Source of the DNA: Oligoflexia bacterium | Lineage (GTDB): Bacteria; Bdellovibrionota; Bdellovibrionia; JABDDW01 | Direction of reading: 5' to 3' | NCBI GenBank assembly: GCA_016715815.1 | Contig: JADJXN010000014.1 | Location: 171,767-235,766 of the forward strand | Length of the DNA: 64,000 nucleotides | Part shown: piece by piece, positions 1-64,000 of the stretch | Layout of the letters: each line of letters begins with the position of its first letter | How positions within the stretch are numbered: the stretch's first letter is position 1 | Translations under genes and position numbers: made by a program | The notes under the pieces: generated by a model | The model's input: the letters and a program-made list of their open reading frames with translations, nothing else | Told to the model about the DNA's origin: nothing | Database searches by the model: none

Positions 1-2
1 TG

Positions 3-884
3 CTTGAAAGAATCCTAATGGGGTTTCTTACTGAGGGGCATATTTTACTTGAAGGGGTGCCGGGGCTAGCTAAAACGCTAACAATTCGCAGCATTGCCGA
101 TAGTATAGATTTAAACTTTCAGCGCATTCAATTTACTCCTGATTTATTACCTTCAGATTTAATAGGTACCATGATTTTTAACCAAAAAACTGGTGAGTTT
201 GCAGTTAAAAAGGGCCCTATTTTTACAAATATTGTTTTAGCCGATGAGATAAACCGTGCTCCTGCAAAAGTTCAATCAGCCCTTCTTGAAGCTATGGCGG
301 AAAAACAAGTGACTATTGGAGATGAAACCCACAAGTTACAAGATCCCTTTTTAGTTTTAGCTACCCAAAATCCCCTTGAGCAAGAAGGAACTTATCCACT
401 GCCTGAAGCACAAATGGATAGGTTTATGTTTAAGGTTTTAGTCACTTACCCAACAAAAGATGACGAAATGGAAATTTTATCTCGCATGACAGCTTTTGAT
501 ATGCCAAGTGTAAGTAAGGTTATTGGCGCTCTGGAGCTGAAAAGGGCAAGACAACTTGTAACAAATATTTATATCGACGATAAAGTGAAGCAGTACATTG
601 TTGATATTGTTATGGCCAGCCGCCAGCCAAAAGAGTTTGGCCTTGATTCAATTTCTAATCTTTTGCAAGTGGGTGGCTCACCAAGGGCTACAATTAATTT
701 AACAAAAAGTGCAAAGGCCCATGCTTTTATTAAAGGTCGTGGGTTTGTCACCCCTGAGGATGTCAAAGCCATTGCCTATGATGTGTTACGCCACAGGCTT
801 ATACTTACCTATGAAGCCGAAGCAGAAGAAATTAAATCCGATGCTGTGATTAGGGAAATTTTAAATAAAATTGAAGTTCCTTAA
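3..884 (+). CDS. MoxR-like AAA+ ATPase, 5' end runs off the window (partial)
   Basis: Reading frame open to window edge; Walker A GVPGLAKT, Walker B-like VLADEINRA; followed by DUF58 and VWA (Bat) genes. Confidence 0.85.
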   Translation, partial: LERILMGFLTEGHILLEGVPGLAKTLTIRSIADSIDLNFQRIQFTPDLLPSDLIGTMIFNQKTGEFAVKKGPIFTNIVLADEINRAPAKVQSALLEAMAEKQVTIGDETHKLQDPFLVLATQNPLEQEGTYPLPEAQMDRFMFKVLVTYPTKDDEMEILSRMTAFDMPSVSKVIGALELKRARQLVTNIYIDDKVKQYIVDIVMASRQPKEFGLDSISNLLQVGGSPRATINLTKSAKAHAFIKGRGFVTPEDVKAIAYDVLRHRLILTYEAEAEEIKSDAVIREILNKIEVP

Positions 885-904
885 GGCTTAAAAAGGATCA
901 ACCC

Positions 905-1795
905 ATGTTGCCAAAAGAAATCCTCAAGCAAGTAAAGCTTCTTGAAATTTCCACAAGAAAAATGGTGAATAATCTTTTCGCTGGTGAGTATCACACAGCT
1001 TTTAAAGGTCAAGGGCTTACCTTTTCAGATTTTAGAGAATATGTTCCAGGGGATGATGTTCGTTCCATTAGTTGGAACTTAACTGCTAAAACTGCAAAGC
1101 CCTTTGTGAAACGCTATGAAGAAGAGCGTGAGCTTACTATGCTTTTATGTGTGGATGTCAGTGGTTCAGGTCTTTTTGGAAGTGGGCAATATTTAAAAGG
1201 TGAAGTGTTAGTTAATCTTGCAGCTGTATTATCTTTTGCTGCTCAGAAAAATAATGACCGAGTGGGGTTATTATTATTTTCAGATCAAATTGAGCATTTT
1301 GTAGTGCCTAAAAAAGGCCGCTACCATGTGCATAGAATTTTGCGAGATTTATTGTATTTCAAACCTCAAAGTTTAAAAACAGATTTTAAAGTAGCCTTTG
1401 ACCACATCAGCCATGTATTAACAAAAAAAGCGACTATATTTGTATTAAGCGATTTTTTGTCATCAAATGAGAAAACTCCTGATTATGTTAAATCTTTAAG
1501 GCTTATTGCAAAAAGACATGATGTCATAGCAGTGGTAGTGGAAGATAATGCTGAAAAATCTTTTCCAGAAGTTGGGCTTATAGATTTTGAGGATTCTGAG
1601 ACGGGAGAGATTGTAACCGTTGATACCTCAAGCCATTTTTTTAAAAAAAGCTACGGGCAAAATTATAAAGCGCTCATTCAAGCTCGTGATGAGAAACTTA
1701 AAAAAAGCCAAGTTGAAATTATTAAGGTAGACACATCGCGCGGGTTTATTGACCCACTAATAAAATTCTTTTCATCAAAACACAAAAAGAGATAA
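905..1795 (+). CDS. DUF58-family protein (MoxR partner, VWA-like)
   Basis: Position immediately after MoxR; LLCVDVSGS motif typical of DUF58/VWA-like fold. Confidence 0.75.
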   Translation: MLPKEILKQVKLLEISTRKMVNNLFAGEYHTAFKGQGLTFSDFREYVPGDDVRSISWNLTAKTAKPFVKRYEEERELTMLLCVDVSGSGLFGSGQYLKGEVLVNLAAVLSFAAQKNNDRVGLLLFSDQIEHFVVPKKGRYHVHRILRDLLYFKPQSLKTDFKVAFDHISHVLTKKATIFVLSDFLSSNEKTPDYVKSLRLIAKRHDVIAVVVEDNAEKSFPEVGLIDFEDSETGEIVTVDTSSHFFKKSYGQNYKALIQARDEKLKKSQVEIIKVDTSRGFIDPLIKFFSSKHKKR

Positions 1796-1801
1796 AACTT
1801 T

Positions 1802-2641
1802 ATGCTACCCTGTGAAATAAAATCTGAAAAAGTAATAACCGTTGGGCAAAAAGGTCTTTTTCAGTGCTTGTTAAACCAAGATCAAAAGGGTGGAAAGCAT
1901 TTTGAGTTTCAAGTACTTGATGCTGCTGAATTTACATTGCAATTTTTGGGAGATGCCCAGCTAAAAGAAAATATTTTAGAGCAAGAATTTACCAGCTACA
2001 AAGTGGGGAATTATAATTTTAATAAAATAAATCTTATTATAGATGGCAAAAGTTTACCTGTTTCCCCCATGCAGTTTGAAGTAAAAACTATTATTACAGA
2101 ACCTTCACCTACGCCTTACCCTTTGATAAGTGCGCAAAAAATTGCAGCCCCTTGGTGGTGGTGGGTTATGTGGGGACTTATTTTAGTGGGGAGTTGTGTT
2201 TACGGTTGGATTCAATTTATAAAGTGGAAAAAAAGAAAGTTCGAAGAAGCTAATAGACCAAAAGTTAAAATATTAACGTCTTTTGAAAAATATAAACTTA
2301 ATCTTCAAAAACTTGAATCCCAAGAGTTTCATCTTAAAGGGGAGTATAAACGCTTTGCACTTGATTTAAGCCAAATTATTAAAAAAGCCATAGGAGAAAA
2401 GCTTAGCTTTTTGGCAGATGATTTAACCACTGAGGAGCTTTTTGAAACTTTAGAGAAAAAACATAAAAAATTTTGGGTACCCGTCCAAGGGGTTATGACA
2501 AACGCATTTATCACCCTTGATCAAATAAAATTTGCCAAAACCCCAGCCACCGCTGAGATGTGCATGGCACTACTTGATGCCTCAAGGCTTATTGGAGATG
2601 AGCTTTATAAAGATGAGGTAAAAGTGGAGGCTGTACAATGA
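1802..2641 (+). CDS. hypothetical single-pass membrane protein of the Bat operon
   Basis: ORF in operon context; hydrophobic segment PWWWWVMWGLILVGSCVYGWI; start overlaps preceding stop. Confidence 0.55.
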   Translation: MLPCEIKSEKVITVGQKGLFQCLLNQDQKGGKHFEFQVLDAAEFTLQFLGDAQLKENILEQEFTSYKVGNYNFNKINLIIDGKSLPVSPMQFEVKTIITEPSPTPYPLISAQKIAAPWWWWVMWGLILVGSCVYGWIQFIKWKKRKFEEANRPKVKILTSFEKYKLNLQKLESQEFHLKGEYKRFALDLSQIIKKAIGEKLSFLADDLTTEELFETLEKKHKKFWVPVQGVMTNAFITLDQIKFAKTPATAEMCMALLDASRLIGDELYKDEVKVEAVQ

Positions 2642-3639
2642 GTTTTGCAACGCCTAGTGCCTTTTTACTTTTAATACCAGTTTTAATTATTTTTATTTTA
2701 AGCTTTATTAATTCTCAAAACTCAAAAGCAAGTTTTAAATTTTCAACTGCCCTTGTGCTTAAAAAAACAGCTCAAACCACACGCAGACAATTTGCTTTTT
2801 TACCCTATTTTTTAAAAACCATAAGCATTGTTCTTTTTGTTGTCGCTCTTGCTCGCCCACAAAAAGCAAACACTAAAGTAAATAGAAGTGTTGAGGGTAT
2901 AGATATTGTCATAGCCATGGACGTTTCAGACAGTATGAAGATTGAAGACATGGAGCCTCAAAATAGATTAGGTGCTGCTAAGCAAACCATTAGAGATTTT
3001 ATAAAAGGCAGAGGCAGTGACCGCATTGGTCTTGTGGTTTTTGCAGGGGAGTCTTATACCCGAGTACCACTTACTTTAGATTATAATATAGTTCTTGATT
3101 CACTCTCTGAAGTGGTGACTACAAATTTAAAGCAAGGCACAGCCATTGGTGTAGCCCTTGCCAATGCTGTTGCACGTATTAAAGATTCAACTGCAAAAAG
3201 TAGAGTTATTATTTTACTCACAGATGGAGAAAATAATAGCGGAACCATAGACCCAGCCACCGCCACAGAAATTGCAAAAGGTTATAATATTAAAGCCTAT
3301 ACAATAGCCATTGGAAGAAGTGGACCGGCGCAAATTCCAGAAGAGGTCACAGATTTGTTTGGTAGAAAAATAAAACAGTATCGCCCCATTCAATCAAACG
3401 TAAATTATGATTTATTACAAAAAATTGCAGAAACCACAGGTGGGAAGTTTTTTAAAGCCACAGATACTGATGCACTAAAACAAGTTTTTGCCACCATTGA
3501 TAAATTAGAGAAAACAAAAATTAATTCTACTCAATATGTTAAGTACACAGAAATGTTTGGAACCTATTTGTTAGCAGCCCTAATGCTTTATGTTTTGCAA
3601 TACTTATTGGCTAAAACCATTTTAAGGAGAAACCCCTAA
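2638..3639 (+). CDS. batA: BatA-like von Willebrand factor A domain membrane protein
   Basis: N-terminal TM helices then VWA MIDAS motif DVSDSM, TDGENN; 4-nt overlap with upstream gene. Confidence 0.8.
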   Translation: MSFATPSAFLLLIPVLIIFILSFINSQNSKASFKFSTALVLKKTAQTTRRQFAFLPYFLKTISIVLFVVALARPQKANTKVNRSVEGIDIVIAMDVSDSMKIEDMEPQNRLGAAKQTIRDFIKGRGSDRIGLVVFAGESYTRVPLTLDYNIVLDSLSEVVTTNLKQGTAIGVALANAVARIKDSTAKSRVIILLTDGENNSGTIDPATATEIAKGYNIKAYTIAIGRSGPAQIPEEVTDLFGRKIKQYRPIQSNVNYDLLQKIAETTGGKFFKATDTDALKQVFATIDKLEKTKINSTQYVKYTEMFGTYLLAALMLYVLQYLLAKTILRRNP

Positions 3640-3663
3640 GATGATTAAATTTGCAAATCCAGA

Positions 3664-4707
3664 ATGGTTGCAGTTTTTTTGGGTTTCTTTGGCCTTAGCC
3701 TTTTTTGGCTTTTATATTTTTTCAAGGGCAAAGAAAAATTTGAAGCCATTTTAGTGAAAAAATATCAATACCTAACAACAAGCTTAAGTCGCCCAAGACG
3801 CCAGGCCCAAATTATTTTACAATGCCTTGTTTTGTTTTTTGTTGCTGTGGCTCTTGCGCGTCCGTTGATGGGTTCTCGCCGAACAGAAATTAAGCAAACG
3901 GGCTTGGAGATTATTTTTGCCATAGATGTTTCAAATAGTATGCTTGCTGAAGATGATAAGCCATCACGGCTGGAGCATGCAAAGCATGAGCTCTCACATC
4001 TTCTTGATCTTTTAAGTTCTGATAGAGTGGGTGTGATTGCCTTTGCTGGAAGTGCTGCTCTTATTTCCCCTATGACAACAGATTACAGCGCTATTAAAAT
4101 GTATGTGAATTCTTTAAGCACAACAACTGTCAGCCAACAAGGAACAAATTTTAAAGCCGTTATTGAAGAAGCCATAAGTGCCTTTGAGCGCGGCGGAATG
4201 GAAGGTGCTGATGGCACACAACCAACTCGTGTATTACTTATCGCTTCAGATGGTGAGGATAATGAGCCTGGCGGCATAAGTATGGTCAAAAAGGCTTTAG
4301 ATAAAGGGATAAGAGTTTTTACTTTAGGTTTTGGTTCTTACAAAGGAGCCCCCATTCCCATCCGAGATGATAGGGGTAATTTAAAAGGTTATAAAAAAGA
4401 TGATAGTGGGCAACCAGTACTAAGTGTGCCTAGTGATGAAGGGCTTAGTAAAATTGCAAGAGCTGGCAATGGAGCTTTTTATCACGCTACGTTTGATGAG
4501 GCAGAAGTGAGAAGTTTAATCTCTGATTTTGATAAACTTCAAAAAGCAGATTTTAAAACTCAATTTTCTACAGATTTTGACGAAAAATTCCAAATCCCAC
4601 TATTCTTAGCGTTTATTCTCGCCATTGTTGAAATTTTAGTTGGAGACAAAAAACGATCAGTTTTTTCATGGAAGGGGCGTTTTGCAACAGGAGTGAGCGC
4701 AACATGA
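3664..4707 (+). CDS. batB: BatB-like von Willebrand factor A domain membrane protein
   Basis: TM helices, MIDAS motif DVSNSM, ASDGEDN. Confidence 0.8.
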   Translation: MVAVFLGFFGLSLFWLLYFFKGKEKFEAILVKKYQYLTTSLSRPRRQAQIILQCLVLFFVAVALARPLMGSRRTEIKQTGLEIIFAIDVSNSMLAEDDKPSRLEHAKHELSHLLDLLSSDRVGVIAFAGSAALISPMTTDYSAIKMYVNSLSTTTVSQQGTNFKAVIEEAISAFERGGMEGADGTQPTRVLLIASDGEDNEPGGISMVKKALDKGIRVFTLGFGSYKGAPIPIRDDRGNLKGYKKDDSGQPVLSVPSDEGLSKIARAGNGAFYHATFDEAEVRSLISDFDKLQKADFKTQFSTDFDEKFQIPLFLAFILAIVEILVGDKKRSVFSWKGRFATGVSAT

Positions 4708-5417
4708 AACGACTTTTATTTTTAAGTATATTTTTATGTGCGTTTGCACCACCTTCAATACAAACAAATAACGACGGAGTTAAAAGTTTTGAACAAGAAA
4801 ATTACAACGAAGCTTTTAATAAATTTGTAGAAGCCCTTTCAAAAGCCCCTGAAAATGCTTTGATGCATTTTAATTTAGCAAACACATTTCATAAAAATAA
4901 AGAAACAAAAAAAGCCCTCACTGAACTTGAAGCCGTTGAAGCCATGGGAACAGCAGATGATGAAACAAAATACATGGCTATGTTTAACGCTGGCAATATG
5001 GCCGTTGAGGCAAAAGATTTGCCAAAGGCAATGGATTATTATCAAAAAGCACTTAAATATAAGCCTGATTCCAAAGAAGTAAAAACAAATATTGAGCTAG
5101 CCTTAAAGCAAGAACAGGGCGGCGGTGGTGGTGGTGGCGATAACGATCAAGAGCAAAATCAAGAGGACAAAGATAATAAAGACGGGAAAGACGGAAAAGA
5201 CAATAAAGATAAAAAACAAGACCCCAAAAATAATGAAAACAAAGATGACAAACAGGGCCAAAAAAAGCAGCCGCAACCTTTTAAAAGTAAAGACTTGAAT
5301 GAGAGCGATGTTAGGCGCATTCTAGAAGAGTTAAAGAGACAAGAAAATGAAATCAGAGCAAAGAGCCAAAAAAATAAGCCATCCAAAGAGGAGCCCGCTA
5401 GTGGCAAAGATTGGTAA
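4704..5417 (+). CDS. batC: BatC-like TPR protein with Gly/Lys/Asp-rich low-complexity tail (start taken at internal ATG overlapping batB stop as ATGA)
   Basis: Signal-like N-terminus MKRLLFLSIFLCAF, TPR-like helices, GGGGGGG then KD-rich tract. Confidence 0.7.
   Translation: MKRLLFLSIFLCAFAPPSIQTNNDGVKSFEQENYNEAFNKFVEALSKAPENALMHFNLANTFHKNKETKKALTELEAVEAMGTADDETKYMAMFNAGNMAVEAKDLPKAMDYYQKALKYKPDSKEVKTNIELALKQEQGGGGGGGDNDQEQNQEDKDNKDGKDGKDNKDKKQDPKNNENKDDKQGQKKQPQPFKSKDLNESDVRRILEELKRQENEIRAKSQKNKPSKEEPASGKDW
5104..5290 (+). repeat. simple-sequence/low-complexity tract inside batC (GGN repeats then AAR/GAY-rich)
   Basis: ggcggcggtggtggtggtggc followed by repeated aaagac/aaagat codons. Confidence 0.6.
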
Positions 5418-7335
5418 CATTTTTTTTACTTTCATTTTAGCTTTTTCTTTAAACGCATTAGGCGATATCCGAATCGATGCCACTGTTGACCAAACTGAAG
5501 TGACAACAGAGGACATTATTACTTTAAGCATCACTGTCTCAAGTGATACAGATGTGAGCGATACATCTCCACTTCTTCCAGATCTTAATGGTTTTGAAAT
5601 AATGGGAAGCTTTAACCAGCAACAGATGAGTAGTGTTTTTCAAAATGGAAAGTTTCAAACACATAGAAAAATTATTTATAAATATAAATTAAATCCACAA
5701 CAAACTGGTGAGCTCACTATTGGTAAAGCCAAGCTTGAAGTTAATGGCCAGGTTTTAGAAACAAAACCAATTAAAATTAAAGTACTTGCTGCAGGCTCTG
5801 GGCCAAAAAATCAACAATCACCTCAGTCTCAACAAAAAAGAGGCTATAGCCAACCACAACAACAAGATGATGACAAAAGCGGCTTCCCGCCTGGCTTCCC
5901 AGGTTTTGATGATGAAGACGATCTATTTAACCAACTCTTAAGACGCCGTGGCTTTACTTTAGATAACAAAGGTGGGGTTAAATCAAACCCGCAGCCTGAT
6001 AGAAATGCTTTTTATATAACCGTTGAGGCAAATAAAAAACGAGCCTATGTGGGGGAGCAAGTTATTGCCAAATGGACTCTTTATACTAAAGGAGCCATAC
6101 AATCTTTTGATGCATTAAAGTACCCAGAGCTCAAAGGTTTTTGGAAAGAAGATTTAGAAATTGCCCAAAAACTTAATTTTGAACAAGAAATAATAAACGG
6201 TGTAACCTACAACAAAGCAGTGCTTGTATCTTATGCTCTTTTTCCAATTTCCGCTGGTAAAAAAACAATAGATCAATTTAGAGCCAAAGCTACTGTCATT
6301 GATACCGCTTCTTCAGGGCTTGGTGTTTTTGGCATTGGAAGACCAATGACTTTTGTTAAAGCCAGTGAAGAGCTTCCTATTGATGTAGTGGCTCTTCCAA
6401 CTCAAGGCAGACCTTCTTCTTTTTCAGGTGCCGTTGGAAAATTTAATATTAGTGCTGCATTAAGCTCCCAAGCTGCTAAAGTTAACCAGCCATTAAGTTT
6501 AAAAATAAAATTTTCAGGGCGAGGCAATGTCAAAGCCATCGAGCTTCCGCCATTAAACCTTCCTAACTCGCTTGAAGTTTACGATACTAAAAAAGAAGCC
6601 ATTTATAATAAAACTGGCGATGGCTCTATGGAATTTGAAGTGCTTATTATTCCAAGAAATGCGGGGGATGTTAGTATACCAAGTATTTCTTTAAGCTATT
6701 TTGACCCACAAACAGCTAAATATGTAACCCAATCCACACCTGAGTTTAAGCTTAAAGTTTTACCGGGAGATGGTAATGCCTCATCCGCTGCAAGTGGTTT
6801 GCAATTAGATCCCGCACTTCAAGTGGCAACGGCTAAAGATGTAAGGCCTGTTAAAACAACAGCAGATTTTATTTTGCCACCTAATATTGCAAAAACCATT
6901 TGGGTTTTAATGTTTTTAATTCCCACATTGTGGTTTACCTATAGGGTTAGAAAAATTTTAAATAAAGACAAACTTAATCTAAGACAATTAATTAGAAAAA
7001 AATCTAAACAAAAAATTAAAGAAGCCAAGAAGAAGCTTTCTCTGGGAGACCATAGAAGTTGTGGAGTTGAATTAAATAACGCCATTTTAATGGTGCTTGG
7101 CGAAATTGCAAAAACAGGAGCTGGTGCAAAAACAGTTGAGGAGATTTTAAATTATCTGCCGCAAATTTCAAATGAGCAAAAAGAAAAAATTAATCAGTTT
7201 ATTCAAAAGTGTCACACAATGAGTTTTGCTCCAAAAGAATTAATATCAAAAATTGATCAGAAAATTATTTCAGAGGCGGAAGATTTAGTTGAAGATCTTT
7301 TAAAATACCTAAACACCACGGATGTAAAGTCTTAA
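5401..7335 (+). CDS. batD: BatD-like oxygen-tolerance protein (start placed at GTG 5401 after AGAGGAG RBS; ORF track starts at 5347)
   Basis: Signal peptide IFFTFILAFSLNALG, C-terminal TM helix, operon position after BatA/B/C. Confidence 0.65.
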   Translation: MAKIGNIFFTFILAFSLNALGDIRIDATVDQTEVTTEDIITLSITVSSDTDVSDTSPLLPDLNGFEIMGSFNQQQMSSVFQNGKFQTHRKIIYKYKLNPQQTGELTIGKAKLEVNGQVLETKPIKIKVLAAGSGPKNQQSPQSQQKRGYSQPQQQDDDKSGFPPGFPGFDDEDDLFNQLLRRRGFTLDNKGGVKSNPQPDRNAFYITVEANKKRAYVGEQVIAKWTLYTKGAIQSFDALKYPELKGFWKEDLEIAQKLNFEQEIINGVTYNKAVLVSYALFPISAGKKTIDQFRAKATVIDTASSGLGVFGIGRPMTFVKASEELPIDVVALPTQGRPSSFSGAVGKFNISAALSSQAAKVNQPLSLKIKFSGRGNVKAIELPPLNLPNSLEVYDTKKEAIYNKTGDGSMEFEVLIIPRNAGDVSIPSISLSYFDPQTAKYVTQSTPEFKLKVLPGDGNASSAASGLQLDPALQVATAKDVRPVKTTADFILPPNIAKTIWVLMFLIPTLWFTYRVRKILNKDKLNLRQLIRKKSKQKIKEAKKKLSLGDHRSCGVELNNAILMVLGEIAKTGAGAKTVEEILNYLPQISNEQKEKINQFIQKCHTMSFAPKELISKIDQKIISEAEDLVEDLLKYLNTTDVKS

Positions 7336-8136
7336 AATAGAGAAAAACATTTTAATACTATCTTTTATAAAATGCACTTTGGAATGTTTTGAGTTAATCC
7401 ATTGAACAGGCATTGATTTAACTTTAAAACCTAATTTTTTAGCCCTTAATAAAATTTCCACATCAAAAGCAAAATCATAAGTTTTTAAATTTTCAAACAA
7501 GAGCTTTACTGATTGTTTTTTAAACATTTTAAACCCGCACTGAGTATCCTTAATGCCCTTTAAAACTAATAGTTGAACTAAGAAATTAAAAAACTCCCCT
7601 GCCTTTTGGCGAAAATAATTTTGTCTTTTTATAATTTTACTTTTTATATTTTTTCTATCCCCAATGAGAAGATCAAAGCTTGGGTCAGCCTGGGCTTCAG
7701 CTAAAAAATTAACCACTTCCACAAGAGGGGTGGATAAATCTACGTCCATATAAAACACATATTCGCCAATTGCATTAAGCATCCCAGTTTTTACCGCATA
7801 GCCTTTACCTAAGTGCACATTGTTATAAATAAGTTTAATGTTTGAGCAATCATCAATGGCAGCTTTTGCTACTTTAAAAGTGTCATCATTTGATTTTTCT
7901 ACAACTATCAGGGCTTCCCACCCACTGCCAAAGCGAGAAAAAAAACTTTTTAAATCTAAAATGCATTGTTTAATGCGCGACTGCTCGTTATAGGCGGGGA
8001 TAACGATTGAAAGTAGTGGGGTAACCATGACAGAATTGTTAGCTATGAAGTCACTTATGTCATTAGAAAAAGTTGATATTAAACTTATACTTATACTCTT
8101 GGTTGGTTTTTTGTTTCGAATATTGCTTATAAACAT
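7309..8136 (-). CDS. family 2 glycosyltransferase (polyprenyl-phosphate sugar synthase-like)
   Basis: SIVIPAYNE and YMDVDLS motifs typical of GT2 DPM1/ArnC-like enzymes. Confidence 0.75.
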   Translation of the reverse strand: MFISNIRNKKPTKSISISLISTFSNDISDFIANNSVMVTPLLSIVIPAYNEQSRIKQCILDLKSFFSRFGSGWEALIVVEKSNDDTFKVAKAAIDDCSNIKLIYNNVHLGKGYAVKTGMLNAIGEYVFYMDVDLSTPLVEVVNFLAEAQADPSFDLLIGDRKNIKSKIIKRQNYFRQKAGEFFNFLVQLLVLKGIKDTQCGFKMFKKQSVKLLFENLKTYDFAFDVEILLRAKKLGFKVKSMPVQWINSKHSKVHFIKDSIKMFFSILRLYIRGV

Positions 8137-9439
8137 TAAGCCCCCTCATTTTGATGAAGGGGTAAATGGTTGGTTTGTTGACCAAATATTTTTAAATGGG
8201 TTTTTCAAGTATGATCCTACTAATTACCATGGGCCTTTACATTTTTATATTTTAGCATTTTTTAAACTTTTTTTAGGACGCTCTCTTTTAATGTTACGGC
8301 TAAGTTCTATCCTTTTTGGAGTAGGGGTTGTTTATTTAAGTACTAAAATAATTAAGGAAGATAAAAAAGCCTATCATTTAAGCGCCCTTTTATTAGCACT
8401 TTCCCCTGGTATGATTTTTTTTAGCCGTTATGGCATTCATGAAATGGGATTTTTGTTTTTTTCTCTACTAACTATTTATAGCTACATAAATAAAAAAAAT
8501 AACCTACTTGTCTTTGGCTTTTTGGGAATGCTTTTAATGAAAGAAACATGGATTATTTTTATCTTTTGTTTATTTTTAGCTGTTTATTTCTCTAAAATTA
8601 TTTACCCAATAAAACCTAAGTTTTTACCAACTTTATGTGCAGTTATTTTATTTATATTATTTTACTCTGGTTTTTTTAAAAACCCTCAAGGTGTCATTGA
8701 TTTTTTTAAAACCTTTACCCACTGGTTTCAGACGGGCGTTAGGGGGAATGGCCATGAGAAAGAATTTTTATATTGGTTAAAATTATTTTACCGTTATGAG
8801 CCTTTTGCTGTGGTGGGTATACTTGGTTGTATAAAGTATCTCTTTTTAAAAAATTCAAAATTAAAGTTTATATCTGTGTTTGGCTTGGCACAATTTTTTA
8901 TTTATTCTTTAATACCTTACAAAACACCGTGGTGTGCTGTTCAGCTTTTGTGGCCCTTTTATATAATGGCTGTAGTTTTATTTTTAGATTTTTTTAAGAA
9001 TAAATCATTGCTCTTAAAAACCGCAATGATTACAAGTTTTGTGATTTTAATTGGTTCAACAATGTCAAGGGCCATTAGCTTAAACTATATTCACTATACA
9101 AATGAAGAGGAGCCCTATGTTTACGTTCAAACCTTTAATGATATTAAAAATGTTATGGCAAAAATTCTTAAAATGCCCAAGGATTCATTAACCATTGCCA
9201 TAGCCCTTGAAAGTAATTGGCCCCTACCTTGGCTTTTAGGAGATTATTCAAAGACAACCTATTATGAACCCCAATCTGAGTTAAAAGCTAAGGAAGATGT
9301 AGTTTTTTGCGATGCTTCTTTGTGTGAGGAGCTAAAAAATACAGCATTTAAGGACTATTTTGCCCAAAAAATTAAATTAAGAGCCTCTATGGAAGAGGTT
9401 ATTGTTTATTTCTCTAAGAAAAAGTTTAAAAATAACTAA
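8027..9439 (+). CDS. GT-C type membrane glycosyltransferase (ArnT/PMT-like); true start probably downstream of 8027
   Basis: Polytopic membrane protein; divergent from GT2 gene; ORF 5' end overlaps the GT2 gene on the opposite strand. Confidence 0.6.
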   Translation: MTELLAMKSLMSLEKVDIKLILILLVGFLFRILLINIKPPHFDEGVNGWFVDQIFLNGFFKYDPTNYHGPLHFYILAFFKLFLGRSLLMLRLSSILFGVGVVYLSTKIIKEDKKAYHLSALLLALSPGMIFFSRYGIHEMGFLFFSLLTIYSYINKKNNLLVFGFLGMLLMKETWIIFIFCLFLAVYFSKIIYPIKPKFLPTLCAVILFILFYSGFFKNPQGVIDFFKTFTHWFQTGVRGNGHEKEFLYWLKLFYRYEPFAVVGILGCIKYLFLKNSKLKFISVFGLAQFFIYSLIPYKTPWCAVQLLWPFYIMAVVLFLDFFKNKSLLLKTAMITSFVILIGSTMSRAISLNYIHYTNEEEPYVYVQTFNDIKNVMAKILKMPKDSLTIAIALESNWPLPWLLGDYSKTTYYEPQSELKAKEDVVFCDASLCEELKNTAFKDYFAQKIKLRASMEEVIVYFSKKKFKNN

Positions 9440-9445
9440 ATAAAA

Positions 9446-11683
9446 ATGAAAACATATAAGTACTTTTATTTATTGCTCATAACTGCTGTGTTCCAGCTTG
9501 GCTTTATCTCAACTTCAGAGATCAAGCGCTCAGCTCCTGTGGCTGTTAACCGCTGGGTTGATTTGTCAAAACCTGATTTACAAAAAAAAATCGCAACCTT
9601 TAAAGATCCCCTTGCCAAAGCCTCTGCATTTTATTTTTTAAACCAATATGAGGAGTGCGCAATACAAGCAAAGTTAGTTAGTGCTAAATCTATTATTTAT
9701 GACCAAGCTTTAAACCTACTTCTTCAGTGTGCCTCAAAGGAGCTTGAACAAAAAGGCAATGGTACCAAGGCTGTAGCCTATTTAAATATTTTATTAAAAA
9801 ATAAAAATCAGTTCTCAGCCGCTAATCAAGATCTTTTAAGTGGGTTTCAAATTAATACCCTATTAGCATTGGCAAAAAAAGCGCAATGGAAGCAGGTCCA
9901 AGCAGAACTAAATAAAATTTTTGATGATGAATTTAAATTTAATAAAACTCAAAGGGCCCTAGCTTATGCCACTTTAGGGGATTTAATGATTTATGAAAGA
10001 AAATGGATTGATTCTTTAAAATACTTTGCCCGCTCAAAAGAGCTTGATGAAAAGGCTGATATAGACACTAAAATTAAGAACATACTCTCATTAATTCCTA
10101 AAAATTTTAGGTCTCAGTTTGAATCTTCTTTAAATAATAATTTAAATTTAAGCACTGTGGCTTCAAATTCTAATGGTGATGTTATGCCCTCTACTGAGGA
10201 GCTGGATCTACTTAACCAAGCAAATAACTACTTGGCAAAAAATGACCCGATTTCAGCAACGGAGGCAATGGTTAGTTTATTAAAAAAATACCCAATTTCT
10301 TCAAGATCACGATGGGCGCAAGATAAAATTTTTGAACTTGTTGGAGTTGAGGTTGAAAAAAGTCGGGGCTCGGATGGAAGCTCAGTGGCAAAAAATAAAA
10401 TTGTAAAGTTAATGGGAGAAGTGGATCCAGAGAGAATGTCTGGCTGGGCTTACTCTCTTTTTAATTCTCAATCTTACTCTGATGCAGCTTTTTTATTTGA
10501 AAAATCTTTTGAGCTTACTGATGGGACATCAACAGGTGCAAAAAATCTTTACATGGCGGCTAGAAGTTACCAACTTTCACAGCAATACACTCAGGCAAAA
10601 ACTTTTTATAAACTATTAAGTACCAAGTACTCTACAACGACAGAGTTTGTTGATGGAGCCATTCAGTGGGCATTTGTAAATTATAATGAAAAAGATTATT
10701 CAGAAGCCATTACCCATTTTGAAATGGCACGCTCTAGAAAAATGACTAATCAGCAGGATTTAATTTCTCTATTTTGGCTTTACCAGGCTTATAAAACTAA
10801 AGGGGAGGAGGCTTTAAAAGTAAAGGCTGCTAATGAATTAATTCAAAAATTTCCACTTACTTATTATGGCTTAATTGCCTATTTCGATTTAAACAAAAAA
10901 CTACCACAGTTTGAAAAGGCTAAAAGTAAGTCTTTAAAACTAGAATTATCTCGTGCTGAAAATAAAGCACTCACAAGAGCCAAGGCCTTAATGAAAGTGG
11001 GTTTGCTTGATGAGGCCACTGAGGAGCTTTCAAAAATTCAATCAAGACCACTTTCTCAAGATGAGAATTTGTTTTTGGCTGAAAACTATTCGAAAAATTT
11101 AAATTATCCAAAAGTATTCTCGGTGATGTCTGATATTTTTGATAAAGATCAAAACCTGCGTGATGATGCTTTGGTAAAAACTTTATTTCCAAAAGAATTT
11201 TGGAGCCACGTCAATGACGACAAAAAGCGAAGCCAGTTGGATCCTTACCTACTACTAGCAGTAATGCGTCAAGAAAGTGCATTTAGGCACCAGGCTGTAA
11301 GCCGCAGTGGGGCTTTAGGGCTTTTACAAATGATTCCACCAACAGCAGATGAAGTTAGGCAAGAATTAGGAGTTAAAATTGAAATACCAAATGATATGTA
11401 TGACCCAGGGGTTAATGTCAAATTTTGTGCTTATTATTTAGCAAAACTAATTAAAAAGTTTAATGGTTCCATTCCGCTTGCGCTTGCTGCATATAACGCA
11501 GGACCGACAAGAATTTCTCAGTTTATAAAAGCTCAAAAAGATTTAGTGAAGGATACTTGGGTGGATGAGTTACCAATTTCAGAAACTTCTTTTTATGTGA
11601 AATCCATTTTAAAGAATTACATTATGTATAAGGCGCTCTATGCTGGACAAACGTCTTTGGGTACGCCACCATGGTCTATGTAA
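9446..11683 (+). CDS. soluble lytic transglycosylase (TPR/superhelical N-domain + Slt catalytic domain)
   Basis: Signal peptide; catalytic motif AVMRQESAFRHQAVSRSGALGLLQM, AYNAGP. Confidence 0.8.
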   Translation: MKTYKYFYLLLITAVFQLGFISTSEIKRSAPVAVNRWVDLSKPDLQKKIATFKDPLAKASAFYFLNQYEECAIQAKLVSAKSIIYDQALNLLLQCASKELEQKGNGTKAVAYLNILLKNKNQFSAANQDLLSGFQINTLLALAKKAQWKQVQAELNKIFDDEFKFNKTQRALAYATLGDLMIYERKWIDSLKYFARSKELDEKADIDTKIKNILSLIPKNFRSQFESSLNNNLNLSTVASNSNGDVMPSTEELDLLNQANNYLAKNDPISATEAMVSLLKKYPISSRSRWAQDKIFELVGVEVEKSRGSDGSSVAKNKIVKLMGEVDPERMSGWAYSLFNSQSYSDAAFLFEKSFELTDGTSTGAKNLYMAARSYQLSQQYTQAKTFYKLLSTKYSTTTEFVDGAIQWAFVNYNEKDYSEAITHFEMARSRKMTNQQDLISLFWLYQAYKTKGEEALKVKAANELIQKFPLTYYGLIAYFDLNKKLPQFEKAKSKSLKLELSRAENKALTRAKALMKVGLLDEATEELSKIQSRPLSQDENLFLAENYSKNLNYPKVFSVMSDIFDKDQNLRDDALVKTLFPKEFWSHVNDDKKRSQLDPYLLLAVMRQESAFRHQAVSRSGALGLLQMIPPTADEVRQELGVKIEIPNDMYDPGVNVKFCAYYLAKLIKKFNGSIPLALAAYNAGPTRISQFIKAQKDLVKDTWVDELPISETSFYVKSILKNYIMYKALYAGQTSLGTPPWSM

Positions 11684-11754
11684 GTGTTTGTTTGAAAAGT
11701 AACTTTAAAACGTTGTAAACTATAAAAATACGATGGGGGTTTAATTTACTTAAA

Positions 11755-13065
11755 ATGACAAGATATCTACTTCTTGTATTACCTATTTTTTTAATTAGTT
11801 GTTCAACTTTTAAAAGAGGTGGAAGTTTATCTTCAGAAGATAAAGTCATACAAAATCTCCCAGGCGGGGATTCCACTTCTATGGTAGAAATGGGACAAAT
11901 CCCTATAGAGGTAAATGCCAAAGTAGAGCAATGGATTCAGTATTTTCAAGGTCGGGGTCGGCCCCATTTTGAGCGCTATCTTGAAAGGTCCACCCGCTAT
12001 ACACCTTTAATGAAAAAAATCTTAAAAGAAAACGGTGTGCCTGAGGATTTAATTTACGTTTGCATGATTGAATCTGGTTTTAGTTCAAGAATAAAAAGTA
12101 GGGCAAAGGCCGTTGGCTTTTGGCAGTTTATAAAAGGCACAGGTAACAACTACGGATTAAGAGTGAGCAACATGATTGATGAACGCTATGATCCGGTGAG
12201 AAGTACTGAGGCGGCCTCAGCCTACTTTAAAGGCTTATATAATCTTTTTAATTCTTGGTTTTTAGCTCTGGCTAGTTACAACGTTGGTGAGAACAGAATC
12301 AAAAATCTTGTAATGAAAAACTACACCAGAGACTTTTGGGAAATAGCAAGGCGAAAACAGCTTCCTAGTGAAACTGTTCATTACATCCCAAAGTTTTTAG
12401 CAGCTAGCCTAATTGCAAAAGAGCCTGAAAAATACGGCTTTGTTGGCCTTGATTACCAAGCCCCCATGGTTTTTGATGTGGTTACGGCAAAAGATCCTGT
12501 GGATATGAAGGTTTTAGCTAAGTCTTTAAAAATCGACTATAAGGAATTAAAAGATCTAAACCCTGCTTATAAAACTCAGTATGCTCCACTGCTAGATGGT
12601 GAATCATTTGTGCGTGTGCCACAGGGCTTAGGAGAGGCTGCAAAAATTGCCATTAACGATGCCCTTGTTAAGAACAAGCGTTTTTTAGCAACTTCCAGTG
12701 TGCCAGCAGCTAAAGGTTCTTTTTTAAAGTATAAAGTTCAACGCGGAGACAATCTTAGCAAAATAGCTGAACGATTTGATGTTACTGTTGATGAAATTTT
12801 AAAACTCAACCGAATAAGAAAAAATAAACTTCGCCCAGGTACTATGATTAAAATCCCATCATCGACTGCAAATATTGTAAAAGAGGCCAGTGACACTTCT
12901 GCATTAAAAAAAAAGTCCTCCCTTTTACACATCGTAAAACGGGGTGAAACCTTAATTCATATAGCAAGAAAGTACGGTGTTTCATTGAGCAAACTTGCCC
13001 GTGCAAATGATCTTAATACACGCTCTTATGTTTACTACGGCCAAAAATTATGGCTTCCAAAATAA
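11755..13065 (+). CDS. mltD: membrane-bound lytic transglycosylase D-like with two LysM domains
   Basis: Lipoprotein signal LISCS; CMIESGFS...AVGFWQF, ASYNVGENR; LysM repeats YKVQRGDNLSKIA and HIVKRGETLIHIA. Confidence 0.8.
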   Translation: MTRYLLLVLPIFLISCSTFKRGGSLSSEDKVIQNLPGGDSTSMVEMGQIPIEVNAKVEQWIQYFQGRGRPHFERYLERSTRYTPLMKKILKENGVPEDLIYVCMIESGFSSRIKSRAKAVGFWQFIKGTGNNYGLRVSNMIDERYDPVRSTEAASAYFKGLYNLFNSWFLALASYNVGENRIKNLVMKNYTRDFWEIARRKQLPSETVHYIPKFLAASLIAKEPEKYGFVGLDYQAPMVFDVVTAKDPVDMKVLAKSLKIDYKELKDLNPAYKTQYAPLLDGESFVRVPQGLGEAAKIAINDALVKNKRFLATSSVPAAKGSFLKYKVQRGDNLSKIAERFDVTVDEILKLNRIRKNKLRPGTMIKIPSSTANIVKEASDTSALKKKSSLLHIVKRGETLIHIARKYGVSLSKLARANDLNTRSYVYYGQKLWLPK

Positions 13066-13066
13066 A

Positions 13067-13094
13067 GCGGCGATGCCTTTTAGGTCATCGCCGC
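13067..13094 (+). terminator. stem-loop just after mltD stop (9-bp stem, no clear U-tract)
   Basis: gcggcgatg / catcgccgc inverted repeat. Confidence 0.35.
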
Positions 13095-13349
13095 ATGCTA
13101 AAACTCACATTAAAATTCTCCTGAATTTTCCCTGCCTCGCACCAGATCACTTCTGTTTGAGTCGTCGGGATTAATCTTATAAATAACTATCTATGTGAGG
13201 ATGACTAAAAAAAAGGCCCAGCTAGTTTGAAACGTCTAACATGCGATAGTATTACGTTCAGCATATCGTTTCCCCCTTTGTTATGAGATCTTATCGGAAT
13301 ATTTATGCAATGCATAAATAGGGCAAAGGTGCTGTTTTTGGCAGAGTTG

Positions 13350-13377
13350 TTGCATATTATAAGTTATTGAATATAAT
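13350..13377 (+). promoter_or_regulatory. sigma70-like promoter candidate TTGCAT-16-TATAAT upstream of the 13399 gene
   Basis: ttgcat at 13350-13355 and tataat at 13372-13377. Confidence 0.3.
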
Positions 13378-13398
13378 AAGGAAATAGGGGGTTTTTGA

Positions 13399-13764
13399 GT
13401 GTCTAAGATATTAGCTTTTGTCTTTATAGTGGCCGGTTTTGGCATCATTTTAACCTATCAAAATTGTGGTCAACCTAATAATGTCAATAAAACGCCCCAA
13501 GGCTCCGTTACTATTACAGGAACAGTTGAGAAATCAACCCTTGATGGTTGTAATACCCTCATTGTTTCAGATGAAGACCCTAACAGTAAATTCATCCCCT
13601 TTGGTGTTTCTTCCGATACATTTAAAAACGGTGAAAGAGTTAAAATTCAAGGTTCATTTCCCAATGATGTTTACTCAACTTGCATGGCTGGTGTTATTTT
13701 AAGAGTAGAAAAACTTGAAAAAGTACAAAACAATGTACAAATGTCTCAGCCATTTATTCCTTAA
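13399..13764 (+). CDS. small secreted hypothetical protein (GTG start)
   Basis: ORF with signal peptide, RBS-like aggggg upstream. Confidence 0.5.
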   Translation: MSKILAFVFIVAGFGIILTYQNCGQPNNVNKTPQGSVTITGTVEKSTLDGCNTLIVSDEDPNSKFIPFGVSSDTFKNGERVKIQGSFPNDVYSTCMAGVILRVEKLEKVQNNVQMSQPFIP

Positions 13765-13787
13765 GCCAAAGTGGGGGGCGTAACAGG

Positions 13788-14825
13788 ATGTTGGAATCTA
13801 TGAAGTTTATTAAATCAAGAAATTTGCGTATTTTTACTGCAGTTATAATTTTGTCCTCGTTTTTCATTATTTTTCAAAACTGCAGCCACCCTTCGGATAG
13901 CGGGAGTATTGTTGTTCCAGTAAAAAATAAGCTCTTAGGCTGCTTTGATCAGCTAAATCAAACCTCAGAATGGTCTAATGAAACTGAAGTCATTATTGAT
14001 GGCTATACAGGTAATGCTATGGAGCCACAAATCTCTTCAGATCAGGTGACCTTATTTTTTAATAATAAAACCTCAGATGACCGCCAAATGGACGTACATT
14101 ATGCTGTTAAACAGGCAAATGGTCATTTTTTATATATAGGCCCGTTATCAGGCACAGTTGATAACGATGATCTTGATGGAGTACCCAGCTTAGATTTAAG
14201 TGGTAACTTTTATTTTACCTCTACTAGAACCTACGGAAACAATTTTAGAACACTTTTTGGCGGTTTACTTGTTTTAGACGCAGCAAATTTGTCAAACCCA
14301 CTCTCTGTTATTAACGTAGCAGCAGCTGATACTTCTTTTGGCATGGGGCAAGCTGGCAAGGTAGATATGGATATGTCTGTATCTTGGGACGGCACCCTTG
14401 CAGTTTTATCAAGGGCTACATTTAGCGAGGGAAAAGGTTACCCGGATGAAAGCTACCTTGAAATGTTTAATGTTAATTCTAGACAGCTTTATGCAAACAA
14501 CCAAAGCTTTGAATTTTTAAAAAATGTAAACCTAAGCGGTTGCAGAGTTTATGCTCCCAACTTATCAAGCGATCTTAAAGAACTTTATTACACTATGCTT
14601 GCAGAAAAATCCCCGGGTGATTTTGATTTTAGAGTTGTTGTTTCAAAAAGAAGCCAAATTGCTGAACCTTTTGGTGTGGGGGCAATCATTGAAGCTATTC
14701 CGGCACTCACAACAGCTGAAGGCCCAACTCTAAGCTACAATGATGGTGGTAAAACTTTGTATTATCACCGTAAAGACCCTAATGATGGTGGGCGTTTTAA
14801 AATATATAAAGTTAGTCGACCATAG
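13788..14825 (+). CDS. secreted hypothetical protein
   Basis: ORF with N-terminal hydrophobic signal, no recognised motif. Confidence 0.55.
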   Translation: MLESMKFIKSRNLRIFTAVIILSSFFIIFQNCSHPSDSGSIVVPVKNKLLGCFDQLNQTSEWSNETEVIIDGYTGNAMEPQISSDQVTLFFNNKTSDDRQMDVHYAVKQANGHFLYIGPLSGTVDNDDLDGVPSLDLSGNFYFTSTRTYGNNFRTLFGGLLVLDAANLSNPLSVINVAAADTSFGMGQAGKVDMDMSVSWDGTLAVLSRATFSEGKGYPDESYLEMFNVNSRQLYANNQSFEFLKNVNLSGCRVYAPNLSSDLKELYYTMLAEKSPGDFDFRVVVSKRSQIAEPFGVGAIIEAIPALTTAEGPTLSYNDGGKTLYYHRKDPNDGGRFKIYKVSRP

Positions 14826-15618
14826 TCAGAGAAGTAGCTAAATTATCAAACATACCTTGAACATTTTTTAACAAATTGTTTTCAGAGGCTGCCATCAGAG
14901 GTTCCCCAGTTTCTGCTTTAAAACCAATTAACGGTGTAAAAGCTAGCTTTGCTAAAAGTGGAATATTATTTTTCTCACAATAATTTCTTAAATTTCCTTC
15001 TGGAAAAAGATGATTTGGGTGCCCACAGTTTTCACAAACAAGGGCTGACATATTTTCTACCATTCCCAAAATGGGGACTTTTACTTTTTTAAACATGTCA
15101 ATACAACGGGTGACATCTATTAAAGACATATCCTGAGGGGTGCTTACAATTATTGCGCCATCAAGGGGAATTTTTTGCGCTAATGTCAGCTGCACATCTC
15201 CGGTTCCGGGTGGGAGATCGACGATTAAATAATCAAGCTCACCCCAATTCACATCAAACAAAAACTGAGAGATGGCTTTAAAAAGCATGGGGCCTCGCCA
15301 AATAATGGCTTCATTTTCACTAACCAAAAAACCAAGGGACATGGTGGCGATATCAAATTTAAAAACTGGGTCTATTTTATTTGTGGCGGTTAAATTTGGC
15401 TTGGCTTCTTTTAAGCCTAAAAGGTGGGGAATACTTGGGCCATAAATATCAGCATCAAGAAGGCCAACTTTGAGCCCCTTTTTTTGTAAACTTAAGGCAA
15501 GATTTACAGCCACTGTGGTTTTACCTACACCACCCTTACCAGCACCTACAGCGATGACTTTTTTTATTCCAGGAATTTTTTTTTGCGCATCAAAGGGGTT
15601 TCCACCGTAAACCGACAC
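14812..15618 (-). CDS. apbC: Mrp/ApbC-family Fe-S cluster carrier ATPase
   Basis: Deviant Walker A GAGKGGVGKTT, CxxC (CENCGH). Confidence 0.85.
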   Translation of the reverse strand: MSVYGGNPFDAQKKIPGIKKVIAVGAGKGGVGKTTVAVNLALSLQKKGLKVGLLDADIYGPSIPHLLGLKEAKPNLTATNKIDPVFKFDIATMSLGFLVSENEAIIWRGPMLFKAISQFLFDVNWGELDYLIVDLPPGTGDVQLTLAQKIPLDGAIIVSTPQDMSLIDVTRCIDMFKKVKVPILGMVENMSALVCENCGHPNHLFPEGNLRNYCEKNNIPLLAKLAFTPLIGFKAETGEPLMAASENNLLKNVQGMFDNLATSLTMVD

Positions 15619-15669
15619 AATTAACTCCTTCTTGACTAAAATCAGCTTAACTAATACGACAATAAATCT

Positions 15670-16053
15670 ATGCGCGCCAGCTTCTTTTTAATTATAAATG
15701 CTATAATTCTTTGCTACCTGGTCTTTCGCATTTTTATAAGTGCTAATAGACGCTCACGCCCTAAAACAAAATCTGAAGAGTTTACTGGTGGCGGTTTTAA
15801 GAGAGAATTTTTTGATATTTTTACAACTGCTGCTAATTCAAGGCCCCATGAGAAGTCTCTTAATTGCCACTTTCAGTTTCAGGGTAAAACCTATGATGCC
15901 TACCAAGTGTTAGGGGTGCCCGCTGGAGCCCCATTTCAAGAGTGCAAGCATGCTTATGAGGAATTGGTAAATGAAAAAGAGAGCACTTCATTGGCGTACT
16001 CTAAAGATGTCATTAATGCAGCCCTAAACGCGCTTCAAAGAAGTAAGAGTTAG
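15670..16053 (+). CDS. membrane-anchored protein with degenerate J-domain-like segment
   Basis: N-terminal TM helix; YQVLGVPAGAPFQECKHAYEEL resembles J-domain helix II but no HPD. Confidence 0.45.
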   Translation: MRASFFLIINAIILCYLVFRIFISANRRSRPKTKSEEFTGGGFKREFFDIFTTAANSRPHEKSLNCHFQFQGKTYDAYQVLGVPAGAPFQECKHAYEELVNEKESTSLAYSKDVINAALNALQRSKS

Positions 16054-16132
16054 TAATTTACGCATTGCACAATAAAACTAAAGGGAAGCCCGTTTTCTTG
16101 ACATTTTACGCGCTAAATTTTAAATTTCCTCA

Positions 16133-17494
16133 ATGACAGAAAAGACATCTTTAAACGACATGCAAAAGCTTGTTTCCTTAAGCAAGCGCAGGGGTTTTGT
16201 TTTTCAATCAAGTGAAATTTATGGTGGTATTAACGCCTGCTGGGATTACGGTCCTTTGGGTGTTGAGCTAAAACATAATATCAAGTCTGCTTGGTGGAAT
16301 GCCATGACAAGACGACCTGATATTGATGGTATTGATGCCGCCATTTTGATGCACCCACAAGTATGGAAATCTTCAGGCCATGTTGACGGCTTTACAGACC
16401 CACTAGTTGATTGCAAAAAATGTAAAGCTCGCTTTAGAACAGATAACGAAATTTACTCAAAAGAGAAAAAATGCCCCTCTTGCGGCTCTACAGATCTTAG
16501 TGAGCCTCGCAATTTTAACTTAATGTTTAAAACTTTTATGGGCCCCCTTGAAGATGCAGCAAGTGTTGTTTATCTGCGCCCTGAAACAGCTCAAGGGATT
16601 TATGTAAATTACCAAAACGTGCAAGTTACTGCGCGAAGAAAAATCCCATTTGGTATTGCTCAAATTGGAAAAGCTTTTAGAAATGAAATCACCCCCGGAA
16701 ATTTTATTTTCCGTACCCGCGAGTTTGAACAAATGGAAATGCAATACTTTGTAAAACCCGGCACTGATGAAAAATGGATGTCTGATTGGAAAGAGCGCCG
16801 CATGCAGTGGTACTTAGATCATGGTTTTAAAAAACAAAATTTACAATACCACCAACACGGCGAGGGAGAGCTAGCCCATTATGCAAAAGCAGCCTTTGAT
16901 ATTCAGTATAAATTCCCCTTTGGTTGGCAAGAGCTTGAGGGCATACATAATAGAACAGATTTTGATTTAGGTAGGCATCAACAGGCATCAAAAAAGAATT
17001 TAGAATATTTTGAAGAGGCCACAAAAGAAAAATTTATCCCATATATTATTGAGACAAGTGCGGGCTGCGATAGGTCTTTATTGGCTTGTATGTGTGATGC
17101 CTACGCTGAAGAAGTCACACAAGATGAAGAAACTAAAAAAGAAGAAGTGCGCGTGATAATGCGCTTTCACCCAAAACTAGCTCCTGTGAAAGTAGCATTT
17201 TTACCTTTAAGCAAAAAAGAAGAGCTTTCAAAACCAACACAAAAACTTCAAGAAGAATTTGTAGAAGACATGGTTACTCAATATGATGAATCATCTAGTA
17301 TTGGAAAGCGCTACCGCCGCCAAGATGAAATTGGCACTCCTTTATGTGTTACTATGGATTTTGAAAGCTTAAACGACAAAAAAGTAACTGTACGCCACCG
17401 AGATTCCATGAAGCAAGACCGTGTGGATATGTCACAGCTAAAAGAATATATTCAAAAAAAATTAAAAAACTTTAACAGCGAGGCAGGGGTCTAA
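16133..17494 (+). CDS. glyQS: glycyl-tRNA synthetase, single-chain class II form (start may be the internal Met near 16160)
   Basis: [20 protein letters not shown]-terminus, class II motifs, zinc-finger-like CKKCKARF...CPSCG insert. Confidence 0.9.
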
Positions 17495-20166
17495 TGCAAC
17501 TAACACCGCAAACTTCAACCAGGCGCGAGGAAAAAATGGAAAAAGCAGTTTATTATTTCGGTAACGGAAAAGCTGAAGGCAATTCCAAAATGAAGGAAAT
17601 TTTAGGCGGCAAAGGTGCAAACCTTGCAGAAATGGTTTCCTTAGGTATTCCCGTTCCCCCGGGCTTTACCATTTCTACAGAAGTTTGCAGTGAGTTTTAT
17701 AAATCCGGAAAAGCCATTCCTGAAAAAGTTTGGCAAGATGTTTTAAAAAGTGTTTCTCGTTTAGAAACAGAAATTGGTAAAAAATTTGCAGATCCTACAA
17801 ACCCCTTGTTGGTGAGTGTTCGCTCAGGAGCGCGTGCTTCTATGCCAGGCATGATGGATACAATTTTAAATTTAGGCCTTAATGATGAAACCACAGAAGG
17901 GTTGGCTAAAATTTCTCAAAACCCACGCTTTGCCTATGATAGCTACCGTCGGTTTATTCACATGTATTCCAACGTGGTTATGGGAATGAATGGGAGCATT
18001 TTAGAAACAGAACTTGAAGATTTAAAAGATTCAAAAAAAGTTCACCAAGACACAGAATTAACAGCTGAGGATTTAAAAAAACTTTGTGATGTTTTTAAAA
18101 AGCGTGTGTTCGAATTAACAGGCAAAAAATTTCCCATGGACCCACTTAGCCAACTTAAAGGGGCTGTGAGTGCCGTGTTTGAAAGCTGGAACACACCGCG
18201 GGCAATGACATACCGTAAGTTACATGGCTACCCAGATAGCTGGGGGACAGCTGTTAACGTTCAAGCTATGGTTTTTGGTAACCGCGGGAATGACTCTGCA
18301 ACTGGAGTTGCATTTACAAGGGATCCTTCAACAGGGGAGAAAAGATTTTTTGGAGAGTTTTTAATTAACGCTCAAGGTGAAGATGTTGTGGCGGGAATTA
18401 GAACCCCTGAGCCCATAATCCAGTTAGAAAAAGAAATGCCAAAGGCCTATAAAGAACTTTGTGGAATTTATCAAAAATTAGAGACTCACTACAAAGACAT
18501 GCAGGACATTGAATTTACAATTGAACAAAATAAGCTCTGGATGCTTCAAACAAGAAACGGTAAGCGCTCAGCAAAAGCGGCCATTCAAATTGCAATGGAT
18601 ATGATTAAAGAAGGTCTCATCTCTGAAAAGGAAGCTCTTTTAAGAGTAGACCCACTTCAGCTTGACCAACTTTTACACCCAACCTTAGACCCAAAAGCAA
18701 AAAAGAATGTTTTGGCTAAAGGGCTTCCAGCTTCCCCTGGAGCAGCCACTGGGCAAATTGTATTTACCCCTGAGGATGCTGAGAAATTTTCTGAGCTTGG
18801 AAAAAAATGTATCTTAGTGCGCATTGAAACTTCCCCTGAAGACATTCACGGAATGGTTGTTGCCCAAGGTATTTTAACCACTCGTGGGGGAATGACTTCC
18901 CATGCTGCAGTGGTGGCACGCGGGATGGGTAAATGTTGTGTGGCAGGTTGTGGGGAAATTGATGTTAACTACAACGCTCAAACAATGAGTGTAAAAGGAA
19001 AAACCTTTAAAAAAGGTGACGTTATTACTCTTGATGGCTCCACCGGTGAAGTTTTTGAAGGTGAAATAAAAACCATTGAACCTGAGATTGGCGCGCAATT
19101 CGGTGAGCTTATGAAGTTAAGCGATAAATATAGAAAGCTTGGCATTTTAACCAATGCAGACACACCAAAAGATGCCAAAACTGCCCGTGAATTTGGTGCA
19201 GAAGGAATTGGTCTTTGTAGAACTGAGCATATGTTTTTTGATGCTCAGCGGATTGATGCCGTTCGTGAAATGATAGTGGCAGATAATCGCGAAGACCGTG
19301 AAAAAGCACTTACTAAGTTATTGCCAATGCAAAAAGGAGATTTCTTAGAGATTTTTAAACAAATGCAAGGCTACCCTGTAACTATAAGATTACTTGACCC
19401 ACCTTTGCATGAGTTTGTTCCTCAAACTGATGAGGAAATTAAGCACTTAAGCGAAAAACTTGACCTAGATTTTAATAAACTTAAATCTAAAGTTAAATCA
19501 TTGCATGAGTTTAACCCAATGCTTGGCCATCGTGGTTGCAGGCTAGCGGTTACCTACCCTGAAATCTATGCTATGCAGGCAAGAGCCATTGCAGAGGCAG
19601 CCGCTGAGCTTAAATCTCAAGGGGTAAAAGTCATTGTAGATATTATGATCCCATTAATAAATACAGAAAAAGAATTAGCATTAATGCGCCAACTTGTTGA
19701 AAAGGAAGTTTTGGCAACACAAAGTAGGCTTAATATTAAATTTGATTATACAATAGGCACCATGATTGAGCTCCCAGGAGCCGCTCTGGTGGCTGATGAC
19801 ATAGCTAAACAGGCTGATTTTTTTAGCTTTGGAACAAACGATCTTACTCAAACCACCTTGGGGCTTAGCCGCGATGATTCTGGCAAATTTTTACCAACTT
19901 ATGTGGAAAAAGGCCTTTTTAGTGCAGACCCCTTTGTGAGTGTTGATCAAAAAGCAGTGGGAAAATTAATTAAATTAGCAGTTGATTTAGGGCGCAAAAC
20001 CAAATCAAATCTAAAGATAGGTGTTTGTGGGGAACATGGGGGAGATCCTGCTAGTGTAGAGTTCTTCCATAGGGTAGGGCTAAGCTATGTGAGCTGTTCA
20101 CCCTATCGTGTACCTATTGCGCGCCTAGCAGCTGCTCGAGCTGCCATAAAAGAAGAGGGGCATTAA
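17494..20166 (+). CDS. ppdK: pyruvate, phosphate dikinase
   Basis: PEP-utilising His motif GGMTSHAAVVARGMG, ATP-grasp N-domain, C-terminal TIM barrel GLCRTEH. Confidence 0.9.
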   Translation: MQLTPQTSTRREEKMEKAVYYFGNGKAEGNSKMKEILGGKGANLAEMVSLGIPVPPGFTISTEVCSEFYKSGKAIPEKVWQDVLKSVSRLETEIGKKFADPTNPLLVSVRSGARASMPGMMDTILNLGLNDETTEGLAKISQNPRFAYDSYRRFIHMYSNVVMGMNGSILETELEDLKDSKKVHQDTELTAEDLKKLCDVFKKRVFELTGKKFPMDPLSQLKGAVSAVFESWNTPRAMTYRKLHGYPDSWGTAVNVQAMVFGNRGNDSATGVAFTRDPSTGEKRFFGEFLINAQGEDVVAGIRTPEPIIQLEKEMPKAYKELCGIYQKLETHYKDMQDIEFTIEQNKLWMLQTRNGKRSAKAAIQIAMDMIKEGLISEKEALLRVDPLQLDQLLHPTLDPKAKKNVLAKGLPASPGAATGQIVFTPEDAEKFSELGKKCILVRIETSPEDIHGMVVAQGILTTRGGMTSHAAVVARGMGKCCVAGCGEIDVNYNAQTMSVKGKTFKKGDVITLDGSTGEVFEGEIKTIEPEIGAQFGELMKLSDKYRKLGILTNADTPKDAKTAREFGAEGIGLCRTEHMFFDAQRIDAVREMIVADNREDREKALTKLLPMQKGDFLEIFKQMQGYPVTIRLLDPPLHEFVPQTDEEIKHLSEKLDLDFNKLKSKVKSLHEFNPMLGHRGCRLAVTYPEIYAMQARAIAEAAAELKSQGVKVIVDIMIPLINTEKELALMRQLVEKEVLATQSRLNIKFDYTIGTMIELPGAALVADDIAKQADFFSFGTNDLTQTTLGLSRDDSGKFLPTYVEKGLFSADPFVSVDQKAVGKLIKLAVDLGRKTKSNLKIGVCGEHGGDPASVEFFHRVGLSYVSCSPYRVPIARLAAARAAIKEEGH

Positions 20167-20168
20167 GT

Positions 20169-23100
20169 TTGAAAATAAAAAAGCTAGAGCTTTTAGGCTT
20201 TAAGAGCTTTAAAGATAAAACAGTCATTAATTTTGACCACGGCATAACTGGCATTGTGGGCCCTAATGGCTGCGGAAAATCAAATATTGTTGATGCGCTT
20301 TTATGGGTTATGGGTGAGCAAAGCGCAAAGCATTTACGCGGTTCTTCCATGGAAGATGTTATCTTTAGTGGTAGTCAAAACTTTGCACCGCTTGGTATGG
20401 CAGAGGTTTCTTTAACCTTAGAAAATGACGGTGGGCCCTTCCCGGCAAAATGGGCTAAAAACACAGAGCTTATGATTACTCGCCGCCTTCACCGAAGTGG
20501 TGAGAGCGAGTATTTTATTAACAAAGAAGAAGCAAGGCTTAAAGATATTGTAGATATTTTTATGGATACCGGCGCTGGCTCAAAAGGGTTTTCCATTATT
20601 GAGCAAGGCCAAATCGGAAAAATTATTACAGCAAAGCCAGAAGATCGCCGCACTCTTATTGAAGAAGCTGCAGGGATTACAAAATTTAAAGTTAGAAAGC
20701 GTGAATCACAAAGAAAGCTAGAAAGCACTGAGCAAAATTTAGTGCGCTTAAACGATATTATTGGTGAGCTTAAACGCCAGTTAGAGAGCCTACAAAGACA
20801 AGCCAAAAGAGCAGAGCGCTATAAAGAAATTAAAACCCAAGCACAGGATTTAGATTTATGGATAAGTGCTAAAAAATATGAAGAGCTATCCGTATTGGCC
20901 CAACAATTAACTTCAAGTCTTGAAGAAAAAAAATTATCTGAGCAAGAAGCGCAAACACGATTAGCCACACTCACAGCAGATCTTCAAAATTTAAAGTTAG
21001 AGCTTTTAGAACATGAGAGAAAAGTAACAGCAGAGCAGGGCGCTTTTTTTGAACTACAATCAGAAATCCAACGTAAAGAATCAGATATTAAACTTCTTAA
21101 TTTTGAAATTGAATCTACAAAAAGAAATGAAGAGGTTACTAGGACCTTACAGGCTGAGGTTAATGCAAGAGAAGAAATTTTATCAAGAGACCTTGATCAA
21201 ACAAAAGCTCAATTAACTCATGCAACTGAAGAGCTAGAAACATTACAAAAAGATTCTTTAACAAAAACAGAAAAAAGCTTACAGGCCCAACTAGATGCCA
21301 ATCAAATTGATGAAAATATCACGCAAAATAGACGGGAATTAATTTCTTCAACACAAAGTTTAACAGCAGTTGAAGTTAAAAAGGCAGCACTGACTCAACA
21401 AAATTCAGATTTAAAATCAAGATTAGAGTCTTTAACAGCAGTTTATGAAGAGCTTCGCTCAAAAGATCAAGAATTTATGCAAGCACGCACCAAGGCTTAC
21501 AACGCTCTTGAGAGCCAACGTCAAATGCAGCTTTCCATCATGAAGGATGTAGAAAACTTCCAAGAGAATTTAAATAACCTTAAAGAAGAGGTTTCTCAAA
21601 AGCGAAACCTTGTAGAATCTTTAAAAGATGAACACAACAAAGTTGCAAGCCGCCTTTATGGGCTTGAGGCTGTGAGTTCTAATTTTGAAGGCCTTCAAGA
21701 GGGTGTAAGAAACGTAATGATGTGGCAGCGTGAAAGGCTGCAACCCCTTGCTGATGGCGGTTTTGAGCTTGTTGCCGATGTGATTGAAGTACCCCGTGAG
21801 TATGAGTTAGCCATGGAAGCAGCCCTTGGGGATAGGCTTCAAACTGTTTTATCAATGGAACATTCTAGATCCTTAAGAGCTGTAGATATTTTAAAAGAGA
21901 AAAAGGGTGGAAGAGGACATTTTTTAAGCGCTGATCTTTTAAATGAGCGCCCAGAAGAACTAAATACTCAACTTGTTGGTGAGCAAGGAGTACGGGGGCT
22001 ATTAACAGATTTAGTAAAATGTCCTGATAGGCATCAAAAAGTTTTAGCACAAATTATGGACGGCGTTGTAGTTGTTGACTCACTTCGCACAGCCCTTAAG
22101 CTTCGTAGCCAATATAGTGGTTACACTTTTGTCACAGCCGAGGGCGATGTACTAAACCGTGATGGAAGCCTCACCGGCGGTAGTAGCGAGAGTGCAGATT
22201 CAGGAATATTAAGAACAAAAAGAGAAATTAAAGAGTTAAGTCTTTTGCGTGATGAAGCCTCAGGGAAATTGGCGCTTGCCATTGCTACTTTAGAAAAAGT
22301 TGAACAAAAACTAGCAAGTGTCAGTAAAGATTTAGAAGCTGCTCAAAAACAAAGCTTTGAGCAGGAAATCCTCATTCATGACCGCAAAAAAGATTTAGAG
22401 CGAGCTGAGTTTGAATTAAAAAATGTCAGCGAGGCTCTTAAGCGCCAAGTAAGAGAAGTAGAAGTGGTTCAAAACCAACTTAATGTGGTGAGTGAGCAGT
22501 TATTAATCTGTGAAACCACTATTAATGATTTAAATACCAAAAAAATCCAGTTAGAAGGCCAAATTGCTCAAAATGAGCAAATACTTTTAGGTTTAAAATC
22601 CCAGCTTAGCAATTTAAGTTTGCAAGCCACTGAAGCGCAAGTCAGAGTGGCTGCAAAAGAACAAGCCGTGGAGAGTTTAAAATCCCAACTGTCACGCTTA
22701 GAAGCATCAGTGGCAGATGTTCAGAACCAACTTTTAAGAATGAAAGATGATAGCGTTAAAAACTCAAGCACACTTGAAACACTTGTTGTGCAAGTGGAGC
22801 AAGCAAAAGCTGATTTTAATACAAAACTTGATGCCTTTAAGGCGGCAGATTTAAATCTTAAAGTCGTAAGAGATCAATTTGAAATTAAATCAAACCAAGT
22901 GCGTGAGCTTGAAATACAATCGGGCCAATTGCAATCAACTAAAAACACACTTCAAAATGAAATGGCGGATGCACAATTAAAGGCTTCTCAAGCAGATTTG
23001 AATAAAAAATATTTGGCAGATCAAATTTTAGAGCGCTACATGCTTTCAATGGATGATGTTGTGGTTCAATTTGCTAACCGTGAAGGTAACCTTGAAGAGG

Positions 23101-23735
23101 CACAAGCAACGCTGGATGATTTAAGAGACAAAATTAAAAAAATTGGCGAGGTTAATTTAACAGCCATTCAAGAATATGAAGAGCTTTCCACCCGTTATGA
23201 GTTTTTAACAAAGCAACAACAAGATTTGCTTGGCGCTATTGAAAGCCTAAGAAAAGTAATTGATAGAATTAACCGCATTTGCCACCGCCGCTTTAGAGAA
23301 ACCTTTGAGGCTGTGAATGAGCGCTTTAAAAAAGTTTTTCCAGTTTTATTTGGTGGTGGGGAAGCACAACTTATTTTGCTTGAAGACCCTGAATCAGGTG
23401 AGCCAGGGGTTGAAATTATGGCGCGTCCTCCAGGTAAAAAGCTTCAAAGTGTAACACTTTTATCAGGTGGCGAAAAAGCACTCACAGCAGTTAGTTTAAT
23501 TTTTGCCATTTTCCTATTTAAACCCTCACCATTTTGTCTTCTAGATGAGGTTGATGCTCCTTTAGATGATGCTAACGTTTATCGTTTCAATGACCTTGTT
23601 CGTGAAATGGCAAAACGCAGCCAAATTATTTTAGTAACACACAACAAACACACCATGGAAATTAATAACACTCTGTATGGTGTTACTATGGAAGACCCCG
23701 GCGTTTCCAAAATGGTTTCTGTAAAACTGAACTGA
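20169..23735 (+). CDS. smc: chromosome segregation protein SMC (TTG start)
   Basis: Walker A GPNGCGKSN, long coiled coils, hinge, signature LSGGEKALTAVSL, Walker B CLLDEVDAPLD. Confidence 0.9.
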   Translation: MKIKKLELLGFKSFKDKTVINFDHGITGIVGPNGCGKSNIVDALLWVMGEQSAKHLRGSSMEDVIFSGSQNFAPLGMAEVSLTLENDGGPFPAKWAKNTELMITRRLHRSGESEYFINKEEARLKDIVDIFMDTGAGSKGFSIIEQGQIGKIITAKPEDRRTLIEEAAGITKFKVRKRESQRKLESTEQNLVRLNDIIGELKRQLESLQRQAKRAERYKEIKTQAQDLDLWISAKKYEELSVLAQQLTSSLEEKKLSEQEAQTRLATLTADLQNLKLELLEHERKVTAEQGAFFELQSEIQRKESDIKLLNFEIESTKRNEEVTRTLQAEVNAREEILSRDLDQTKAQLTHATEELETLQKDSLTKTEKSLQAQLDANQIDENITQNRRELISSTQSLTAVEVKKAALTQQNSDLKSRLESLTAVYEELRSKDQEFMQARTKAYNALESQRQMQLSIMKDVENFQENLNNLKEEVSQKRNLVESLKDEHNKVASRLYGLEAVSSNFEGLQEGVRNVMMWQRERLQPLADGGFELVADVIEVPREYELAMEAALGDRLQTVLSMEHSRSLRAVDILKEKKGGRGHFLSADLLNERPEELNTQLVGEQGVRGLLTDLVKCPDRHQKVLAQIMDGVVVVDSLRTALKLRSQYSGYTFVTAEGDVLNRDGSLTGGSSESADSGILRTKREIKELSLLRDEASGKLALAIATLEKVEQKLASVSKDLEAAQKQSFEQEILIHDRKKDLERAEFELKNVSEALKRQVREVEVVQNQLNVVSEQLLICETTINDLNTKKIQLEGQIAQNEQILLGLKSQLSNLSLQATEAQVRVAAKEQAVESLKSQLSRLEASVADVQNQLLRMKDDSVKNSSTLETLVVQVEQAKADFNTKLDAFKAADLNLKVVRDQFEIKSNQVRELEIQSGQLQSTKNTLQNEMADAQLKASQADLNKKYLADQILERYMLSMDDVVVQFANREGNLEEAQATLDDLRDKIKKIGEVNLTAIQEYEELSTRYEFLTKQQQDLLGAIESLRKVIDRINRICHRRFRETFEAVNERFKKVFPVLFGGGEAQLILLEDPESGEPGVEIMARPPGKKLQSVTLLSGGEKALTAVSLIFAIFLFKPSPFCLLDEVDAPLDDANVYRFNDLVREMAKRSQIILVTHNKHTMEINNTLYGVTMEDPGVSKMVSVKLN

Positions 23736-23740
23736 TTTAT

Positions 23741-24760
23741 ATGGAATTCACTTTACAGGGTTTTACCCAAACACAACTCATAATGTTTGTTCTTTTGTTA
23801 GGGCTTTTATTTTTCAGCCTATTTTTTATTTTTAGGCTTAAAAAATCTTCATTAAAACAAGACAGCACTTCTTTAAAACCAAAGCCCCTTAGTCTTAAAA
23901 GCATACTTAACCAAAAATTAGATGAGCTTATTTTAAAAACAAAAACACTTGACCCCCAGTTTTTAGATTCCCTTGAGGAGCTTCTTTACACCAGTGATTT
24001 AGGCCCAAAAACAGTAGATAAGCTTTTAACTCATGTGCGTGCTGAACTATCTCGTGGAGAGCTTAAAGACCCATTAAAGGTTAAAACCATAATATCGCAA
24101 AAAATATTTGAAACTCTAAACGTCAATGTCCAATCCCAAATTAAAACAAAACCCCATGTTATTTTAATTGTAGGTGTTAACGGTGTTGGTAAAACCACAT
24201 CTATTGGAAAGCTAGCCTACCATTACAGCCAACAAGGTAAAAAAACAATGGTTGTAGCGGCAGACACATTTAGGGCTGCAGCTGGAGATCAGCTAAACAT
24301 TTGGGCAAAAAGGGCTGAGGTGAGTATTTATACATCAACTCAAACACAAGATCCTGCAGCAGTGGCCTACCAGGGCTTAGAAAAGGCAATAAAGGAGCAG
24401 TCAGATGTTGTGATTATTGATACTGCTGGGCGCCTTCATAACAAAGAAAATCTTATGGAAGAATTAAAAAAAGTAAAACGAGTTATTCAAAAGATTTTGC
24501 CTGAGGCTCCTCATCAGATCCTTCTTGTTATTGATGCCAATAGTGGTCAAAACGCTTTGGTACAAGCTCGCCAATTTAATGAGGCACTTAAACTTACAGG
24601 ACTTGTAGTCACAAAACTTGATGGCACTGCTAAAGGTGGAATTATTGTGGGCATTGCCGATGAGTTGGGCGTTTTGCCTAGTTATATTGGAGTAGGGGAA
24701 AAGATAACTGATTTTAAGATTTTTTCAGCACAAGAGTTTTCAAAGGCATTGATTTTCTAA
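23741..24760 (+). CDS. ftsY: signal recognition particle receptor FtsY
   Basis: NG domain motifs GVNGVGKTTS, DTAGR, TKLDGTAKGG. Confidence 0.9.
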   Translation: MEFTLQGFTQTQLIMFVLLLGLLFFSLFFIFRLKKSSLKQDSTSLKPKPLSLKSILNQKLDELILKTKTLDPQFLDSLEELLYTSDLGPKTVDKLLTHVRAELSRGELKDPLKVKTIISQKIFETLNVNVQSQIKTKPHVILIVGVNGVGKTTSIGKLAYHYSQQGKKTMVVAADTFRAAAGDQLNIWAKRAEVSIYTSTQTQDPAAVAYQGLEKAIKEQSDVVIIDTAGRLHNKENLMEELKKVKRVIQKILPEAPHQILLVIDANSGQNALVQARQFNEALKLTGLVVTKLDGTAKGGIIVGIADELGVLPSYIGVGEKITDFKIFSAQEFSKALIF

Positions 24761-24806
24761 GACGACTATTAGTATAAAAATAAATGTAAGGGAAAAGGGG
24801 TGCCAA

Positions 24807-25511
24807 ATGAAAAAACACAGCTTTTTATTTTTATTACCATTAGTTTTAGTAGCGGCATGCAAAAAAGAAATTTTTGGCCGCTTAGATGTGGCAAAGGAAT
24901 TTATTGTCAATAACCGTGTTGAAAAAGGTGGTTGGTTTTCTGATGATAAATATGAACTACAACCCGTGCCAGCAGGTAACTGGAAGGCAAGCCTAAAATT
25001 TGAAGATGATGTTAATGTTTGGCTTCTAATTGAAGATGGTTTTAGTAAAAAAGTTTCCCCCTTTAAACTCACTCAAGAGTTAAAAGATGCTTTTCAAAGT
25101 GAAACTGCAAATGGAGTTTATAATTTAAATAGCAAAGACTCTGGCCAACCATTAGATGTAAAAATAGATATTAAAACAAATGTTACCTATAGTGAGAGGC
25201 GCTGGGATAGAGAAACCTGCCAAGAATATGTGCCCTATCAGGTACAAGTTTGTAACACCAATCCCAATGGCCAAACAACGTGTCACTGGGAGACAAGATA
25301 CCACTACGTGCAAGGTGATAGAGAAGTTGAGTATTATTTAAAATGGGTTGATAAAAGCATTGCCACAGAATTTTTTGTAGCTACAAGAGAGGAAGCTGTA
25401 GCACGCATGCCGCTTCAGGATCGTGAACAATTTAAGATCACAACCTATCGTGGCCCTTGTCGTCTAGGTTATTATCCACCGTACCCAACATACCCACGGC
25501 AAAACTACTAA
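24807..25511 (+). CDS. hypothetical lipoprotein
   Basis: Lipobox LVLVAAC after signal peptide. Confidence 0.55.
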   Translation: MKKHSFLFLLPLVLVAACKKEIFGRLDVAKEFIVNNRVEKGGWFSDDKYELQPVPAGNWKASLKFEDDVNVWLLIEDGFSKKVSPFKLTQELKDAFQSETANGVYNLNSKDSGQPLDVKIDIKTNVTYSERRWDRETCQEYVPYQVQVCNTNPNGQTTCHWETRYHYVQGDREVEYYLKWVDKSIATEFFVATREEAVARMPLQDREQFKITTYRGPCRLGYYPPYPTYPRQNY

Positions 25512-25604
25512 CAAGAGAGAGTTTTAGTAGTTTACTTAGCTAAGTTCATACCTAAGTCGAGCTTTTAACTTAAGTAGGATTTTTAAAAAGTCGATAACTT
25601 ATGC

Positions 25605-27263
25605 ATGAACTTGTATGAGCATCTTGTGCTTTTATCTCTAGGTATCTGCTTTTTTATGTATGGAATGCAGCTTGCCGCTGACAATTTGCAAATTCTAATG
25701 GCAGAGCGCTTAAGACTCTTAATGGCTCAGCTCGCAAAACATAAAGTATTAGCCATTCTTAGTGGTATTCTCATTACCGTAATACTGCAGTCATCAGGTG
25801 CTGTCACTGTTATGCTTGTTAATTTAGCTAGTGCAGGGGTTGTAACCCTTCAGCAAGTTATGGGTGTAATAGTTGGAACCGCTGTTGGTACAACGGTAAC
25901 TGTGCAGCTTATTAGTTTTAAAATTACACAATACGCTCCCTATTTTTTAATTTTTGGTTTTTGCTTCTACTTCTTTCCAAATAAAAAACGCCTTAAAGAA
26001 ATTGGTAGTGTGTTCTTTGGTTTTGGTCTTATTTTTTACGGCCTACTTTTAATGGGAAGATCTGTTGAAGATGTTAAGCAAATAACAGAATTTCAAAATG
26101 TATTTAAATATCTTTCAGAAAATCCGTTTGTTGCCTTTATAGCAACTACCATTTTTACCTCTTTCATACATTCAAGTGCAGTCACTGTGGGTTTAGCAAT
26201 GACCCTTGTTGCGGGGGGAGTTATTTCTCTTCTTGATAGTATGTACTGGGTGGCAGGTGCTAATCTTGGAACCACCTCTACAGCACTTCTTGCAAGTTTT
26301 AACTCTAAGCATGCAGGTCGCCTTGTGGCTTGGGCTCACTTTTTTTACAAAGCTGCAAGTGTTGTGGTTTTTTTAATATTCGCTAAGCCCTTTGAAGGCT
26401 TAATGCTTCAATTAACATCTCAGCCAACACATCAAGTAGCAAACTCGCACACGTTGTTTAATATTTTTTCTGCTATTGTTTTTTACCCTTTTATTAATCT
26501 GGGCTCTACTATTATTGAAAAAATATTCCCTAAACCCACAAGTGAAAAAGAATTTGGTGCTAAATATTTAGACGTTAAAGCCTTTTCAGAGCCACACTTG
26601 GCTTATGCTAATGCTGTAAGAGAGCTTTTAAGAATGGTAGATTACACCTATGAAATGGTAAAGCTTTCTATTACAAGTTTTGAAAGAGATAGTCTTGATT
26701 TAATTGATGAAATTAAAAACATAGATAAAAAAGTAGACACCCTTAACCGCGAAATAAAACTATACTTAATAAGACTTGCTGATGAAAGTCTATCCAAAGC
26801 ACAAAAAACACGAGTTGTTAGCATGATAGCCCTTGTCAGTGACATTGAAAATATAGGGGATGTTATAGATAAAAATGTCTTAGTACTTGCAAGGAAAAAA
26901 TATAACCTCAAACTCACTTTTAGTGACCAAGGGTGGAGTGATGTTAAACTTTTCCATGAAAAGGTAATTAAAAACTTTGAAATGGCTGTTTCAGCTTTTA
27001 GCCTTGCTAGCCGAGAGCTTGCAGAAAAAGTTATTCAAAATAAGCATGAGATTAGAGTGCTTGAGCAAAAAATGCGCGAGGCACACATCCAAAGGCTTCA
27101 TTTAAAATTTCAGGAATCTTTTAACACTAGTAATATTCATCTTGATTTACTTTCAGCCTATAGAAGAGTGAATAGCTATGTTTGTAACCTTGCGTACCCA
27201 GTGCTCTTTTCAGATCCAAAATCTTTTGAAAGTGACATGGTCAAAACTAAATTCGAATCCTAA
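25605..27263 (+). CDS. Na+/phosphate cotransporter family protein with C-terminal PhoU-like domain
   Basis: Duplicated membrane repeat (QSSGAVTV / HSSAVTVG) and C-terminal helical PhoU-like region. Confidence 0.7.
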   Translation: MNLYEHLVLLSLGICFFMYGMQLAADNLQILMAERLRLLMAQLAKHKVLAILSGILITVILQSSGAVTVMLVNLASAGVVTLQQVMGVIVGTAVGTTVTVQLISFKITQYAPYFLIFGFCFYFFPNKKRLKEIGSVFFGFGLIFYGLLLMGRSVEDVKQITEFQNVFKYLSENPFVAFIATTIFTSFIHSSAVTVGLAMTLVAGGVISLLDSMYWVAGANLGTTSTALLASFNSKHAGRLVAWAHFFYKAASVVVFLIFAKPFEGLMLQLTSQPTHQVANSHTLFNIFSAIVFYPFINLGSTIIEKIFPKPTSEKEFGAKYLDVKAFSEPHLAYANAVRELLRMVDYTYEMVKLSITSFERDSLDLIDEIKNIDKKVDTLNREIKLYLIRLADESLSKAQKTRVVSMIALVSDIENIGDVIDKNVLVLARKKYNLKLTFSDQGWSDVKLFHEKVIKNFEMAVSAFSLASRELAEKVIQNKHEIRVLEQKMREAHIQRLHLKFQESFNTSNIHLDLLSAYRRVNSYVCNLAYPVLFSDPKSFESDMVKTKFES

Positions 27264-27423
27264 TCGTCTTAAATTATCTTAAAACTTAAAAAATTAATTA
27301 CTTATCTTAAATAATTATTATATGTAACTCAGTCATTGTACCCGCCTAAGTAGAATACAATGAAGCTTAATTGGAATAGCCCATGCAATTGCCCAATTTG
27401 GGTAAAAAACATAAGGGGGGAAT

Positions 27424-29079
27424 ATGATTAAGGGGTTAATCATTTATTTAATGCTCACAGTCTCTGTGAGTACATTTGCTCAAGCAAAAGATCTCAAAGA
27501 CTATTGGGAAGAAACAAAATTAAGTGCCACAGCTTTAAAGCATTTAATAAACAATGACAACTGCTACCAATCTGAAGACCAATACTTGGCTTGTTTGGCA
27601 GCTATACAAAAAATGGCTGAGGCTGAATTTAGCCAAGCATCTTTTGTAACAGGAACCTATTTATCAAGGCATTGGTTGGACTTGGTTTCAGTTGTAAAAA
27701 TGTGGCCAGGCATTAGCCTTATTCAGCCCGCCGAGATTGATAGAACAAAGGGTAAGATTAAAACCTGGCGTGAATTAAAAGCTCAAAAAACTGAAATAAA
27801 CAAAAGCTTTTTAGAATATTACAAATCTAATAGAAAAATAAACTTCCAAACTATTCATGACTACTTTTTGCCTCTGATAACTAAACATGAAATGCATAAG
27901 TATAAAGTAGCAGCAATTATTAATGCTTATAACGGCGTTATTTTTGACCCACATACCTACATTATTCCATTAAAGTTTTATGAAGATAGACAAAAAGCTA
28001 AAGAAACAAAGTTTTCTGGTGTGGGCATAATGTATGAAACTTTGGAAGGGAAACTTTATATTAAGAGGGTCCTTCCCAATAGCCCTGCAGCAAAAGCGGG
28101 AATTAAACCTAAAGATATTGTGACTCAATTAAATGAGTTATCAACGGGGGAGCTTTTTCAAACTGAAATTTCAGGAAAAATCAGAGGGCCCGAGGGAACT
28201 GAAATTGAGCTCACAATTGAACGACAAGAAACTCAGCTTAAGTTAAAAGTTACCAGAGGTGCTGTAGCGTACCCAAATGTGACGGTAAAAAAATATTCTG
28301 ACTACGGTTACATAGCGCTTGAAAACTTTGCAGATGATTCAGGTTGCTCAACTATGGCAGAGGCAATAAAAACTTTTGAGACTCAAAAAGTAAAAGGACT
28401 TGTTTTTGATCTTCGCGGTAATGGTGGGGGAATGATCTCCCAAGCAAACTGTATTATTGGTCTTTTTATAGGTAAAGGTAAAGTAGCTTATAAAGAAAGA
28501 TACTTAGATGAAAACAGTGACTTTAAAGAGTACAAAACTGAAAATGAAAAAGTAACTGATTTACCGCTAACAGTGCTTATTGATGGTAACTCAGCTAGTG
28601 CTTCTGAACTTGTGGCAATTGCTCTTCAAGATTACAAGCGTGGCTGGGTCTTGGGGGAGAGAAGTTTTGGTAAAGGTACAACGCAATCTGGTTTAGGCTT
28701 TATGTTAGCAGAAGAGGATATGCCTGTTACAGGCTTTCCTTTGCTAGCCTCCGTCAGTGGTATTTTAATGTTTACAACTCAATCTAAATTTTATTCTCCA
28801 AATGGATACACTAATCAGTTGGCAACTGTTGTGCCAGATTTTGAAGTGCCAACTTTTGAAAATGCCACAGAGGAAGACCGTTTTTATTTAAGGGAAGCTG
28901 ACCTTTATGCAAACGCCTTAAAAACAGACAACGAGCCTCGAAGTACTTTAAGGCCAGAAGAAGTGTCTAAGTTAAAACTTTGTTTAGAACCTAACATGAA
29001 AAACAATAAAAACTTATTTGATGAGGATTATCAAATCACCTACGCAGTGGAACTGCTAAAATGTGATGAGGCTATTTAA
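27424..29079 (+). CDS. S41-family C-terminal processing peptidase with PDZ domain
   Basis: Signal peptide; PDZ-like GIKPKDIV; S41 motif DLRGNGGG; catalytic Ser-region FGKGTTQS. Confidence 0.8.
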   Translation: MIKGLIIYLMLTVSVSTFAQAKDLKDYWEETKLSATALKHLINNDNCYQSEDQYLACLAAIQKMAEAEFSQASFVTGTYLSRHWLDLVSVVKMWPGISLIQPAEIDRTKGKIKTWRELKAQKTEINKSFLEYYKSNRKINFQTIHDYFLPLITKHEMHKYKVAAIINAYNGVIFDPHTYIIPLKFYEDRQKAKETKFSGVGIMYETLEGKLYIKRVLPNSPAAKAGIKPKDIVTQLNELSTGELFQTEISGKIRGPEGTEIELTIERQETQLKLKVTRGAVAYPNVTVKKYSDYGYIALENFADDSGCSTMAEAIKTFETQKVKGLVFDLRGNGGGMISQANCIIGLFIGKGKVAYKERYLDENSDFKEYKTENEKVTDLPLTVLIDGNSASASELVAIALQDYKRGWVLGERSFGKGTTQSGLGFMLAEEDMPVTGFPLLASVSGILMFTTQSKFYSPNGYTNQLATVVPDFEVPTFENATEEDRFYLREADLYANALKTDNEPRSTLRPEEVSKLKLCLEPNMKNNKNLFDEDYQITYAVELLKCDEAI

Positions 29080-29081
29080 GA

Positions 29082-30317
29082 ATGTTTAAAAAACTAGCGT
29101 TAATTTTATTAAGTATACTTTTATTTAATTCCAATGCTTCTTGGGCTACTGTTAATAAAAAATGTAATGTTTTATTTAGCATGTTTAACGTTCAAAATTT
29201 TATAAAACCGGATCCAACAGCATCAAATAAAAGTGTGCCCAAAGATGAAGCTAATCTTATTGCTAAAGCACAAAACCTTTCAAAGGCCATAGCAAAGTTA
29301 AATAAAAACAAAGGCCCTGATTTTATGGGCTTTGCTGAGATTGGTGGGCTTGAACATCTCCAATTATTACTTGAGCAGCCTGAAATGAAAAAGCGTGGTT
29401 ACAAGTATGTGGCTGTAAATGAAATTGATGCTGAAACCTCTCAGGCAAAAAGAATCATTCGTGTGGGATTTATTAGTAAGCTTAAAATTTTAAAAAAACC
29501 TAAGTCCCATGTTTATTGGGATCAAACGGATCCGCTTTGGGGAAATAGTAAATCAAGACCCATTTTAGAAGTTGTGCTTGAAATGCCAAATGGTGAGCCA
29601 GTGATTGTTTTTATTAATCATTGGGCCAGTAAACTTAAAGGTCAGTGGTCCATGTTAAGAAGGTATCAGGCAGGAGTATTTTTAAGAGAAAAGGTAGAAA
29701 AAATTCTAAATAAAAACCCAGATGCAAATATTATGATCATGGGAGATTTTAATACAGATCCTTCTTCAGTGGAAATTTTAACAGGCCTTCGTGCAACTCC
29801 AAACCCGGCGGATCCAGGATCTTCATACATAATAAATGAGAAGGAACTTTTATATAATCTGCATGATACTTTGGGCTCAAGGCGAGCTGACACAAAAGCC
29901 TTTAAGAAAAGATATCCGGAGGCCACAGGTGAGCAGTGGAAAAAGTTTTATGAAAAACTGGGCCGTAAATATGGCACTTACTATGACAGCACCAACCAAG
30001 TGTGGATGAATTTTAGGTTTGATATTTATAAATTCAGAGAAAAAAATCCTAATGCCACAAAAAAGGAGCTAGAAAACTTTTATGCAGATTTAGCAGAAAA
30101 ATATGCGGAAAACGTAGCCTCTAAACAAAACAATTGGGATGTTTTAGATCAAATTTTAGTTTCTAAAAACATGCTTCTTTATTTAGTAGAGAAAAGCTAC
30201 AAGCCCGTTCACACAAAACCATTTACAGATACCAAAGGGCACCCCAATGAATTTAACAATAAAACTAACAAAGGTCTTTCAGACCATTTACCCATTATTG
30301 TTGAATTTAGTTTTTAA
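29082..30317 (+). CDS. secreted endonuclease/exonuclease/phosphatase (EEP) family hydrolase
   Basis: Signal peptide; EEP-like motifs IMIMGDFNTDP and C-terminal SDHLPIIVEF. Confidence 0.65.
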   Translation: MFKKLALILLSILLFNSNASWATVNKKCNVLFSMFNVQNFIKPDPTASNKSVPKDEANLIAKAQNLSKAIAKLNKNKGPDFMGFAEIGGLEHLQLLLEQPEMKKRGYKYVAVNEIDAETSQAKRIIRVGFISKLKILKKPKSHVYWDQTDPLWGNSKSRPILEVVLEMPNGEPVIVFINHWASKLKGQWSMLRRYQAGVFLREKVEKILNKNPDANIMIMGDFNTDPSSVEILTGLRATPNPADPGSSYIINEKELLYNLHDTLGSRRADTKAFKKRYPEATGEQWKKFYEKLGRKYGTYYDSTNQVWMNFRFDIYKFREKNPNATKKELENFYADLAEKYAENVASKQNNWDVLDQILVSKNMLLYLVEKSYKPVHTKPFTDTKGHPNEFNNKTNKGLSDHLPIIVEFSF

Positions 30318-32381
30318 TTATTTGTATTGGTCAATCTGGCCAGCTCCATTGTAAACAGAAGGTGGCTTAATTGTGGGTGTTACTTGTGGGAAGCCCTCAT
30401 TAAAAAACTTAGAGGTTGGCTTAAAATTAGGCTGAGTTATAAATTCCCCTCTATCAAAAATAAGAACTTGAATGTCCCCATGCTCAGAAATAACTGCAAT
30501 AGAGTGGGACCAATTACTAAACCCACCTTTATTAAACTCTTGTTCTTTTAAAGACAAAGTTCCCACCTGAACATTTCTATTATTTCTCTCATCTCCATGG
30601 AAGTGACCGTGTACTGAGCCCTCTGTACCGCGCACAAAAGAGTTTATTGAACCCCTTGCACCATTTGCACCCTTATCACCATGTTCTGAAATTTCAACGG
30701 GTCTATGTTCTGGACCTACTTTGAATGAACCTTGAGGAAAAACAACCCTTTTATATTTATTTACTTTAGCTCCGCCATTAATTCCATTTAATAAAGCATA
30801 CTCAAATGGGTCTTGTCCTTTGGTGGCAGCTAATGCAAGCTCATTGTAAAGCTGTGCTGTATGGGGATAGCGCATGTAACTACCGCTTTGAAGCCACTTA
30901 ACCAACCAGTCAGGGTGATTTGAGCGCACCATAACAACATCAATATATGGATCAATTTCTAAAATGGCGTTAATGGTGTTAGCCATTTTGCCAATGCTTT
31001 TTGCAATATCAAGTTTTCCTTCGCTTGCAAGTTTTGCAAGTAAAATGCTTTTATCCTTATTATGATGGTTTAAAGGAACGCCATCCCATGCATCATGAAG
31101 CACAATTTTTAAGCGCTTATTGGTATTACCAGTGTACTTTCTGTATTTTTTAATTAAAGGCACTAGTTCTTGAAGAATATATTGTTCTGTTACCCCTTCA
31201 TGCAAATCTCCAAGTACAATTGTATCTGTATGTACTTTTAGGGTATTGGCAGCTGTATGTAAAATACCGTCATCAATAAAACCTTTTAATTCTGGCAAAA
31301 ATTCCAAATGTCTTGGGTGAAAGTTTCCTGCTATATCAAGACCAAAGTTTGATTTTGTATATTGAGTTTTTTCTAAATAAAGAGCGCCAACTACATGGTC
31401 GTTAGCTGCAATGCTATCTGTTCTTTTTGAAACATAAAGCTTTCCGGCATAGTTAGGATCTGTAATTGCCCCTGTTGTGTATAAATAGTGGGGGAATAAT
31501 GTATTATCTTTTGTTGGGACAGACTTTGTTCTTAACTGAGGAGAGGCAATGATTTGGCTGGTTCCGCGTTCCCACAAACGTTCAAGGCCCATAAGAGTAT
31601 TGATTTGTTTTGCCATAATTTTAGTATTATTTATGTTCCAATACTCGTTAAGTCTCACTTCATCTATAGACAAAAACACACGCTTGTTTTCTGAATCTAG
31701 TTTTTCTAAATATGGATCAAGTGCATAGGTTTCAAGGTTAACTACTTGAATAATAATTATAGCATCTTTTCTTTCTGCTAATGCCAAAAGCGCGTCCATC
31801 GCATCTTTATTAACATAGGCACCATTCACTGCTGATGTTACAATAACCCCACCCTTTGCTTGCTTAACGGCTTGCTCAATTCTTTTTCTTTTTTTAGGGC
31901 TTGAAAGCTCAGAATAAACTGCGTTTTTAACTGACTTATGTGTTTTTAAAACTAGCCTGTAAAGCTCGGTTCTGCTTTCAAACATTTTTCCAGGGCCTAT
32001 TAGTTTTTCAAAATCAATTTCAAGACCAGTTAGTTTAAAAATATAATTCATATCCTCAGCAAGGGGGGTTACGCCTTTATCTTTAGAAAATTCTGCATAA
32101 CTATCTACAATATCTTTTTTGGCTGATTCAAAAGCATCTGGATTTTTTTCTCTTACTTTATTTATTATTTCTGCAGAAGATGTTTGGGAAATATTTTCTA
32201 TACCAACTTCACTTGGCTCTTCAATGCCAAATAATTTTAAAAGATCTGATCTTGAATGGTTAATCTCAATATTTTCAACATGCACATCAGTAATTTGAGC
32301 AAGCCTTTTTGCACACTGGGGGAGCGCAAAACTTTTATGAGTGGCAATTAAAATTAAAGCTACTATTGCTAAATATTTCAA
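30318..32381 (-). CDS. secreted large protein with C-terminal metallophosphoesterase-like motifs
   Basis: Signal peptide; ordered motifs LGDLHEG, HDAWDG, RSNHPDW, HGHFHG resembling calcineurin-like phosphoesterases. Confidence 0.5.
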   Translation of the reverse strand: MKYLAIVALILIATHKSFALPQCAKRLAQITDVHVENIEINHSRSDLLKLFGIEEPSEVGIENISQTSSAEIINKVREKNPDAFESAKKDIVDSYAEFSKDKGVTPLAEDMNYIFKLTGLEIDFEKLIGPGKMFESRTELYRLVLKTHKSVKNAVYSELSSPKKRKRIEQAVKQAKGGVIVTSAVNGAYVNKDAMDALLALAERKDAIIIIQVVNLETYALDPYLEKLDSENKRVFLSIDEVRLNEYWNINNTKIMAKQINTLMGLERLWERGTSQIIASPQLRTKSVPTKDNTLFPHYLYTTGAITDPNYAGKLYVSKRTDSIAANDHVVGALYLEKTQYTKSNFGLDIAGNFHPRHLEFLPELKGFIDDGILHTAANTLKVHTDTIVLGDLHEGVTEQYILQELVPLIKKYRKYTGNTNKRLKIVLHDAWDGVPLNHHNKDKSILLAKLASEGKLDIAKSIGKMANTINAILEIDPYIDVVMVRSNHPDWLVKWLQSGSYMRYPHTAQLYNELALAATKGQDPFEYALLNGINGGAKVNKYKRVVFPQGSFKVGPEHRPVEISEHGDKGANGARGSINSFVRGTEGSVHGHFHGDERNNRNVQVGTLSLKEQEFNKGGFSNWSHSIAVISEHGDIQVLIFDRGEFITQPNFKPTSKFFNEGFPQVTPTIKPPSVYNGAGQIDQYK

Positions 32382-33451
32382 TTTCCACCTCCGGTTGCTT
32401 TAAGTAAGGCTAATGCACATTTTTCAGCTTTTGTTTTTGCTTTTTTAGAATGACCTAATACTTCTGCCTGTGTTGCGCGTCTAAATGTTCCATTAGAAGT
32501 AACAACTGCAAAGCGTGGGCGCCCAGAAGCATCAACATCTTTTTGATAGCCTGTATTAATTAGTGCAAATTTAATTCTATATTGTTTCCCTTGAGCATAT
32601 TTTTGAAATACTTTTGCAACCCTATCTAAGGTTTCTTGGTTATCTTCAGCAAAAACTAAAAAGTGGTAGGGTTCTTGTTTTGTGCCATCTGGGTTTAAAA
32701 CAACATCTTTTTCAGTTAGTGCTACTCTTCCTAAGCGGTCAATAAATTCTTCAAGTACGGCTGATTTTGCTAAATGTCTTTGTTCAACGCTGTAGTGCAA
32801 AGTAAATCTGTCAAATTCTGGCTTTGGTAAACCCATTATCCAATCAAGGTTGGGCATATTTTTAATATGGCCATCATTGATGAGTTGCTTAAAAAAGTTT
32901 CTCCATTCATTTTTAGTTTGTCCACGCATGGTGATGAAGCCCACATTTTTTGCATTTTCAGCATCACTTAAAACATGCTCGAAAAGTCCCCAAGCCTTGC
33001 CTTTCCAGTTTCCGCCTCTGGTTTTGCGAGCCTTAGCGTATTCCTCTAAAAGATAGTTCTCACCTTTTTCGCCTGGGAAATAAAATTTAAAAGAATCTTC
33101 TGTGCGTACATAGTAGTGGGCCGGTTCTATAACACGGCCGTCTTGCAGGGTTATTTTTTTACCAACAATGCCTTGTTCATCATAATTTTTTGCTAAATAG
33201 GGTTTAAGGCGCTCATCATAATCAGCCCAGCTCACTTGCACTTTATCTGGTATGGCTAGTTTTTCTTGAAACAAACTGCTTCTTCTAACAACGCGGTAAA
33301 GCTCAACTGTCCCTTGAAATGAGCCTTTAAACTCTTCTCTGTTTTCAACAATGGTATTATCAAAATCAAAGAAGTAAACTTTTGAAGCAAAGCTTACATC
33401 GCATATTAATGCGCTGAGCAATATGAATAGAACCTTCGTTTTTACTATCAT
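32378..33451 (-). CDS. secreted HAD-like hydrolase (putative phosphatase)
   Basis: Signal peptide followed by HAD motif I-like FFDFDNTIVEN; start overlaps upstream stop (ATGA). Confidence 0.5.
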   Translation of the reverse strand: MIVKTKVLFILLSALICDVSFASKVYFFDFDNTIVENREEFKGSFQGTVELYRVVRRSSLFQEKLAIPDKVQVSWADYDERLKPYLAKNYDEQGIVGKKITLQDGRVIEPAHYYVRTEDSFKFYFPGEKGENYLLEEYAKARKTRGGNWKGKAWGLFEHVLSDAENAKNVGFITMRGQTKNEWRNFFKQLINDGHIKNMPNLDWIMGLPKPEFDRFTLHYSVEQRHLAKSAVLEEFIDRLGRVALTEKDVVLNPDGTKQEPYHFLVFAEDNQETLDRVAKVFQKYAQGKQYRIKFALINTGYQKDVDASGRPRFAVVTSNGTFRRATQAEVLGHSKKAKTKAEKCALALLKATGGGN

Positions 33452-33749
33452 CCCATCCCTCTAAACTTTAGTTTTCAGGCCAAAAAGTTAAAAACTTTAT
33501 GACTTTTGTTGAGTTTTAAAGTTAGCAAGGCAAGACCAGTACAAGCTCTATGCCAAATGAGGTGGGCTTTATCTTGAGTTGAGGGCAAAAGATTATCTGA
33601 ATAGTAAAAATTTCAAGAATTTTTACAAATCCTGAAAATGCTAATTTCTCAAATAATTAAAGGTAAATAATGCTTGGCACAATTATTCTGAGCTCTTGAC
33701 TAGTTAAACCATAAAACGTTAACTTATTGTTAAGGAGAGGTCGACTAAC

Positions 33750-34037
33750 ATGAGGGTCTTTGACGTAACAATTGCGGGTATTCCGCTCAAACTAAAGTCT
33801 GAAAAAGATCCAGAATTGGTTAAAAAGCTTATAGCTTATGTCGATAAAAAAGTATTAGAAGCACTGCCAGCCACAAAAAGTGGGTCGCTACAAAATGCAG
33901 CGTTACTTGCAACATTGAACATGGCAGAGGAACTTTTCGAGCTAAAAGGAAAAGCTCTGACACAGCTTGAAAAGTTTGAAAAAAAGACCATTCGTCTTAT
34001 AGACGAGCTAGAGTCTTCAAGAGCGGGTAAAGCTTAA
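33750..34037 (+). CDS. zapA: cell division protein ZapA
   Basis: Small coiled-coil protein; N-terminus VTIAGIPLKLKSEKDPE typical of ZapA. Confidence 0.7.
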   Translation: MRVFDVTIAGIPLKLKSEKDPELVKKLIAYVDKKVLEALPATKSGSLQNAALLATLNMAEELFELKGKALTQLEKFEKKTIRLIDELESSRAGKA

Positions 34038-34039
34038 TA

Positions 34040-34207
34040 AAAAGCGCCGCCGTTTAAATTTGGTATTGAGATTAAATGATTTTGGTAAACATAAAGACTT
34101 CATTTTCTCGTTTTTAGGCATCGCCTAAAAATCTTTTATTTCCTACCAAGTTTTATTTTTGTCGGAGCCTAAATTTTATGCTTTCAAAAAATGTATGGCG
34201 CTCCAAG
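34040..34207 (+). ncRNA. candidate 6S RNA (ssrS) position between zapA and 5-FCL gene; speculative
   Basis: Conserved zapA-ssrS-ygfA synteny; 5' agcgcc can pair with 3' ggcgct; internal hairpin tttaggc/gcctaaa; no covariance model run. Confidence 0.2.
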
Positions 34208-34759
34208 ATGCTTGAGACGCGCTCACAATTAGGGCCTGACAAGGCAGCCGAATTTAACCGGCAAATATGCAAAAACCTTCTTTTTGTTTTTGCAGAAGCA
34301 GGTGTGTCTAAAACCCGCCAAACCTGGGCAAGTTATAAAAGCTTTAAATGGGAAGCAGATCCAAACCTTGCAGTTTTAGAAACCTTTGAAATTATAGATT
34401 GGGCTTTTCCACGCTTAAATGAATGCGACTTATTAGATTTTTATATACCTCAAAAATCTGATGCGTTGTGGGTGAAAAACAAATGGGGAATATGGGAGCC
34501 AGACCCCCGAACTTCAAAAAAAATTGAAATAAAAAATTTTAACGGAATTTTAGTGCCAGGCCTTGCTTTTGACAAACAAGGCAGAAGGCTTGGTTACGGT
34601 AAAGGTTACTACGACAAAGCCTTAAGCGGCTTTAAGGGGCTTAAGGTGGGGATTAGCTATTCCCTGCAAGTAGCAGGAGAAAGTCTCCCCAATGAAACAA
34701 ATGATGTTTTGATGGACTTAGTTGTTACAGAAAGTGAAACCATCAAAACCAAACATTAA
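34178..34759 (+). CDS. 5-formyltetrahydrofolate cyclo-ligase (start may be the internal Met near 34208)
   Basis: Signature GYGKGYYD and PGLAFD. Confidence 0.85.
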   Translation: MLSKNVWRSKMLETRSQLGPDKAAEFNRQICKNLLFVFAEAGVSKTRQTWASYKSFKWEADPNLAVLETFEIIDWAFPRLNECDLLDFYIPQKSDALWVKNKWGIWEPDPRTSKKIEIKNFNGILVPGLAFDKQGRRLGYGKGYYDKALSGFKGLKVGISYSLQVAGESLPNETNDVLMDLVVTESETIKTKH

Positions 34760-34774
34760 ATGTGAGGAGAGTGA

Positions 34775-36292
34775 ATGGATATTTTAAGTTTAATACTACT
34801 AGCTGCAGGAGTTCTTGCAGGATGCGGTGTTGGTTTTGGAATTAAAAAATACCTAGACGCCAAAAAACTAAAAGCAGCTGATGAAGTTGCAAGGCAAACC
34901 ATTGCAAAAGCAAAAGAGCAAGCCAATGTAATAGACATGCAAGCAAAAAGGCGAGCCCAGCAAATTGAACAAAATGCTCAAAGCCAAATGGATAGAGAAA
35001 ACAGACGAAGAGAAAATGAGGCCCGCGAGCTAGAGCGAAGATTAAAAGACAAGGAAAGTCAGTTTGAACAAAAAATTCAAAACCTAGATCATAAAGAAAA
35101 GCGTGTGAAAGAGCATGAGGAAAAGCTTCACTTAACAGAAAAGCAGCTTCAGGAAAAATTAGAGCACATTTCTTCTCTCACCCGTGAAGAAGCTAAAAAA
35201 ACATTGATTGATTCTTTGGAGGGTGAGGCAAAACTTGATGCTGCTAAAAACATAAAAATCATTGAAGAAGAAGCAAAACAAGAGGCGGAAAAAAGATCTA
35301 AAAAAATTATTGCTCTTGCCATTGCTCGTTATGCTGGAGAGTACAGCTCTGAGAGAACAGTTTCAGTGATTCAACTTCCTAATGAAGAAATGAAGGGGCG
35401 CCTCATAGGACGTGAGGGAAGAAACATTAGAGCTCTTGAAGCAGTGACTGGTATGGATTTAATTATTGATGATACCCCTGAAGCCGTTATTATTTCAGGT
35501 TTTGACCCTGTAAGGCGTGAGATTGCAAAAATGACCATTGAAGGTCTTATGCAAGACGGGCGTGTGCACCCATCAAGAATTGAAGAGCTGGCTGAAAAAT
35601 CAAAACAAATGCTTTTTAAAACAATTAAAGATGATGGTGAAAAGGCAATGTTTGATTTAGGAGTGCATGGAGTTCATCCGGAACTTGTGAGACTTATTGG
35701 CTCTTTAAAATATAGAACAAGTTATACACAAAGTAACTACGCTCACTCAATAGAAGTTGGCTTTTTGGCTGGCATGATGGCTGCTGAATTAGGTCAAAAC
35801 GTAAAAGCAGCACGTCGAGCCGGAGTTTTACATGATTTAGGTAAAGCCCTTGATCATAACATTGAGGGAAGCCATGCCGTTATTGGGGCCGAGTATGCTA
35901 AAAAGTACGGAGAGCCTGCAGATATTGTTCATGCCATTCGAGCGCACCATGAGGATGAAAAACCAAATTCAATATTAGCTCATTTAGTGCAAGCCTCAGA
36001 TGCACTCTCAGGTGCAAGACCGGGTGCAAGGCGAGAAGTAATGCAAACCTATGTGAACCGCCTTGAGGATTTAGAAACCATTGGAAATAGTTTTGATGGT
36101 GTTATTAGAACTTTTGCTATTCAAGCAGGCCGTGAAATTAGAGTTGTGGTTGATAGCGAAAAGGTTACTGATGAGCAAAGCATAATGCTTAGCCGTGATA
36201 TTGCTCGTAAAATTGAAAAAGAAATGACTTACCCTGGGCAAATTAAAGTTACTGTTTTAAGAGAAACCCGTGCTGTGGAGCACGCTCGCTGA
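34775..36292 (+). CDS. rny: ribonuclease Y
   Basis: N-terminal TM anchor, coiled coil, KH domain ([15 protein letters not shown]), HD domain (HSIEV...GVLHDLGK). Confidence 0.9.
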
Positions 36293-36355
36293 GGTACGCC
36301 GTTCCTTTTTGCATATGCAAAAAGGAACGGACTACCCAAAAAGGAACGGCGTACC
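36293..36355 (+). promoter_or_regulatory. structured repeat element between rny and tyrS: anti-SD-like arm plus two copies of an SD-like repeat (alternative hairpins)
   Basis: ggtacgccgttccttttt ... gcaaaaaggaacgg ... aaaaaggaacggcgtacc; perfect 32-nt palindrome 36299-36330 and 18-bp long-range complement 36293-36310/36338-36355. Confidence 0.45.
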
Positions 36356-36356
36356 T

Positions 36357-37562
36357 ATGATGGCAGCTGAAGAACAATTAAGGCAGTTAAAAAAAGGAAT
36401 CGTTGATCTGGTTTCTGAAAAAGAGCTTTTAGAAAAGCTTACAAAATCAGTTAAAACGGGTAGGCCTTTAAGAATTAAAGCGGGTTTTGACCCTTCAGCC
36501 CCAGATTTGCACTTAGGCCATGCTGTTTTAATAAATAAAATGCGCCAGTTTCAACTCTTAGGCCATGAAGTTATTTTCTTAATTGGGGATATTACCGGTA
36601 TGGTAGGGGATCCTTCAGGAAAAAATGAAACCAGAAAGCCATTAACCAAAGAAGAAGTAAAAGAAAATGGTAAAACCTATGCCCGACAAATTTTTAAATT
36701 ACTAGACCCTAAAAAAACTATTGTTGAGTATAATTCCACATGGTTTGAAAAATTTAACGTTTTTGATTTATTTAAACTTGCCGGCCAATACACTGTGGCA
36801 CGTATGCTTGAGCGAGATGATTTTAGTAAACGCTATAAAAGTAATAACCCTATAAGTATTCATGAGTTTTTATACCCGCTACTTCAAGGTTATGACAGTG
36901 TTGCTTTAAAGTCTGATGTGGAACTTGGCGGAAATGACCAGCGCTTTAATTTGCTTGTTGGAAGAGATATGCAAAAATCTTACGGCCAAGAGCCGCAAGT
37001 GATTATGACAGTGCCATTATTAGAAGGTCTTGATGGCGTTAATAAAATGTCTAAGAGTTTAAATAACTACATTGGCATTGAAGAGCCAGCGCGTGAAATT
37101 TTTGGTAAAACCATGCGTTTAAGCGATGAGCTTATGATGAAGTATTATGAGCTTTTAACAGATTTTACCCCTGATGAGTTAACTGATTTAAAAAATAAAA
37201 TGTCAAATGGTGCTCTTAACCCCCGAGATGTAAAAGTAAGTTTGGCTAAAATTTTTGTTGAAAGATTTCATAGTAAAGCTGCTGCTGAAGATGCTGCGAA
37301 AGAATTTTTTGAAGTGTTTTCAAATAAAGGTATGCCCTCTGAAATTCCTGAATGGAAAACCTCAGCCATTGATAATTTATGGATATGTAAACTGATGGTT
37401 GAAGCAGGGCTTGCGCCTTCAACAAGTGAGGCGCGCCGCCTGATTGATGGTGGAGCAGTGGAAAAAGATGGGGAAAAGATTAAGGACAATAAGTTTTCTT
37501 TAAATTTAAAATCAGGTGAAAATTTTGTTTTAAAAGCCGGTAAAAGAAATTTGCAAAAATAA
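36357..37562 (+). CDS. tyrS: tyrosyl-tRNA synthetase (start placed at MMAAEEQ; ORF track extends to 36270)
   Basis: Class I HIGH variant [14 protein letters not shown] motif, C-terminal S4-like domain. Confidence 0.9.
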
Positions 37563-37582
37563 TTGTAATTTAAAGGTGATAC

Positions 37583-37960
37583 GTGAAAGTTAAATTTATA
37601 CCTCAAAACATTGAATGTGAAATCGCACCTGGTGAGAGTGTTCTTGATGTTGCAAGAAAAAATAATGTCTTTATAAAATCAGTTTGTGGTGGGGTGCCAA
37701 GCTGTTCTGAGTGTAGGGTTAAAGTTGTAGGTGGTGGGCATAATATTTTACCCCCTAATTTTAAAGAAAAATCCCTTATTGGCTCCGCCTATTTTATTGA
37801 TCAGTCTCGCCTTAGTTGCCAAATAAAATGCATGGGAGATGTGACTGTGGATTTGACAGAGCAAATTGAAAAAGAAAAACTTTTAGGCGAGAGCGGCAAA
37901 AAGCTAGCTTTTAGATCCACTGTAAATCCTGACCCGGATTTAGATTTTAAAAAGAAATAA
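37583..37960 (+). CDS. 2Fe-2S ferredoxin-like protein (GTG start)
   Basis: Cys pattern CGGVPSCSEC ... RLSCQ. Confidence 0.7.
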   Translation: MKVKFIPQNIECEIAPGESVLDVARKNNVFIKSVCGGVPSCSECRVKVVGGGHNILPPNFKEKSLIGSAYFIDQSRLSCQIKCMGDVTVDLTEQIEKEKLLGESGKKLAFRSTVNPDPDLDFKKK

Positions 37961-37961
37961 T

Positions 37962-38624
37962 TTAGTAAGGATCAATTTTAAATATTTTATTCTCTGTTGG
38001 GGAATAAATTGCATTGAGTATTGAAAGGGTGGGATCAGCCTGTGCTGCTTGAACTAAAAGCTCTCCAATAGATTTTAATTTTTCTTTTGAAAAACCAAGT
38101 TCTTGTTCGAAAACAAAAACATCGCGTAGGGGAATTCCCTCTTTATATTCTAAAAGTAAAACACCTTTTGAGGTATCTATATCAAAAACCTGTGGCAGAT
38201 CTGGATCTGCATTATGCATTCTAAGATTTGTTTGAAAATTTATTTCGCCTTTAATTATTTTTGCTACTCTTAAATTGTTTTTTTGATCAGCTGAGTTTAC
38301 TAAATAAACACTTCCAATTTTACCTTGCCCGAGTATTTCAAGAACTTTTAGAGTTGTATTATTAAACTCAATCTCTGTCCCTATAGGGAGCAACCCCTTT
38401 TTTAATTTTGCCTCTCTTGAGAGTTCAAACCATTTTTTAACCTGTCTATCTACAGTGGTAAGTGGGTCAGCATCAGGGGCAAGCTTTGAAACTGATTTTA
38501 CACAAAATGGAATCCTTGGTTTTTTAGGGGGTTGTTGGGCAAAGCCCAAATTGGGCATAGCAATGCCTAAAAAGCATACAAGTAGTTGAAATATAAAGGT
38601 TTTAAGGGCTTTTAAAGCGATCAT
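37962..38624 (-). CDS. secreted protein resembling a protein-kinase N-lobe only (kinase-like fragment)
   Basis: Signal peptide; Gly-rich loop-like LGQGKIGSVYLV and VAKIIK; no catalytic loop or DFG before the stop. Confidence 0.45.
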   Translation of the reverse strand: MIALKALKTFIFQLLVCFLGIAMPNLGFAQQPPKKPRIPFCVKSVSKLAPDADPLTTVDRQVKKWFELSREAKLKKGLLPIGTEIEFNNTTLKVLEILGQGKIGSVYLVNSADQKNNLRVAKIIKGEINFQTNLRMHNADPDLPQVFDIDTSKGVLLLEYKEGIPLRDVFVFEQELGFSKEKLKSIGELLVQAAQADPTLSILNAIYSPTENKIFKIDPY

Positions 38625-38654
38625 GCCTTATGTAAGGTTCAATTTTTATTCCAT

Positions 38655-39650
38655 TTATACACGCATTAAGCTTGCGCCCCAGGTGAAGCCTGAACCAAAA
38701 GCGACCATGGCCACAAGTTGGCCTGGTTTTAAAAGGCCGGCGCGTTTGGCTTCATCCATCCCAATGGGAAGAGTGCCTGCGGTAGTGTTGCCATATTTTT
38801 GAATAGTATTAAGTGTTTTATCTTGGGGGATGCCAAGTTGTTCAAGAACCATTTGGTTAATTCTCATGTTTGCTTGGTGGGCTAATACAAAATCAATGTC
38901 TTTAGGTTTAACATCAATACTATGGCAGGCTTCAACTAAAACCTCACACATGCGAGTGACTGCATGTTTAAAAACAAAGCGTCCGTCCATGACAGGGAAA
39001 AAAGATTTATCTGTTACTGTTTCGTCTTTATCTAATCTATTAGGGTAGTCATTGCTTGAGGGGCGTTGAACCATTAATTTTTCTGCATATTCACCTTCAG
39101 AATGAAGCTTATGAACTAAAAGCCCTTCACCTGGTTTTGAAGGCTCAACTACTACAGCTCCAGCACCATCACCAAATAAAACTGAAACGTCTCGCCCTTC
39201 TGGAGATTTATCAAGGCCTGTGGAGTGAATTTCACTTCCAACAACTAACACGCATTTATACATGCCAGATTTCACCCACGCATCAGCAATACTTAAGGCA
39301 TATAAAAAACCACTACAAGCATTACGTACATCAAGGGCGGGAATTGTTCTCTCGGGGCAGAGCATTTTTTGAAGTAACACGCCACTTCCGGGAAAATAAT
39401 AATCTGGTGTGATAGTGGCAAAAACAATCGCATCAACATCACTAGCTTTTTTGCCAGCATCTTTTAAGGCTTCAAGGGCGGCTTTGTGGGCCATGCCACT
39501 AGTGGTTTCCCCCTCTGTGATCCAGTAGCGTTGTATAATACCGGAGCGTTGCTGGATCCATTCATCAGAAGTATTTAATTTTGTCTCAAGGTCTTTATTG
39601 GTAACTAGCTTTGAGGGAATATATTTTCCAACACCGGTTATTTTTGACAT
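38655..39650 (-). CDS. fabH: 3-oxoacyl-ACP synthase III
   Basis: Active-site Cys region NACSGFLYAL, C-terminal AFGSGFTWGA. Confidence 0.9.
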   Translation of the reverse strand: MSKITGVGKYIPSKLVTNKDLETKLNTSDEWIQQRSGIIQRYWITEGETTSGMAHKAALEALKDAGKKASDVDAIVFATITPDYYFPGSGVLLQKMLCPERTIPALDVRNACSGFLYALSIADAWVKSGMYKCVLVVGSEIHSTGLDKSPEGRDVSVLFGDGAGAVVVEPSKPGEGLLVHKLHSEGEYAEKLMVQRPSSNDYPNRLDKDETVTDKSFFPVMDGRFVFKHAVTRMCEVLVEACHSIDVKPKDIDFVLAHQANMRINQMVLEQLGIPQDKTLNTIQKYGNTTAGTLPIGMDEAKRAGLLKPGQLVAMVAFGSGFTWGASLMRV

Positions 39651-39662
39651 CCATATCCTCTT

Positions 39663-39989
39663 TTAGGCTGAAAATGAGCTTCCGCAGCCACAACTTTTTT
39701 TAGCATTCGGATTAATAAAGTTAAAACCTGTGCCTTGTAGGCCATCAGAAAAATCAATGGTTGTGTTCATTACATAGAGATAACTTTTAGGGTCCACAAC
39801 AAGTTTTACGCCAAAGTGTTCAAATATCTTATCGTTGTCGTTCTTAGCGTTATCAAAATCAAGCTTATAAGACATTCCAGAACAGCCACCACCCACAACT
39901 TGAACGCGAAGAAAGCTCTCTTCTTTCTCATTTTTACTTGAAATGAGTCTTTTTACTTCAGCAGCAGCTTTTTCAGTTAAGTGAATCAT
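39663..39989 (-). CDS. IscA/HesB-family iron-sulfur cluster insertion protein
   Basis: Conserved Cys in GGGCSGMSY and C-terminal CGCGSSF. Confidence 0.85.
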   Translation of the reverse strand: MIHLTEKAAAEVKRLISSKNEKEESFLRVQVVGGGCSGMSYKLDFDNAKNDNDKIFEHFGVKLVVDPKSYLYVMNTTIDFSDGLQGTGFNFINPNAKKSCGCGSSFSA

Positions 39990-40084
39990 GGGTTTCTTAT
40001 AGCTAAATTGACATGATTTGTCTAGGTAAAGAGAGATTACACTTGCCCCGTGGGCTTTGTTTTAATAGGCTTACGCTTACTTAT

Positions 40085-41221
40085 ATGTATTTTGATAACC
40101 ACGCCACAACCCCAGTTGATCCACAGGTATTAGATGCTATGTTGCCTTATTTTAAAGAGCAATATGGTAACCCCGCCAGTGGAAATCACAAAAAGGGTTG
40201 GGATGCATTAAGTGCTTTAGAAGCGGCTAGAAAGCAAGTTGGTCAAATTATAGGGGCAAATGCTCAAGAAATTACCTTCACAAGTGGTGCCACCGAAAGT
40301 AACAATATTGCCCTTTTAGGTTTTGCTAGAGCTAATAAAGACTCAGGTAACCACGTAATAGTGAGTCAAATTGAGCATAAATCTGTTAAAGACACCGCTT
40401 TAAAACTAAAATCCGAAGGCTTTGATGTTAGTTTTGTAGAGTGCAACTCAAGTGGAATTGTAAGTGTTGAGAGCATTGAAAAAGTCATTACACCAAAAAC
40501 TATTCTTATATCCCTTCAGGCAGTTAATAATGAAATTGGTACAATTCAACCCCTTGAGGAAGTTGCAAAGTTAGCTGAGAAAAAAAATATCACACTTCAT
40601 ACTGATTTAAGTCAGGCGCTAACGACACTAAGTATAGATAAAAATAAAATACCCTTTGATTTAGCTACATGGACTGCACATAAAATGTATGGTCCCAAGG
40701 GGATTGGGGCACTTTTTGTTAGACAAAAATCTCCAAGAATTAAAATTGAACCACTCTTATTTGGCGGAGGGCATGAGAGAGGTTTACGCTCTGGAACTTT
40801 AAATATGCCAGCAATTATAGGTTTTGCCAAAGCTACGCAACTTGCTATTGAGAACAGAAATAAAGATTATGAGCATTTAAAAAATTTAAGAGATTTTATT
40901 TGGAAAAATTTAAGTCAAAAATTAAACGGATTAAAACTCAGTGGGGATTTAAACCAAAGACTAGCCAATAATTTAAACTTTGTTTTACCTGAAAATGTGA
41001 ATATGGAAGCTTTTTTAAAAAAAATATCTCCACTTTGTATTAGTACGGGCTCTGCCTGCACAACAGCTCAAATTGCAATTAGCCACGTATTAAAAGCCAT
41101 TGGGCGAACAGACCAAGAAGCTCAAAGAAGTGTGAGAATTGGCCTTGGAAGACAAAATACCTTTGAAGAAGCACAAAAAGCTGTAGATTTAATTGTTGAT
41201 GCCTGCTCTTTGAGAGCGTAA
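40085..41221 (+). CDS. cysteine desulfurase (class V aminotransferase; start placed at MYFDNHATTP, ORF track starts 40013)
   Basis: FDNHATTPVD N-terminus, PLP-Lys region TAHKMYGPKG, active-site Cys loop STGSACT. Confidence 0.85.
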   Translation: MYFDNHATTPVDPQVLDAMLPYFKEQYGNPASGNHKKGWDALSALEAARKQVGQIIGANAQEITFTSGATESNNIALLGFARANKDSGNHVIVSQIEHKSVKDTALKLKSEGFDVSFVECNSSGIVSVESIEKVITPKTILISLQAVNNEIGTIQPLEEVAKLAEKKNITLHTDLSQALTTLSIDKNKIPFDLATWTAHKMYGPKGIGALFVRQKSPRIKIEPLLFGGGHERGLRSGTLNMPAIIGFAKATQLAIENRNKDYEHLKNLRDFIWKNLSQKLNGLKLSGDLNQRLANNLNFVLPENVNMEAFLKKISPLCISTGSACTTAQIAISHVLKAIGRTDQEAQRSVRIGLGRQNTFEEAQKAVDLIVDACSLRA

Positions 41222-41233
41222 GTTGACCTTTAT

Positions 41234-42247
41234 ATGAAGATAGCCTTATTTCACGACTCTTTACTTCCCCCAAAAAACTACGGTGGAATTGAAAGAATTG
41301 TTGTCACTTTATCTGAAGAGTATGTGCGTCTGGGCCATGATGTTTGGGTTGTGTGTCGAGCTGGATCAAAGCTTTCGGAGCCTGTAAAAGTTATTGAAAT
41401 TCCAAAAAATTGGAACGGAAAAAATATTGAAGACATTATTCCCTCAGAGATTGAATTTATTCACTCGCACCAACCGCTAGTGGTAGAGCCAAAGCGGCCG
41501 TATTTAGTAACCATTCATGGTAATGGGCATTTAAAAGAAAAATATTTAGCAAACACAAATTTTTTGAGCCAAAGCCATGCTAAAAACCACAACTCCAAAA
41601 TCTTTGTTTTTAACGGGGTGGACCCAAAACGCTATAACTTTTTAGATCAAAAAGAAGATTATTATTTATTTTTAGCTAAAACCACCTGGAGAGTTAAAAA
41701 TTTAAAAACTGCTCTAAACTTCGCTAAAGATTTAAAAGTAAAATTAAAAATCATTGGCGGTAATGGCCCTTCAAATGAATTTGTTGAATATTTAGGTTTT
41801 GTTGATGATAAAATTAAAAACCAAGTTTTATCTAAAGCAAAAGCCCTTATTTACCCAACTAATTGGGATGAGCCTTGCGCAGCAGCACCCCTTGAAGCTT
41901 TAGCCTGTGGTACACCCGTTATAGCTACAAAAAATGGTTGTATGCCTGAAATGGTTGAGGATGGTATAACTGGAGTTCTTTGTGATAATTATTCTCAACT
42001 ACTAGCGGCGCCGGAGAAGTTAAAAACTGTTAGTTACACAAAGTGCCGTCAAAATGTAGAGCAATACTTTAGTGTGCAAAGAATGGCTGAGGATTATTTG
42101 AGTCTTTTTGGTGAAATTATTAAAAAGGGAAAACTAGTTTCAGAGACAGATTTACCAAGATATAATTTTAAAAAAGAGAGTGTTAAATATTTATTTAAAC
42201 CAACAATAAAGAATAAATTACAATTTTCCCTTTTAGGGAAAATTTAA
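41234..42247 (+). CDS. glycosyltransferase (GT-B fold, GT4-like)
   Basis: C-terminal EPCAAAPLEALACGTPVIAT resembles GT4 E-x7-E region. Confidence 0.6.
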   Translation: MKIALFHDSLLPPKNYGGIERIVVTLSEEYVRLGHDVWVVCRAGSKLSEPVKVIEIPKNWNGKNIEDIIPSEIEFIHSHQPLVVEPKRPYLVTIHGNGHLKEKYLANTNFLSQSHAKNHNSKIFVFNGVDPKRYNFLDQKEDYYLFLAKTTWRVKNLKTALNFAKDLKVKLKIIGGNGPSNEFVEYLGFVDDKIKNQVLSKAKALIYPTNWDEPCAAAPLEALACGTPVIATKNGCMPEMVEDGITGVLCDNYSQLLAAPEKLKTVSYTKCRQNVEQYFSVQRMAEDYLSLFGEIIKKGKLVSETDLPRYNFKKESVKYLFKPTIKNKLQFSLLGKI

Positions 42248-42261
42248 GAAAGAGAAGAGCT

Positions 42262-43212
42262 TTGAAGGTTATTGTTACAGGTGGAGCAGGTTTTATTGGA
42301 AGCCATCTTTGTTTAAGGCTTTTAGAAGCAGGCCAAGAAGTTATAGCTATTGATGATTTAAGCTTAGGGCAAAAAAAATATCTGGACCCATGTTTTAAAT
42401 TTAAAAAATTTAAATTTGTAAAAGAAGATTTAACAAAATTTAATAGAATTAAAAAATTTTTTAAAAATGTACATAGAGTTTGGCATTTAGCCGCCAATTC
42501 AGACATTTTAGCAGGGGCTAAATCAACAGATAGAGATTTAAAAATTGGAACCATTGCAACTTATAATGTTTTAGAAGCTGCAAGACTAAATAAAGTTAAG
42601 GAATTTGTTTTTTCATCAACAAGTGCTATTTATGGTGAGGCTGAGATTAAACCAACCCCTGAAAACTATGGCCCACTTTTACCAATTAGTTTTTACGGTG
42701 CAAGTAAACTTGCCTGCGAGGCTTTAGCTACAGCGTTTTCCCATAATTTTGAAATGAAGGTTTGGATTTACCGCTTTGCCAACATAGTTGGCCCGCATAC
42801 AACTCATGGAGTAATTCATGATTTTATTAAAAAACTGAAAAAAAATCCAAGAGAGCTTGCCATTTTAGGTAATGGCCAGCAGGCAAAAAGTTATTTACAC
42901 GTGAATGATTGCATAAATGCCATGATCTTTGGTTTAGAAAATGTATCTAATGAGGTTAATTTATTTAACCTTGCATCAAGTGGTGTTTGCCAAGTAGATA
43001 AAATTGCAGATTATGTCATTCAGGCTATGGGTCTAAAGGCCCAGAAGAAGTACTCAGGTGGAATTCAGGGTTGGAAAGGTGATGTGGCTCAGGTTAAAAT
43101 ATCAGCTGAGAAACTTCACAACTTAGGCTTTAAGCCCACGTATGACAGTGAAGCGGCAGTAAAACTTGCGATAAGTGAAATTTTAAACGATAAAAAATAT
43201 GGAATGAATTAA
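42262..43212 (+). CDS. NAD-dependent sugar epimerase/dehydratase (SDR family)
   Basis: Rossmann motif VTGGAGFIGSHL; YxxxK present (YGASKLACE). Confidence 0.8.
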   Translation: MKVIVTGGAGFIGSHLCLRLLEAGQEVIAIDDLSLGQKKYLDPCFKFKKFKFVKEDLTKFNRIKKFFKNVHRVWHLAANSDILAGAKSTDRDLKIGTIATYNVLEAARLNKVKEFVFSSTSAIYGEAEIKPTPENYGPLLPISFYGASKLACEALATAFSHNFEMKVWIYRFANIVGPHTTHGVIHDFIKKLKKNPRELAILGNGQQAKSYLHVNDCINAMIFGLENVSNEVNLFNLASSGVCQVDKIADYVIQAMGLKAQKKYSGGIQGWKGDVAQVKISAEKLHNLGFKPTYDSEAAVKLAISEILNDKKYGMN

Positions 43213-43943
43213 TGCATAAACCACAAGTTGTCATTTTAGCAGGGGGACTGGGAACACGTTTAGGAGATATAACAAAAGAAATTCCTAAACCAATGGTTTT
43301 AGTTTCTGGAAAGCCATTTTTAGAATGGCAAATTGAGCATTTAAAAAAGCATGGTTTTACAAAAATTCTTCTTTTAACAGGTTATAAATCAGAACAGATT
43401 AAAAGTTATTTTGATAACGGTAAAAAATGGGGTGTTGAAATTGAATATAGTGTTGAAAAAGATCAAATGGGTACAGGTGGCGCTCTTTTACAAGCAAGGT
43501 ATCAACTAGAGGGAGATTTTTTATTATTATTTGGAGATAGTTTTTTACCGGTGGATTACCAGGGTATGCTAGCCATGCTTGACCACAATACCGATGTTGT
43601 CATGGCCGTTTATAATAATAAAGAAGACACAGGCGTTCCGTTTAATGTTTCTATAAATACAAACTTTTTTGTAGATACTTATTATAAAGAAGGGCTCTCT
43701 CTTCCAAAGCCTGAAAAGCCTTTAAAATATGTTGAAGCAGGCGCTTATTTAGTAAGAAAAAATGTGATCGCAGGGCAATCTTTAAAGTATTGTTCTTTTG
43801 AAGCTGAAATTTTAAAAGGTGTAATTAAAATGCATCGGATGAAGGCTTGGATTTCAGATTCGCGCTTTTATGATATTGGAACACCTGAGAGATTAAAATT
43901 ATTTGAAAGGAAGATTCGTGATTATTTCCCGAACGCCCTTTAG
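43212..43943 (+). CDS. sugar-1-phosphate nucleotidyltransferase (heptose/mannose-1-P guanylyl/cytidylyltransferase-like)
   Basis: N-terminal VVILAGGLGTRL nucleotide-binding motif. Confidence 0.75.
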   Translation: MHKPQVVILAGGLGTRLGDITKEIPKPMVLVSGKPFLEWQIEHLKKHGFTKILLLTGYKSEQIKSYFDNGKKWGVEIEYSVEKDQMGTGGALLQARYQLEGDFLLLFGDSFLPVDYQGMLAMLDHNTDVVMAVYNNKEDTGVPFNVSINTNFFVDTYYKEGLSLPKPEKPLKYVEAGAYLVRKNVIAGQSLKYCSFEAEILKGVIKMHRMKAWISDSRFYDIGTPERLKLFERKIRDYFPNAL

Positions 43944-44889
43944 ATTAAGTTTTGCCGGTGGTGGTTCAGATCTTGCTTCTTTTTACCAAAATCAAGAAGG
44001 GGCTGTGATTTCAACAGCCATTAATAAATACATGCACATTACTGTTAATAAGCGTTTTGATAACACCATACGCTTGAGTTATTCAAAAACAGAAATTTGC
44101 CAAAATGTAGATGAAATTGAACATAAAATTTTTAAGCACGTATTACAAAAATATGCCCCAGAGGGGGGGCTTGAGATTATTTCCATGGCTGATATTCCAT
44201 CAGGCACAGGGCTTGGTTCAAGCTCAAGCTTTACAGTAGCCCTCCTTCATGCTCTTAAAGGGTATAAAGGGATAATGGCTACTCAAGATGTGTTGGCAGA
44301 AGAAGCTTGTGATATTGAAATTGAAAAACTTCATGAGCCCATTGGCAAACAAGACCAATACATTGCTGCTTTTGGAGGGTTACAATTTATTCGCTTTTTG
44401 CCAAACGGAAAAGTTTTTGTTGAGCCTGTTGTATGCCTTGATAGTACAAAAAAAGAGCTTGAGGCAAGTTGTATGATGTTTTTTACAGGTCTCACTCGTG
44501 ATGCAAAAACCATTTTAAGCGAGCAAAAAACCAATACCACTGCAAAAACAGAGGTTTTAAAAGAAATGGTTAGTCATGCCCATGAGCTGAAAAAAATCTT
44601 AGAACAGGGTAAAGACTTAAAGCGCTTTGGTGAAATTTTAAACCAATCTTGGGAGCTTAAAAAAACCATGGCTTCAAACGTAAGTAACCCTCAAATAGAC
44701 CAGTGGTATGGCCAAGCTCTAGAAGCAGGGGCTTTGGGGGGTAAAATTTTAGGTGCTGGTGGCGGGGGCTTTCTTATGTTATTTTGCGAGCCTAAAAAGC
44801 AAATGAGGGTCAAAGAGGCATTAAAAAGCTTAAAAGTTTTTAATACCCAATTAGAGCCTCAAGGTAGTAGAATTATTTTTGTTGGTTAA
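43903..44889 (+). CDS. GHMP-family sugar kinase (D-glycero-D-manno-heptose 7-phosphate kinase-like); start may be GTG 43918
   Basis: GHMP ATP-binding motif PSGTGLGSSSS; context with SIS isomerase and nucleotidyltransferase. Confidence 0.75.
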   Translation: MKGRFVIISRTPFRLSFAGGGSDLASFYQNQEGAVISTAINKYMHITVNKRFDNTIRLSYSKTEICQNVDEIEHKIFKHVLQKYAPEGGLEIISMADIPSGTGLGSSSSFTVALLHALKGYKGIMATQDVLAEEACDIEIEKLHEPIGKQDQYIAAFGGLQFIRFLPNGKVFVEPVVCLDSTKKELEASCMMFFTGLTRDAKTILSEQKTNTTAKTEVLKEMVSHAHELKKILEQGKDLKRFGEILNQSWELKKTMASNVSNPQIDQWYGQALEAGALGGKILGAGGGGFLMLFCEPKKQMRVKEALKSLKVFNTQLEPQGSRIIFVG

Positions 44890-44912
44890 TTTTTTTAAAG
44901 GCAAGGTTAGTT

Positions 44913-45482
44913 TTGGAAGTAAAAGATTTTACAGAGAAATACTTAGAAGAAGCCCATAAGATTTTTGATATTTATAAAGGCCCTGAATTTGCCAAAGCCA
45001 TGGATTTAATGTGGCAGGCCTATAATGACAACAAACAGGTTTTTATTTTTGGCAATGGCGGATCAGCAGGCACCGCTCAGCACATGGTTAATGATCTTTC
45101 TAAAGGCACAAGCGTTGAGGGTAAAAAAAGGCTTCGTGTGATTGGTTTGGCAGATAATATGAGTTTATTAACAGCCTATGCTAATGATTGTGGGTATGAA
45201 GTAGTATTTGAGGAGCAATTAAAAAATTTATTAAACCCTGGGGATATTTGTATTGCTATTTCAGCAAGTGGGAATTCCCCAAATGTTGTTAAAGCGGTAG
45301 AGTATGCTCGTAAAAATAGCGCTAAAGTTATTGGCCTTGTTGGTTTTAGTGGTGGCAAACTAAAACCTTTAAGTGATGTTGCCATTTATTTTGAAACATA
45401 TAATTACGGAATTTGTGAAGATGCTCAGCTTATGTTTTCTCATTTAAGCTCACAATTTTTACATCAAAGAATTAAAGGTTAA
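44913..45482 (+). CDS. gmhA: SIS-domain phosphoheptose isomerase
   Basis: FGNGGSAGTAQH and ISASGNSPNV SIS motifs. Confidence 0.75.
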   Translation: MEVKDFTEKYLEEAHKIFDIYKGPEFAKAMDLMWQAYNDNKQVFIFGNGGSAGTAQHMVNDLSKGTSVEGKKRLRVIGLADNMSLLTAYANDCGYEVVFEEQLKNLLNPGDICIAISASGNSPNVVKAVEYARKNSAKVIGLVGFSGGKLKPLSDVAIYFETYNYGICEDAQLMFSHLSSQFLHQRIKG

Positions 45483-45851
45483 ATGCTTTACGGGGAAGAA
45501 ATAATTAAAAATGCCAAGCTTGAAGCCTTTGATAATAGAACAACCCATAGACGCTATTGGGTAGAGTTTGATTGCCCCGAGTTTACTTGCGTTTGTCCCA
45601 AAAGTGGGTTTCCTGATTTTGCGACGATCAAAATCCGCTACTCTCCTGATAAAAAATGTGTGGAATTAAAAAGTCTAAAACTTTATATCAATGGTTTTCG
45701 GGATAAAAAAGTATTCCACGAAGATGTAACCAACAACATTATGGATGATTTAATAATGCTCCTTGACCCTTGGGAAATTGAAGTGATTGGGGACTTTAAT
45801 GTTCGAGGGAACATTAAAACCGTTATCAAAGCGCACCACAAAAAGGGCTGA
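45483..45851 (+). CDS. queF: NADPH-dependent 7-cyano-7-deazaguanine reductase
   Basis: QueF motif EFTCVCPKSGFPDF and downstream E(S/L)K...H region. Confidence 0.85.
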   Translation: MLYGEEIIKNAKLEAFDNRTTHRRYWVEFDCPEFTCVCPKSGFPDFATIKIRYSPDKKCVELKSLKLYINGFRDKKVFHEDVTNNIMDDLIMLLDPWEIEVIGDFNVRGNIKTVIKAHHKKG

Positions 45852-45962
45852 TCAGAGTCATTTTTACACCACATGCAAACTCCTGTAATTGTTAAATAAG
45901 TTTTAAAGTTGGCAAAGCCTTTGCTATAAACACTCTCGTTAACCAAAAGAAAAGCCTACCAA

Positions 45963-46847
45963 ATGGGAGGAAAAATGAAAACATTTTTAATTTTAACAGT
46001 TTTACTAAGTACACAGTTAAGTTTTGCTAGCGATTGTAGCTCTCGCCGCGGTTCAAGTGGAGGGGGTGCTGTAATTGGCGGAATTATTGGTGGCATTATT
46101 GGCCATCAAATTGGCAGTGGCCGCGGAAATGACGTAGCCACAGTTGTTGGTGCCATTGGTGGGGCTATCATTGGTGGAGAACTTGGTTGTGAGATGGAAG
46201 AGCGAGAGATGCAAGAGATTTCAAGAGTACATAGAGAGTACGCTTGGAGTAATGAGCCCTACGCGCGCCGCTGGAGTACAAACCGCTTTGATGGCGAAAT
46301 TAGCTATGGCCGTCGTGGACATTATTCTTACAACCGCAACCGTTTAAACTGCCGCGAGTATACAAGTGTAGTTCGCTATTATGGCCGTACAGAAACAACT
46401 TATGGAGTTGTTTGCCAATACCCAGATGGGTCTTATAGAGATGTTGAAAGCCGTAGTGTGACTTATATTTCTGATGAGTACCCAGCTCCTAGAAAACCAA
46501 ATTATAATAGAGGCAGAAGTAGTTACCAAAGGCCATACAGAGCTGGTGTTTTAACTGAAGCAGAATTTTTTGATGTAAAAAGTAGTGTTGATCGTGAATC
46601 AAGCGATTACTATAAAGTTGAGGTAATTAAAACACGGGTGAGATACTTAAATTCCATCAATAAACAAATTACTCTGGGACAAACTGCTGTATTAGTAAGT
46701 ACAATTAGTAGCGACTATTATAAACTTCAAGCTGTAAAAGCATTAAAGCCAGTTATATTGCCAAATAGCGGTAGTTATGACGATGTTGTGAGTACAATTA
46801 GTAGCCAATACTATAGAAGTGAGGCTTTAAAAGTACTTTTAAATTAA
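45963..46847 (+). CDS. secreted glycine-zipper protein with C-terminal triple YYK repeat
   Basis: Signal peptide, GGxIGGIIGGIIG glycine zipper, three SxYYKxxAxKxL repeats. Confidence 0.6.
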   Translation: MGGKMKTFLILTVLLSTQLSFASDCSSRRGSSGGGAVIGGIIGGIIGHQIGSGRGNDVATVVGAIGGAIIGGELGCEMEEREMQEISRVHREYAWSNEPYARRWSTNRFDGEISYGRRGHYSYNRNRLNCREYTSVVRYYGRTETTYGVVCQYPDGSYRDVESRSVTYISDEYPAPRKPNYNRGRSSYQRPYRAGVLTEAEFFDVKSSVDRESSDYYKVEVIKTRVRYLNSINKQITLGQTAVLVSTISSDYYKLQAVKALKPVILPNSGSYDDVVSTISSQYYRSEALKVLLN

Positions 46848-48460
46848 ACATAAACCCAAAAGCCCTTCATGACGGTGTTTCTCTCTAAGGGGAACTCAAA
46901 ATCAAGTGGAGGGTGGGTTTTTTCAATACGAATATAGCTTAGGCCGGCATCAAGAGCGGCCTTTTCTATTTTTAAAGCTACATCAGAGCTTTCAAGGCCC
47001 TCATCATTAAAAGTAAGTAATAACCTGCCTTCTTGTTCTAAGCATAAAAAGGCATTTTTTAATAATTCTTCAATTTGCTCACTTAATTTAAAAGTGCCAT
47101 GCTTTCCTCTGGAAAATGTGGGGGGATCAATAATAATTAAATCAAATTTTCTTTTTCTGCGTACACAAGCTTGTAGGAAAAACAAACTATCAGCGGTGAA
47201 GAATTCATATTTGTCAGGGTCTAAATCATTAAGCTTAAAATTATTTTTACCCCACTCTAAAGAGCTTTGTGAGGTATCAACACTGACAACTTCAGCTGCA
47301 CCACCAAGGGCTGCACATAAGCTAAACCCGCAGGTGTAGCTAAAAAAATTGGCTACTTTTTTCCCATGTGTTGATTGCAGAATTTCTAGTCTGTGATCTC
47401 TTTGATCTAAAAATAAACCAGCACTCATGCCTTGGGCGTGGCGCATATCAAAATTTATGTCATTTTCTTTTATTTGCCACTGTAGTGGCATATTAGTTGA
47501 TGCTTGAATATTTATTTTAGTTTCTTCATTTAGGTTTTTTATATTTCCTCTTTCTTGCATTTGCCTAATAAACCAATATTTGGTGTTTGAAACGTTCATA
47601 AAAAAATCAATCAAACTTTCAGATAGGCTTTCATTGGTTTGGGAATAATTCATGATTTGTAAAACATCACCAAGTTTTTCAATGCAGAGTTTATTTTTCT
47701 CAAACCATTCACGATGCATAAGCCTATAGGAATTAGTTTTTTCAAAAAATAAAAAACGGCGGCGATCTAAGCTTATTAAAAACTGCATGGCAAGTGTGCG
47801 ATCTGCTTTATGAAGATTTAAAAATTTTTTTTCTAATTCTTGATCCATTAAAAATGCTTGCGGCAAGGGGGAATTAATTTTTGTTTTATCTATTTGAAGT
47901 TCATAAGAGTGTAACATAAGCCTTGGGTACGCAGCTCCCCCGTGAAGTGGATCACCTAAAATGGGAATGCCAGAAGCCTCAGCGTGAATTCTGATTTGAT
48001 GGGTTTTGCCGGAGTGAATTTCAGCCTCATATATAAAACCTAAAGAATTTTTGCCTATTTTAGCAAATGTGGTGTGGCTATTATTTTCCCCTTTAACTAA
48101 GCCAAATTTATGATTACCTGTTTTTTCTATGCGGCCTTCATAGGACCAAAGGTTTTGCTTAAATTCATTCTCAGAGATTAAAACATATTTCTTAACACTC
48201 TCTTTGAGCTTATTACTCCAAGGCTCAACCCCCTCAGCATTTGTGGTGCAAAGAAGACACCCTGATGTGGTGTTATCAAGCCTGTGTACGGCCCAAAGCT
48301 TTTCACCCAAAAGCTTTTCACAAACCTCTGTAAAGCCAAGCGTTGCACCACTGTCAGGCGTATGGGTAGACATGCCTGCAGGCTTGTCTAAAATAATGGC
48401 AGATTCGAAGCTGCGTAGAATCATATTTATTTTCTCTGTAATATTAGAAAGATACTGCAC
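46844..48460 (-). CDS. fusion protein: RluA-family pseudouridine synthase (N) + RlmI-like class I SAM methyltransferase (C)
   Basis: N-terminal HRLDNTTSGCLL (PUS catalytic Asp motif); C-terminal GLFLDQRDHR, SYTCGFS, IIIDPPTF. Confidence 0.75.
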   Translation of the reverse strand: MQYLSNITEKINMILRSFESAIILDKPAGMSTHTPDSGATLGFTEVCEKLLGEKLWAVHRLDNTTSGCLLCTTNAEGVEPWSNKLKESVKKYVLISENEFKQNLWSYEGRIEKTGNHKFGLVKGENNSHTTFAKIGKNSLGFIYEAEIHSGKTHQIRIHAEASGIPILGDPLHGGAAYPRLMLHSYELQIDKTKINSPLPQAFLMDQELEKKFLNLHKADRTLAMQFLISLDRRRFLFFEKTNSYRLMHREWFEKNKLCIEKLGDVLQIMNYSQTNESLSESLIDFFMNVSNTKYWFIRQMQERGNIKNLNEETKINIQASTNMPLQWQIKENDINFDMRHAQGMSAGLFLDQRDHRLEILQSTHGKKVANFFSYTCGFSLCAALGGAAEVVSVDTSQSSLEWGKNNFKLNDLDPDKYEFFTADSLFFLQACVRRKRKFDLIIIDPPTFSRGKHGTFKLSEQIEELLKNAFLCLEQEGRLLLTFNDEGLESSDVALKIEKAALDAGLSYIRIEKTHPPLDFEFPLERNTVMKGFWVYV

Positions 48461-48671
48461 TTGGGCTATATTGTCTTTAAGGTTTTTTTTAAAAATCTTA
48501 AATATTTCTTAAATTTTGCTTTACCTGGTTTGGATTATTCTTTCTAATAATTGTAGGGGAAGTTTTTAACTTAGAAACTGCAGGGAGAGGGGTTTACGAG
48601 AAAAGTTTGGATAGAACTAGCTCGGTGCCCATGGATGGGCAATCTCTCTATAATAAAATAAACCAAGGTAC

Positions 48672-49151
48672 ATGACCAAAAAGCAAATCCAAGATAATAA
48701 AGAGTTAGTATTTCAAAAAGTAGGCATTTTTGTTGATGCTGAAAATATTGAAACCTCAGGACTAAAACACCACGGCGGAAGAACTGATTATAAAAAAATT
48801 CTTGAAAACGTTGGTGATAGAGAAATTTTAAGAATTATTTATTACAAGCCTGAGTTTAAAGAAATGTCTGAGGATTTTATTTCCTTTTGGAAAAGCCTAG
48901 GTGGGGAGATTAAGCGCCCAGCTAAAAATGCAGATTGCTTTTTAATTATTGATGCAGTCACCATGGCAGAAAAGCTAGATGTAGCTATAATTTTAGGTGG
49001 TGATAAAGACTACATGCCTTTAATTTGGTATTTAAAATCCAGAGGCTGCCGTGTGGAGATTTGGTCTTGGCCAGAAGCTACAAGCCAAGACATGAAAGAA
49101 GCTGCTGATATTTTTATTCCGTTAAATAAATCATTTATTTTTGCTAGATAA
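48672..49151 (+). CDS. NYN/LabA-like domain protein (PIN-like predicted RNase)
   Basis: VGIFVDAENI ... LIIDAVTMAEK ... ILGGDKDYMPL acidic motif pattern of NYN domains. Confidence 0.7.
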   Translation: MTKKQIQDNKELVFQKVGIFVDAENIETSGLKHHGGRTDYKKILENVGDREILRIIYYKPEFKEMSEDFISFWKSLGGEIKRPAKNADCFLIIDAVTMAEKLDVAIILGGDKDYMPLIWYLKSRGCRVEIWSWPEATSQDMKEAADIFIPLNKSFIFAR

Positions 49152-49157
49152 TATTAA

Positions 49158-49415
49158 TTAGTTTGGCTTTTTAGTAAGTACAAGCCAGGTATGCCCAAAC
49201 TGTTCAACTGCCAATTGGTTTGCCCAATTTTTTAAAGGGCTTTGCTCTGATATTTTTTTAAAAAGTGCTATGAGCTCTGTTAACTCTTCACCTTGTTTAA
49301 GGGCAATGGCAAAGTTTTGAGCAGCCTCTGTGTCAGTCTTTGGCTTAAGAGTATTAGCCAAGGATATGTTTGCTGTAATTATAACGCTAAGAAAGAATGT
49401 AAATTGGTATTTCAT
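49158..49415 (-). CDS. small secreted hypothetical protein
   Basis: ORF with signal peptide only. Confidence 0.35.
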   Translation of the reverse strand: MKYQFTFFLSVIITANISLANTLKPKTDTEAAQNFAIALKQGEELTELIALFKKISEQSPLKNWANQLAVEQFGHTWLVLTKKPN

Positions 49416-49529
49416 ATGCTTTACTTATTGTAATGAATTAGACTCTTAAAGGGAGGCCAGAGGTGAATTGTGGCCTAAAATCTTGACTTAAGCATGAGTC
49501 TAGTCCAGATTCTTAAGATTCTCTCAAAT

Positions 49530-49606
49530 GCGGCAGTAGCTCAATTGGATAGAGCATCAGACTTCGGATCTGAGGGTTGAGGGTTCAAGTCCTTCCTGCC
49601 GCGCCA
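49530..49606 (+). tRNA. tRNA-Arg, anticodon TCG, with encoded CCA
   Basis: Hand-folded cloverleaf: acceptor GCGGCAG/CTGCCGC, D-stem GCTC/GAGC, anticodon stem TCAGA/TCTGA, loop CTTCGGA, T-loop TTCAAGT, discriminator G, CCA. Confidence 0.9.
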
Positions 49607-50020
49607 ATCAATAAGCCCTTTATAAGCTTGGTTTAGCTCATCCAAAGTCATTATAGAAAGTTTTGAATTTTTAAAGCATGTAATACCAAAAAGTTTTTTT
49701 GAATCTGTCATTTCTAAGTGGTGAGCGTTAATTTCGTAATGCTCCATGAGTTGTAAAACATAAACATCAGATTCTAATTTTTGACTTGGAATGTAAAATG
49801 AGCACACAATCTTTCTTCTAGCAACAGCTAGATCTGCATCAAATCCGGGGCTTTGTTTAACCCCATTTATAATCCAGCCTTTTTCAGCAGAAACGCTTTC
49901 TAGTACTTCTTTATTTAAAATTTTTGCGTAAAGCTCGCCTCTTTTAACTTGGGTAAGAGGTAAACTGTCTAATGCAAGTGAATGCTGAGCTACCAATAAA
50001 AGAATAATTAAAATTTTCAT
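49541..50020 (-). CDS. secreted hypothetical protein; last 22 codons are antisense to the tRNA
   Basis: ORF with signal peptide; C-terminal tail WRGRKDLNPQPSDPKSDALSN is the reverse complement of the tRNA. Confidence 0.45.
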   Translation of the reverse strand: MKILIILLLVAQHSLALDSLPLTQVKRGELYAKILNKEVLESVSAEKGWIINGVKQSPGFDADLAVARRKIVCSFYIPSQKLESDVYVLQLMEHYEINAHHLEMTDSKKLFGITCFKNSKLSIMTLDELNQAYKGLIDWRGRKDLNPQPSDPKSDALSN

Positions 50021-50038
50021 AAATTTTTAGTCCTTACT

Positions 50039-50758
50039 TTAAAAAGGTTGTGGGAGATCTAAAACTACAAGCACATTAAATTTTCCGTTAAAAGTAATAT
50101 CATAATTAGGGAACTTTCCAGAGGCCAATGTTCTTATCTCTAAAGTTTTATATTTTTCATAATAAGGCTTTATATCAACATTAGTTGTATGAAAGTGAAG
50201 TCTTTGGGTGTCTCTTATAAAATCTTTTTCTATTATGGCGTCTGCAAGAGGGATGTCTTCAAGAACTTCCCCGTTTTTGTCTCTAAAAATTAAAGAGACA
50301 TGAACATCTTTTAAAAAATTTAAATCATTAGGGTTTGAAGGGCCTAAAATATTTAAATTTTTCTTTTCTCTTTCAATCACTTCTAAATAACCGGCAGTAA
50401 GCTGCACAGATTTAACTAATTTTAAAACTTCTTCATCTGTCCAAGTGGAGCCTGGCTTTATAGGAATGTCATTTCTTACTGGTAGTGGTGGGATAAGAGC
50501 CTTTGCCATTGAAAGTGATAAGTTTATAGGCATCTCAAGGATTTCCCCAAAAAGGGGAATCCAACCCAAAAGTGTTCCTGTAAATTTTCTAATAAAGCTT
50601 TTTTGAACTTTAACGGGTTCAACATCACCTTGAATATTTAAACTAATGGCATTGAATTTAAGCTTTTTTGATCCTGCAATAGGGGTAATTTCATTTGTGT
50701 TTTTACACCCAAACGAAAATAAAACTACAAGAGATAAAAAGAGCTTTGCAAAATGCAT
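50039..50758 (-). CDS. hypothetical lipoprotein
   Basis: Lipobox LFSFGC. Confidence 0.55.
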   Translation of the reverse strand: MHFAKLFLSLVVLFSFGCKNTNEITPIAGSKKLKFNAISLNIQGDVEPVKVQKSFIRKFTGTLLGWIPLFGEILEMPINLSLSMAKALIPPLPVRNDIPIKPGSTWTDEEVLKLVKSVQLTAGYLEVIEREKKNLNILGPSNPNDLNFLKDVHVSLIFRDKNGEVLEDIPLADAIIEKDFIRDTQRLHFHTTNVDIKPYYEKYKTLEIRTLASGKFPNYDITFNGKFNVLVVLDLPQPF

Positions 50759-50779
50759 GGTGTCATATAAAAGGTTTTT

Positions 50780-52042
50780 GTGGGGAAAAACAACATTAAA
50801 ATTATTTTTTGTGCACTTATTTTTGCTGCTTTCAACTTAAAGGCAGATACTTCCACTCTTCCCAAAGGGGTGCGTGCTTTTGTTTATAAGCACATGAATG
50901 CGCAAGTGGGCGGTAAGTATGGGGAATCAGGTGCGCTTGGGAGTTATGATTTAAATGAAAAACTAACGCTAGATACTGTTTCTGGGTTATCTAAAAAAGT
51001 TGGTGAAGTTGTTACGCAAATTAAAAATACAAGCCCTGATATTTTTAATCACCTTGAAATTGGAAGTGTAAACATTAATGCAAAAATTGATGTCTCTGCC
51101 AATGCCTTTGCTTTAGCGTATGGAATTACAGATAAAATAATGGTTGCAGTGGCAGCTCCCTACTTAAATGCTAAAGTAAATCTTAAAGGTGGCTATTATG
51201 ATTCGGGCCAATTAAAACAAGCAGCAAATAGTTTAAGCCTCATGGAGGCAGATCCAAAAAATGCGGGGAATAAAGAAAACCTATCCATTATTAGGCAATT
51301 TATTAACCAGCTCCCAACACTAGAGTCCGCAAATCTTCAAGATATTTTAGTAAATTATTATGGTTATAAGCCTTTGGGTACCTGGGAAGGCTCAGGTTTT
51401 GGTGATGCATTATTTTTTATTCAATACCGCTATTTTGAAACTTCCTATTATAAAACAGCACTTAAACTTCAGGCAGATATTCCAACGGGTGGTACAAAAG
51501 ATCCGGATAACCTTGTAGCCATACCAATTACTAATGGCTATTGGGGAACAAGCCTTGAAAGCCTTAATGATTTTTTGCCATTTAGTTATGACAATTTTAT
51601 TATTTCACTTAATTCTAGGTTTAAATACAACTGGCCAACTCAAACAACAGTGAGGCTCGCGCCAAATAAAAGTTTTCCCTTAACTAACCAAAAAGAAACA
51701 CTAATGTGGGAGCCTGGCTCTGTTTGGTACTTGTCTTCTGCTCTGGATTTAAAGACAAATAATAAGTTTTTAGGAGCTTACGCTCAATACACATACTCTT
51801 TAAAGCTAGAAGATATTTATAGGGGTAAAAAAGCAGATTATGATTACAGCATTTTATCTCATAATTCAAACAGCCAAGCCCATGTGATGGAATTGGGGTT
51901 ATATTTTTCAACAGTGGGGTTTTATTTAAGCCAAAAATTTCCAATACCTTTTAAAGGTAGCATTTCTTATAGCCAAGTATTAGCTGGGGTGAACTCTGAG
52001 CTTATTCAGCTATGGAACCTGGGGGTGGAGATGTATTTTTGA
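50780..52042 (+). CDS. putative outer-membrane beta-barrel protein
   Basis: Signal peptide, alternating amphipathic segments, C-terminal aromatic residue (VEMYF). Confidence 0.55.
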   Translation: MGKNNIKIIFCALIFAAFNLKADTSTLPKGVRAFVYKHMNAQVGGKYGESGALGSYDLNEKLTLDTVSGLSKKVGEVVTQIKNTSPDIFNHLEIGSVNINAKIDVSANAFALAYGITDKIMVAVAAPYLNAKVNLKGGYYDSGQLKQAANSLSLMEADPKNAGNKENLSIIRQFINQLPTLESANLQDILVNYYGYKPLGTWEGSGFGDALFFIQYRYFETSYYKTALKLQADIPTGGTKDPDNLVAIPITNGYWGTSLESLNDFLPFSYDNFIISLNSRFKYNWPTQTTVRLAPNKSFPLTNQKETLMWEPGSVWYLSSALDLKTNNKFLGAYAQYTYSLKLEDIYRGKKADYDYSILSHNSNSQAHVMELGLYFSTVGFYLSQKFPIPFKGSISYSQVLAGVNSELIQLWNLGVEMYF

Positions 52043-52160
52043 GGAAAAACCAAAGTCTAGCTGTTCAAAGTAAGATTAATCGCAGTGTAAAGATTGCAGT
52101 ATCAAAATAAACAAAATCTATTTACTATATTACTTGTGCCCCCTTAAAAAGGTTTATTAA

Positions 52161-52823
52161 ATGCTAGATATTCAAACTTTATTAATGGAAGAGCTGGTCC
52201 AGTTTTTGGCTAATGGTTGCCAAAATGATGTTTTGCAAAGGCTGAGTAGTGGTTTTTTAGAACTTGGCTTTTCTAAAACAATCATTTTTCTTAAAACATC
52301 ATCTAGTAATGGTGAGTTAAAGCAAGTATTCCCTAATGAATTTGATTTTAAATTAAATTTTAAACCAAATTTAATTGAAAAAGAAAAAGAGCATTATTTT
52401 ATAGAAAAGCCTGCGGCATTTGGTGCAAACCAAGCTTTTGTTGTGATGCCTTTGAGTTGTAAAACCGCTTGCTTTGGCGCTTTAGTACTTCAGGCAGATG
52501 AAAAAACATTACAACGCTGGAGCGGAGATTATAAAAAAATTGGTTATGTATTTTCTTTATTTATGCAAAGTCTTGATTTAATTCAAAAGCAAAATTTAGC
52601 AGAGAATAAAAAGCTAAAAACCAAACTTTGCCTATTACATTTAAGTGATAAGCAAAGCACTATTGTAGAGCTATTATTGAATGGTAGGAGTAATAAGGAA
52701 ATTGCAAAATCTATTAACTTAACAGAGCAGGCAATTAAGTATCATGTTGGTAATATGCTTTCTAAATTCCAGTGTAAGAATAGAAAAGAGCTAAGATCAA
52801 AAATAAATGAGCTAATTGTTTAA
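52161..52823 (+). CDS. LuxR-family HTH transcriptional regulator with N-terminal putative ligand-binding domain
   Basis: C-terminal LuxR/GerE HTH: LSDKQSTIVELLLNGRSNKEIAKSINLTEQAIKYHVGNMLSKF. Confidence 0.7.
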   Translation: MLDIQTLLMEELVQFLANGCQNDVLQRLSSGFLELGFSKTIIFLKTSSSNGELKQVFPNEFDFKLNFKPNLIEKEKEHYFIEKPAAFGANQAFVVMPLSCKTACFGALVLQADEKTLQRWSGDYKKIGYVFSLFMQSLDLIQKQNLAENKKLKTKLCLLHLSDKQSTIVELLLNGRSNKEIAKSINLTEQAIKYHVGNMLSKFQCKNRKELRSKINELIV

Positions 52824-53203
52824 CCATTTCCTTCTTTGAGCTCACGCTCTTGAATTTCAAAGGCTTCAAGTAATTCTGTTGCTGTATTAAAATCAAATTT
52901 CTTAATAACACTTTTATAAAGTTTTTTATTATTCATGTATTGCTCTATAAGAATAAGTATTGAGGTGCGGTGGGGGTCAAAATTAAAAGTCAGTTTTGCT
53001 ACTCTTAAGGTTTCATAAACTAGTTCTTCAGTTTGAGGCTGTTTAGCCGCTTCTCTAATTAAATTAAGGTATTCATCATGTTGCTTTAGTTGTGTAGTTT
53101 GCTTTGTTATTTTTTTCATTTTTAAAATTAATGCAGGTGTAAGATCAACTTGAGCATTTGAAAAGTTAAACAAAAGTAAAATTGCTAAGAATATTTTTGT
53201 CAT
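52820..53203 (-). CDS. small secreted helical protein, translationally coupled to upstream gene
   Basis: Signal peptide; 4-nt start/stop overlap with the 53200..54222 gene. Confidence 0.5.
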   Translation of the reverse strand: MTKIFLAILLLFNFSNAQVDLTPALILKMKKITKQTTQLKQHDEYLNLIREAAKQPQTEELVYETLRVAKLTFNFDPHRTSILILIEQYMNNKKLYKSVIKKFDFNTATELLEAFEIQERELKEGNG

Positions 53204-54222
53204 ATATTTTCCTTATGTACCATAACCCCAATAAGCTCATAGTCATCGGTTTTTCTTTTTCGAGTTGATTGAATAATGGGGTTGGGTGTAACTAAATCAC
53301 TCACGTAGCGAATTTGGTTATTTCTCTCAACTTTAATTTCAGTATGTACCACCTTTGTTGGTCGGCCATTAACATATTTTCTATAGAGCAATATGGCCCC
53401 ATTGGGAGCATCATCTATGTTTTTAATTTTAGGGTAAAGATTGATAAAACCTCTGTTTTCAAAATGCTCTACTTTGGCATAGCTATGCTCACTACTATGC
53501 CAACTATTTTTTTCTTCTTGTGTGACAAACTCGCTGCAAAATAAAACATCCTTAACATGTTTATAGCAGTAACCCTTGGATTTACTTAAATCAGCATAGT
53601 TTGGCTTATGCAGTCTTTTTGCTTCACTACTTAGTGATCTTTCTAAACAAGGAATAATTTTATCTAATTTTTTTGTTTTTTTATGCTTTTGAACTACCTT
53701 TTCTGGTTGAGCTTTTGGGATAGTAGTTTTATTAATTATTTCTGGCTTATTAATATGGCTTTCAATTCTTGCTGTAGCCTCAACAATGGGGGCAGCTTGC
53801 TTTTGCGAAATCACTTGAGTGGATTTTGTGCAATTTGTACAGCTTTCTATGGGTTTGAGCTCTTCAAAATATGTTTGTTTTTGCAAAGTAAGATCAGTGT
53901 ATAGTTTTACAAAATGATTTTGTTTGGCATCTTTAACATTATGGTAAACCCAAGCCACTTTACCTTTTAAATTTCTATTTGGAGATGTGGTTATTTTTAA
54001 TTTAATACCATAGTTGCCAGAGTTTAATTGAACATAATCTAAAATTTCACCCTCAGTCTCTGCAGGCAACGGGCTCTCTTTTAAAACAACACTTGAGTCT
54101 ATAAAATTGGCTTCAGAACGTGCATTAACAGGGTTTAATATTTTAACGTAAGTAGGGCGCACACTTGCTTGTGAAAAATTACTCGCGAAAAAAAATAATA
54201 TTAAAAACACCAAGTGTTTCAC
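53200..54222 (-). CDS. secreted protein with C-terminal Cys/His hydrolase-like region (putative peptidase/amidase)
   Basis: Signal peptide; C-terminal GYCYKHVKDV ... VVHTEIKV resembling Cys-His catalytic arrangement; unverified. Confidence 0.5.
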   Translation of the reverse strand: MKHLVFLILFFFASNFSQASVRPTYVKILNPVNARSEANFIDSSVVLKESPLPAETEGEILDYVQLNSGNYGIKLKITTSPNRNLKGKVAWVYHNVKDAKQNHFVKLYTDLTLQKQTYFEELKPIESCTNCTKSTQVISQKQAAPIVEATARIESHINKPEIINKTTIPKAQPEKVVQKHKKTKKLDKIIPCLERSLSSEAKRLHKPNYADLSKSKGYCYKHVKDVLFCSEFVTQEEKNSWHSSEHSYAKVEHFENRGFINLYPKIKNIDDAPNGAILLYRKYVNGRPTKVVHTEIKVERNNQIRYVSDLVTPNPIIQSTRKRKTDDYELIGVMVHKENI

Positions 54223-54266
54223 AGATTTACTATCGGTTTAAAATAATAAATCTGTGAGTAGTTTAA

Positions 54267-55712
54267 CTACTTAATTACTATGCTTATTGTTTGTGGTTGG
54301 TTTTGCATTACAACTTTGGTCATGCCTACTCGACCATCAGCAAGTTTTGCTGAAACAATATACTCACCTGGGTCTAGTACTTTAAAAAACACACCAAAGT
54401 TATTTGTCCTAAGTGGCATTTCTTTTTTAAGATGCTTTATTTTATCCACTGCAATGGCTGCCACAAGTGGTGCTCTTTGAAGCTGGTTGAGGCCGTCCAC
54501 AACTTGCACCTTTAGCATGTTTTTGCCTGAACGATTCATAAAATATGTCCATGCCTTGCGGTGTTTTAACAAAGTGGGCTCTCTTAAGCTATAAGAAGGG
54601 TGAAAGTCTTGGTTAACTTCAAAAGTGTAGCTGAGTGTTCCGTAAGCTGCGTACATAAAATCCATGGAGCTTCCGTCAACGCCGTAAAGAATTTCCCAGG
54701 GTGCGCCGGGCTTGTAGTTACCACGGCCATCATCTCTAGGGAGAAGGCTTGCTAACTCATTAGCTACTTTTTTAATTAAAGCATTTTCAGAAGTTAAATC
54801 TCCGTAGCAGCCGTATGGGTGTAAAACAAGCTCACTATAAGAATGGTAAGATAAATATGCTGTTGGGCGCACGTGGTCTGTTAATGTATTAAAAGCTTTT
54901 ACTTCTGGTTCACTGGCAGCAGTGGCTCCTCGGTAAGTGTCTGAGCCTTGGCTGCCTGATGAGCCATTGCACTCCCCCCAGCGGTAATTATAATTTCTGT
55001 TTATATCTACCCCATGCACTCCATCAAGAGAGGAGCGAGCGTTTTTTCTCCACATGCTATTTGATGTCCAAACAATGTTTGAGCCATCAGGGTTAAGCAT
55101 GGGTATAACCCAAATATTCCAATTTTTTAAAATTTCTTGTCCCTGCGGGGTTTGTGCATTTTTTAAAACGGTTTCAGCAACATCAAAGACAACCTCAGGG
55201 GTCATGATTTCGCGGGCATGGTGAAGGCCATCAATGATAATGGTTGGTTTTTGAAAATACTCTGCAGAGTTATAATCTAAAGTAGTGGAAACAAGCATGG
55301 CTAAAACCGGGCGGCCCTGGTTTGATTTACCAAGTTCAATCACACGACTTAGTTGTGGATAAGCTTGATTTAGTGCACTTAATTTTGAAGTTAATGTTGT
55401 TGGGTTTAAAAAACGCTGATCAGGAGAAAAATCTGTCCTAACCATTTGGCCATCAAAGCCTTTTTCTTTTAAAAAGCTAAGGCCCTTTGTGGTGGTAATA
55501 ACCTCAATGGTTCTTTGAGCTTCGTTAATACCGGCGATATCAAACTCATACTTATTAAGCATGTTAACAACGTTTCTAACCTGCGTGGCTGTAACGTTAT
55601 TTGGAACCTTAATTTTATATCTTATTTGTGGTTCATTTTTTAACTGAGGCGCAAGTGCCGTTTGAGCGTTAAAGCCTAAAAGTAAAACCAAAAGAATGAT
55701 AATATTTTTCAT
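54267..55712 (-). CDS. secreted M14-family zinc carboxypeptidase
   Basis: Zn-binding motif GLHHAREIMTPE (HxxE) and downstream His region. Confidence 0.8.
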   Translation of the reverse strand: MKNIIILLVLLLGFNAQTALAPQLKNEPQIRYKIKVPNNVTATQVRNVVNMLNKYEFDIAGINEAQRTIEVITTTKGLSFLKEKGFDGQMVRTDFSPDQRFLNPTTLTSKLSALNQAYPQLSRVIELGKSNQGRPVLAMLVSTTLDYNSAEYFQKPTIIIDGLHHAREIMTPEVVFDVAETVLKNAQTPQGQEILKNWNIWVIPMLNPDGSNIVWTSNSMWRKNARSSLDGVHGVDINRNYNYRWGECNGSSGSQGSDTYRGATAASEPEVKAFNTLTDHVRPTAYLSYHSYSELVLHPYGCYGDLTSENALIKKVANELASLLPRDDGRGNYKPGAPWEILYGVDGSSMDFMYAAYGTLSYTFEVNQDFHPSYSLREPTLLKHRKAWTYFMNRSGKNMLKVQVVDGLNQLQRAPLVAAIAVDKIKHLKKEMPLRTNNFGVFFKVLDPGEYIVSAKLADGRVGMTKVVMQNQPQTISIVIK

Positions 55713-55788
55713 GTTGTTCCCCCTAATATTAAGTCTAGGTAGGTATTAAAACATTGGTCAAGCATTGTTTTAAGACTGCCGATAATTT

Positions 55789-56235
55789 ATGTGCATGCAG
55801 AGCTTTCGTGTTGAAATAAAAAATCGTTGTTGGGTTGAGGCTAGCTTTAAGCTTGATGAGTATAAAAACGTGCTATCAGTTGATTGGCATGCGCAAGGGA
55901 GTTTTGATTTAATTCAAGAATGTGAGAAATTCTTTAAACTTGCACTTCAAAAGAACCTGGAGAGTTTAAGTGTGGTGGGTGTTAAAACAGCACAACTCAT
56001 GCTTAATGAGCTTTTAGATAAAGCTAAAGGCGTTTATAAGAGTGTAGATGATATAGAAATTTGCCATTGTAGAAAAATAAACAGGTCTGAAATAATAGAT
56101 GCTATTTTATTAGGCGCCCACACGCCTGAGAAGGTCAAAAAATGGACCACCGCAAGTTCGGGTTGCGGAACTTGCCGCTCTGATGTAGATAAGCTCATAA
56201 ATGAGCTTATCAAAAGAGATGTTAGCAAAAGTTAA
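55789..56235 (+). CDS. BFD-like [2Fe-2S]-binding domain protein
   Basis: CHCRKINRSEI ... SGCGTCR four-Cys BFD pattern. Confidence 0.55.
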   Translation: MCMQSFRVEIKNRCWVEASFKLDEYKNVLSVDWHAQGSFDLIQECEKFFKLALQKNLESLSVVGVKTAQLMLNELLDKAKGVYKSVDDIEICHCRKINRSEIIDAILLGAHTPEKVKKWTTASSGCGTCRSDVDKLINELIKRDVSKS

Positions 56236-56515
56236 CGAAATTATTGAATCAGACATTCGCCCCATGCTTTTAGGCGATGGTGGGGATATCCAAGTTATAG
56301 ATTTACGTGATGACGGCTTTTTAGAACTACGTGTGTCTGGCCAATGTGTGCACTGTGCTTCTTTACCACTTACCATGACCTTTGCTATTGAGGAGCGCTT
56401 AAAGACAGCATTTCCTGAAATAAAAGGTGTGGTGCAGTTAAAAGATTTGGATGATGAAGGTGAGCTTGTTGGTGAGCAGGCATTGGACGATGTTGTGGGG
56501 AAGACGTGTCATTAA
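56201..56515 (+). CDS. Nfu/NifU C-terminal-domain Fe-S scaffold protein (start may be ATG 56219)
   Basis: LLGDGGDIQVIDL and CVHCAS (CxxC) Nfu motifs. Confidence 0.75.
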   Translation: MSLSKEMLAKVNEIIESDIRPMLLGDGGDIQVIDLRDDGFLELRVSGQCVHCASLPLTMTFAIEERLKTAFPEIKGVVQLKDLDDEGELVGEQALDDVVGKTCH

Positions 56516-56844
56516 AAGAGCAAATTTTAAATTTAAAAAAATCAAAGTCTGAAGAAGATAGAAAAAAGTGTGTCGAGCTTCTTAAAACCTATTTATTCCT
56601 TTCTGTAAACTTCACTGTTGTTATTTTTTAAAGATTATTTTCTTGACGTGTTTTTTGGTTTACAGGTTTTGATTCCAGACGATCTTAAATACTAAAAATA
56701 TCAAAAAAACTTATCTGAATCTGTTTTTAACTCTTAAATCTCAAATTAATTCGTTTAATAAGATATTAATTTCTCATCTCAGATGTTCTCAAAATGAGCA
56801 GTGAAAAAACCATGTTATAAAAGCCTTAAACTAAGGGGGTCTTA

Positions 56845-57165
56845 ATGCAAAAAGAATTTTTAGAACTTCACCAAAAAGCCATCAACATTGCCCAAAGCTT
56901 TCACAAAGCAGAATCAGATCTGATTGATATACTTCAAAAAATAGATCAACAAAAAATATTTTTAAAACTAGGTTTTGCCAGCCTTTTTGACTATGCGTTG
57001 AAAGCGTTAAAGCTCTCAGAAGCTAATAGTTCAAACTTTATAACTGTTGCCAGAAAATCAAAAACAATCCCTGAGCTAAAAGAAGCTATTAAGGAAGGTA
57101 GACTTAGTGTCTCAAAGGCAAGAAAGATAACTCCTGTGTTAACCCCAGAAAACAAAGACGTTTAG
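56845..57165 (+). CDS. DUF222-like N-terminal segment of HNH endonuclease (ends at in-frame TAG)
   Basis: Helical segment resembling DUF222; same frame as the following HNH ORF, separated by a single TAG. Confidence 0.5.
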   Translation: MQKEFLELHQKAINIAQSFHKAESDLIDILQKIDQQKIFLKLGFASLFDYALKALKLSEANSSNFITVARKSKTIPELKEAIKEGRLSVSKARKITPVLTPENKDV

Positions 57166-57171
57166 TTAAAT

Positions 57172-57723
57172 ATGGCTGAGGTGTTGCCAAAGGCAAAGCT
57201 AGAAAAGGAGATTGCCAAGGTTTTACCTGAAAAGGCGGTTCAAGAAAGAACAAGCTATGTCAGCCCTGAAAGAATCAAACTTACAGTTGGCTTATCTGAA
57301 AGAGCCCATGAGCTACTTAAAAGGGTTCAAGATTTGGAGTGTCAAAGAAGAAGAGCCTCTATTAATTTTGAGCAAACAATTGAGGCGGCTTTGGAGTTAT
57401 ACATAAAAAAGCTTGATCCAGTGGAGAAAGCAAAAGCACGGTTTGAATCTGAAGTTAAAACCACTGACGCGGCTGCTTCTGTCCCGGGACACATAGTGGG
57501 TTTGTATGGGTTTACAAGGGTGAGGTTGCCTCAAAGGTTAAAACACCAAATTTTTCTAAGAGACAAGGGGGAGTGTCAGCATAGAGATCAAAGTGGAAAT
57601 AAGTGCCACAACTCTAGATGGACTGAGGTTCATCACAAAACTCCGGTGAGCCATGGTGGGCAAAATGAATTAAATAACCTCACTACACTTTGTTTCGGGC
57701 ACCATAAACTTATGCATTTATAA
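57172..57723 (+). CDS. HNH endonuclease domain protein
   Basis: HNH motif CQHRDQSGNKCHN ... EVHHKTPVSHGGQNELNNLTTLCFGHH. Confidence 0.75.
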   Translation: MAEVLPKAKLEKEIAKVLPEKAVQERTSYVSPERIKLTVGLSERAHELLKRVQDLECQRRRASINFEQTIEAALELYIKKLDPVEKAKARFESEVKTTDAAASVPGHIVGLYGFTRVRLPQRLKHQIFLRDKGECQHRDQSGNKCHNSRWTEVHHKTPVSHGGQNELNNLTTLCFGHHKLMHL

Positions 57724-57987
57724 TTTTTTAGATTTCAAAAACTCTTCAAGAAGTGGGGCAATCTTTCGTCTGCAGCTCCCACCACAAGGGCCAACACCGG
57801 CAGTGGTTTTGTCATAAATTTCATTAAGTGTACAAGCACCTTCTTGCATGGCTTTTACAATTTCATCTTTAGGGATTTGATTGCAAAAGCAAATAATTTC
57901 TTTTTGAGATTTTTTATTCATTTTACTAAACGTCTTATTCTGTGAAGTGTTTGCTTGGATGCCTTGCTTCTTACTTTGATCACTCAT
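57718..57987 (-). CDS. BFD-like [2Fe-2S]-binding protein
   Basis: CFCNQIPKDEI ... GPCGGSCR four-Cys BFD pattern. Confidence 0.7.
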   Translation of the reverse strand: MSDQSKKQGIQANTSQNKTFSKMNKKSQKEIICFCNQIPKDEIVKAMQEGACTLNEIYDKTTAGVGPCGGSCRRKIAPLLEEFLKSKKL

Positions 57988-58961
57988 GAACCAAAAATTT
58001 TCTCAAAAGCACCCAAGACTTTTGCTTTTATTTCAACATAAGTGCCGTTCATTGTAGTGCCTGATGCAAACTCATGCCCACCACCACCAAGGCTTTGTGC
58101 AAGTTGGCTCACGCTATACATGCCCTTACTTCTAAAACTAATTTTAAACTGGCTAGGAGCATCTTCTCTAAACAATGCTGCGGCTTCAATGCTTTCAATA
58201 TCCATCACCATATCAATAATGTCTCGGGTCTCATCAGCCTCAAGGCCTAAGCGGTCCAAATCTTTTTTCTGAACGCGGACAATGGCCAATCTTCCATCAA
58301 ACTCATAATCAATATTAGTTAAAATATGGGCCAAAAATTTTAATTTTACAGGAGAGTGATTTCCAAAAAGATGACGATGCACTTTTTGAGCATCAATCTG
58401 ATGTTTTAAAAGCTCTGCCGCAATAAGATGCGGCGTGGGGCTGTTACGAACATATTTAAAATAATTAGTATCAAAAATAATGCTTGTATATAAAGGCATT
58501 GCAATTTGGCTGTCAAAGTCAACACGCAAAGCCTTAATAAGCTCAAAAACTATTTGGCCTGTGGAACTAGCATTTACGTCAATAATATTTTTTTCTGGAT
58601 CAAGGGGATGGCGCTTTAATGCAGAATGATGGTCCACAAAACAAATATTTTTTGAATGGGTTTTAAAAGAATTCCACAGCTCAAGTAAAAGCTCAGGATC
58701 ATTGGTATCAAAAATTAAAACAAGATCAACTCCTTCAAGAGAAGAGCGCAAAGTATTGGGTGTTTCTAAAATACCGTTTTCATCTAAAAAAAGATATTTT
58801 CTAGGAAGCCGGTCCGGGTTTACTATGCGAACTCTTTTGCCTATCTTCTTTAATGCCCAGTAAAATGAAAATTGGCAACCAAGGCCATCCCCATCAGGCT
58901 GGGTGTGGGTGCTTAGCACTATGTTTTGACTAGTCTTAATTAAATCAACAACATGTTTCAT
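57984..58961 (-). CDS. nrnA: DHH/DHHA1 phosphoesterase (NrnA-like nanoRNase/pAp phosphatase)
   Basis: HTQPDGDGLG, FDTND, VDHH motifs; C-terminal GGGH. Confidence 0.8.
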   Translation of the reverse strand: MKHVVDLIKTSQNIVLSTHTQPDGDGLGCQFSFYWALKKIGKRVRIVNPDRLPRKYLFLDENGILETPNTLRSSLEGVDLVLIFDTNDPELLLELWNSFKTHSKNICFVDHHSALKRHPLDPEKNIIDVNASSTGQIVFELIKALRVDFDSQIAMPLYTSIIFDTNYFKYVRNSPTPHLIAAELLKHQIDAQKVHRHLFGNHSPVKLKFLAHILTNIDYEFDGRLAIVRVQKKDLDRLGLEADETRDIIDMVMDIESIEAAALFREDAPSQFKISFRSKGMYSVSQLAQSLGGGGHEFASGTTMNGTYVEIKAKVLGAFEKIFGS

Positions 58962-59108
58962 GGATACTATTGTGGGGCTTAAATGCAGTGTTAATCAAGA
59001 AAAACCAAGTAAAACCAAAGGCTTAAAAGATTCTTTTTAAGATGTGCAAACCCTACTAAGTATGCTAAATTACTGCGTTTTAAAAAATAAAAAAGGAGTT
59101 TTAAAGTC

Positions 59109-59594
59109 ATGGCAGAAGATACAGTACCGATGACATTGGCAGGTAAAAAGAAGCTTGAGGAAGAACTAAAAAACCTACTTTCTGTAGAAAGACCACAGGT
59201 GATTAAAGCCATTGAAGTTGCAAGAGAACAGGGTGATTTAAGTGAGAACGCTGAGTATGATTCCGCAAAGGAGCGCCAGGCTTTTATTGAAGGCCGCATA
59301 CAAGAAATTAATTCCAAATTAGCAAGGGCTCAAGTGATTGACCCAGCAAAAATTAAAAGTGACAAAATTGTCTTTGGAGCAACTGTCGTGCTTGAAGATG
59401 CTGCAAGTGGAAATGGTAAAAAAATTAAATACCAAATTGTTGGAGTTGATGAGGCAGACGCGCAACACGGAAAAATTTCAATTAATTCCCCCATTGCAAG
59501 AGCGCTTATTGGAAAAGCTGAGGGCGAGATTGTTTCTGTAAATACCCCCGGTGGAATAAAAGAATTTGAAGTTTTAGAATTTTCATTTCAATAA
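59109..59594 (+). CDS. greA: transcription elongation factor GreA
   Basis: N-terminal coiled-coil with acidic tip (DLSENAEYDSAKERQ) and C-terminal FKBP-like domain. Confidence 0.9.
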   Translation: MAEDTVPMTLAGKKKLEEELKNLLSVERPQVIKAIEVAREQGDLSENAEYDSAKERQAFIEGRIQEINSKLARAQVIDPAKIKSDKIVFGATVVLEDAASGNGKKIKYQIVGVDEADAQHGKISINSPIARALIGKAEGEIVSVNTPGGIKEFEVLEFSFQ

Positions 59595-59600
59595 ATAAAA

Positions 59601-60413
59601 ATGGCAAAAAAATCTGGCTACCTACACGGCTATTCTAAAAAAGAGCAACAGCGACTTTACAAACAGGCCCGCTTTTTAGAAAAGTATGTTTATAACGGGG
59701 TTAATTTAAAAAAAAATAAAAACCTCATAGAAGTTGGTTGTGGTGTAGGGGCTCAAACAGAAATCCTTTTAGAACACTTCCCTAAATTAAAGATCACTTG
59801 TGTTGATGCATCATTTGAGCAACTAAAACAGGCAGAAAAACATCTCAAAAAACAAATCAAAAAAAATAAAGTTGATCTTAGTTTGCAAAATGCAATGCAA
59901 ATGGATTTTAAAAATAATACTTTTGACAGCTCCTTTTTATGTTGGTTTTTAGAGCATGTCCCAAACCCTGTTAAAGTGTTAAAAGAAGTTTACAGAGTCA
60001 TGAAAAAGGGTGGAGTTATTTATTGCACTGAGGTGAAGAACTCATCATTTTTTGTTGATCCCTATAGCCCCACCATTTTAAATTACTGGTTTCATTTTAA
60101 TGATGTTCAGTGGCTTATGGGTGGGGATCCTTTTTCTGGGGCAAAGCTTGGAAATTGGTTAAAAAGTGCAGGTTTTAAAAAAATTGAAACTAAAGTAGTT
60201 TCTTTGTTTTTAGATTCTAGAGATAAAAAAACAAGAGCTGCCTTTTTAAACGAATGGACGGCTCTCATGCTAAGTGGAGTGCCAGCCCTTTTAAAAGAAA
60301 AAAGAATCACGCATAGGCTTGTAAAAGAATTAAAAAGAGAAATTACCATACTTAAGAAAACAAAAAACAGTGTGTTTTACTTTGCCTTTGTACAGGCTAG
60401 GGCTGTTAAGTGA
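59601..60413 (+). CDS. class I SAM-dependent methyltransferase
   Basis: Motif I LIEVGCGVGAQT. Confidence 0.75.
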   Translation: MAKKSGYLHGYSKKEQQRLYKQARFLEKYVYNGVNLKKNKNLIEVGCGVGAQTEILLEHFPKLKITCVDASFEQLKQAEKHLKKQIKKNKVDLSLQNAMQMDFKNNTFDSSFLCWFLEHVPNPVKVLKEVYRVMKKGGVIYCTEVKNSSFFVDPYSPTILNYWFHFNDVQWLMGGDPFSGAKLGNWLKSAGFKKIETKVVSLFLDSRDKKTRAAFLNEWTALMLSGVPALLKEKRITHRLVKELKREITILKKTKNSVFYFAFVQARAVK

Positions 60414-60787
60414 GCCAGCTTTTATTGCTAAAAGAAGAACTCTTGCAAAGAGGGGATCTTGAGCTTGAGCTTGAAAAGATATTGCAAAAATTTTACACAG
60501 TAATGGCAAATGATTCCATGATTGGCTTTTTTTTTCAGGGAAAAGACCTAAACAAAATTGTTAATGGGCAAAAAGAGCTCTTACTAACAGCCATGGGGAT
60601 AAAACCTACTTACACAGGGCGCCCTGTAAACCAAGCCCACATGAATTTACCCCCCATACTTGAGGGGCATTTTAACAGACGCCTTGTAATTTTAGAGCAA
60701 ACCCTTAATGAATTTAAATTACGTAAAGATACTGTTCAGAATTGGATAGGGTTTGAAAAAAAATTTGCAAATGTTATAGTCAAATAA
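60410..60787 (+). CDS. truncated (2/2) haemoglobin-like protein
   Basis: FY...GFFF ... PTYTGRP ... QAHMNL ... HF pattern of truncated globins. Confidence 0.55.
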   Translation: MSQLLLLKEELLQRGDLELELEKILQKFYTVMANDSMIGFFFQGKDLNKIVNGQKELLLTAMGIKPTYTGRPVNQAHMNLPPILEGHFNRRLVILEQTLNEFKLRKDTVQNWIGFEKKFANVIVK

Positions 60788-60789
60788 GC

Positions 60790-61185
60790 ATGGAAAACCT
60801 GATTGAATATACCCAAAACTCTTATGATTTTAAAATAACTGTGAAGCCAGCTTATTTACCCGAAAAGTCTAGCCCAGAAGATAATAATTATTTTTTTATT
60901 TATAAAATAAAAATTAAAAATGAAAGTGCAAAACCTGCAAAGCTTATTTCCCGCCACTGGATTATTACAGATGGTAGGGGGCGTGTGGAGCAAGTAGAGG
61001 GTCCAGGTGTCGTGGGAGAGCAGCCAGTAATAGGTGCTGGTGAAGAGTTTGAGTATGTCAGTGCTTGCCCATTAAGCACTCCAACTGGTAATATGAGAGG
61101 TACATATACAATGCAGGCACTTGACGGTATTAAATTTAAAATAACAATACCGGTATTTTTCTTAAGAACAGAGGTTTATCACTAA
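60790..61185 (+). CDS. apaG: ApaG (DUF525) protein
   Basis: ISRHWIITDGRGRVEQVEGPGVVGEQP and GTYTM motifs. Confidence 0.8.
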   Translation: MENLIEYTQNSYDFKITVKPAYLPEKSSPEDNNYFFIYKIKIKNESAKPAKLISRHWIITDGRGRVEQVEGPGVVGEQPVIGAGEEFEYVSACPLSTPTGNMRGTYTMQALDGIKFKITIPVFFLRTEVYH

Positions 61186-61187
61186 AA

Positions 61188-61841
61188 ATGCTGAGGCTAA
61201 AAACAGATCCTAAAGATATTGTAAGCGGCACTACTCACCTTGTGGGAGCTTTTTTGTCTGTTTTTGCTATTTACTATTTAACACTGATTGCAAACTCCAC
61301 TGGTAGCTTTAAACATTGGGCAAGTTTTTTAACTTTTGGTATTTCTATGCTTTTATTATATCTCTCAAGCACAATTTATCATCTTGTGCCTGAATCCCAC
61401 AAAACGAGTCTCATTTTTAAGCGCGTAGATCACATGATGATTTATGTGTTTATTGCTGGTTCTAGTACACCCATAAGTCTTATTGCAGTTGGTGGGAAAT
61501 TAGGGTTTGGTATTTTTTTAGGAATTTGGATTTGTGCTGCTCTAGGCTGTTTACAGAAAATATTTTGGATTCATGCACCTAGATGGTTTTCAACTTTATT
61601 GTATGTTTTAATGGGATGGGCTTTTGGTTTTGTAACAGTCCCTTTAATTAAGCAGCTTTCAATGCAAGGGTTTTTATGGCTTTTAAGTGGTGGAGTTGCT
61701 TATACCGTGGGAGCTTTAATTTACGCTTTTAAATGGCCAGATTTTTCAAATAAATGGTTTGGTTTTCATGAGCTGTTTCATCTTTTTGTAATGTTGGGTA
61801 GCTTTTGCCACTTTTGGACAATTATTTTTTACCTAAAATAA
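61188..61841 (+). CDS. hemolysin III / PAQR-family membrane protein
   Basis: Seven predicted TM helices with conserved His positions (HLVG, YHLVPE, HELFHLF). Confidence 0.7.
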   Translation: MLRLKTDPKDIVSGTTHLVGAFLSVFAIYYLTLIANSTGSFKHWASFLTFGISMLLLYLSSTIYHLVPESHKTSLIFKRVDHMMIYVFIAGSSTPISLIAVGGKLGFGIFLGIWICAALGCLQKIFWIHAPRWFSTLLYVLMGWAFGFVTVPLIKQLSMQGFLWLLSGGVAYTVGALIYAFKWPDFSNKWFGFHELFHLFVMLGSFCHFWTIIFYLK

Positions 61842-62314
61842 AAGTGGAAAATTTTTTAAAATCAAAAATTATTACCCCCCTTGTTTTACAATTAAGACAA
61901 GGTGTGACGCTTAAGAAGCTTTCTTTAAGTTTTGCGTTGGGGGCTACTATTGGAATAATTCCCATATTAGGACCTGCTACACCACTTTGTATTTTGGTGG
62001 GTTTGTTGTTTAAACTAAATCATGTTGCATTACAAGTGGGTAACTATGCTGTTTATGGTTTTCAAATAATTGGAATACCGTTTTTTTTAAAATTTGGAGA
62101 TATTTTATTTAACAAGCCGCCATTTTCTTTAAGCCCAAGCCAAATTAAATCAGAGATAGAAATTTTAGGAGTATTGGATTTTATGCAAAAATTTGCGACT
62201 TCAATTTTGCATGGTAGTTTTTTATGGCTTATGCTGAGCCCTATTTTTATTAGTGCATTTTATTTTATTGCTTATTTTTTAATTAAAAAATGGGGATTTA
62301 AAATTGAGAATTAA
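61805..62314 (+). CDS. hypothetical small membrane protein
   Basis: ORF with several hydrophobic helices; 5' end overlaps upstream gene. Confidence 0.5.
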   Translation: MPLLDNYFLPKIKVENFLKSKIITPLVLQLRQGVTLKKLSLSFALGATIGIIPILGPATPLCILVGLLFKLNHVALQVGNYAVYGFQIIGIPFFLKFGDILFNKPPFSLSPSQIKSEIEILGVLDFMQKFATSILHGSFLWLMLSPIFISAFYFIAYFLIKKWGFKIEN

Positions 62315-62993
62315 TAAATTTCTAACTGAGTCAGGTTTTTGTTCAAGGCGCCAAGCGGATAAACTTATTACTGAGAAACAAGTTAAAATAAATAATAATG
62401 TAGCCTCTCTTGGGGATCAGGTTGGGGAGGGGGATCAAGTTTTTGTTAATGGAAAGCTTGTTGAAAATAAAAACAAAAGAATTTATATTATGTATAACAA
62501 GCCCCGCGGTATTGTGTGCACTACAGATACCAACGAGAAAGACAATATTATTGATGCAATAAAATTTAGGCAAAGAATATTCCCCATTGGCAGGCTAGAT
62601 AAGGACTCTACAGGGCTCATTTTTTTGACCAATGACGGAAATATTGTTAATAAAATTCTACGAGCAGAAAATGGCCATGAAAAGGAGTATTGGGTAAATG
62701 TAGATAAACCCTTTGATGAAGACTTTTTAAAAATAATGTCTCAAGGAGTAGACATTGGTGGCTACATTACTAAGCCCTGCAAACTTAAAAGAGTAAATAA
62801 AAGCACATTTTTAATTACACTCACTGAAGGTAAGAATCGGCAAATTAGGAGAATGTGCGAAAGTTTAAATTACAAAGTACGCCACTTAAAACGCTTGCGC
62901 ATTATGAATGTGTTACTGGGAGATCTTAAAGAAGGTAGGTGGAAAGAAATAGAACCAAAGGATTTAAAAAAAATTTTTGAGTTAGTAAATTAG
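62304..62993 (+). CDS. RsuA/RluF-type pseudouridine synthase with S4 domain
   Basis: S4 N-terminus INKFLTESGFCSRRQADKLI; catalytic motif PIGRLDKDSTGLIFLTNDG. Confidence 0.85.
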   Translation: MRINKFLTESGFCSRRQADKLITEKQVKINNNVASLGDQVGEGDQVFVNGKLVENKNKRIYIMYNKPRGIVCTTDTNEKDNIIDAIKFRQRIFPIGRLDKDSTGLIFLTNDGNIVNKILRAENGHEKEYWVNVDKPFDEDFLKIMSQGVDIGGYITKPCKLKRVNKSTFLITLTEGKNRQIRRMCESLNYKVRHLKRLRIMNVLLGDLKEGRWKEIEPKDLKKIFELVN

Positions 62994-63316
62994 GGAATCC
63001 TTACAACCACATCTTCACTGCCATCAGGGATGCATTGACAACTTAGTCGAGATTGTGCAGTTTTACCCGAGGCATTTTCAAGTTGGTCTTGTTCATCACT
63101 GGTCATGGCGCTGCAGGTATTAAACCCCTTTTCAACAATAACATGGCAGGTAGAGCAAGCAATATTACCACCGCAAACATGCTCCAAATCTACTCCGTGA
63201 GTTAAAGCGATATCTAAAACACTTCCAGGTTGGCCAGTTTCACCGTATGGAAATTTTGAAGGGTCTACATCAACGGTAATGTTGTTGGGCATGAAGGTGA
63301 TTTTATAGTTTTTCAT
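62990..63316 (-). CDS. 2Fe-2S ferredoxin (adrenodoxin/ISC Fdx type)
   Basis: CGGNIACSTCHV and LSCQ cysteine pattern. Confidence 0.8.
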   Translation of the reverse strand: MKNYKITFMPNNITVDVDPSKFPYGETGQPGSVLDIALTHGVDLEHVCGGNIACSTCHVIVEKGFNTCSAMTSDEQDQLENASGKTAQSRLSCQCIPDGSEDVVVRIP

Positions 63317-63327
63317 AGGGCTCCTAA

Positions 63328-63684
63328 TTAATGTTTCTCAGGACCTTTTTCGTAAATACTGTTTTCAACAATATTAAAATAGGTTCTTAGGAGCAGATCA
63401 TATGTATCTTGATCAAGGTTTTCAAGAAATTCCATTTTAGATTGTAAACTTGACTTGGCTATAAAATCAGAAAGAATTTTTTGTATCTTCTGAACATTTT
63501 CAAAAGAGAAAAAGTCAATTTCCTCAGTAGGTCTACTTAACACTCTGCGAATATCTTCATTATCAAAAAGCAAATGAAGACCCTGTGCGGACTGGTTAAA
63601 TAAGTACTCCACCTCATTTAATTGATTTTTATCAATATAGACCATCCCCCTTGCCTCCTTGCAAAGTTTATCCCCTATCTTCAT
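63328..63684 (-). CDS. hypothetical protein
   Basis: ORF only; no motif recognised. Confidence 0.45.
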   Translation of the reverse strand: MKIGDKLCKEARGMVYIDKNQLNEVEYLFNQSAQGLHLLFDNEDIRRVLSRPTEEIDFFSFENVQKIQKILSDFIAKSSLQSKMEFLENLDQDTYDLLLRTYFNIVENSIYEKGPEKH

Positions 63685-63751
63685 TTTAAAGTTTTTAAAA
63701 ATAATGAATCAATAGAAAAAATGTAAGATAAGTCTAGAAGGTCTCTCGACC

Positions 63752-64000
63752 TTAGCCCGCCTTTTTGGTCTCGCTAAAGCTTTGTGGCTCAAGCTGTGCG
63801 TGGAGTGGTAACTCGGGTTGAAAGTGGTGAGCTTGGGCAAAGGATTTTGGCTTAATCACAACTTGGGTGCTACACAATAAATCATGAAGTGCTAGCCTAT
63901 CTTTTCTTACAAGTGGGAGTAAAAAGCCAATGCCATATGTCCAACTGCTTAAAAGGTAAGAAAGAGATCTCCAATAAGACTCTTTAAGTGTAAGTGGCTT
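63752..64000 (-). CDS. 3' end of a gene continuing beyond the window (partial, not in ORF track)
   Basis: Hand translation of minus strand gives an open frame from window edge to TAA at 63752-63754. Confidence 0.3.
   Translation of the reverse strand, partial: KPLTLKESYWRSLSYLLSSWTYGIGFLLPLVRKDRLALHDLLCSTQVVIKPKSFAQAHHFQPELPLHAQLEPQSFSETKKAG

What the first reader, a model, noticed from the sequence alone, without database searches (positions are those of the whole stretch)
29082..33451. Three adjacent secreted phosphoesterase-type hydrolases (EEP, metallophosphoesterase-like, HAD-like)
Three consecutive genes each start with a signal peptide and each carries motifs of a different phosphoesterase superfamily: EEP (IMIMGDFNTDP, SDHLPIIVEF), calcineurin-like (GDLHEG, HDAWDG, SNHPDW, HGHFHG in the C-terminal half of a 687-aa protein with an unassigned ~350-aa N-terminal region), and HAD (FDFDNTIV). 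The last two overlap as ATGA, suggesting co-translation. This could be an exported nuclease/nucleotidase set for degrading extracellular or prey nucleic acids, or an uncharacterised signalling-nucleotide hydrolase module.
Basis: partly seen in the sequence, partly recalled or inferred. Interest (0 to 1): 0.55.

Follow-up and report, generated by a model that had tools for sequence, protein, structure and literature searches.

The report
Exported phage-T5-A1-like DNase with phosphatase partner
A bacterium of the Bdellovibrio phylum carries, as a tightly linked two-gene operon with export signals, a relative of the phage T5 protein A1 that demolishes the host chromosome, together with a new HAD-type phosphatase; the neighbouring EEP nuclease gene is real but is not part of this unit.

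Summary
The three ORFs and all quoted motifs exist. Details differ: gene 1 (EEP) is on the + strand and converges on the other two, and the overlap is TTGA (TTG start), not ATGA.

The superfamily guesses hold.
- g1 is an EEP nuclease by Pfam (9.4e-28).
- g2 has all the metallophosphoesterase (MPE) catalytic residues I checked, and its model matches MPE folds.
- g3 has all four HAD motifs and a HAD-like fold.

A1 is reported necessary and sufficient for host DNA degradation.

g2 belongs to an unannotated single branch of A1 relatives (at least 48 clusters). This branch has a signal peptide, one conserved Cys, HTH-like modules in many members and a C-terminal tail. Labelled members come from Bdellovibrionota MAGs.

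A g3 homologue lies directly upstream in 10 of 12 lineages examined. The EEP gene is adjacent nowhere else.

Best reading: an exported DNase plus nucleotide-phosphatase pair that degrades DNA outside the cytoplasm, analogous to T5 A1 plus Dmp. Activity, localisation and DNA source are untested. New variant of a known kind; interest 0.6.

The parts
32378..33451 (-). g3: exported HAD-fold phosphatase of a new small family (357 aa). Signal peptide is aa 1-22 (nt 33386-33451). HAD motif I, D29-F-D31-N-T33, is at nt 33353-33367. Motif II is T174(-M-R176), motif III is K229 and motif IV is E269-D270. A large cap-like insert lies between motifs I and II. The single mature Cys is C345, in the C-terminal tail.
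32378..32392 (-). g3/g2 junction: Shine-Dalgarno GGAGGTGG (32392-32385), g2 TTG start (32381-32379) overlapping the g3 TGA stop (32380-32378). This suggests translational coupling.
   Evidence: Sequence read directly. Orthologous junctions show an ATGA overlap or a 1-30 nt gap, each with a Shine-Dalgarno sequence.
30318..32381 (-). g2: exported homologue of phage T5 A1 (687 aa), a member of the long, signal-peptide-bearing branch of the family.
   Evidence: PHROG 1745 'DNA transfer protein' E=1e-60, residues 158-648 against profile positions 64-540 of 542. tblastn finds 1124 phage records annotated A1 or DNA transfer protein. BLASTP against T5 A1 gives 5e-15. The exhaustive profile search finds 2377 clusters. 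On an NJ tree one split holds 49 of 50 signal-peptide-bearing members.
32325..32381 (-). g2 signal peptide, aa 1-19 (MKYLAIVALILIATHKSFA|LP), followed by the conserved single Cys C23.
   Evidence: Hydrophobicity heuristic. 47 of 48 long-class representatives have a Cys about 5-15 residues after the h-region, and none fits a lipobox.
31872..32312 (-). g2 N-terminal helical region, aa 24-170. It aligns with the tandem HTH-like modules of relatives ('R-L/I-P-S/T..E-L-A'), but is degenerate in the window protein.
   Evidence: 16 of 39 long-class members hit Pfam Sigma70_r3 (best 1.5e-16), and others hit HTH_3 or HNH_repeat. The family profile hits sigma-factor region 3 in PDB at E=0.007. The window protein alone gives no such hit.
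31242..31859 (-). g2 N-domain of the A1 core, aa 175-380 (VTSAVNGA..., TTGAIT.PNY, RTD..A..H..GAL.LEK, FH.RH). It is shared with phage A1 and its function is unknown.
   Evidence: Covered by the PHROG 1745 match. Conserved columns are listed. The AF2 confidence is low in this region.
30432..31229 (-). g2 metallophosphoesterase domain, aa 385-650. Motif I is GD392-L-H394, motif II is H-D430-..-DG, motif III is S-N488-H489, motif IV is H567-G and motif V is G-H593-F-H595.
30321..30431 (-). g2 C-terminal tail, aa 651-687, with conserved FF..(F/Y)P...P......GQIDQY. It is specific to the long class and absent from T5 A1.
   Evidence: Invariant F659, F660, P665, P669, D684 and Q685 in A4. The T5 A1 alignment ends at residue 648.
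29082..30317 (+). g1: exported EEP-family nuclease or phosphatase (411 aa) with an insert of about 120 aa before the last catalytic motif. It is a neighbour, not part of the conserved pair, and probably shares an operon with the S41 peptidase gene that ends at 29079.
   Evidence: Pfam PF19580 9.4e-28 (97.6 bits, cutoff 27) and PF03372 1.4e-5. Weak match to the ExeM/NucH extracellular endonuclease model, 8.3e-5. No homologue was found beside the pair in any other locus.

Best explanation
g3 and g2 form a conserved, translationally coupled two-gene operon. It encodes two Sec-exported enzymes that act together on DNA outside the cytoplasm.

g2 is a cellular, exported member of the phage T5 A1 family. 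It consists of a two-metal metallophosphoesterase domain, the A1-specific N-domain, and an N-terminal extension that in many relatives carries HTH modules. I infer that it binds and cleaves DNA, as A1 is thought to do to the E. coli chromosome.

g3 is a capped HAD-fold phosphatase. I infer that it removes phosphate from the nucleotides released, or from 3'-phosphate ends. This parallels the T5 pair of A1 plus the HAD-type dNMP phosphatase Dmp.

Each mature protein has one conserved Cys (g3 C-terminal tail, g2 N-terminus), so the two may be linked by a disulfide.

The DNA attacked is probably that of prey or neighbouring cells, or environmental DNA. The Bdellovibrionota distribution favours prey DNA, but this is not shown.

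g1 is a separate exported EEP nuclease that happens to lie next to the pair in this lineage.

Shown: homology, conserved catalytic residues, folds, gene linkage and distribution. Inferred: export, DNase activity, the g3 substrate, complex formation and the biological target.
For: Homology of g2 to A1:
- PHROG 1745 E=1e-60 across almost the whole profile.
- 1124 phage records annotated A1, DNA transfer protein or phosphodiesterase/nuclease.
- BLASTP against T5 A1 gives 5e-15, with all MPE motifs aligned.

Catalytic competence of g2:
- H394, D430, N488, H489, H567, H593 and H595 are invariant, and D392 is present in at least 90%, of 39 long-class sequences.

DNA as substrate:
- T5 A1 is reported necessary and sufficient for chromosome degradation in vivo (bioRxiv 10.64898/2026.04.02.716235).
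- 16 of 39 long-class members carry Sigma70_r3-type HTH modules.

Export:
- Among the top 153 clusters, 48 long proteins have signal-peptide-like N-termini and 89 short, phage-like ones do not.
- The exported class is a single branch on an NJ tree.

Pairing of g3 with g2:
- A g3 homologue lies immediately upstream of the long-class gene in the window, L001, L002, L010-L013 and L020-L022, in different neighbourhoods.
- Junctions range from a 4-nt overlap to a 30-nt gap, with a Shine-Dalgarno sequence.

g3 as a HAD phosphatase:
- Motifs I-IV are conserved.
- T5 Dmp also carries DxDGT, T-A-R and DD motifs.

Other support:
- A single conserved Cys occurs in each mature partner in all 7 pairs examined.
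- The locus is chromosomal and stable, with housekeeping synteny and uniform GC content.
- Labelled long-class loci are Oligoflexia, Bacteriovoracaceae or Bdellovibrionota MAGs.
Against: - No in-vitro nuclease activity has been published even for T5 A1, and the authors leave open that A1 activates a host nuclease.
- The window protein itself gives no HTH or Pfam hit. Its AF2 model is poor (pLDDT 55), so the fold match rests on a weak model.
- Signal peptides were judged by eye and by a hydrophobicity heuristic only. They could be uncleaved membrane anchors, and T5 A1 is reported to be membrane-associated.
- g3 is not detectably related to Dmp beyond motif I (hhalign probability 17.8%).
- Two long-class lineages, L019 and L023, lack g3 at the same syntenic site, so g3 is not obligatory.
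- Predation is not established for this MAG. In the current NCBI taxonomy the class Oligoflexia holds Oligoflexales and Silvanigrellales, which to my knowledge are not known predators.
- From my own knowledge, Bdellovibrio is reported to take up nucleoside monophosphates intact, which does not fit a need for an exported nucleotidase.
Confidence: 0.55

Rival explanations
1. One reading: all three genes (EEP, MPE, HAD) form one coordinated exported nuclease and nucleotidase set.
For: All three proteins carry signal-peptide-like N-termini and intact phosphoesterase motifs. They are physically adjacent, and each mature protein has exactly one Cys.
Against: No EEP homologue lies beside the pair in any of the other loci fetched. 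In the syntenic genome L001 the pair sits between the S41 peptidase and zapA genes with no EEP gene. g1 is on the opposite strand and follows the S41 peptidase gene after a 2-nt gap.
Confidence: 0.12
2. Nutrient scavenging rather than predation: the pair degrades environmental DNA in the periplasm or medium to supply phosphate and nucleosides, as Xds/Dns plus periplasmic phosphatases do in Vibrio (own knowledge).
For: A Na/Pi cotransporter-PhoU gene lies two genes away in both the window (25605-27263) and L001. A nuclease combined with a phosphatase is the logic of phosphate release. Predation is unproven for this MAG.
Against: The phosphate-transporter neighbourhood is not conserved in L002, L010-L013, L019 or L023. 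No Pho-box or regulation data are available. This model differs from the best explanation only in the source of the DNA.
Confidence: 0.2
3. g2 is a metallophosphoesterase acting on something other than DNA (lipid or sugar nucleotides, cyclic or signalling nucleotides, or phosphoproteins), and g3 dephosphorylates its product.
Against: Full-length homology to A1 includes the N-domain, not just the MPE core. The A1 phenotype is DNA degradation. HTH and Sigma70_r3 modules are present in 16 of 39 close relatives.
Confidence: 0.1
4. g2 acts in moving DNA across the envelope (uptake or transfer) rather than in bulk degradation, echoing the requirement for A1 in T5 second-step DNA transfer.
For: T5 A1 is required for second-step transfer and is membrane-associated. 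g2 has an N-terminal hydrophobic segment and, in relatives, DNA-binding modules.
Against: No homologue of A2, the T5 partner needed for transfer, is present in the window or fused to g2. The pairing with a phosphatase fits catabolism better. No competence or secretion genes were seen beside the pair in the loci whose neighbours I checked.
Confidence: 0.05

Closest known systems
Phage T5 A1 protein (T5.004; PHROG 1745 'DNA transfer protein'; a hallmark of Demerecviridae)
   Same: Homologous over the whole A1 core, meaning the N-domain plus the MPE domain. All MPE metal-binding motifs and the family-specific NHH and HG.G.NG.RG motifs are shared.
   Different: g2 is chromosomal in a bacterium, at a stable housekeeping locus. 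It has a signal peptide, a conserved N-terminal Cys, an N-terminal helical or HTH extension and a C-terminal GQIDQY tail, none of which T5 A1 has. There is no A2 partner. It is paired with g3 instead. Identity to T5 A1 is about 25%.
Phage T5 Dmp (deoxynucleoside-5'-monophosphatase), the HAD-type partner of A1 in host DNA catabolism
   Same: Both are DxDxT HAD-type proteins with a T-x-R motif II and an acidic motif IV. Both are encoded near an A1-family gene; in Vibrio phage D239 the two genes are adjacent. Dmp homologues are sometimes annotated 'polynucleotide kinase', and two of g3's three best structural matches are Pnkp phosphatase domains.
   Different: No detectable specific homology: hhalign aligns motif I only, with probability 17.8%, and the Dmp profile finds nothing in the window. 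g3 is 357 aa with a signal peptide and an insert of about 135 aa after motif I. The gene order is g3 then g2, whereas in T5 A1 precedes dmp.
Mre11/SbcD and PolD DP1 metallophosphoesterase nucleases
   Different: There is no sequence-level match, no Rad50/SbcC partner and no capping domain detected. g2 is exported.
T4 Pnkp and Clostridium Pnkp1 HAD 3'-phosphatase domains
   Different: Identity is about 8-10%. Those domains are capless and act on polynucleotide ends, whereas g3 has a large insert after motif I, which usually goes with small-molecule substrates (own knowledge). g3 has no kinase domain.
Exported EEP nucleases of the ExeM/NucH/Xds type (for g1)
   Same: An EEP domain (PF19580, 9.4e-28), a signal peptide and a weak match to the ExeM/NucH model.
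   Different: The match to NF033681 is far below its cutoff (21.6 against 300 bits). g1 lacks the extra domains of ExeM and Xds and has an insert of about 120 aa.
Known Bdellovibrio secreted nucleases (Bd0934, Bd3507, Bd1244, Bd1934)
   Same: Exported nucleases of a predatory lineage, proposed to act on prey or biofilm DNA (PMC7925074 and PMC3593177, listed).
   Different: No paper in that search contains the word 'metallophosphoesterase', and none is about an A1-like enzyme. I did not compare the sequences.

Membership tests
T5 A1 family (PHROG 1745) | Full-length profile match covering the N-domain and the MPE domain | tested here: met
   E=1e-60, residues 158-648 against profile positions 64-540 of 542. 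tblastn finds 1124 phage records.
T5 A1 family (PHROG 1745) | Phage-encoded cytoplasmic pre-early protein working with the DNA-binding partner A2 | tested here: not met
   The locus is a chromosomal housekeeping one with conserved synteny. g2 has a signal-peptide-like N-terminus. No A2 homologue is present in the window or fused to g2.
T5 A1 family (PHROG 1745) | Causes degradation of cellular DNA | not testable with these tools
   This is known only for T5 A1 in vivo. It needs an enzyme assay or expression test.
Calcineurin-like metallophosphoesterase superfamily | Five metal-binding motifs: DxH, GD, GNH, H and GHxH | tested here: met
   D392/H394, D430, N488/H489, H567 and H593/H595. Seven are invariant and D392 is present in at least 90% of 39 sequences.
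Calcineurin-like metallophosphoesterase superfamily | Pfam PF00149 or PF12850 match above the gathering score | tested here: not met
   The window protein gives no hit. Five of 39 relatives hit PF00149, best 8.4e-5; the scores shown for individual relatives fall just below the 21.5-bit cutoff. PHROG 221 'metallo-phosphoesterase' is hit by relatives at 7e-9.
Calcineurin-like metallophosphoesterase superfamily | MPE beta-sandwich fold | tested here: met
HAD superfamily (for g3) | Motifs I (DxDxT), II (S/T), III (K/R) and IV (acidic pair) | tested here: met
   D29 is invariant. D31 is present in 8 of 9 and T33 in 8 of 9. T174 and K229 are invariant. E/D269 is present in 9 of 9 and D270 in 8 of 9.
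HAD superfamily (for g3) | Profile match to a curated HAD family | tested here: not met
   No Pfam, NCBIfam or PHROG hit at E<0.01.
HAD superfamily (for g3) | Rossmann-like HAD core fold | tested here: inconclusive
T5 Dmp family (for g3) | Detectable homology beyond the generic HAD motif I | tested here: not met
   hhalign of A5 against A6 gives probability 17.8% over 18 columns. The Dmp profile finds nothing in the window.
Endonuclease/exonuclease/phosphatase (EEP) superfamily (for g1) | Pfam domain above the gathering score, plus the GDFN and SDH catalytic motifs | tested here: met
   PF19580 scores 97.6 bits against a cutoff of 27, and PF03372 scores 25.4 against 24.5. The motifs are read directly from the translation.
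Sec-exported proteins (all three) | Cleavable N-terminal signal peptide | tested here: inconclusive
   Only a hydrophobicity and AXA heuristic was available. The feature is conserved across orthologues. No dedicated predictor or experiment was available.

The most novel reading that the evidence does not exclude
Bacteria of the Bdellovibrio phylum and T5-like phages, two kinds of killers of bacteria, use the same chromosome-demolition enzyme. On this reading the exported A1 branch, with its DNA-binding modules and a disulfide-linked HAD nucleotidase, is the main machine that destroys prey DNA. Because it is naturally soluble and exported, it would also offer a workable route to the still-undemonstrated biochemistry of A1.
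Probability: 0.25. Interest if true: 0.78.

Novelty: new variant of a known kind. Interest (0 to 1): 0.6.

Why it matters
T5 A1 has been known genetically for decades. A 2026 preprint reports it as necessary and sufficient for destroying the host chromosome, but its activity has not been shown in vitro, and it is described as mainly a Demerecviridae protein.

Here the family turns out to be much wider: 2377 clusters at 50% identity. It includes a single cellular branch whose members all carry export signals, found in Bdellovibrionota MAGs and annotated only as 'hypothetical protein'.

If these proteins are exported DNases, they are candidate prey-DNA or eDNA degrading enzymes of a kind not yet reported for predatory bacteria. 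They would also show the same protein family used by a phage and by a cellular lineage. The g3 partner defines a new HAD family with no curated model.

In practical terms, the exported versions may be easier to purify and assay than the toxic phage protein.

Tried and rejected
**No curated or solved-structure match**
- Pfam, NCBIfam and PDB sequence searches on g2 and g3 gave nothing significant.
- A family-profile search against PDB gave only a marginal hit to sigma-factor region 3.

**Limits of the homologue searches**
- The word-indexed search found only 5 relatives for each protein, even when given a profile. The exhaustive profile search was needed to see the family.

**Hypotheses tested and rejected**
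- The g2 N-terminal extension as a fused T5 A2: hhalign probability 0.4%.
- g3 as an orthologue of T5 Dmp: rejected at the level these tools can see.
- The EEP gene as a conserved third partner.
- A conserved phosphate-related neighbourhood. Neighbours elsewhere are a Mur ligase, a small signal-peptide protein and squalene-hopene cyclase.
- The conserved N-terminal Cys as a lipoprotein site: no lipobox is present.
- Inverted repeats that could explain the inversion of the cassette relative to L001: only short, AT-rich chance-level matches.

**Scans and jobs that gave little or failed**
- The promoter and terminator scan found no more than shuffled sequence does.
- The metagenome scan with the g3 alignment found nothing.
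- Alignments A3 and A5 were too diverse to seed locus scans.
- The afdb50 fold library was unavailable.
- The Foldseek search of g3 against viral structures gave only weak hits, TM 0.2-0.3.

Full report
**1. Checking the observation**

- g1: 29082-30317 (+), 411 aa.
- g2: 30318-32381 (-), 687 aa.
- g3: 32378-33451 (-), 357 aa.

All the quoted peptide motifs are present. Each protein begins with a short charged n-region, a hydrophobic stretch of 10-12 residues and an (A/S)-x-A site, so export is plausible. I could judge this only heuristically.

Two details are wrong.
- The genes are not one co-oriented row. g1 is on the + strand and converges on g2, with abutting stop codons (TAA|TTA). On the - strand the HAD-like gene precedes the MPE gene.
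- The 4-nt overlap reads TTGA. g2 starts at TTG, seven bases after GGAGGTGG, and has no in-frame ATG upstream. Relatives do have ATGA at this junction (L002, L003, L010).

**2. Superfamily assignments**

g1 is a bona fide EEP protein: Pfam PF19580 at 9.4e-28 and PF03372 above its cutoff.

g2 and g3 hit no Pfam, NCBIfam or PDB sequence. Deeper tests rescue both assignments.

For g2:
- The MPE residues H394, D430, N488, H489, H567, H593 and H595 are invariant, and D392 is present in at least 90%, of 39 related sequences.
- Some relatives reach Pfam Metallophos and PHROG 221 'metallo-phosphoesterase' at sub-threshold to good E-values.

For g3:
- Nine orthologues conserve HAD motif I (D29 invariant, D31 and T33 each in 8 of 9), motif II (T174, usually T-x-R), motif III (K229) and motif IV (E/D269-D270).

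**3. What g2 really is**

Scanning against PHROGs showed that residues 158-648 of g2 match almost the whole profile of PHROG 1745, 'DNA transfer protein', at E=1e-60. tblastn found 1124 phage records whose matching genes are annotated A1, A1-like, DNA transfer protein or phosphodiesterase/nuclease. BLASTP against T5 A1 itself gives 5e-15, with every MPE motif aligned. So the 'unassigned' N-terminal half is mostly the A1-specific N-domain.

According to a 2026 preprint, A1 is a predicted metallo-phosphatase that is essential for T5. It is both necessary and sufficient for degradation of the E. coli chromosome in vivo. Its nuclease activity has not yet been shown in vitro, and it is described as mainly a Demerecviridae protein (bioRxiv 10.64898/2026.04.02.716235). 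An earlier preprint records that A1 is membrane-associated and, together with A2, is needed for second-step DNA transfer (10.1101/866236).

**4. A distinct exported branch of the family**

The word-indexed search found only five relatives. An exhaustive profile search over 1.84 billion representatives found 2377 clusters, 1565 of them at E<=1e-30.

Among the best 153 clusters:
- 89 are short (about 430-560 aa) and lack a hydrophobic N-terminus. Their N-termini vary and include Zn-ribbons and HTH modules, as in phage proteins.
- 48 are long (about 630-830 aa) and have a signal-peptide-like N-terminus.

On an NJ tree of 463 core columns, a single split holds 49 of the 50 signal-peptide-bearing sequences plus one truncated fragment. 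There are no support values.

The long class has three further features.
- A nearly invariant Cys lies about 5-15 residues after the hydrophobic region (47 of 48). It is often the only Cys in the mature protein and never sits in a lipobox.
- An N-terminal extension hits Pfam Sigma70_r3 in 16 of 39 members (best 1.5e-16), with occasional HTH_3 and HNH_repeat hits. The window protein keeps only a degenerate copy with no hit of its own.
- A conserved C-terminal tail, FF..YP...P...GQIDQY, is absent from T5 A1.

Every member that carries a name is called 'hypothetical protein'. The taxonomically labelled loci are Oligoflexia, Bacteriovoracaceae, Bdellovibrionota or old-style 'Deltaproteobacteria' MAGs. 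The window itself comes from an 'Oligoflexia bacterium' MAG.

**5. The conserved unit is the g3-g2 pair, not the trio**

A g3 homologue lies immediately upstream of the long-class gene in these loci:
- the window and its close relatives (about 75-77% identical; L003-L006);
- L001/L009 (45% and 42% identity);
- L002 (34% and 32%);
- L010, L011, L012 and L013;
- the metagenome contigs L020-L022.

The surrounding genes differ between these loci. Junctions range from a 4-nt overlap to a 30-nt gap, always with a Shine-Dalgarno sequence. None of the short, phage-like loci has a g3 homologue.

Two long-class lineages, L019 and L023, lack g3. They share the synteny of L011 and L013 (Mur ligase, small signal-peptide protein, [g3], g2, squalene-hopene cyclase). 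g3 is therefore frequent but dispensable.

No EEP homologue lies beside the pair anywhere else. In L001 the pair sits between the same S41-peptidase and zapA genes as in the window. There it is in the opposite orientation, and there is no EEP gene.

The locus is ordinary chromosome. It is flanked by ftsY, a Na/Pi transporter gene, an S41 peptidase gene, zapA, rny and tyrS, and GC content is uniform.

**6. How it most likely works**

The established points are that g2 is an A1-family enzyme with an intact two-metal centre, that g3 is a HAD-type enzyme with an intact nucleophile, that both carry export-type N-termini, and that the two genes are tightly and repeatedly linked.

From these I infer the following.
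- The pair is exported.
- g2 binds and cleaves DNA, helped in many relatives by HTH modules.
- g3, whose large insert after motif I suggests a small-molecule substrate, dephosphorylates the nucleotides released, or possibly 3'-phosphate ends.

This mirrors the logic of T5, where A1 drives DNA breakdown and the HAD-type Dmp converts dNMPs to nucleosides. Dmp also carries DxDGT, T-A-R and DD motifs, and its homologues are sometimes annotated 'polynucleotide kinase'. However, g3 is not detectably homologous to Dmp beyond motif I. The parallel is therefore functional and does not demonstrate common descent.

Each mature partner has a single conserved Cys, in the g3 C-terminal tail and at the g2 N-terminus, in all seven pairs examined. 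This suggests an intermolecular disulfide, but that is untested.

Whether the target is prey DNA, competitor DNA or environmental DNA cannot be decided. The phylum favours prey. The nearby Na/Pi transporter in two genomes hints at phosphate scavenging, but it is not conserved elsewhere. Predation is not established for this MAG.

**7. Rivals**

- The trio-as-module model is contradicted by gene distribution.
- A non-DNA substrate remains possible, because MPE enzymes are diverse and the window protein has no recognisable HTH module.
- A role in DNA transfer is unlikely without A2.
- The signalling-nucleotide idea has no support.

**8. Novelty**

The enzymes belong to known superfamilies, and g2 belongs to a known phage family. 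What appears new is a cellular, exported, single-branch group of the A1 family, with its own added modules and a dedicated HAD partner from a family that has no curated model.

The literature searches found papers on other secreted Bdellovibrio nucleases. None of them concerned an A1-like or MPE enzyme.

I rate this as a new variant of a known kind, with interest 0.6. It is a coherent and testable link between a phage host-takeover enzyme and a lineage of bacteria-killing bacteria, but it rests entirely on computation.

Noticed in passing
window 30318-33451 compared with L001 8899-12055: The g3-g2 cassette sits between the same S41-peptidase and zapA genes in both genomes but in opposite orientation. 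In the window it is divergent from zapA, and in L001 it is co-directional with it. No flanking inverted repeats explain the inversion.
   Followed up: partly
window 29082-30317, 30318-32381 and 32378-33451: Each of the three mature exported proteins has exactly one cysteine: g1 C28, g2 C23 and g3 C345. For g2 and g3 the Cys is conserved across orthologues. For g1 conservation could not be checked.
   Followed up: partly
L019 3644-5734 and L023 3620-5755: Two long-class A1-like genes, each with a signal peptide and the conserved Cys, lack the upstream g3 gene. They otherwise share the Mur-ligase, small signal-peptide protein and squalene-hopene-cyclase synteny of L011 and L013, which points to loss or relocation of g3.
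   Followed up: partly
L014-L018 (Buchananbacteria, Portnoybacteria, a Gammaproteobacteria MAG and a Woesearchaeota MAG): Short A1-like genes of about 460 aa occur on contigs assigned to CPR bacteria and to an archaeon. They may be prophages or binned phage contigs.
   Followed up: no
P0069 (1158 aa), P0110 (840 aa), P0156 (760 aa): Unusually long A1-family members without signal peptides. They have extra N- or C-terminal regions, and P0110 and P0156 have the A1 core at the N-terminus. Their domain content was not examined.
   Followed up: no
window 24807-25511 (+): A 234-aa ORF with a lipoprotein-type N-terminus (LVLVAAC) lies between ftsY and the Na/Pi transporter gene. In L001 these two genes are adjacent with no gene between them.
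   Followed up: no
window 37962-38624 (-): A 220-aa ORF with a signal-peptide-like N-terminus contains a protein-kinase-like glycine loop and lysine (GQGKIGSVYLV...VAKIIK). It is too short to be a full kinase domain.
   Followed up: no
L101 1-885 (Vibrio phage D239): The A1 ('DNA transfer protein') gene is followed 80 nt later by the Dmp-like gene, which is annotated 'polynucleotide kinase'. A1 and a HAD-phosphatase gene are therefore adjacent in some phages too.
   Followed up: partly
window 30309-30324: The convergent g1 and g2 genes end back to back with no intergenic base (TAA|TTA, within a 16-nt imperfect palindrome). Any transcription terminator must lie inside the opposing gene.
   Followed up: no

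Follow-up and report, generated by a model that had tools for sequence, protein, structure and literature searches.

A two-state RNA element made of copies of the tyrS ribosome-binding site in the rny-tyrS junction of an Oligoflexia bacterium

The junction between rny (RNase Y) and tyrS (tyrosyl-tRNA synthetase, TyrRS) in an Oligoflexia bacterium contains a real and unusual two-state element, consisting of one inverted and two direct copies of the tyrS ribosome-binding site (RBS). The element lies in a stretch of 64,000 nt of genomic DNA, hereafter the window. Based on RNA folding models, we tentatively suggest that this lineage-specific RNA may provide a soft form of translational coupling in which ribosomes that terminate on rny reset the structure, a reading to which we give a little under an even chance.

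Results

The rny-tyrS junction and the tyrS start codon

The rny and tyrS genes are on the same strand and belong to a conserved gene order (zapA, 5-FTHF cyclo-ligase, rny, tyrS, ferredoxin), with the rny-tyrS order being kept in 18 loci. The predicted N-terminus of the tyrS product, MMAAEEQL, is in register with those of its homologues (MLSAEEQL, MLPASEQL and MLAADEQL), and this agreement supports the ATG at 36357 as the tyrS start. A second ATG follows at 36360; the NCBI protein P0001 (400 aa) begins there and is 100% identical from this second ATG. The sole ATG inside the spacer, at 36315, is in frame with tyrS. It was considered as the true tyrS start and rejected, as it has no Shine-Dalgarno (SD) sequence and the N-termini of the homologues disagree with it. 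The spacer between the two genes (36293-36356) reads GGTACGCCGTTCCTTTTTGCATATGCAAAAAGGAACGGACTACCCAAAAAGGAACGGCGTACCT and is 64 nt long, rather than the 63 nt counted in an earlier sequence-only reading of this DNA. A scan detected no promoter-like or terminator-like sites in or beside the spacer, and an internal tyrS promoter was rejected on the same result.

Architecture of the element

A repeat search was used to define the segments of the element (Table 1). The arms 36292-36311 and 36337-36356 are 20 nt in length and 100% complementary, with 25 nt between them. The arms 36293-36314 and 36315-36336 are 22 nt in length and 91% complementary, with no spacer, and this pair encloses the perfect 32-nt palindrome that the sequence-only reading had recognised at 36299-36330. 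A direct 19-nt repeat is formed by segments 36318-36336 and 36337-36355, which are 89% identical; their 19-nt spacing places them in tandem. Of the two direct copies proposed earlier, the repetition itself was recovered but not its exactness, as this is a 19-nt tandem duplication whose copies differ solely at one dinucleotide (AC at 36331-32 versus CG at 36350-51), the AC of copy 1 being a mismatch to arm A.

The SD-like AAGGAA of copy 1 (36322-36327) is located 29 nt upstream of the ATG. In copy 2, 10 nt separate the motif from the ATG, and this is the only SD-like motif at a usable distance, as had been claimed. The helix between arm A and copy 2 runs from the last A of the rny TGA to the T directly before the tyrS ATG. 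With these two bases it measures 20 bp instead of the 18 bp given earlier, and the element ends 0 nt, not 2 nt, before the tyrS start. This closed helix reaches nearer to the rny stop than the perfect part of the open hairpin (36292 versus 36299). The motif AAAAAGGAACGG occurs three times in the window (twice on the + strand and once on the - strand), each time within the element, which is also the strongest short-range inverted repeat of the window.

Table 1. Coordinates of the rny-tyrS locus and of the segments of the element (window positions).
Feature	Sequence	Coordinates	Strand	Description
rny (RNase Y) CDS		34775..36292	+	stop TGA 36290-36292; 505-aa ORF; TIGR03319 RNase_Y 658.8 bits, E 4.9e-198
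Arm A (anti-RBS arm)	AGGTACGCCGTTCCTTTTTG	36292..36311	+	starts at last base of rny stop codon; 20/20 complementary to 36337-36356, 20/22 to copy 1
Perfect 32-nt palindrome	CCGTTCCTTTTTGCATATGCAAAAAGGAACGG	36299..36330	+	local hairpin core: 14-bp stem, loop AUAU 36313-36316
Copy 1 (decoy)	CAAAAAGGAACGGACTACC	36318..36336	+	tandem repeat unit, 89% identical to copy 2
Copy 2 (real ribosome-binding region)	CAAAAAGGAACGGCGTACCT	36337..36356	+	SD AAGGAA 36341-36346; abuts tyrS ATG; 100% complementary to arm A
tyrS (TyrRS, tyrosyl-tRNA synthetase) CDS		36357..37562	+	start ATG 36357-36359; TIGR00234 tyrS 394 bits

Folding models give balanced alternative conformers

The fold of 36280-36375 had a modelled energy of -39.4 kcal/mol compared to -21.5 +/- 3.5 kcal/mol for shuffled sequences (z = -5.1; 0/200 shuffles as good). 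Conformer energies were -28.3, -30.8 and -33.0 kcal/mol, and three balanced conformer classes accounted for ~99% of the ensemble. Across twelve 3' contexts, the energy of the arm:copy 1 class minus that of the arm:copy 2 or hybrid class averaged 0.10 kcal/mol (range -3 to +3). Folding of both conformers agrees with the earlier claim of mutually exclusive pairings and gives them comparable energies. Arm A was predicted to be paired in essentially the whole ensemble (probability of being unpaired 0.001-0.01) and the 3' part of copy 2 (36347-36355) in ~96% of it, with the SD being unpaired in ~34%. When synthesis was modelled from 5' to 3', the local hairpin formed first, reaching -21.8 kcal/mol once position 36330 had been made. 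Conversion of the open hairpin into the hybrid had an estimated barrier of 10.8 kcal/mol, and the further step to the fully closed helix one of 4.4 kcal/mol. Folding at 15 C compared to 37 C revealed no qualitative change.

The predicted cost of opening the region from the SD to the AUG was 5.8 kcal/mol for the native sequence and 3.3 kcal/mol with copy 1 made perfect, compared to 24.6 +/- 1.7 kcal/mol with copy 1 scrambled and 29.3 kcal/mol with copy 1 deleted. Since its modelled removal lifts the opening cost of the start site from ~6 to ~29 kcal/mol, copy 1 acts in these models as a decoy, one that is necessary for an accessible tyrS start site.

At equilibrium, no start-site sequestration beyond controls was predicted, scrambling of the arm giving an opening cost of 6.9 +/- 1.8 kcal/mol against the native 5.8 kcal/mol. 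The context-averaged opening cost at this locus was 6.5 kcal/mol for the free RNA, 6.2-6.6 kcal/mol with a ribosome parked on the rny stop and 5.5 kcal/mol with the arm removed. The share of RBS bases pairing with the stop-proximal segment at this locus (0.21) did not exceed that of shuffles (0.10 +/- 0.13; 66/400 as high). Both strong thermodynamic sequestration and release by a ribosome parked at the stop were rejected, as the modelling shows neither. Because the equilibrium effects of the arm and of a parked ribosome are close to none, coupling, if it occurs, would need to be kinetic, with a small dynamic range of roughly 2- to 4-fold.

The element does not belong to a known class of regulatory RNA or repeat

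Rfam gave no match at gathering score in the 64-kb window and none at E<=10, including to the T-box and thermometer families, in the region 33700-36500. A T-box leader was rejected, there being no covariance-model match and the spacer being just 64 nt; the sequence-only reading had likewise set this class aside. We also rejected an intrinsic terminator or attenuator. A stem is present but lacks a U-tract, with CAAAAAGG following the local hairpin and AUGAUGGC the long helix, and a terminator scan that found a canonical site at 34110-34132 gave no + strand site in 36293-36356. A dispersed repeat or mobile element (REP, BIME or MITE) was rejected because the motif is confined to this element within 64 kb. 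A blastn search against plasmids and phages returned nothing relevant (one 28-nt chance match, E 0.6), and a metagenome scan with the pattern CCGTTCCTTTTT-N(2-12)-AAAAAGGAACGG detected three unrelated terminator-like hairpins after stop codons. No ligand aptamer, stalling leader peptide or tRNA-binding stem that might serve as a sensor domain was found, and there was no leader ORF with its own SD. The element contains no 7-nt loop displaying GUA that might mimic tRNA-Tyr. The only tRNA in the window is a tRNA-Arg.

Two features of known systems are nevertheless present. The pairings are exclusive and comparable, with one of them hiding the SD, as in sequestrator/anti-sequestrator RNAs. The downstream SD/AUG is also paired with sequence under the terminating upstream ribosome, as in coupling by RNA unfolding, and this holds for the nearest relative (L081) as well. 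The footprint of a terminating ribosome extends roughly 5-10 nt beyond the stop codon.

The nearest relative shares the layout but not the sequence

The element was absent by sequence from 16/16 other orthologous rny-tyrS junctions, whose spacers span -11 to about +19 nt. The sequence-only reading had looked to orthologous loci for the same element and had counted its absence there against itself, and at the sequence level it fails on this point. Spacers this short indicate that tight coupling is ancestral. In the orthologues that have them, pairing of the rny end with the tyrS start was not significant (37-293/500 shuffles as good).

The sole other long spacer, of 59 nt, is that of the nearest relative (L081/L082), whose TyrS is 90% identical. 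Alignment of the two spacers scored 14 compared to 11.2 +/- 4.1 for shuffles, indicating that they are unalignable and that no sequence is conserved. The layout is nonetheless shared, in that a stop-adjacent arm can pair either with a local SD-like arm or with the SD and AUG. The L081 arm is located at 2445-2459 (stop+4 to +18), and its alternative partners are a GAAGG-containing local arm at 2464-2472 (9 bp) and the SD+AUG region at 2489-2505 (15 bp). The duplex between the stop-proximal segment and the RBS was predicted at -18.4 kcal/mol compared to -8.9 +/- 2.2 kcal/mol for shuffles (0/1000 and 1/1000 as good), and the two conformer classes differed by 0.63 kcal/mol on average. In the L081 models, the stop-proximal 25 nt are the pairing partner of 45% of RBS bases, compared to 9% in shuffles (8/400 shuffles as high). 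The context-averaged opening cost was 4.1 kcal/mol for the free L081 RNA, 4.5-4.7 kcal/mol with a parked ribosome and 2.9 kcal/mol without the arm. Between the two genomes, rny and tyrS have reached saturation at their four-fold degenerate sites (32-37% identity). With neutral sites saturated and the spacers unalignable, a neutral ancestral structure should have been erased.

Of the translational switch or attenuator proposed from the sequence, the architecture is present and an analogous two-state layout exists in the nearest relative; on the other side, aptamer, leader ORF and tRNA-binding features are lacking, and the models give no extra sequestration of the start site at equilibrium.

Discussion

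Collectively, the folding models and the layout shared with L081 are consistent with soft translational coupling, for which the following mechanism may be proposed. The rny and tyrS genes would be co-transcribed. In one state, the arm A:copy 2 helix would clamp the 9-20 nt ahead of the tyrS AUG and bring the stop and start codons together at its base; in the other, arm A would pair with copy 1, so that the tyrS start site remains accessible. During termination on the rny UGA, the ribosome would hold the outer portion of arm A, which is perfectly complementary to copy 2 only. Once released, arm A would be recaptured first by the nearby decoy, giving a local hairpin and an open start site, and the RNA would then relax over seconds to a roughly 50:50 mixture. 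The element would in this way replace the direct stop-start proximity of its relatives with a ribosome-reset coupling of the 'RNA unfolding' type, and the decoy would keep a 20-bp perfect helix from locking tyrS, an essential gene. Coupling by RNA unfolding is known over comparable distances, namely +52 nt in E. coli rpmI-rplT and +62 nt in a phage f1 gene VII/IX construct (PMC12548453). Several observations count against the proposal. The same review reports a negative correlation between structure immediately downstream of a stop codon and coupling efficiency (PMC12548453), the dominant conformer in our models flips with the chosen 3' context, and the long two-state spacer is found in only two genomes, both of them uncultured. 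The 20/20 pairing is also the expected look of a very recent mutation.

A related but rather unlikely scenario is that a coupling device assembled itself from duplications of the tyrS start region after stop-start proximity had been lost, with the terminating ribosome re-initiating across the hairpin in a shunt-like manner and selection keeping the layout in two species across saturated neutral divergence. Here, the long helix would set the rny stop and the tyrS start together at its base, a structure-bridged form of termination-reinitiation. On melting the outer arm, the terminating ribosome would free the tyrS SD/AUG right where mRNA enters that ribosome, and the kinetics of resetting would be governed by the decoy copy.

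The element resembles several known systems without matching any of them. In ermC-type translational attenuation and in translational riboswitch platforms, one segment pairs with either of two others, and one of the pairings hides the SD. The same three-segment alternative pairing, with one state hiding the SD, is seen here. The SD segment rather than the anti-SD is duplicated, however, and there is no leader peptide, stalling site or aptamer, so that the input would be an ordinary terminating ribosome. T-box leaders (Rfam RF00230), which are ~200-300 nt in length, are found upstream of tyrS in Firmicutes and share with the element the presence of a structured RNA with alternative pairings ahead of this gene. 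In contrast, the element is 64 nt long, lacks Stem I, a specifier loop and a terminator, and is located inside a predicted operon rather than in a 5' leader. The examples of coupling by RNA unfolding are E. coli rpmI-rplT, phage f1 genes VII/IX and MS2 coat-lysis (reviewed in PMC12548453). In common with these, the neighbouring genes are co-oriented in one operon (a predicted one here), the downstream start pairs with sequence that is occupied by the ribosome finishing the upstream ORF, and a spacing of 50-60 nt allows unfolding without occluding the downstream start. Unlike in them, the masking arm lies just past the stop instead of within the upstream ORF, the start region is present in a tandem second copy that competes internally such that the masked state is not dominant, and the predicted repression at equilibrium is near zero. 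There is also some likeness to ribosome standby (PMC5934652), as either conformer is predicted to leave one AAGGAA copy single-stranded beside a stable helix, where a 30S subunit could wait; known standby sites are, however, unstructured tails and not duplicated SDs.

A somewhat unlikely but substantial alternative to translational coupling is that the element is a neutral mutational product with no regulatory role. A slippage duplication of 19 nt of the RBS, together with a snap-back or template-switch inverted copy, would have created the quasi-palindrome, which would survive only because the decoy cancels an otherwise lethal lock on the RBS. The 20/20 arm, the zero-spacer palindrome and the head-to-tail 19-nt duplication are signatures of template switching and slippage, the former of which can create and perfect hairpins in one event (PMC8794818; PMC7202029; PMC3820800). 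The close perfect arms and the zero-spacer palindrome are shared with template-switch quasi-palindromes and fit one or two mutational events (PMC8794818; PMC7202029). These papers deal with mutational origin and not function, whereas the product here overlaps the start of tyrS, an essential gene, and is accompanied by a tandem copy that compensates for it. Further in favour of neutrality, only one MAG contig is known to carry this exact sequence (P0001: 1 member, 1 contig), all relatives lack it, and the net effect of the element on start accessibility at equilibrium is about zero, as expected if only harmless variants survive. What argues against it is that the nearest relative keeps a 59-nt spacer with the same balanced three-part layout in unalignable sequence, at a divergence where neutral sites are saturated, and that a useless 60-nt spacer would be expected to be lost, given that the other relatives keep <= ~19 nt. 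The force of these objections is limited, as templated homogenisation of the arms could preserve complementarity without selection.

The stem could instead act on the mRNA, either as a barrier to 3'-exonucleases that stabilises rny, or as an RNase III or RNase Y processing determinant by which the rny and tyrS mRNAs are split apart and their ratio is set. We consider this quite unlikely. A very stable stem (-28 to -33 kcal/mol) does begin 0-7 nt past the rny stop, a 9-bp GC-rich hairpin begins 11 nt past it in L081, and a helix of 20-22 bp has the length of an RNase III substrate. RNase Y favours single-stranded AU-rich sites beside secondary structure (PMC10303841). Processing leaves unexplained, however, both the second RBS copy and the complementarity of the arm to the tyrS SD/AUG in both genomes, and in L081 both helices (one of 9 bp, the other of 15 bp with two bulges) would be poor RNase III substrates. 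RNase Y autoregulation was rejected as a precedent, as the known autoregulatory cleavages in B. subtilis are in the 5' UTR and early ORF and not downstream of rny (PMC10303841). It is very unlikely that the element is a true sensing switch or attenuator, in which TyrRS, tRNA-Tyr, a small RNA or temperature biases the conformers to regulate tyrS. In both genomes the states differ by no more than ~1 kcal/mol, such that a weak input could flip the fold, and autoregulation of an aminoacyl-tRNA synthetase via an operator beside the SD is known from E. coli thrS. Against this, 64 nt are too short for an aptamer or a T-box Stem I, Rfam matches at E<=10 and a leader ORF with its own SD are missing, nothing beyond the pairing itself is conserved, and the folds at the two temperatures are alike. 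Finally, an origin as a miniature mobile element or dispersed palindrome of the REP or MITE kind, or as an artefact of assembly or amplification, is barely credible. The 20-bp perfect terminal inverted repeats around a 25-nt core (65 nt in total) and the origin of the sequence from a MAG are compatible with it. The element is present in single copy in 64 kb, though, with no plasmid or phage match and no target-site duplication, and scanning metagenomes for the stem pattern yielded only the unrelated hairpins. A graph artefact is also unlikely, given that the repeats (13-20 nt) fall below the usual k-mer lengths of assemblers and that synteny holds on both sides.

On present evidence, the element does not amount to a new class of aminoacyl-tRNA synthetase regulation. 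If neutral, it would be a clear case of survivorship, as the inverted copy alone would, in the model, lock tyrS at ~29 kcal/mol and only the compensated form could be observed. If functional, it would mean that one or two mutational steps are enough for a start site to give rise to its own mask, the inverted copy being the mask and the tandem copy a built-in competitor that keeps an essential gene translatable. Coupling could then outlast the growth of a junction from ~19 nt or less to ~60 nt, and the duplicated-SD decoy would be a design principle that may be reused in synthetic operons.

The rny-tyrS spacer is a three-part repeat

The genes for RNase Y (rny) and tyrosyl-tRNA synthetase (tyrS) stand in an operon-like row and are probably co-transcribed; a promoter scan detected no promoter-like site in or just before the spacer between them. 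This spacer, from the rny TGA to the tyrS ATG, measures 64 nt (GGTACGCCGTTCCTTTTTGCATATGCAAAAAGGAACGGACTACCCAAAAAGGAACGGCGTACCT), not the 63 nt counted in a sequence-only reading that had proposed a translational switch or attenuator here. A repeat search resolved it into a stop-proximal arm (arm A) and a head-to-tail duplication of 19 nt, whose units differ solely in a dinucleotide, AC in copy 1 (36331-32) and CG in copy 2 (36350-51). Arm A and copy 2 are complementary at 20 of 20 positions; the helix of the earlier reading therefore exists, at 20 bp rather than 18, and ends directly at the ATG rather than 2 nt before it. The perfect 32-nt palindrome of that reading was found within a 22-nt palindrome of 91% complementarity and zero spacer. 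The repeat motif does not occur outside the element in the 64 kb, the element is the window's strongest local inverted repeat, and the region folds far more stably than its shuffles (z = -5.1). Together, these results confirm that the structured repeat, with its anti-SD arm and two SD copies, is real. We infer that it arose by tandem slippage and a templated inverted copy, a documented mechanism (PMC8794818).

Inside rny, AAAAAGAAATGACTTACCC has 74% identity to both 19-nt units and 78% complementarity to arm A, and may be a chance match, the source of the repeat or an extra pairing partner. A further palindrome in the window, TAGACATGCCTGCAGGCTTGTCTA, has overlapping 17-nt arms that are 94% complementary.

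Positions of the features discussed
Locus	Feature	Position	Strand
Window	ZapA-like ORF	33750-34037	+
Window	140-nt gap	34038-34177	
Window	Terminator-like hairpin with T-run	34110-34132	
Window	5-formyltetrahydrofolate cyclo-ligase	34178-34759	+
Window	rny	34775-36292	+
Window	AAAAAGAAATGACTTACCC	36216-36234	
Window	Arm A	36292-36311	
Window	22-nt palindrome	36293-36314 / 36315-36336	
Window	Perfect 32-nt palindrome	36299-36330	
Window	In-frame upstream ATG	36315-36317	
Window	19-nt units (copies 1 and 2)	36318-36336, 36337-36355	
Window	Copy 2, arm A complement	36337-36356	
Window	SD AAGGAA	36341-36346	
Window	tyrS	36357-37562	+
Window	2Fe-2S ferredoxin	37583-37960	+
Window	TAGACATGCCTGCAGGCTTGTCTA	48367-48390	
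L081	Stop-proximal segment	2445-2459	
L081	GAAGG-containing arm	2464-2472	
L081	Mini-ORF	2487-2503	
L081	tyrS SD + AUG	2489-2505	
L088	~310-aa gene	3744-4676	
L089	~310-aa gene	2293-3207	
L091	~310-aa gene	2452-3390	

From ATG 36357, tyrS reads MMAAEEQL, in register with the homologue N-termini MLSAEEQL, MLPASEQL and MLAADEQL; the NCBI protein P0001 (400 aa, GenBank 'MAG: Oligoflexia bacterium') starts one codon downstream. The SD lies 10 nt 5' of this ATG. A rough count over 46 long ORFs placed SD-like motifs ahead of ~40% of first ATGs, indicating that the organism does use SD sequences. The in-frame upstream ATG, on the 3' margin of the hairpin loop (GCATATGC), has no stop before tyrS and would add 14 residues; it was rejected as the start, having neither an upstream SD nor support from the homologue N-termini.

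The element matched no Rfam family at the gathering score or at E<=10, and is thus neither a T-box, in agreement with the sequence-only reading, nor a known thermometer or leader. It has no U-tract, which rules out an intrinsic terminator; canonical ones exist in this genome, such as the terminator-like hairpin in the table. As far as the sequence covered shows, it is not a dispersed repeat either, being single in the window and absent from plasmid and phage collections; a metagenome stem-pattern scan gave three hairpins only, all unrelated.

Exclusive pairings are predicted to balance

Using RNA parameters at 37 C, we calculated -28.3 kcal/mol for the local hairpin (arm A with copy 1, start site free), -33.0 kcal/mol for the long helix (arm A with copy 2, SD hidden) and -30.8 kcal/mol for a hybrid that splits arm A between copy 2 (outer 9-10 bp) and copy 1 (inner 11-12 bp); the minimum-free-energy fold resembles this hybrid. 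Across twelve 3' ends, the open and closed/hybrid classes made up ~99% of the ensemble, with a mean difference of 0.10 kcal/mol between them (range -3 to +3). The modelling shows two or three balanced folds that exclude one another, in keeping with the mutually exclusive pairings described earlier.

The modelled cost of opening the region from SD to AUG was 5.8 kcal/mol natively, 6.9 +/- 1.8 with arm A scrambled, 29.3 with copy 1 deleted, 24.6 +/- 1.7 with copy 1 scrambled and 3.3 with copy 1 given the copy 2 sequence. The costs of the copy 1 variants identify copy 1 as a decoy, indispensable in silico, which in the model cancels almost exactly a lock that would otherwise shut an essential gene absolutely; the lone dinucleotide difference shifts the modelled element from always open to balanced. 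By the same measure, the whole element hides the start site no more than random sequence does, and placing a ribosome at the rny stop codon in the model shifts the cost by <1 kcal/mol. During modelled 5'-to-3' synthesis the open hairpin formed first; its estimated barrier to the hybrid was ~11 kcal/mol, and that between the hybrid and the closed helix ~4 kcal/mol.

The closest relative has an analogous layout

Among TyrS relatives (Oligoflexia and Bdellovibrionales MAGs), rny and tyrS were adjacent at all loci examined, with a short spacer in 16 (L083, 6 nt; L084, 15; L088, 5; L089, 19; L090, 9; L091, -1; L092, 2; L093, -4; L094, 18; L001, ~12-18; L002-L008, ~-11 to +13, as read from the sequences). 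All 16 junctions lacked the element, and complementarity between rny end and tyrS start was significant in no short-spacer locus, which makes tight stop-start proximity the ancestral state.

The only other long spacer, 59 nt, belongs to the closest relative, L081/L082 (90% identity in TyrS, 93% in RNase Y; same sequence in two sequencing runs). It was not alignable with the window spacer, and the flanking genes have reached saturation at their four-fold degenerate sites (32-37% identity between the two). Just 3' of the L081 rny stop, one segment can pair either with the nearby GAAGG-containing arm (9 bp) or with the tyrS SD and AUG (15 bp, two bulges). The latter duplex reached -18.4 kcal/mol compared to -8.9 +/- 2.2 for dinucleotide shuffles (as good in 0/1000 and 1/1000), and the two fold classes, 0.63 kcal/mol apart on average, took up 97-99% of the ensemble. 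RBS pairing with the stop-proximal 25 nt was 0.45 compared to 0.09 in shuffled spacers (8/400 as high); the window value was not significant (0.21 compared to 0.10; 66/400 as high) because the decoy competes efficiently there. In both loci the open hairpin begins further from the stop codon than the closed helix. The only sister genome thus has an analogous layout, and the element's own sequence is absent from orthologues.

L081 also carries a 4-codon mini-ORF (AUG AGG ACG AAC UGA) ending in UGAUG, which overlaps the tyrS start; lacking its own SD, it is probably due to chance. The ferredoxin gene directly follows tyrS in the window and L081, and several relatives have an S1/P1-nuclease-family or unannotated ~310-aa gene in between.

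A candidate RNA upstream of the cyclo-ligase gene

The 140-nt gap between the ZapA-like ORF and the cyclo-ligase gene lies where E. coli has ssrS (6S RNA). Its fold combines a closing stem (AAATTTGGTA...TACCAAGTTT) with the terminator-like hairpin. Relatives keep a gap of 124-267 nt here, and the window and L081 have blocks in common, such as TTTGGTATTGA.ATTAAATG and TTTTTAGGC.TCGCCTA, despite saturated neutral sites. No Rfam family, including 6S, matched the gap at E<=10, and a five-sequence alignment was uninformative. The gap may encode an undescribed small RNA.

Possible function

We tentatively favour a soft role in translational coupling of the 'RNA unfolding' kind (PMC12548453). Arm A would lie within or beside the footprint of a ribosome terminating on rny, and each termination would strip it; the nearer decoy would recapture arm A first, so that tyrS would be accessible for a few seconds, after which the RNA would relax to a ~50:50 mixture. 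In the long helix, the rny stop and tyrS start codons would meet at the foot of a single stem, in imitation of their ancestral proximity. Against coupling, the effect calculated at equilibrium is very small, and structure immediately 3' of a stop codon is reported to reduce coupling (PMC12548453). The main rival, a neutral quasi-palindrome visible only because it is compensated, is rather doubtful: a ~60-nt spacer and both pairings were retained in two lineages across saturated divergence, although templated homogenisation of the arms could mimic such retention.

A role in mRNA stability or processing would account for the hairpin after rny but leave the complementarity to the start site unexplained, and we consider it improbable. 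The earlier interpretation is partly supported: the switch-like architecture is real and recurs once, in L081, but the analysis gave no sign of regulated switching and no net sequestration at equilibrium; with no sensor to point to, a factor-sensing switch is very unlikely. That the element is mobile or an artefact is unsupported and extremely unlikely. Under the coupling role that we favour, the element would combine start-site masking with translational coupling, a known kind of control, of which the duplicated-SD decoy would be the variant, in two uncultured genomes.

Follow-up and report, generated by a model that had tools for sequence, protein, structure and literature searches.

Does an open reading frame of 220 codons that carries kinase-like motifs and stops against a neighbouring gene encode the remains of a protein kinase, or a complete protein? 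The question is raised by a gene in the window, by which is meant the whole 64-kb stretch of DNA from an Oligoflexia bacterium that was analysed. An earlier note on this DNA had placed a 220-aa ORF at 37962-38624, and the ORF list contains it on the minus strand; the product is identical to the NCBI entry 'MAG: hypothetical protein IPM57_11990 [Oligoflexia bacterium]'. The three motifs that had drawn attention to it are all found in the translation, namely LGQGKIGSVYLV (residues 98-109), VAKIIK (residues 120-125) and LLLEYKEG (residues 156-163). The gene and its immediate neighbours are as follows.

37962-38624, minus strand: the whole gene, with an ATG start, 220 codons and a TAA stop at 37962-37964 (ORF list)
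37583-37960, plus strand: 2Fe-2S ferredoxin gene, convergent with the gene (Pfam Fer2), given as context outside the feature
38655-39650, minus strand: FabH-type 3-oxoacyl-ACP synthase III gene, 30 nt upstream of the gene (Pfam ACP_syn_III and ACP_syn_III_C)

The gene had been described as convergent with the ferredoxin gene and as having neither a kinase C-lobe nor room for one. In the sequence the two stop codons are indeed one base apart and that of the target gene abuts the ferredoxin gene; because only base 37961 separates them, no coding room is left downstream. The same single base (window 37958-37964) leaves no space for a terminator between the convergent genes, and in the orthologous locus the ends of the two genes overlap by 4 nt (L001:8645-8648). 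Read from its sequence, the product appears to be an exported kinase-like protein, the chain of which stops short of the rest of the C-lobe.

Searched exhaustively with phmmer, 1.84 billion cluster representatives yield 28 relatives at E <= 1e-3, mostly 200-260 aa long and 21-43% identical to the query protein, and the alignment of these 28 sequences is referred to below as A1. Matches of single sequences to domain models are faint. Pfam Pkinase (PF00069) covers only residues 93-127 of the query, which include the Gly-rich loop and the Lys, at 11.4 bits against a gathering threshold of 31.7 (E 0.21), and it matches only six of the 28 members at E <= 1. Pfam ABC1 matches over the hinge (E 0.042), also below threshold. 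The NCBIfam Bud32 match (E 9e-5) aligns residues 138-218 with profile positions 70-153 but stays below the cut-offs of NF011460 (21.7 bits vs 199) and TIGR03724 (11.8 vs 125), and two further kinase models match as well. No significant Pfam or NCBIfam match was obtained for the family, and the single-sequence matches to Bud32, Pkinase and ABC1 are weak but consistent in suggesting a kinase.

When the A1 profile is run against all PDB sequences, 364 matches are obtained at E <= 10, the best 60 of which are all protein kinases, headed by Bacillus subtilis YabT (7e-6) and Staphylococcus aureus PknB (2e-5). Against PknB, the aligned region begins at strand 1 and reaches the catalytic-loop Asn, where 'ikpqNi' and 'igksNa' are paired. 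By hhalign, A1 matches an ordinary Hanks kinase with 96% probability and a 229-aa archaeal Bud32/RIO-like kinase with 97%. AlphaFold2 supplied with A1 (28 sequences) gives a model with a mean pLDDT of 89.2, rising to 96-98 across residues 81-220; this model is used throughout, the single-sequence model (pLDDT 45) having been set aside. Foldseek gives kinases both from the PDB (509 matches at E <= 1e-3) and from viral models. The profile and structure searches proposed in the earlier note thus both lead to kinases, and since profile, model and fold searches agree, the kinase-fold similarity on which that note depended is present. The kinase-fold assignment, drawn from sequence profiles and a predicted structure, is regarded as solid. 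The parts of the domain lie as follows.

38409-38465, minus strand: conserved N-terminal helix, residues 54-72, with the family motif (D/H/N)PxVxxWL
38145-38393, minus strand: kinase N-lobe, residues 78-160, comprising strands 1-5 and helix C (model, conservation and hhalign)
38307-38333, minus strand: Gly-rich loop L98-G99-x-G101-x-x-G104-x-V106, within the N-lobe
38259-38261, minus strand: codon of the beta3 Lys, K122, invariant in 28 of 28
38037-38147, minus strand: hinge and helices D and E, residues 160-196 (model secondary structure and profile-match alignment to kinases)
37965-38036, minus strand: catalytic-loop remnant, strands 7/8 and DFG-equivalent Asp, residues 197-220 (conservation, and model with pLDDT 96-97)
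38013-38015, minus strand: codon of the catalytic-loop Asn, N204, kept in 27 of 28 and lying opposite the PknB Asn in the profile alignment
37971-37973, minus strand: codon of the DFG-equivalent Asp, D218, within I217-D218-P219-Y220, the stop following directly after Y220

According to the model and conservation, strands 1-3 of the N-lobe occupy residues 84-124, helix C residues 127-139 and strands 4 and 5 residues 146-159, with P144 and D150 as other conserved positions. Both the GxGxxG loop (G99-x-G101-x-x-G104) and the beta3 (VAIK) Lys, K122, are in place. The hinge (residues 159-165, E159-Y160-K-E-G163-I-P) is followed by helix D (166-176) and helix E (180-196), then by a short loop (197-204) ending in N204, and residues 205-208 and 213-216 form beta7 and beta8 in the model. 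N204 and D218 are the equivalents of the metal ligands N171 and D184 in PKA numbering. Since beta7/beta8 and D218 are present and the stop comes two residues later, the equivalent of PKA G186 is the chain end itself.

The protein had been taken for an N-lobe only, ending before any catalytic loop or DFG motif. This description has to be given up: helices D and E, beta7/beta8 and the DFG-equivalent Asp are likewise part of the chain, the PknB alignment reaches the catalytic-loop Asn, and the Bud32 match extends as far as D218. About 60 C-lobe residues, both metal ligands included, are present, and about 100 that the C-lobe of a normal kinase would have are missing; the chain has no activation segment, no APE motif and no helices F to I, Y220 being its last residue. 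Two classical residues inside the retained part are also replaced. The αC Glu is not found in helix C, where the best-conserved position, N133, is mostly occupied by Asn or His across the family; the HRD Asp position, five residues before the Asn, is T199 in the query, with Asp in four and Glu in two of the 28 members. The protein falls within the operational definition of a pseudokinase (a kinase fold with at least one of the VAIK Lys, HRD Asp and DFG Asp missing), a definition that is silent on actual activity. Measured against the universal core of the PKL superfamily (Scheeff and Bourne, 2005), it has the N-lobe sheet with helix C, the linker, helix E, the catalytic loop, strands 7/8 and the metal-binding loop; the final core element, helix F, is missing, with zero residues beyond D218+2. 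Scheeff and Bourne (PMC1261164) describe helix F as the last element common to all kinase-like structures and as stabilising the catalytic loop; in kinase structural biology it is also regarded as a scaffold anchoring both hydrophobic spines.

The chain end is identical in all 28 representatives, two residues past the DFG-equivalent Asp and 16 past the Asn. G99, G101 and K122 are invariant (28 of 28), 27 of the 28 have N204 and 27 have D218, and at least 90% of members share C41, L98, L108, P144, D150, Y160, G163 and Y207. Inspection of homologues for full-length versions, which the earlier note had called for, revealed no relative with a C-lobe among the 28 from the exhaustive search of the 1.84 billion representatives. 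Two metagenome members are longer, P0013 (379 aa) and P0025 (474 aa), by N-terminal extensions only, with a C-terminus that is still ...IDP+1; the extra region lies between the signal peptide and the kinase-like module and measures about 180 aa in P0013 and about 270 aa, rich in Cys, in P0025. Weak matches to methyltransferase families of Pfam (E 0.07-0.15) occur in one family member.

The family is rare. Each 90% cluster comprises one or two members on one to six contigs. A scan of GTDB representative genomes with LLEYKEGIP found nothing, and a broader hinge pattern recovered from them ordinary kinases only (an archaeal Bud32/RIO-like protein, a match in Gemmatimonadaceae and a Hanks kinase of Paludibacter). 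A pattern scan of JGI metagenome contigs added zero further members, and a word-indexed profile search returned only four members, already known, or, with P0010 as the query, only P0010 itself. Other copies of the query gene are identical or differ by one synonymous base, and the 43% orthologue is too diverged for dN/dS. One such copy, with a single synonymous difference, lies on a short metagenome contig (L007, from SRR12009705). The sequence upstream of the gene there (L007:1-257) is unlike FabH and encodes the end of an unrelated 78-aa ORF; the similarity to the window breaks exactly at the FabH stop codon (window 38655 onward), which may reflect a strain rearrangement or an assembly chimera.

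The FabH gene is probably co-transcribed with the target gene, in the query lineage only. The 43%-identical orthologue, P0002, has the order IscA / FabH / gene / ferredoxin / TyrS, with the same C-terminus and a 30-nt gap after FabH. The linkage to FabH is limited to the query and this close orthologue, while P0003, P0007, P0010 and P0026 stand amid unrelated genes, apparently as single genes. A conserved partner gene was considered and rejected, the neighbours of these four being different, and because neighbours vary between members the gene context gives no functional clue. An identical end across such divergence and in such unrelated contexts indicates that the length of the chain after the Asp is itself constrained; as one explanation suggested by the sequences, the terminal carboxylate might have a role of its own, or the end might form an interface intolerant of extension.

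The neighbourhood of the gene in the window is a housekeeping one: on one side are the genes for 5-formyl-THF cyclo-ligase, RNase Y, TyrS and ferredoxin, and on the other side are FabH, an IscA-like protein, a cysteine desulfurase-like protein and a sugar-nucleotide/glycosyltransferase cluster. Neither a paralogue nor a separate C-lobe gene was found in the 64-kb window with the family HMM. An anti-phage defence kinase (PADLOC) was rejected on the grounds of weak N-lobe matches only (mad6, E 0.005) and the housekeeping neighbours. Scanning for promoters and terminators gave counts near those of shuffled sequence and no site between the gene and FabH; Rfam and tRNA scans gave a tRNA-Arg at 49530 and nothing else. 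As called, with a GTG start at 36270, the TyrS ORF shares 23 nt (36270-36292) with the end of the RNase Y gene, and its true start is probably a downstream Met, at MQKG... or MMAAEEQ.... The sugar-nucleotide cluster (window 41234-45851) is syntenic with L001:244-4916. In the window, Pfam recognises GT1 glycosyltransferase, NAD-dependent epimerase/dehydratase and NTP-transferase genes in the cluster; the presence there of a GHMP kinase, a SIS-domain protein and QueF, for which only L001 has annotations, is assumed from synteny. The product of the cluster may be an activated heptose or a sugar related to it.

Two further features precede the kinase-like domain.

38538-38624, minus strand: predicted Sec-type signal peptide, residues 1-29 (sequence inspection, n/h/c layout in relatives)
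38466-38537, minus strand: flexible linker, residues 30-53 (pLDDT 52-65), which carries C41

The signal peptide that had been read at the N-terminus corresponds to a signal-like hydrophobic segment in residues 1-29. By inspection, it has an n-region with K5 and K8, the h-region TFIFQLLVCFLGIAM and the c-region PNLGFA; the latter, as PNLGFA/QQ, obeys the -3/-1 rule, with the small residues G27 and A29 around F28, and residues 2-21 are a helix in the AlphaFold model. Nearly all full-length members follow the same pattern of a short positive n-region, an uncharged h-region of 11-20 aa and a c-region with small residues that is often AxA-like. The conserved Cys (C41, codon 38502-38504), kept in at least 90% of the sequences in A1, is usually the sole Cys of the mature protein and is placed 5-20 residues past the h-region. 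This layout suggests that the protein has a Sec/SPase-I signal and is located outside the cytoplasm, its one Cys either free or bonded to another molecule. The position of C41 shortly after the predicted cleavage site would allow an intermolecular disulfide, in a dimer or as a tether. A bacterial lipoprotein was rejected, there being no lipobox [LVI][ASTVI][GAS]C directly after the h-region; the triplets preceding the conserved Cys are IPF, KPS, ALK, VKQ, FAQ, HQK and others, with F, S, K, Q, R and others at -1.

Taken together, the protein would be an exported minimal nucleotide/Mg-binding kinase-like module, a reading to which we give a probability of roughly 0.6, with nucleotide binding, export and catalysis all predicted from sequence and model. 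A flexible N-terminal tether with its single conserved cysteine would hold a minimal domain made of the extra N-terminal helix, a complete N-lobe, the hinge, helices D/E, a shortened catalytic loop, strands 7/8 and the DFG-equivalent Asp. In this domain a nucleotide-Mg2+ complex would be bound in the usual kinase cleft, outside the cytoplasm, the putative cleft residues being V106, V120, K122, hinge residues 159-163, I206, I217, N204 and D218. The residues that hold ATP and Mg2+ are the most conserved of all and the base and substrate lobe are absent, which makes nucleotide-Mg2+ binding the likeliest mechanism. What such binding would serve is a separate matter. An atypical enzyme, hydrolysing ATP or transferring phosphate without the classical base, is given a little less than an even chance; the C-terminal carboxylate, with its strictly fixed position, might assist catalysis, as might a partner or dimer, and the activity could resemble the ATP hydrolysis of Bud32 or COQ8-type proteins. 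A nucleotide-binding pseudokinase acting by binding, for example as a sensor or scaffold, is the more tentative proposal of the two, the weighting resting on the conservation of both metal ligands, which is more typical of enzymes than of pseudokinases; a smaller remainder is left for other roles. Of the secreted nucleotide-binding pseudokinase fragment suggested in the earlier note, the pseudokinase part still stands as a candidate, T199 having taken the place of the HRD Asp, and the fragment part falls with the common end of the 28 members.

An ATP-dependent role outside the cytoplasm is awkward, since by the general view the periplasm and the exterior contain little ATP. The phylum Bdellovibrionota includes predatory bacteria, and for a member of it delivery into prey or host cells is conceivable. 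The short domain also bears on activity, since without helix F, described as stabilising the catalytic loop (PMC1261164), it may not hold a competent active site alone.

The protein might instead be a competent minimal kinase, acting on protein or on a small molecule, that is completed in trans by a homodimer, a partner or the target protein. The homodimer would perhaps be disulfide-linked via C41, and the missing C-lobe surface and general base would be supplied, for instance, inside ATP-containing prey or host cells. The strict conservation of N204, D218, the Lys and the Gly-rich loop fits active enzymes better than pseudokinases; P0003, P0004, P0010 and P0013 carry an Asp at the spacing of HRDxxxxN, exactly five residues ahead of the Asn; one unpaired Cys is conserved; and the source is an Oligoflexia MAG, from a phylum with predators. 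The catalytic Asp, however, is missing in at least 22 of the 28 members, the query included, no conserved neighbour gene is available to encode a partner, and an obvious conserved interface is absent because helix E is poorly conserved. On balance, completion in trans is doubtful.

If the N-terminal segment were an uncleaved membrane anchor, the kinase-like domain would face the ATP-rich cytoplasm and the supply of ATP would be solved. The query has Lys/Arg past the hydrophobic segment (KKPR...K...K, residues 34-47), so that the positive-inside rule could favour a cytoplasmic location of the C-terminal side. Against this, many members, P0005, P0010, P0018 and P0028 among them, have h-regions only 11-15 residues long, too short for a membrane span, and many have AxA-like c-regions (AQA, ASA, ALA, AVA) typical of cleaved signal peptides, and an anchor is accordingly judged improbable.

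Also improbable is the recruitment of the fold for a non-nucleotide binding or structural role, with the kinase motifs as relics: the loss of the αC Glu and of the HRD Asp and the predicted extracytoplasmic location would suit it, but relics would not be kept unchanged at about 25% identity, as G99, G101 and K122 are, or nearly so, as N204 and D218 are. The view of the earlier note that this may be a decayed kinase, whether a pseudogene or the product of a recent 3' truncation by the convergent ferredoxin gene, is effectively refuted, for although about 100 C-lobe residues are missing, the stop abuts the ferredoxin gene and single-sequence Pfam scores fall under the gathering thresholds, the 28 diverged representatives, most of them in unrelated gene contexts, share one end (the 43% orthologue among them), few or none of them lack any one of the ATP/Mg ligands, the confidence of the model is high and the exhaustive search turned up no full-length relative.

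The family is both well supported and structurally surprising. A conserved and confidently modelled family that has all ATP/Mg ligands and yet ends before helix F would lower the size limit of the fold. It would also be a natural experiment for telling apart the kinase elements that nucleotide binding needs from those that catalysis needs, and its apparent export poses the question of what role a nucleotide-binding kinase module has outside the bacterial cytoplasm. In the boldest form, which we consider unlikely, it would be the smallest self-folding kinase-like module known, Sec-exported and without helix F, performing ATP-Mg2+ chemistry outside the cytoplasm or in prey by means of its C-terminal carboxylate or of completion in trans by a partner, a target or a disulfide-linked dimer. 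How far the interest reaches is uncertain, given how rarely the family occurs.

In both sequence and structure, the family comes nearest to Hanks-type kinases of bacteria such as YabT (6g4j), Mycobacterium tuberculosis PknB (1mru) and S. aureus PknB (4eqm). In comparison with them, the query lacks the HRD Asp (T199), the αC Glu (N133), the activation segment, APE and helices F to I, and it begins with a predicted signal peptide, whereas Hanks-type kinases have their kinase domain in the cytoplasm and a membrane segment after it. The hinge region and overall size of the query resemble Bud32/RIO. Bud32 and RIO are cytoplasmic and keep the catalytic Asp and 40-60 residues past the DFG-like Asp, helix F included. 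The archaeal Bud32/RIO-like kinase, a minimal kinase of 229 aa (L011:3135-3824, on contig CAYHGC010000078.1 of an uncultured archaeon MAG), keeps 'DHGQL...N...ILDFE' and then about 45 more residues, while the query ends two past the Asp. Its hinge, 'PKLYEVDFEAGILLMEYIEGIPL', is nearly identical to the family consensus, and it is a useful outgroup for the origin of the truncated family. In concept, the nearest are minimal effector kinases and secreted pseudokinases. Among secreted kinase-fold proteins and pseudokinases, Toxoplasma ROP5 and the secretory-pathway kinases POMK and Fam20 are eukaryotic, have complete two-lobed domains and belong to ATP-containing compartments, with zero specific sequence relationship to the query family. 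HopBF1 is described as a minimal and atypical kinase fold (PMC9950578), and effector kinases of its type are, like the query with its predicted export, very small kinase-fold proteins that leave the producer cell. Since the thresholds of Pfam Pkinase and NCBIfam Bud32 are not reached and defining features of these families are missing, these proteins should be placed as a new family of new architecture within the kinase-like superfamily, outside every named family.

What the first reader, a model, noticed from the sequence alone, without database searches (positions are those of the whole stretch)
46844..48460. Single polypeptide fusing an RluA-type pseudouridine synthase to an RlmI-like m5C methyltransferase
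The N-terminal ~220 aa carry the pseudouridine synthase catalytic motif HRLDNTTSGCLL; the C-terminal ~300 aa carry class I SAM methyltransferase motifs characteristic of RlmI-type rRNA methyltransferases (GLFLDQRDHR, IIIDPPTF). These activities are normally separate enzymes, so a fusion implies coordinated dual modification of one RNA target. No frameshift is needed; it is one continuous ORF.
Basis: partly seen in the sequence, partly recalled or inferred. Interest (0 to 1): 0.5.

Follow-up and report, generated by a model that had tools for sequence, protein, structure and literature searches.

The report
Fused pseudouridine synthase / RNA methyltransferase gene
One real, conserved gene joins a pseudouridine synthase to an RlmI-family RNA methyltransferase, but the methyltransferase lacks the cysteine needed to make m5C and carries the signature of the m7G-making relatives RlmQ and RlmK, so it is an uncharacterised two-activity RNA-modifying enzyme built on the same plan as E. 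coli RlmKL.

Summary
Window 46844..48460 (-) is one uninterrupted ORF with an RluA-family pseudouridine synthase domain (Pfam E 4.9e-19) followed by a COG1092/PF10672 methyltransferase (E 8.8e-30). The likely start is the ATG at 48424 (526 aa).

It is not an assembly artefact. The best ~120 database hits are almost all the same fusion, 474 cluster representatives match at E<=1e-30, and an independent assembly encodes the identical protein. The pairing occurs fused in Bdellovibrionota, Verrucomicrobiota (including Akkermansia), Planctomycetota and Myxococcota, and as adjacent genes in Vibrio and Photobacterium.

The "RlmI-like m5C" reading is not supported. RlmI's catalytic Cys (FSCSG) is Asn here (TFNDEG), kept in 114 of 118 family members. 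Its covarying His and Lys are also absent, and the PUA domain is missing. The Asn + Phe signature matches RlmQ (m7G2574) and RlmK (m7G2069).

The synthase half keeps its catalytic Asp in 117 of 118 members and occupies the place of the PUA domain.

Best reading: a bifunctional enzyme, probably acting on 23S rRNA, that makes one pseudouridine and probably one m7G at nearby sites. The target is unknown; G2574/U2580 in helix 90 is only a weak guess. No paper describing the fusion was found. Moderately interesting: a new variant of a known kind.

The parts
46844..48424 (-). Whole gene as best supported: ATG start at 48424, 526 aa, TAA stop at 46844..46846. The longest ORF extends to a GTG at 48460 (538 aa).
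   Evidence: ORF list. The identical 526-aa protein is P0001 in NCBI and in an independent Logan assembly. Most homologues start at the equivalent 'MIL'.
47843..48424 (-). N-terminal RluA-family pseudouridine synthase catalytic domain (aa 13-206 of the 538-aa ORF). It has no S4 domain.
   Evidence: Pfam PF00849 E 4.9e-19. TIGR01621 84.5 bits and TIGR00005 76.5 bits. Family profile against PDB: RluC 121 bits, RPUSD4 102, RluD 84, RluA 82. Foldseek: RluC 7e-15, RluA 7e-14.
48275..48277 (-). Codon of Asp62, the predicted catalytic aspartate of the synthase (HRLD motif).
   Evidence: Kept in 117 of 118 family members, along with K90, Y92, the GKxHQIRxH motif and L183-H184. Codon verified.
47762..47842 (-). 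Helical linker between the synthase domain and the EEHEE domain (aa 207-233).
   Evidence: AlphaFold2 model, helices 195-202 and 206-221 in 526-aa numbering, pLDDT about 92-94.
47426..47761 (-). EEHEE RNA-recognition domain plus beta-hairpin of COG1092 enzymes (aa 234-345). It follows the linker directly, where RlmI and RlmQ carry a PUA domain.
   Evidence: Alignments to SMU.776, RlmQ and RlmI begin at chain residues about 78-89, just after their PUA domains. No PUA hit in Pfam.
46847..47425 (-). Rossmann-fold SAM methyltransferase domain (aa 346-538) with motif I NFFSYTCGFS, motif II VVSVD395TS and motif IV IIIDPPTF.
   Evidence: PF10672 E 8.8e-30. Motif conservation. The motif II Asp corresponds to RlmK D568, which is required for m7G2069 (PMC3351187).
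47006..47008 (-). Codon of Asn485, at the column where RlmI has its catalytic Cys. RlmQ and RlmK also have Asn here.
   Evidence: PMC10870370.
46892..46906 (-). LDFEF motif. Its Phe lies at the column that is His (DHP) in every Cys-type RlmI-like sequence and Phe in RlmQ and RlmK.
   Evidence: 15 of 15 Cys-type sequences have His; 70 of 75 Asn-type sequences have Phe or Tyr.

Best explanation
The gene encodes a bifunctional RNA-modifying enzyme.

The N-terminal half is an active RluA-family pseudouridine synthase, with Asp62 as the catalytic residue.

The C-terminal half is an EEHEE + Rossmann methyltransferase of the COG1092 family. It belongs to the cysteine-less, Asn/Phe-type branch rather than the RlmI m5C branch, so it most likely methylates N7 of a guanine, as RlmQ and RlmK do.

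The synthase domain sits exactly where stand-alone RlmI and RlmQ carry their PUA RNA-binding domain. By analogy with RlmKL, the two halves probably bind neighbouring parts of one RNA and help position each other. That RNA is most likely naked or early-assembly 23S rRNA near the peptidyl-transferase centre, and the product would be one pseudouridine and one methylated base close together.

What is shown: the single ORF, both domains, the conservation of the fusion, the intact synthase and SAM-binding motifs, and the absence of the Cys/His/Lys triad.

What is inferred: m7G chemistry, 23S rRNA as substrate, and mutual targeting. The specific site is a weak guess; G2574 with U2580 in helix 90 is one candidate.
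For: Domains and fold; AlphaFold2 pLDDT 93.2, pTM 0.89; Foldseek top hits RlmQ 3vse 2.9e-24 and SMU.776, and for the synthase half RluC and RluA.

Real and conserved: the best ~120 hits carry both Pfam domains down to about 30% identity, apart from three fragments. There are 474 cluster representatives (50% identity level) at E<=1e-30, and most of the top 150 are ~500-570 aa proteins matched in one stretch across both halves. An independent Logan assembly encodes the identical protein.

Fused and split forms: single-ORF fusions occur in Bdellovibrionota, Verrucomicrobiota including Akkermansia, Phycisphaerae and Polyangiaceae. Adjacent synthase-then-methyltransferase genes occur in Vibrio and Photobacterium. 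The Vibrio synthase is a true TIGR01621 member, 323 bits against a cutoff of 222.

Both halves look active: Asp62 is kept in 117 of 118, and the SAM motifs are conserved, including the Asp equivalent to RlmK D568.

Not m5C: Asn485 replaces the Cys in 114 of 118. Cys, His and Lys covary perfectly in 15 Cys-type sequences and are absent from all 75 Asn-type sequences, a group that includes RlmQ and RlmK. The family profile scores SMU.776 at 227 bits and RlmQ at 201, above RlmI at 167. The RlmI clade excludes the fusions with 89% bootstrap support. A Verrucomicrobia locus (L009) carries the fusion and a separate Cys-type COG1092 gene.

Targeting role of the synthase domain: the PUA domain is absent. 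Phycisphaerae fusions keep the domain after losing its catalytic Asp. [quoted passage not shown]

Naked rRNA as substrate of relatives: RlmQ (PMC10798245) and RlmI (PMC2836557).
Against: No biochemical or genetic data exist for any member.

Asn-type does not prove m7G. COG1092 has several uncharacterised branches, and the deep nodes of my NJ tree are unresolved, so the fusions are not shown to be sister to RlmQ or RlmK.

COG1092 targets are scattered (C1962, C1942, G2069, G2574 and, from memory, C2499), so homology does not predict the site.

The synthase subfamily is unresolved. HMM scores are RluC 122, TruC 100, RluD 86 and RluA 84, and the tree has low support, so a tRNA target cannot be excluded.

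I could not obtain model coordinates, so the relative geometry of the two active sites was not examined.
Confidence: 0.6

Rival explanations
1. One reading: an RluA-type pseudouridine synthase fused to a true RlmI-type m5C methyltransferase (for example making m5C1962) that uses a cysteine nucleophile.
For: E. coli RlmI is the best single-sequence PDB hit (3c0k, 1.8e-30). Several sources annotate homologues as '23S rRNA (cytosine1962-C5)-methyltransferase'. About 25 family members have a Cys one residue before the Asn, and 8 have one two residues before it.
Against: The catalytic Cys column is Asn in 114 of 118. The covarying His and Lys are absent. The score is 116 bits against the RlmI cutoff of 712. 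There is no PUA domain. The family lies outside the Cys-type clade. The same annotation was shown to be wrong for S. aureus RlmQ (PMC10870370). RlmQ itself has a Cys two residues before the Asn (CTNAS) and still makes m7G, not m5C.
Confidence: 0.05
2. Sequential action on one nucleotide: the synthase makes a pseudouridine and the methyltransferase then methylates that same base (m1-pseudouridine, which is isosteric with m5U, or m3-pseudouridine). This would parallel RluD followed by RlmH, or archaeal Pus10 followed by TrmY.
For: A fusion, or a tight operon, is a natural arrangement for a two-step pathway. COG1092 is related to C5-pyrimidine methyltransferases (PMC2836557), and N-methylation of pseudouridine would not need the Cys nucleophile that is missing here. 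This is inference from chemistry, not a test.
Against: The two characterised Asn/Phe-type relatives both methylate guanine N7. Many close Asn-type relatives are stand-alone with no synthase gene within 6 kb. Phycisphaerae fusions keep the methyltransferase after losing the synthase Asp, so the methyltransferase does not depend on a pseudouridine made in cis.
Confidence: 0.1
3. The substrate is tRNA or another small RNA rather than 23S rRNA, for example an RluA/TruC-type tRNA pseudouridine plus a tRNA methylation.
For: The synthase half is of the minimal S4-less type, like RluA, TruC and TIGR01621. E. coli TruC scores 100 bits against RluC's 122. RluA and RPUSD4 act on tRNA as well as rRNA (PMC10798245, PMC7600485).
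Against: Every characterised COG1092 enzyme acts on 23S rRNA. The EEHEE domain and hairpin are kept.
Confidence: 0.15
4. One half is a catalytically dead module that serves only as an RNA-binding or assembly-factor domain, so the protein has a single activity.
For: This has happened in Phycisphaerae relatives, where the synthase Asp became Gly or Ser and the KxY Lys became Gln. RsmC-type enzymes with non-catalytic domains are a precedent cited in PMC3351187.
Against: In the window protein and 117 of 118 members of its family the synthase Asp is intact, and the other conserved synthase motifs are equally well conserved. All SAM-binding motifs are also intact.
Confidence: 0.05
5. Assembly chimera or hidden frameshift joining two separate genes.
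For: The window comes from a metagenome-assembled genome (P0001 is named 'MAG: Oligoflexia bacterium'). A few relatives are split or frameshifted (L020, L025, L040).
Against: Hundreds of independent fused homologues exist across phyla. An unrelated sequencing run yields the identical protein. The AlphaFold2 model is confident and continuous through the junction. There is no composition break at the junction beyond ordinary variation.
Confidence: 0.01

Closest known systems
E. coli RlmKL (YcbY): RlmL m2G2445 enzyme fused to RlmK m7G2069 enzyme
   Same: A PUA-less COG1092 (EEHEE + Rossmann) methyltransferase with Asn at the RlmI-Cys column and Phe in 'DF', placed C-terminal to another rRNA-modifying enzyme. 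The same pair also exists as separate genes in other lineages. The fused partner is thought to guide the COG1092 domain to a neighbouring nucleotide (PMC3367195, PMC3351187).
   Different: Here the N-terminal partner is a pseudouridine synthase, not a THUMP + COG0116 methyltransferase. The window protein scores 137 bits against the RlmKL cutoff of 466 and does not group with RlmK in the tree.
RlmQ (B. subtilis YwbD, S. aureus SAV1081, S. mutans SMU.776): 23S m7G2574
   Same: It is the best profile and fold match to the methyltransferase half (227 and 201 bits; Foldseek 2.9e-24). It shares the Asn for Cys and Phe for His substitutions.
   Different: RlmQ has an N-terminal PUA domain and is a stand-alone enzyme. 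At the Lys/Met column RlmQ has Met, while the fusion has Ser. The fusions are not inside the Firmicute RlmQ clade.
E. coli RlmI (YccW): 23S m5C1962
   Same: Same Pfam family (PF10672), EEHEE + Rossmann architecture and SAM-binding motifs.
   Different: RlmI has a PUA domain, the catalytic Cys (FSCSG) and the covarying His and Lys. All four are absent here.
RluA-family pseudouridine synthases (RluC, RluA, TruC, RluD; human RPUSD4)
   Same: PF00849 fold, the HRLD catalytic Asp, and the KxY and HQIR motifs.
   Different: There is no S4 domain, unlike RluC and RluD. The protein is below every equivalog cutoff, and the subfamily is unresolved.
TIGR01621 'RluA-like' synthase plus the adjacent short COG1092 methyltransferase in Vibrionaceae
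   Same: The same two activities in the same order, with an Asn-type PUA-less methyltransferase. In Vibrio sp. F74 the two ORFs are in the same frame, separated by one stop codon and one further codon.
   Different: They are two polypeptides. The methyltransferase groups with the short Pseudomonas forms rather than with the Bdellovibrionota fusions. The window protein itself scores only 84.5 bits against the TIGR01621 cutoff of 222. Common origin versus independent pairing is unresolved.

Membership tests
Pfam PF00849 / RluA-family pseudouridine synthases | Domain match above the gathering score | tested here: met
   69.5 bits against 26.8
Pfam PF00849 / RluA-family pseudouridine synthases | Catalytic Asp in the HRLD motif, plus the KxY and HQIR motifs | tested here: met
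   D62 is kept in 117 of 118, K90 in 117 of 118, Y92 in 118 of 118, and Q155 and R157 in 118 of 118
Pfam PF00849 / RluA-family pseudouridine synthases | NCBIfam TIGR00005 (rluA subfamily) or any equivalog (RluA, RluC, RluD, TruC, TIGR01621) above its cutoff | tested here: not met
   TIGR00005 76.5 against 192.7; TIGR01621 84.5 against 222.3; RluC 39.5 against 378
Pfam PF00849 / RluA-family pseudouridine synthases | U-to-pseudouridine isomerase activity on a defined RNA site | not testable with these tools
   Needs CMC or bisulfite mapping, or LC-MS, of wild type against mutant
COG1092 / Pfam PF10672 RNA methyltransferases | Domain match above gathering; EEHEE + Rossmann fold; SAM motifs I, II and IV | tested here: met
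   104.4 bits against 27. Foldseek hits to RlmQ, RlmI, RlmO and RlmKL. Motifs conserved.
RlmI (23S m5C1962 methyltransferase) | Catalytic Cys in the SCS motif (motif VI) | tested here: not met
   Asn485 lies at that column in 114 of 118
RlmI (23S m5C1962 methyltransferase) | His (DHP) and Lys (GHKTG) that covary with the Cys | tested here: not met
   Phe and Ser here. 15 of 15 Cys-type sequences have His and Lys.
RlmI (23S m5C1962 methyltransferase) | N-terminal PUA domain | tested here: not met
   No PUA hit. Alignments to RlmI and RlmQ start after their PUA domains.
RlmI (23S m5C1962 methyltransferase) | NCBIfam equivalog cutoff | tested here: not met
   115.9 against 712
RlmQ (23S m7G2574 methyltransferase) | Asn in place of the Cys, with the partner Phe | tested here: met
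   N485 and F521; signature as described in PMC10870370
RlmQ (23S m7G2574 methyltransferase) | PUA + EEHEE + methyltransferase architecture, stand-alone | tested here: not met
   The PUA domain is replaced by the synthase domain
RlmQ (23S m7G2574 methyltransferase) | Phylogenetic placement with the characterised RlmQ enzymes | tested here: inconclusive
   Best profile score, but the NJ tree does not place the fusions in the RlmQ clade and the deep nodes are unsupported
RlmQ (23S m7G2574 methyltransferase) | m7G formation at G2574 | not testable with these tools
   Needs NaBH4/aniline cleavage or LC-MS mapping
RlmK (23S m7G2069, C-terminal half of RlmKL) | PUA-less COG1092 domain with Asn, fused C-terminal to another rRNA-modifying enzyme | tested here: met
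   PMC3367195
RlmK (23S m7G2069, C-terminal half of RlmKL) | NCBIfam equivalog cutoff / THUMP + COG0116 partner | tested here: not met
   137.2 against 466, matching only model positions 501-664. The partner is a pseudouridine synthase.

The most novel reading that the evidence does not exclude
The two halves act in sequence on one nucleotide. The synthase converts a uridine to pseudouridine, and the cysteine-less descendant of a C5-pyrimidine methyltransferase then methylates that pseudouridine, for example at N1, giving m1-pseudouridine, which is isosteric with m5U. As far as I know, that modification and pathway have not been described in bacterial RNA. A milder version is a previously unmapped pseudouridine/m7G pair in the peptidyl-transferase region of 23S rRNA (for example U2580 and G2574 in helix 90), installed by one enzyme in Bdellovibrionota, Verrucomicrobiota and Vibrionaceae.
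Probability: 0.1. Interest if true: 0.75.

Novelty: new variant of a known kind. Interest (0 to 1): 0.42.

Why it matters
Fused enzymes are natural pointers to RNA modifications that are installed together. This family is large: hundreds of clusters across several phyla, including the gut bacterium Akkermansia, predatory Bdellovibrio relatives, and Vibrio and Photobacterium species in split form. It has no assigned target, and automated annotation often labels it as the m5C1962 enzyme RlmI, which the sequence evidence here contradicts.

Working out its sites would add a new pseudouridine/methyl pair to bacterial rRNA (or tRNA) modification maps. It would give a second natural example, after RlmKL, of a COG1092 methyltransferase guided by a fused partner. 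It would also test whether Asn/Phe against Cys/His/Lys is a general predictor of m7G against m5C chemistry in this family.

The Phycisphaerae members, which have a dead synthase domain, offer a natural experiment on the targeting role of that domain.

Tried and rejected
- Assembly chimera or frameshift: rejected.
- RlmI/m5C assignment: rejected on the catalytic Cys, the covarying residues, the PUA domain, the equivalog score and the tree.
- Placing the methyltransferase half by an NJ tree with 100 bootstraps: only shallow clades were supported, so whether the fusion arose once or several times, and whether it is sister to RlmQ or RlmK, could not be settled. A first attempt with Biopython's BLOSUM distance and bootstrap timed out.
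- Assigning the synthase half to RluC: HMM and PDB scores favour RluC, but TruC is close and the tree is unresolved, so RluC orthology is not claimed.
- Operon context: none. The gene is flanked by a convergent glycine-zipper/DUF4476 gene and a divergent NYN-domain gene. Promoter and terminator scans were at chance level.
- Literature searches for a described synthase-COG1092 fusion found nothing. Sunita et al. 2008 and Kita et al. 2013, which define the five COG1092 groups, are not in the library, so I cannot exclude that they mention this architecture.
- The Foldseek search of AFDB50 was unavailable.
- Model coordinates are not exposed, so the distance and orientation between the two active sites could not be measured.
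- Whole-genome presence or absence of rluC, rlmQ, rlmK and rlmI in fusion-bearing genomes could not be checked, because only 64 kb of this genome and +/-6 kb of the related loci were available.
Full report
**1. The observation**

Window 46844..48460 (minus strand) is one uninterrupted ORF of 538 codons from a GTG, ending in TAA.

Pfam finds PseudoU_synth_2 (PF00849) at aa 22-162 (E 4.9e-19, 69.5 bits, cutoff 26.8). It finds Methyltrans_SAM (PF10672, the RlmI/COG1092 family) at aa 250-495 (E 8.8e-30, 104.4 bits, cutoff 27). No PUA or S4 domain is detected.

Most homologues, and the NCBI gene call for the identical protein (P0001, 526 aa, 'MAG: Oligoflexia bacterium'), begin at the Met that is residue 13 of the long ORF. 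The likely start is therefore the ATG at 48424.

**2. It is a real gene, not an artefact**

- The best ~120 clusters in a 5.8-billion-protein search carry both Pfam domains at about 500-570 aa, apart from three fragments, with identity falling to about 30%.
- An exhaustive HMMER scan of 1.84 billion cluster representatives finds 474 at E<=1e-30. Most of the best 150 are ~500-570 aa proteins matched in one stretch across both halves.
- An unrelated sequencing run (Logan assembly, SRR34646274) encodes the identical 526-aa protein.
- An AlphaFold2 model built on a 79-sequence alignment is confident throughout (mean pLDDT 93.2, pTM 0.89). It shows a synthase domain, two linker helices, an EEHEE domain and a Rossmann domain.

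**3. Distribution: fused, split and stand-alone forms**

A scan of one genome per GTDB species, followed by ORF analysis, gave three forms.

- Fused. Single-ORF fusions occur in Bdellovibrionota (L002-L007), Verrucomicrobiota (L008-L011, L015, L024, L052; L010 is an Akkermansia muciniphila MAG), Phycisphaerae (L012), Polyangiaceae (L014) and others.
- Split. In Vibrio (L020, L059) and Photobacterium (L044, L070) the same two activities are separate, adjacent, co-oriented genes, synthase first and then a ~310-aa PUA-less methyltransferase. A Pseudomonadota MAG (L025) and an Omnitrophota MAG (L021) show the same order, but there the two ORFs overlap in different frames, so a frameshifted fusion cannot be excluded. 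In Vibrio sp. F74 the two ORFs are in the same frame, separated by one stop codon and one further codon.
- Stand-alone. Many close relatives (Pseudomonas, Planctomycetota, some Verrucomicrobiota) are short PUA-less methyltransferases with no synthase gene within 6 kb.

The Vibrio synthase is a true member of NCBIfam TIGR01621, the 'RluA-like' hypothetical equivalog (323 bits, cutoff 222). The pairing of a pseudouridine synthase with this kind of methyltransferase therefore recurs both as a fusion and as an operon, which is the classic signature of a functional link.

**4. The methyltransferase half is not an m5C enzyme of the RlmI type**

The literature places RlmI's catalytic Cys in the motif (F)SCS(G) (PMC2836557; PMC10870370). 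Its paralogue RlmQ has Asn there (CTNAS) and was shown experimentally to make m7G2574 (m7G2601 in S. aureus numbering) rather than m5C (PMC10870370; PMC10798245). E. coli RlmK, the C-terminal half of RlmKL that makes m7G2069, reads FSNNK.

The window protein reads TFNDEG. In an alignment of 118 fusion proteins with RlmI and RlmK, Asn485 sits in the Cys column and is kept in 114 of 118.

I also aligned 90 sequences covering fused, split, short and PUA-bearing relatives together with RlmI, RlmK, RlmQ and SMU.776.

- All 15 Cys-type sequences also have His (DHP) and Lys (GHKTG).
- All 75 Asn-type sequences lack both. 70 of them have Phe or Tyr (DF) at the His column.
- The Asn-type group includes every fused, split and short form, plus RlmQ and RlmK.

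This appears to match 'cluster 1' (Cys/Asn with His/Phe) and the Lys/Met pair of 'cluster 2' in the RlmQ paper. I could not see its figure and identified the columns from my own alignment.

Further points against RlmI membership:

- The score is 116 bits against the equivalog cutoff of 712.
- The family profile scores SMU.776 at 226.6 bits and RlmQ/SAV1081 at 200.8, above RlmI at 166.6 and RlmKL at 155.8.
- Foldseek ranks RlmQ and SMU.776 first.
- The Cys-type RlmI clade excludes the fusions with 89% bootstrap support.
- One Verrucomicrobia locus (L009) carries both the fusion and a separate Cys-type COG1092 gene. My script mislabelled that gene 'L009_Verruco_SPLIT'.

The SAM-binding motifs are intact. 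They include the motif II Asp (D395, kept in 117 of 118), which corresponds to RlmK D568, a residue whose mutation abolishes m7G2069 (PMC3351187).

I conclude that the methyltransferase is active, that it cannot use the Cys-dependent C5-pyrimidine mechanism, and that it most probably methylates guanine N7. The last step is an inference from two characterised relatives. The deep branches of my tree are unresolved, and COG1092 contains uncharacterised branches (PMC10798245).

**5. The synthase half**

The catalytic Asp62 (HRLD) is kept in 117 of 118. K90, Y92, the G-K/R-x-H-Q-I-R-x-H motif and L183-H184 are equally conserved, so the domain looks active.

It is the minimal catalytic domain, without S4. 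Family-profile scores against solved structures are RluC 121, RPUSD4 102, RluD 84 and RluA 82 bits. Against the E. coli proteins the domain HMM gives RluC 122, TruC 100, RluD 86 and RluA 84. The synthase-domain tree is unresolved. 'RluA family' is safe; RluC orthology is not shown.

**6. How it probably works**

The alignments to RlmI, RlmQ and SMU.776 begin just after their ~70-residue PUA domains. The synthase domain plus a helical linker therefore occupies exactly the place of the PUA RNA-binding domain.

The closest precedent is RlmKL. There, a PUA-less COG1092 domain is fused downstream of another rRNA enzyme, the two modify G2445 and G2069 on opposite strands of helix 74, and the authors proposed that the partner guides the COG1092 domain (PMC3367195; PMC3351187).

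Two Phycisphaerae relatives (L012, L017) keep the N-terminal synthase-like domain although its catalytic Asp has become Gly or Ser and the KxY Lys has become Gln. The domain is evidently worth keeping without catalysis, which fits a targeting or binding role.

RlmQ and RlmI both prefer naked rRNA over assembled subunits, which suggests action early in assembly.

I therefore propose a bifunctional enzyme that installs one pseudouridine and one (probably N7-guanine) methyl group at nearby sites of one RNA, most likely 23S rRNA, with each half helping to position the other.

A specific but weak guess follows from the nearest relatives. For the methyltransferase half these are the RlmQ enzymes, which target G2574. 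For the synthase half they are RluC and RPUSD4, which both make the U2580-equivalent pseudouridine (PMC7600485). The two positions are six nucleotides apart; helix 90 is stated in the sources for G2574, and for U2580 I place it there from memory. I give this site about 20%.

**7. Comparison with what is known, and novelty**

Both domain families are well known, and fused rRNA-modifying enzymes are known (RlmKL).

I found no paper describing a pseudouridine synthase-COG1092 fusion. Two papers that classify COG1092 are not in the library.

Databases annotate members generically, as 'class I SAM-dependent methyltransferase' or 'pseudouridine synthase', or, probably wrongly, as '23S rRNA (cytosine1962-C5)-methyltransferase'.

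I rate it a new variant of a known kind: a new, widespread but uncharacterised domain architecture built on the RlmKL design principle.

**8. Context**

The gene has no operon partners. A glycine-zipper/DUF4476 gene converges on it, overlapping by 4 nt, and a NYN-domain gene diverges from it. No other COG1092 gene lies in the window. An RluF/RsuA-type synthase lies at 62304..62993.

**9. Verdict**

Interest is moderate.

Noticed in passing
L012 6001-7554 and L017 5407-7170 (Phycisphaerae MAGs): Relatives of the fusion keep an N-terminal synthase-like domain whose catalytic Asp is replaced (NRLG.. and NRLS..) and whose KxY Lys is Gln. This looks like a pseudo-enzyme domain retained in front of an intact Asn-type methyltransferase.
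   Followed up: partly
L020 5965-7605 (Vibrio sp. F74): The TIGR01621 synthase ORF and the methyltransferase ORF are in the same reading frame, separated only by a TAG stop and one codon (TAG ATT ATG). It is one point mutation away from a fusion.
   Followed up: partly
L044 2511-2967 and L070 6651-7361 (Photobacterium): A 450-700 bp spacer lies between the synthase and methyltransferase genes and contains a small, very basic ORF (MRRSRFASLRLHEKKK... in L044) whose function is unknown.
   Followed up: no
L009 736-1995 (-) and 5908-7557 (+) (Verrucomicrobia MAG): A separate Cys-type (RlmI-like, GSCSAH) COG1092 gene lies about 4 kb from the Asn-type fusion in the same genome, so the two types coexist.
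   Followed up: partly
window 62304..62993 (+): A second pseudouridine synthase gene of the RsuA/RluF type (NCBIfam RluF 289.6 bits, just under the cutoff of 318; TIGR00093 160 bits, above its cutoff).
   Followed up: partly
window 49530..49606 (+): tRNA-Arg(TCG). The listed ORF 49541..50020 (-) overlaps it antisense at its C-terminal end (the '...RKDLNPQPSDPKSDALSN' tail), so that part of the ORF is probably not coding.
   Followed up: partly
window 44913..45851 (+): A SIS-domain protein is followed directly, with no intergenic gap, by a short unimodular QueF (preQ0 reductase, queuosine pathway). This is another RNA-modification-related gene about 1 kb from the fusion, but on the opposite strand.
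   Followed up: partly
window 45963..46847 (+): A predicted secreted or lipoprotein-like protein with a glycine-zipper (Rick_17kDa_Anti) domain and a DUF4476 domain. Its last 4 nt overlap the stop region of the convergent fusion gene.
   Followed up: partly
window 48672..49151 (+): A NYN-domain (predicted RNase) protein is transcribed divergently from the fusion gene across a ~250 bp intergenic region.
   Followed up: no
L040 5962-7624 (Verrucomicrobiae MAG): The fusion homologue is broken into two overlapping ORFs in different frames (377 aa and 196 aa). This is probably a frameshift error or a pseudogene.
   Followed up: no
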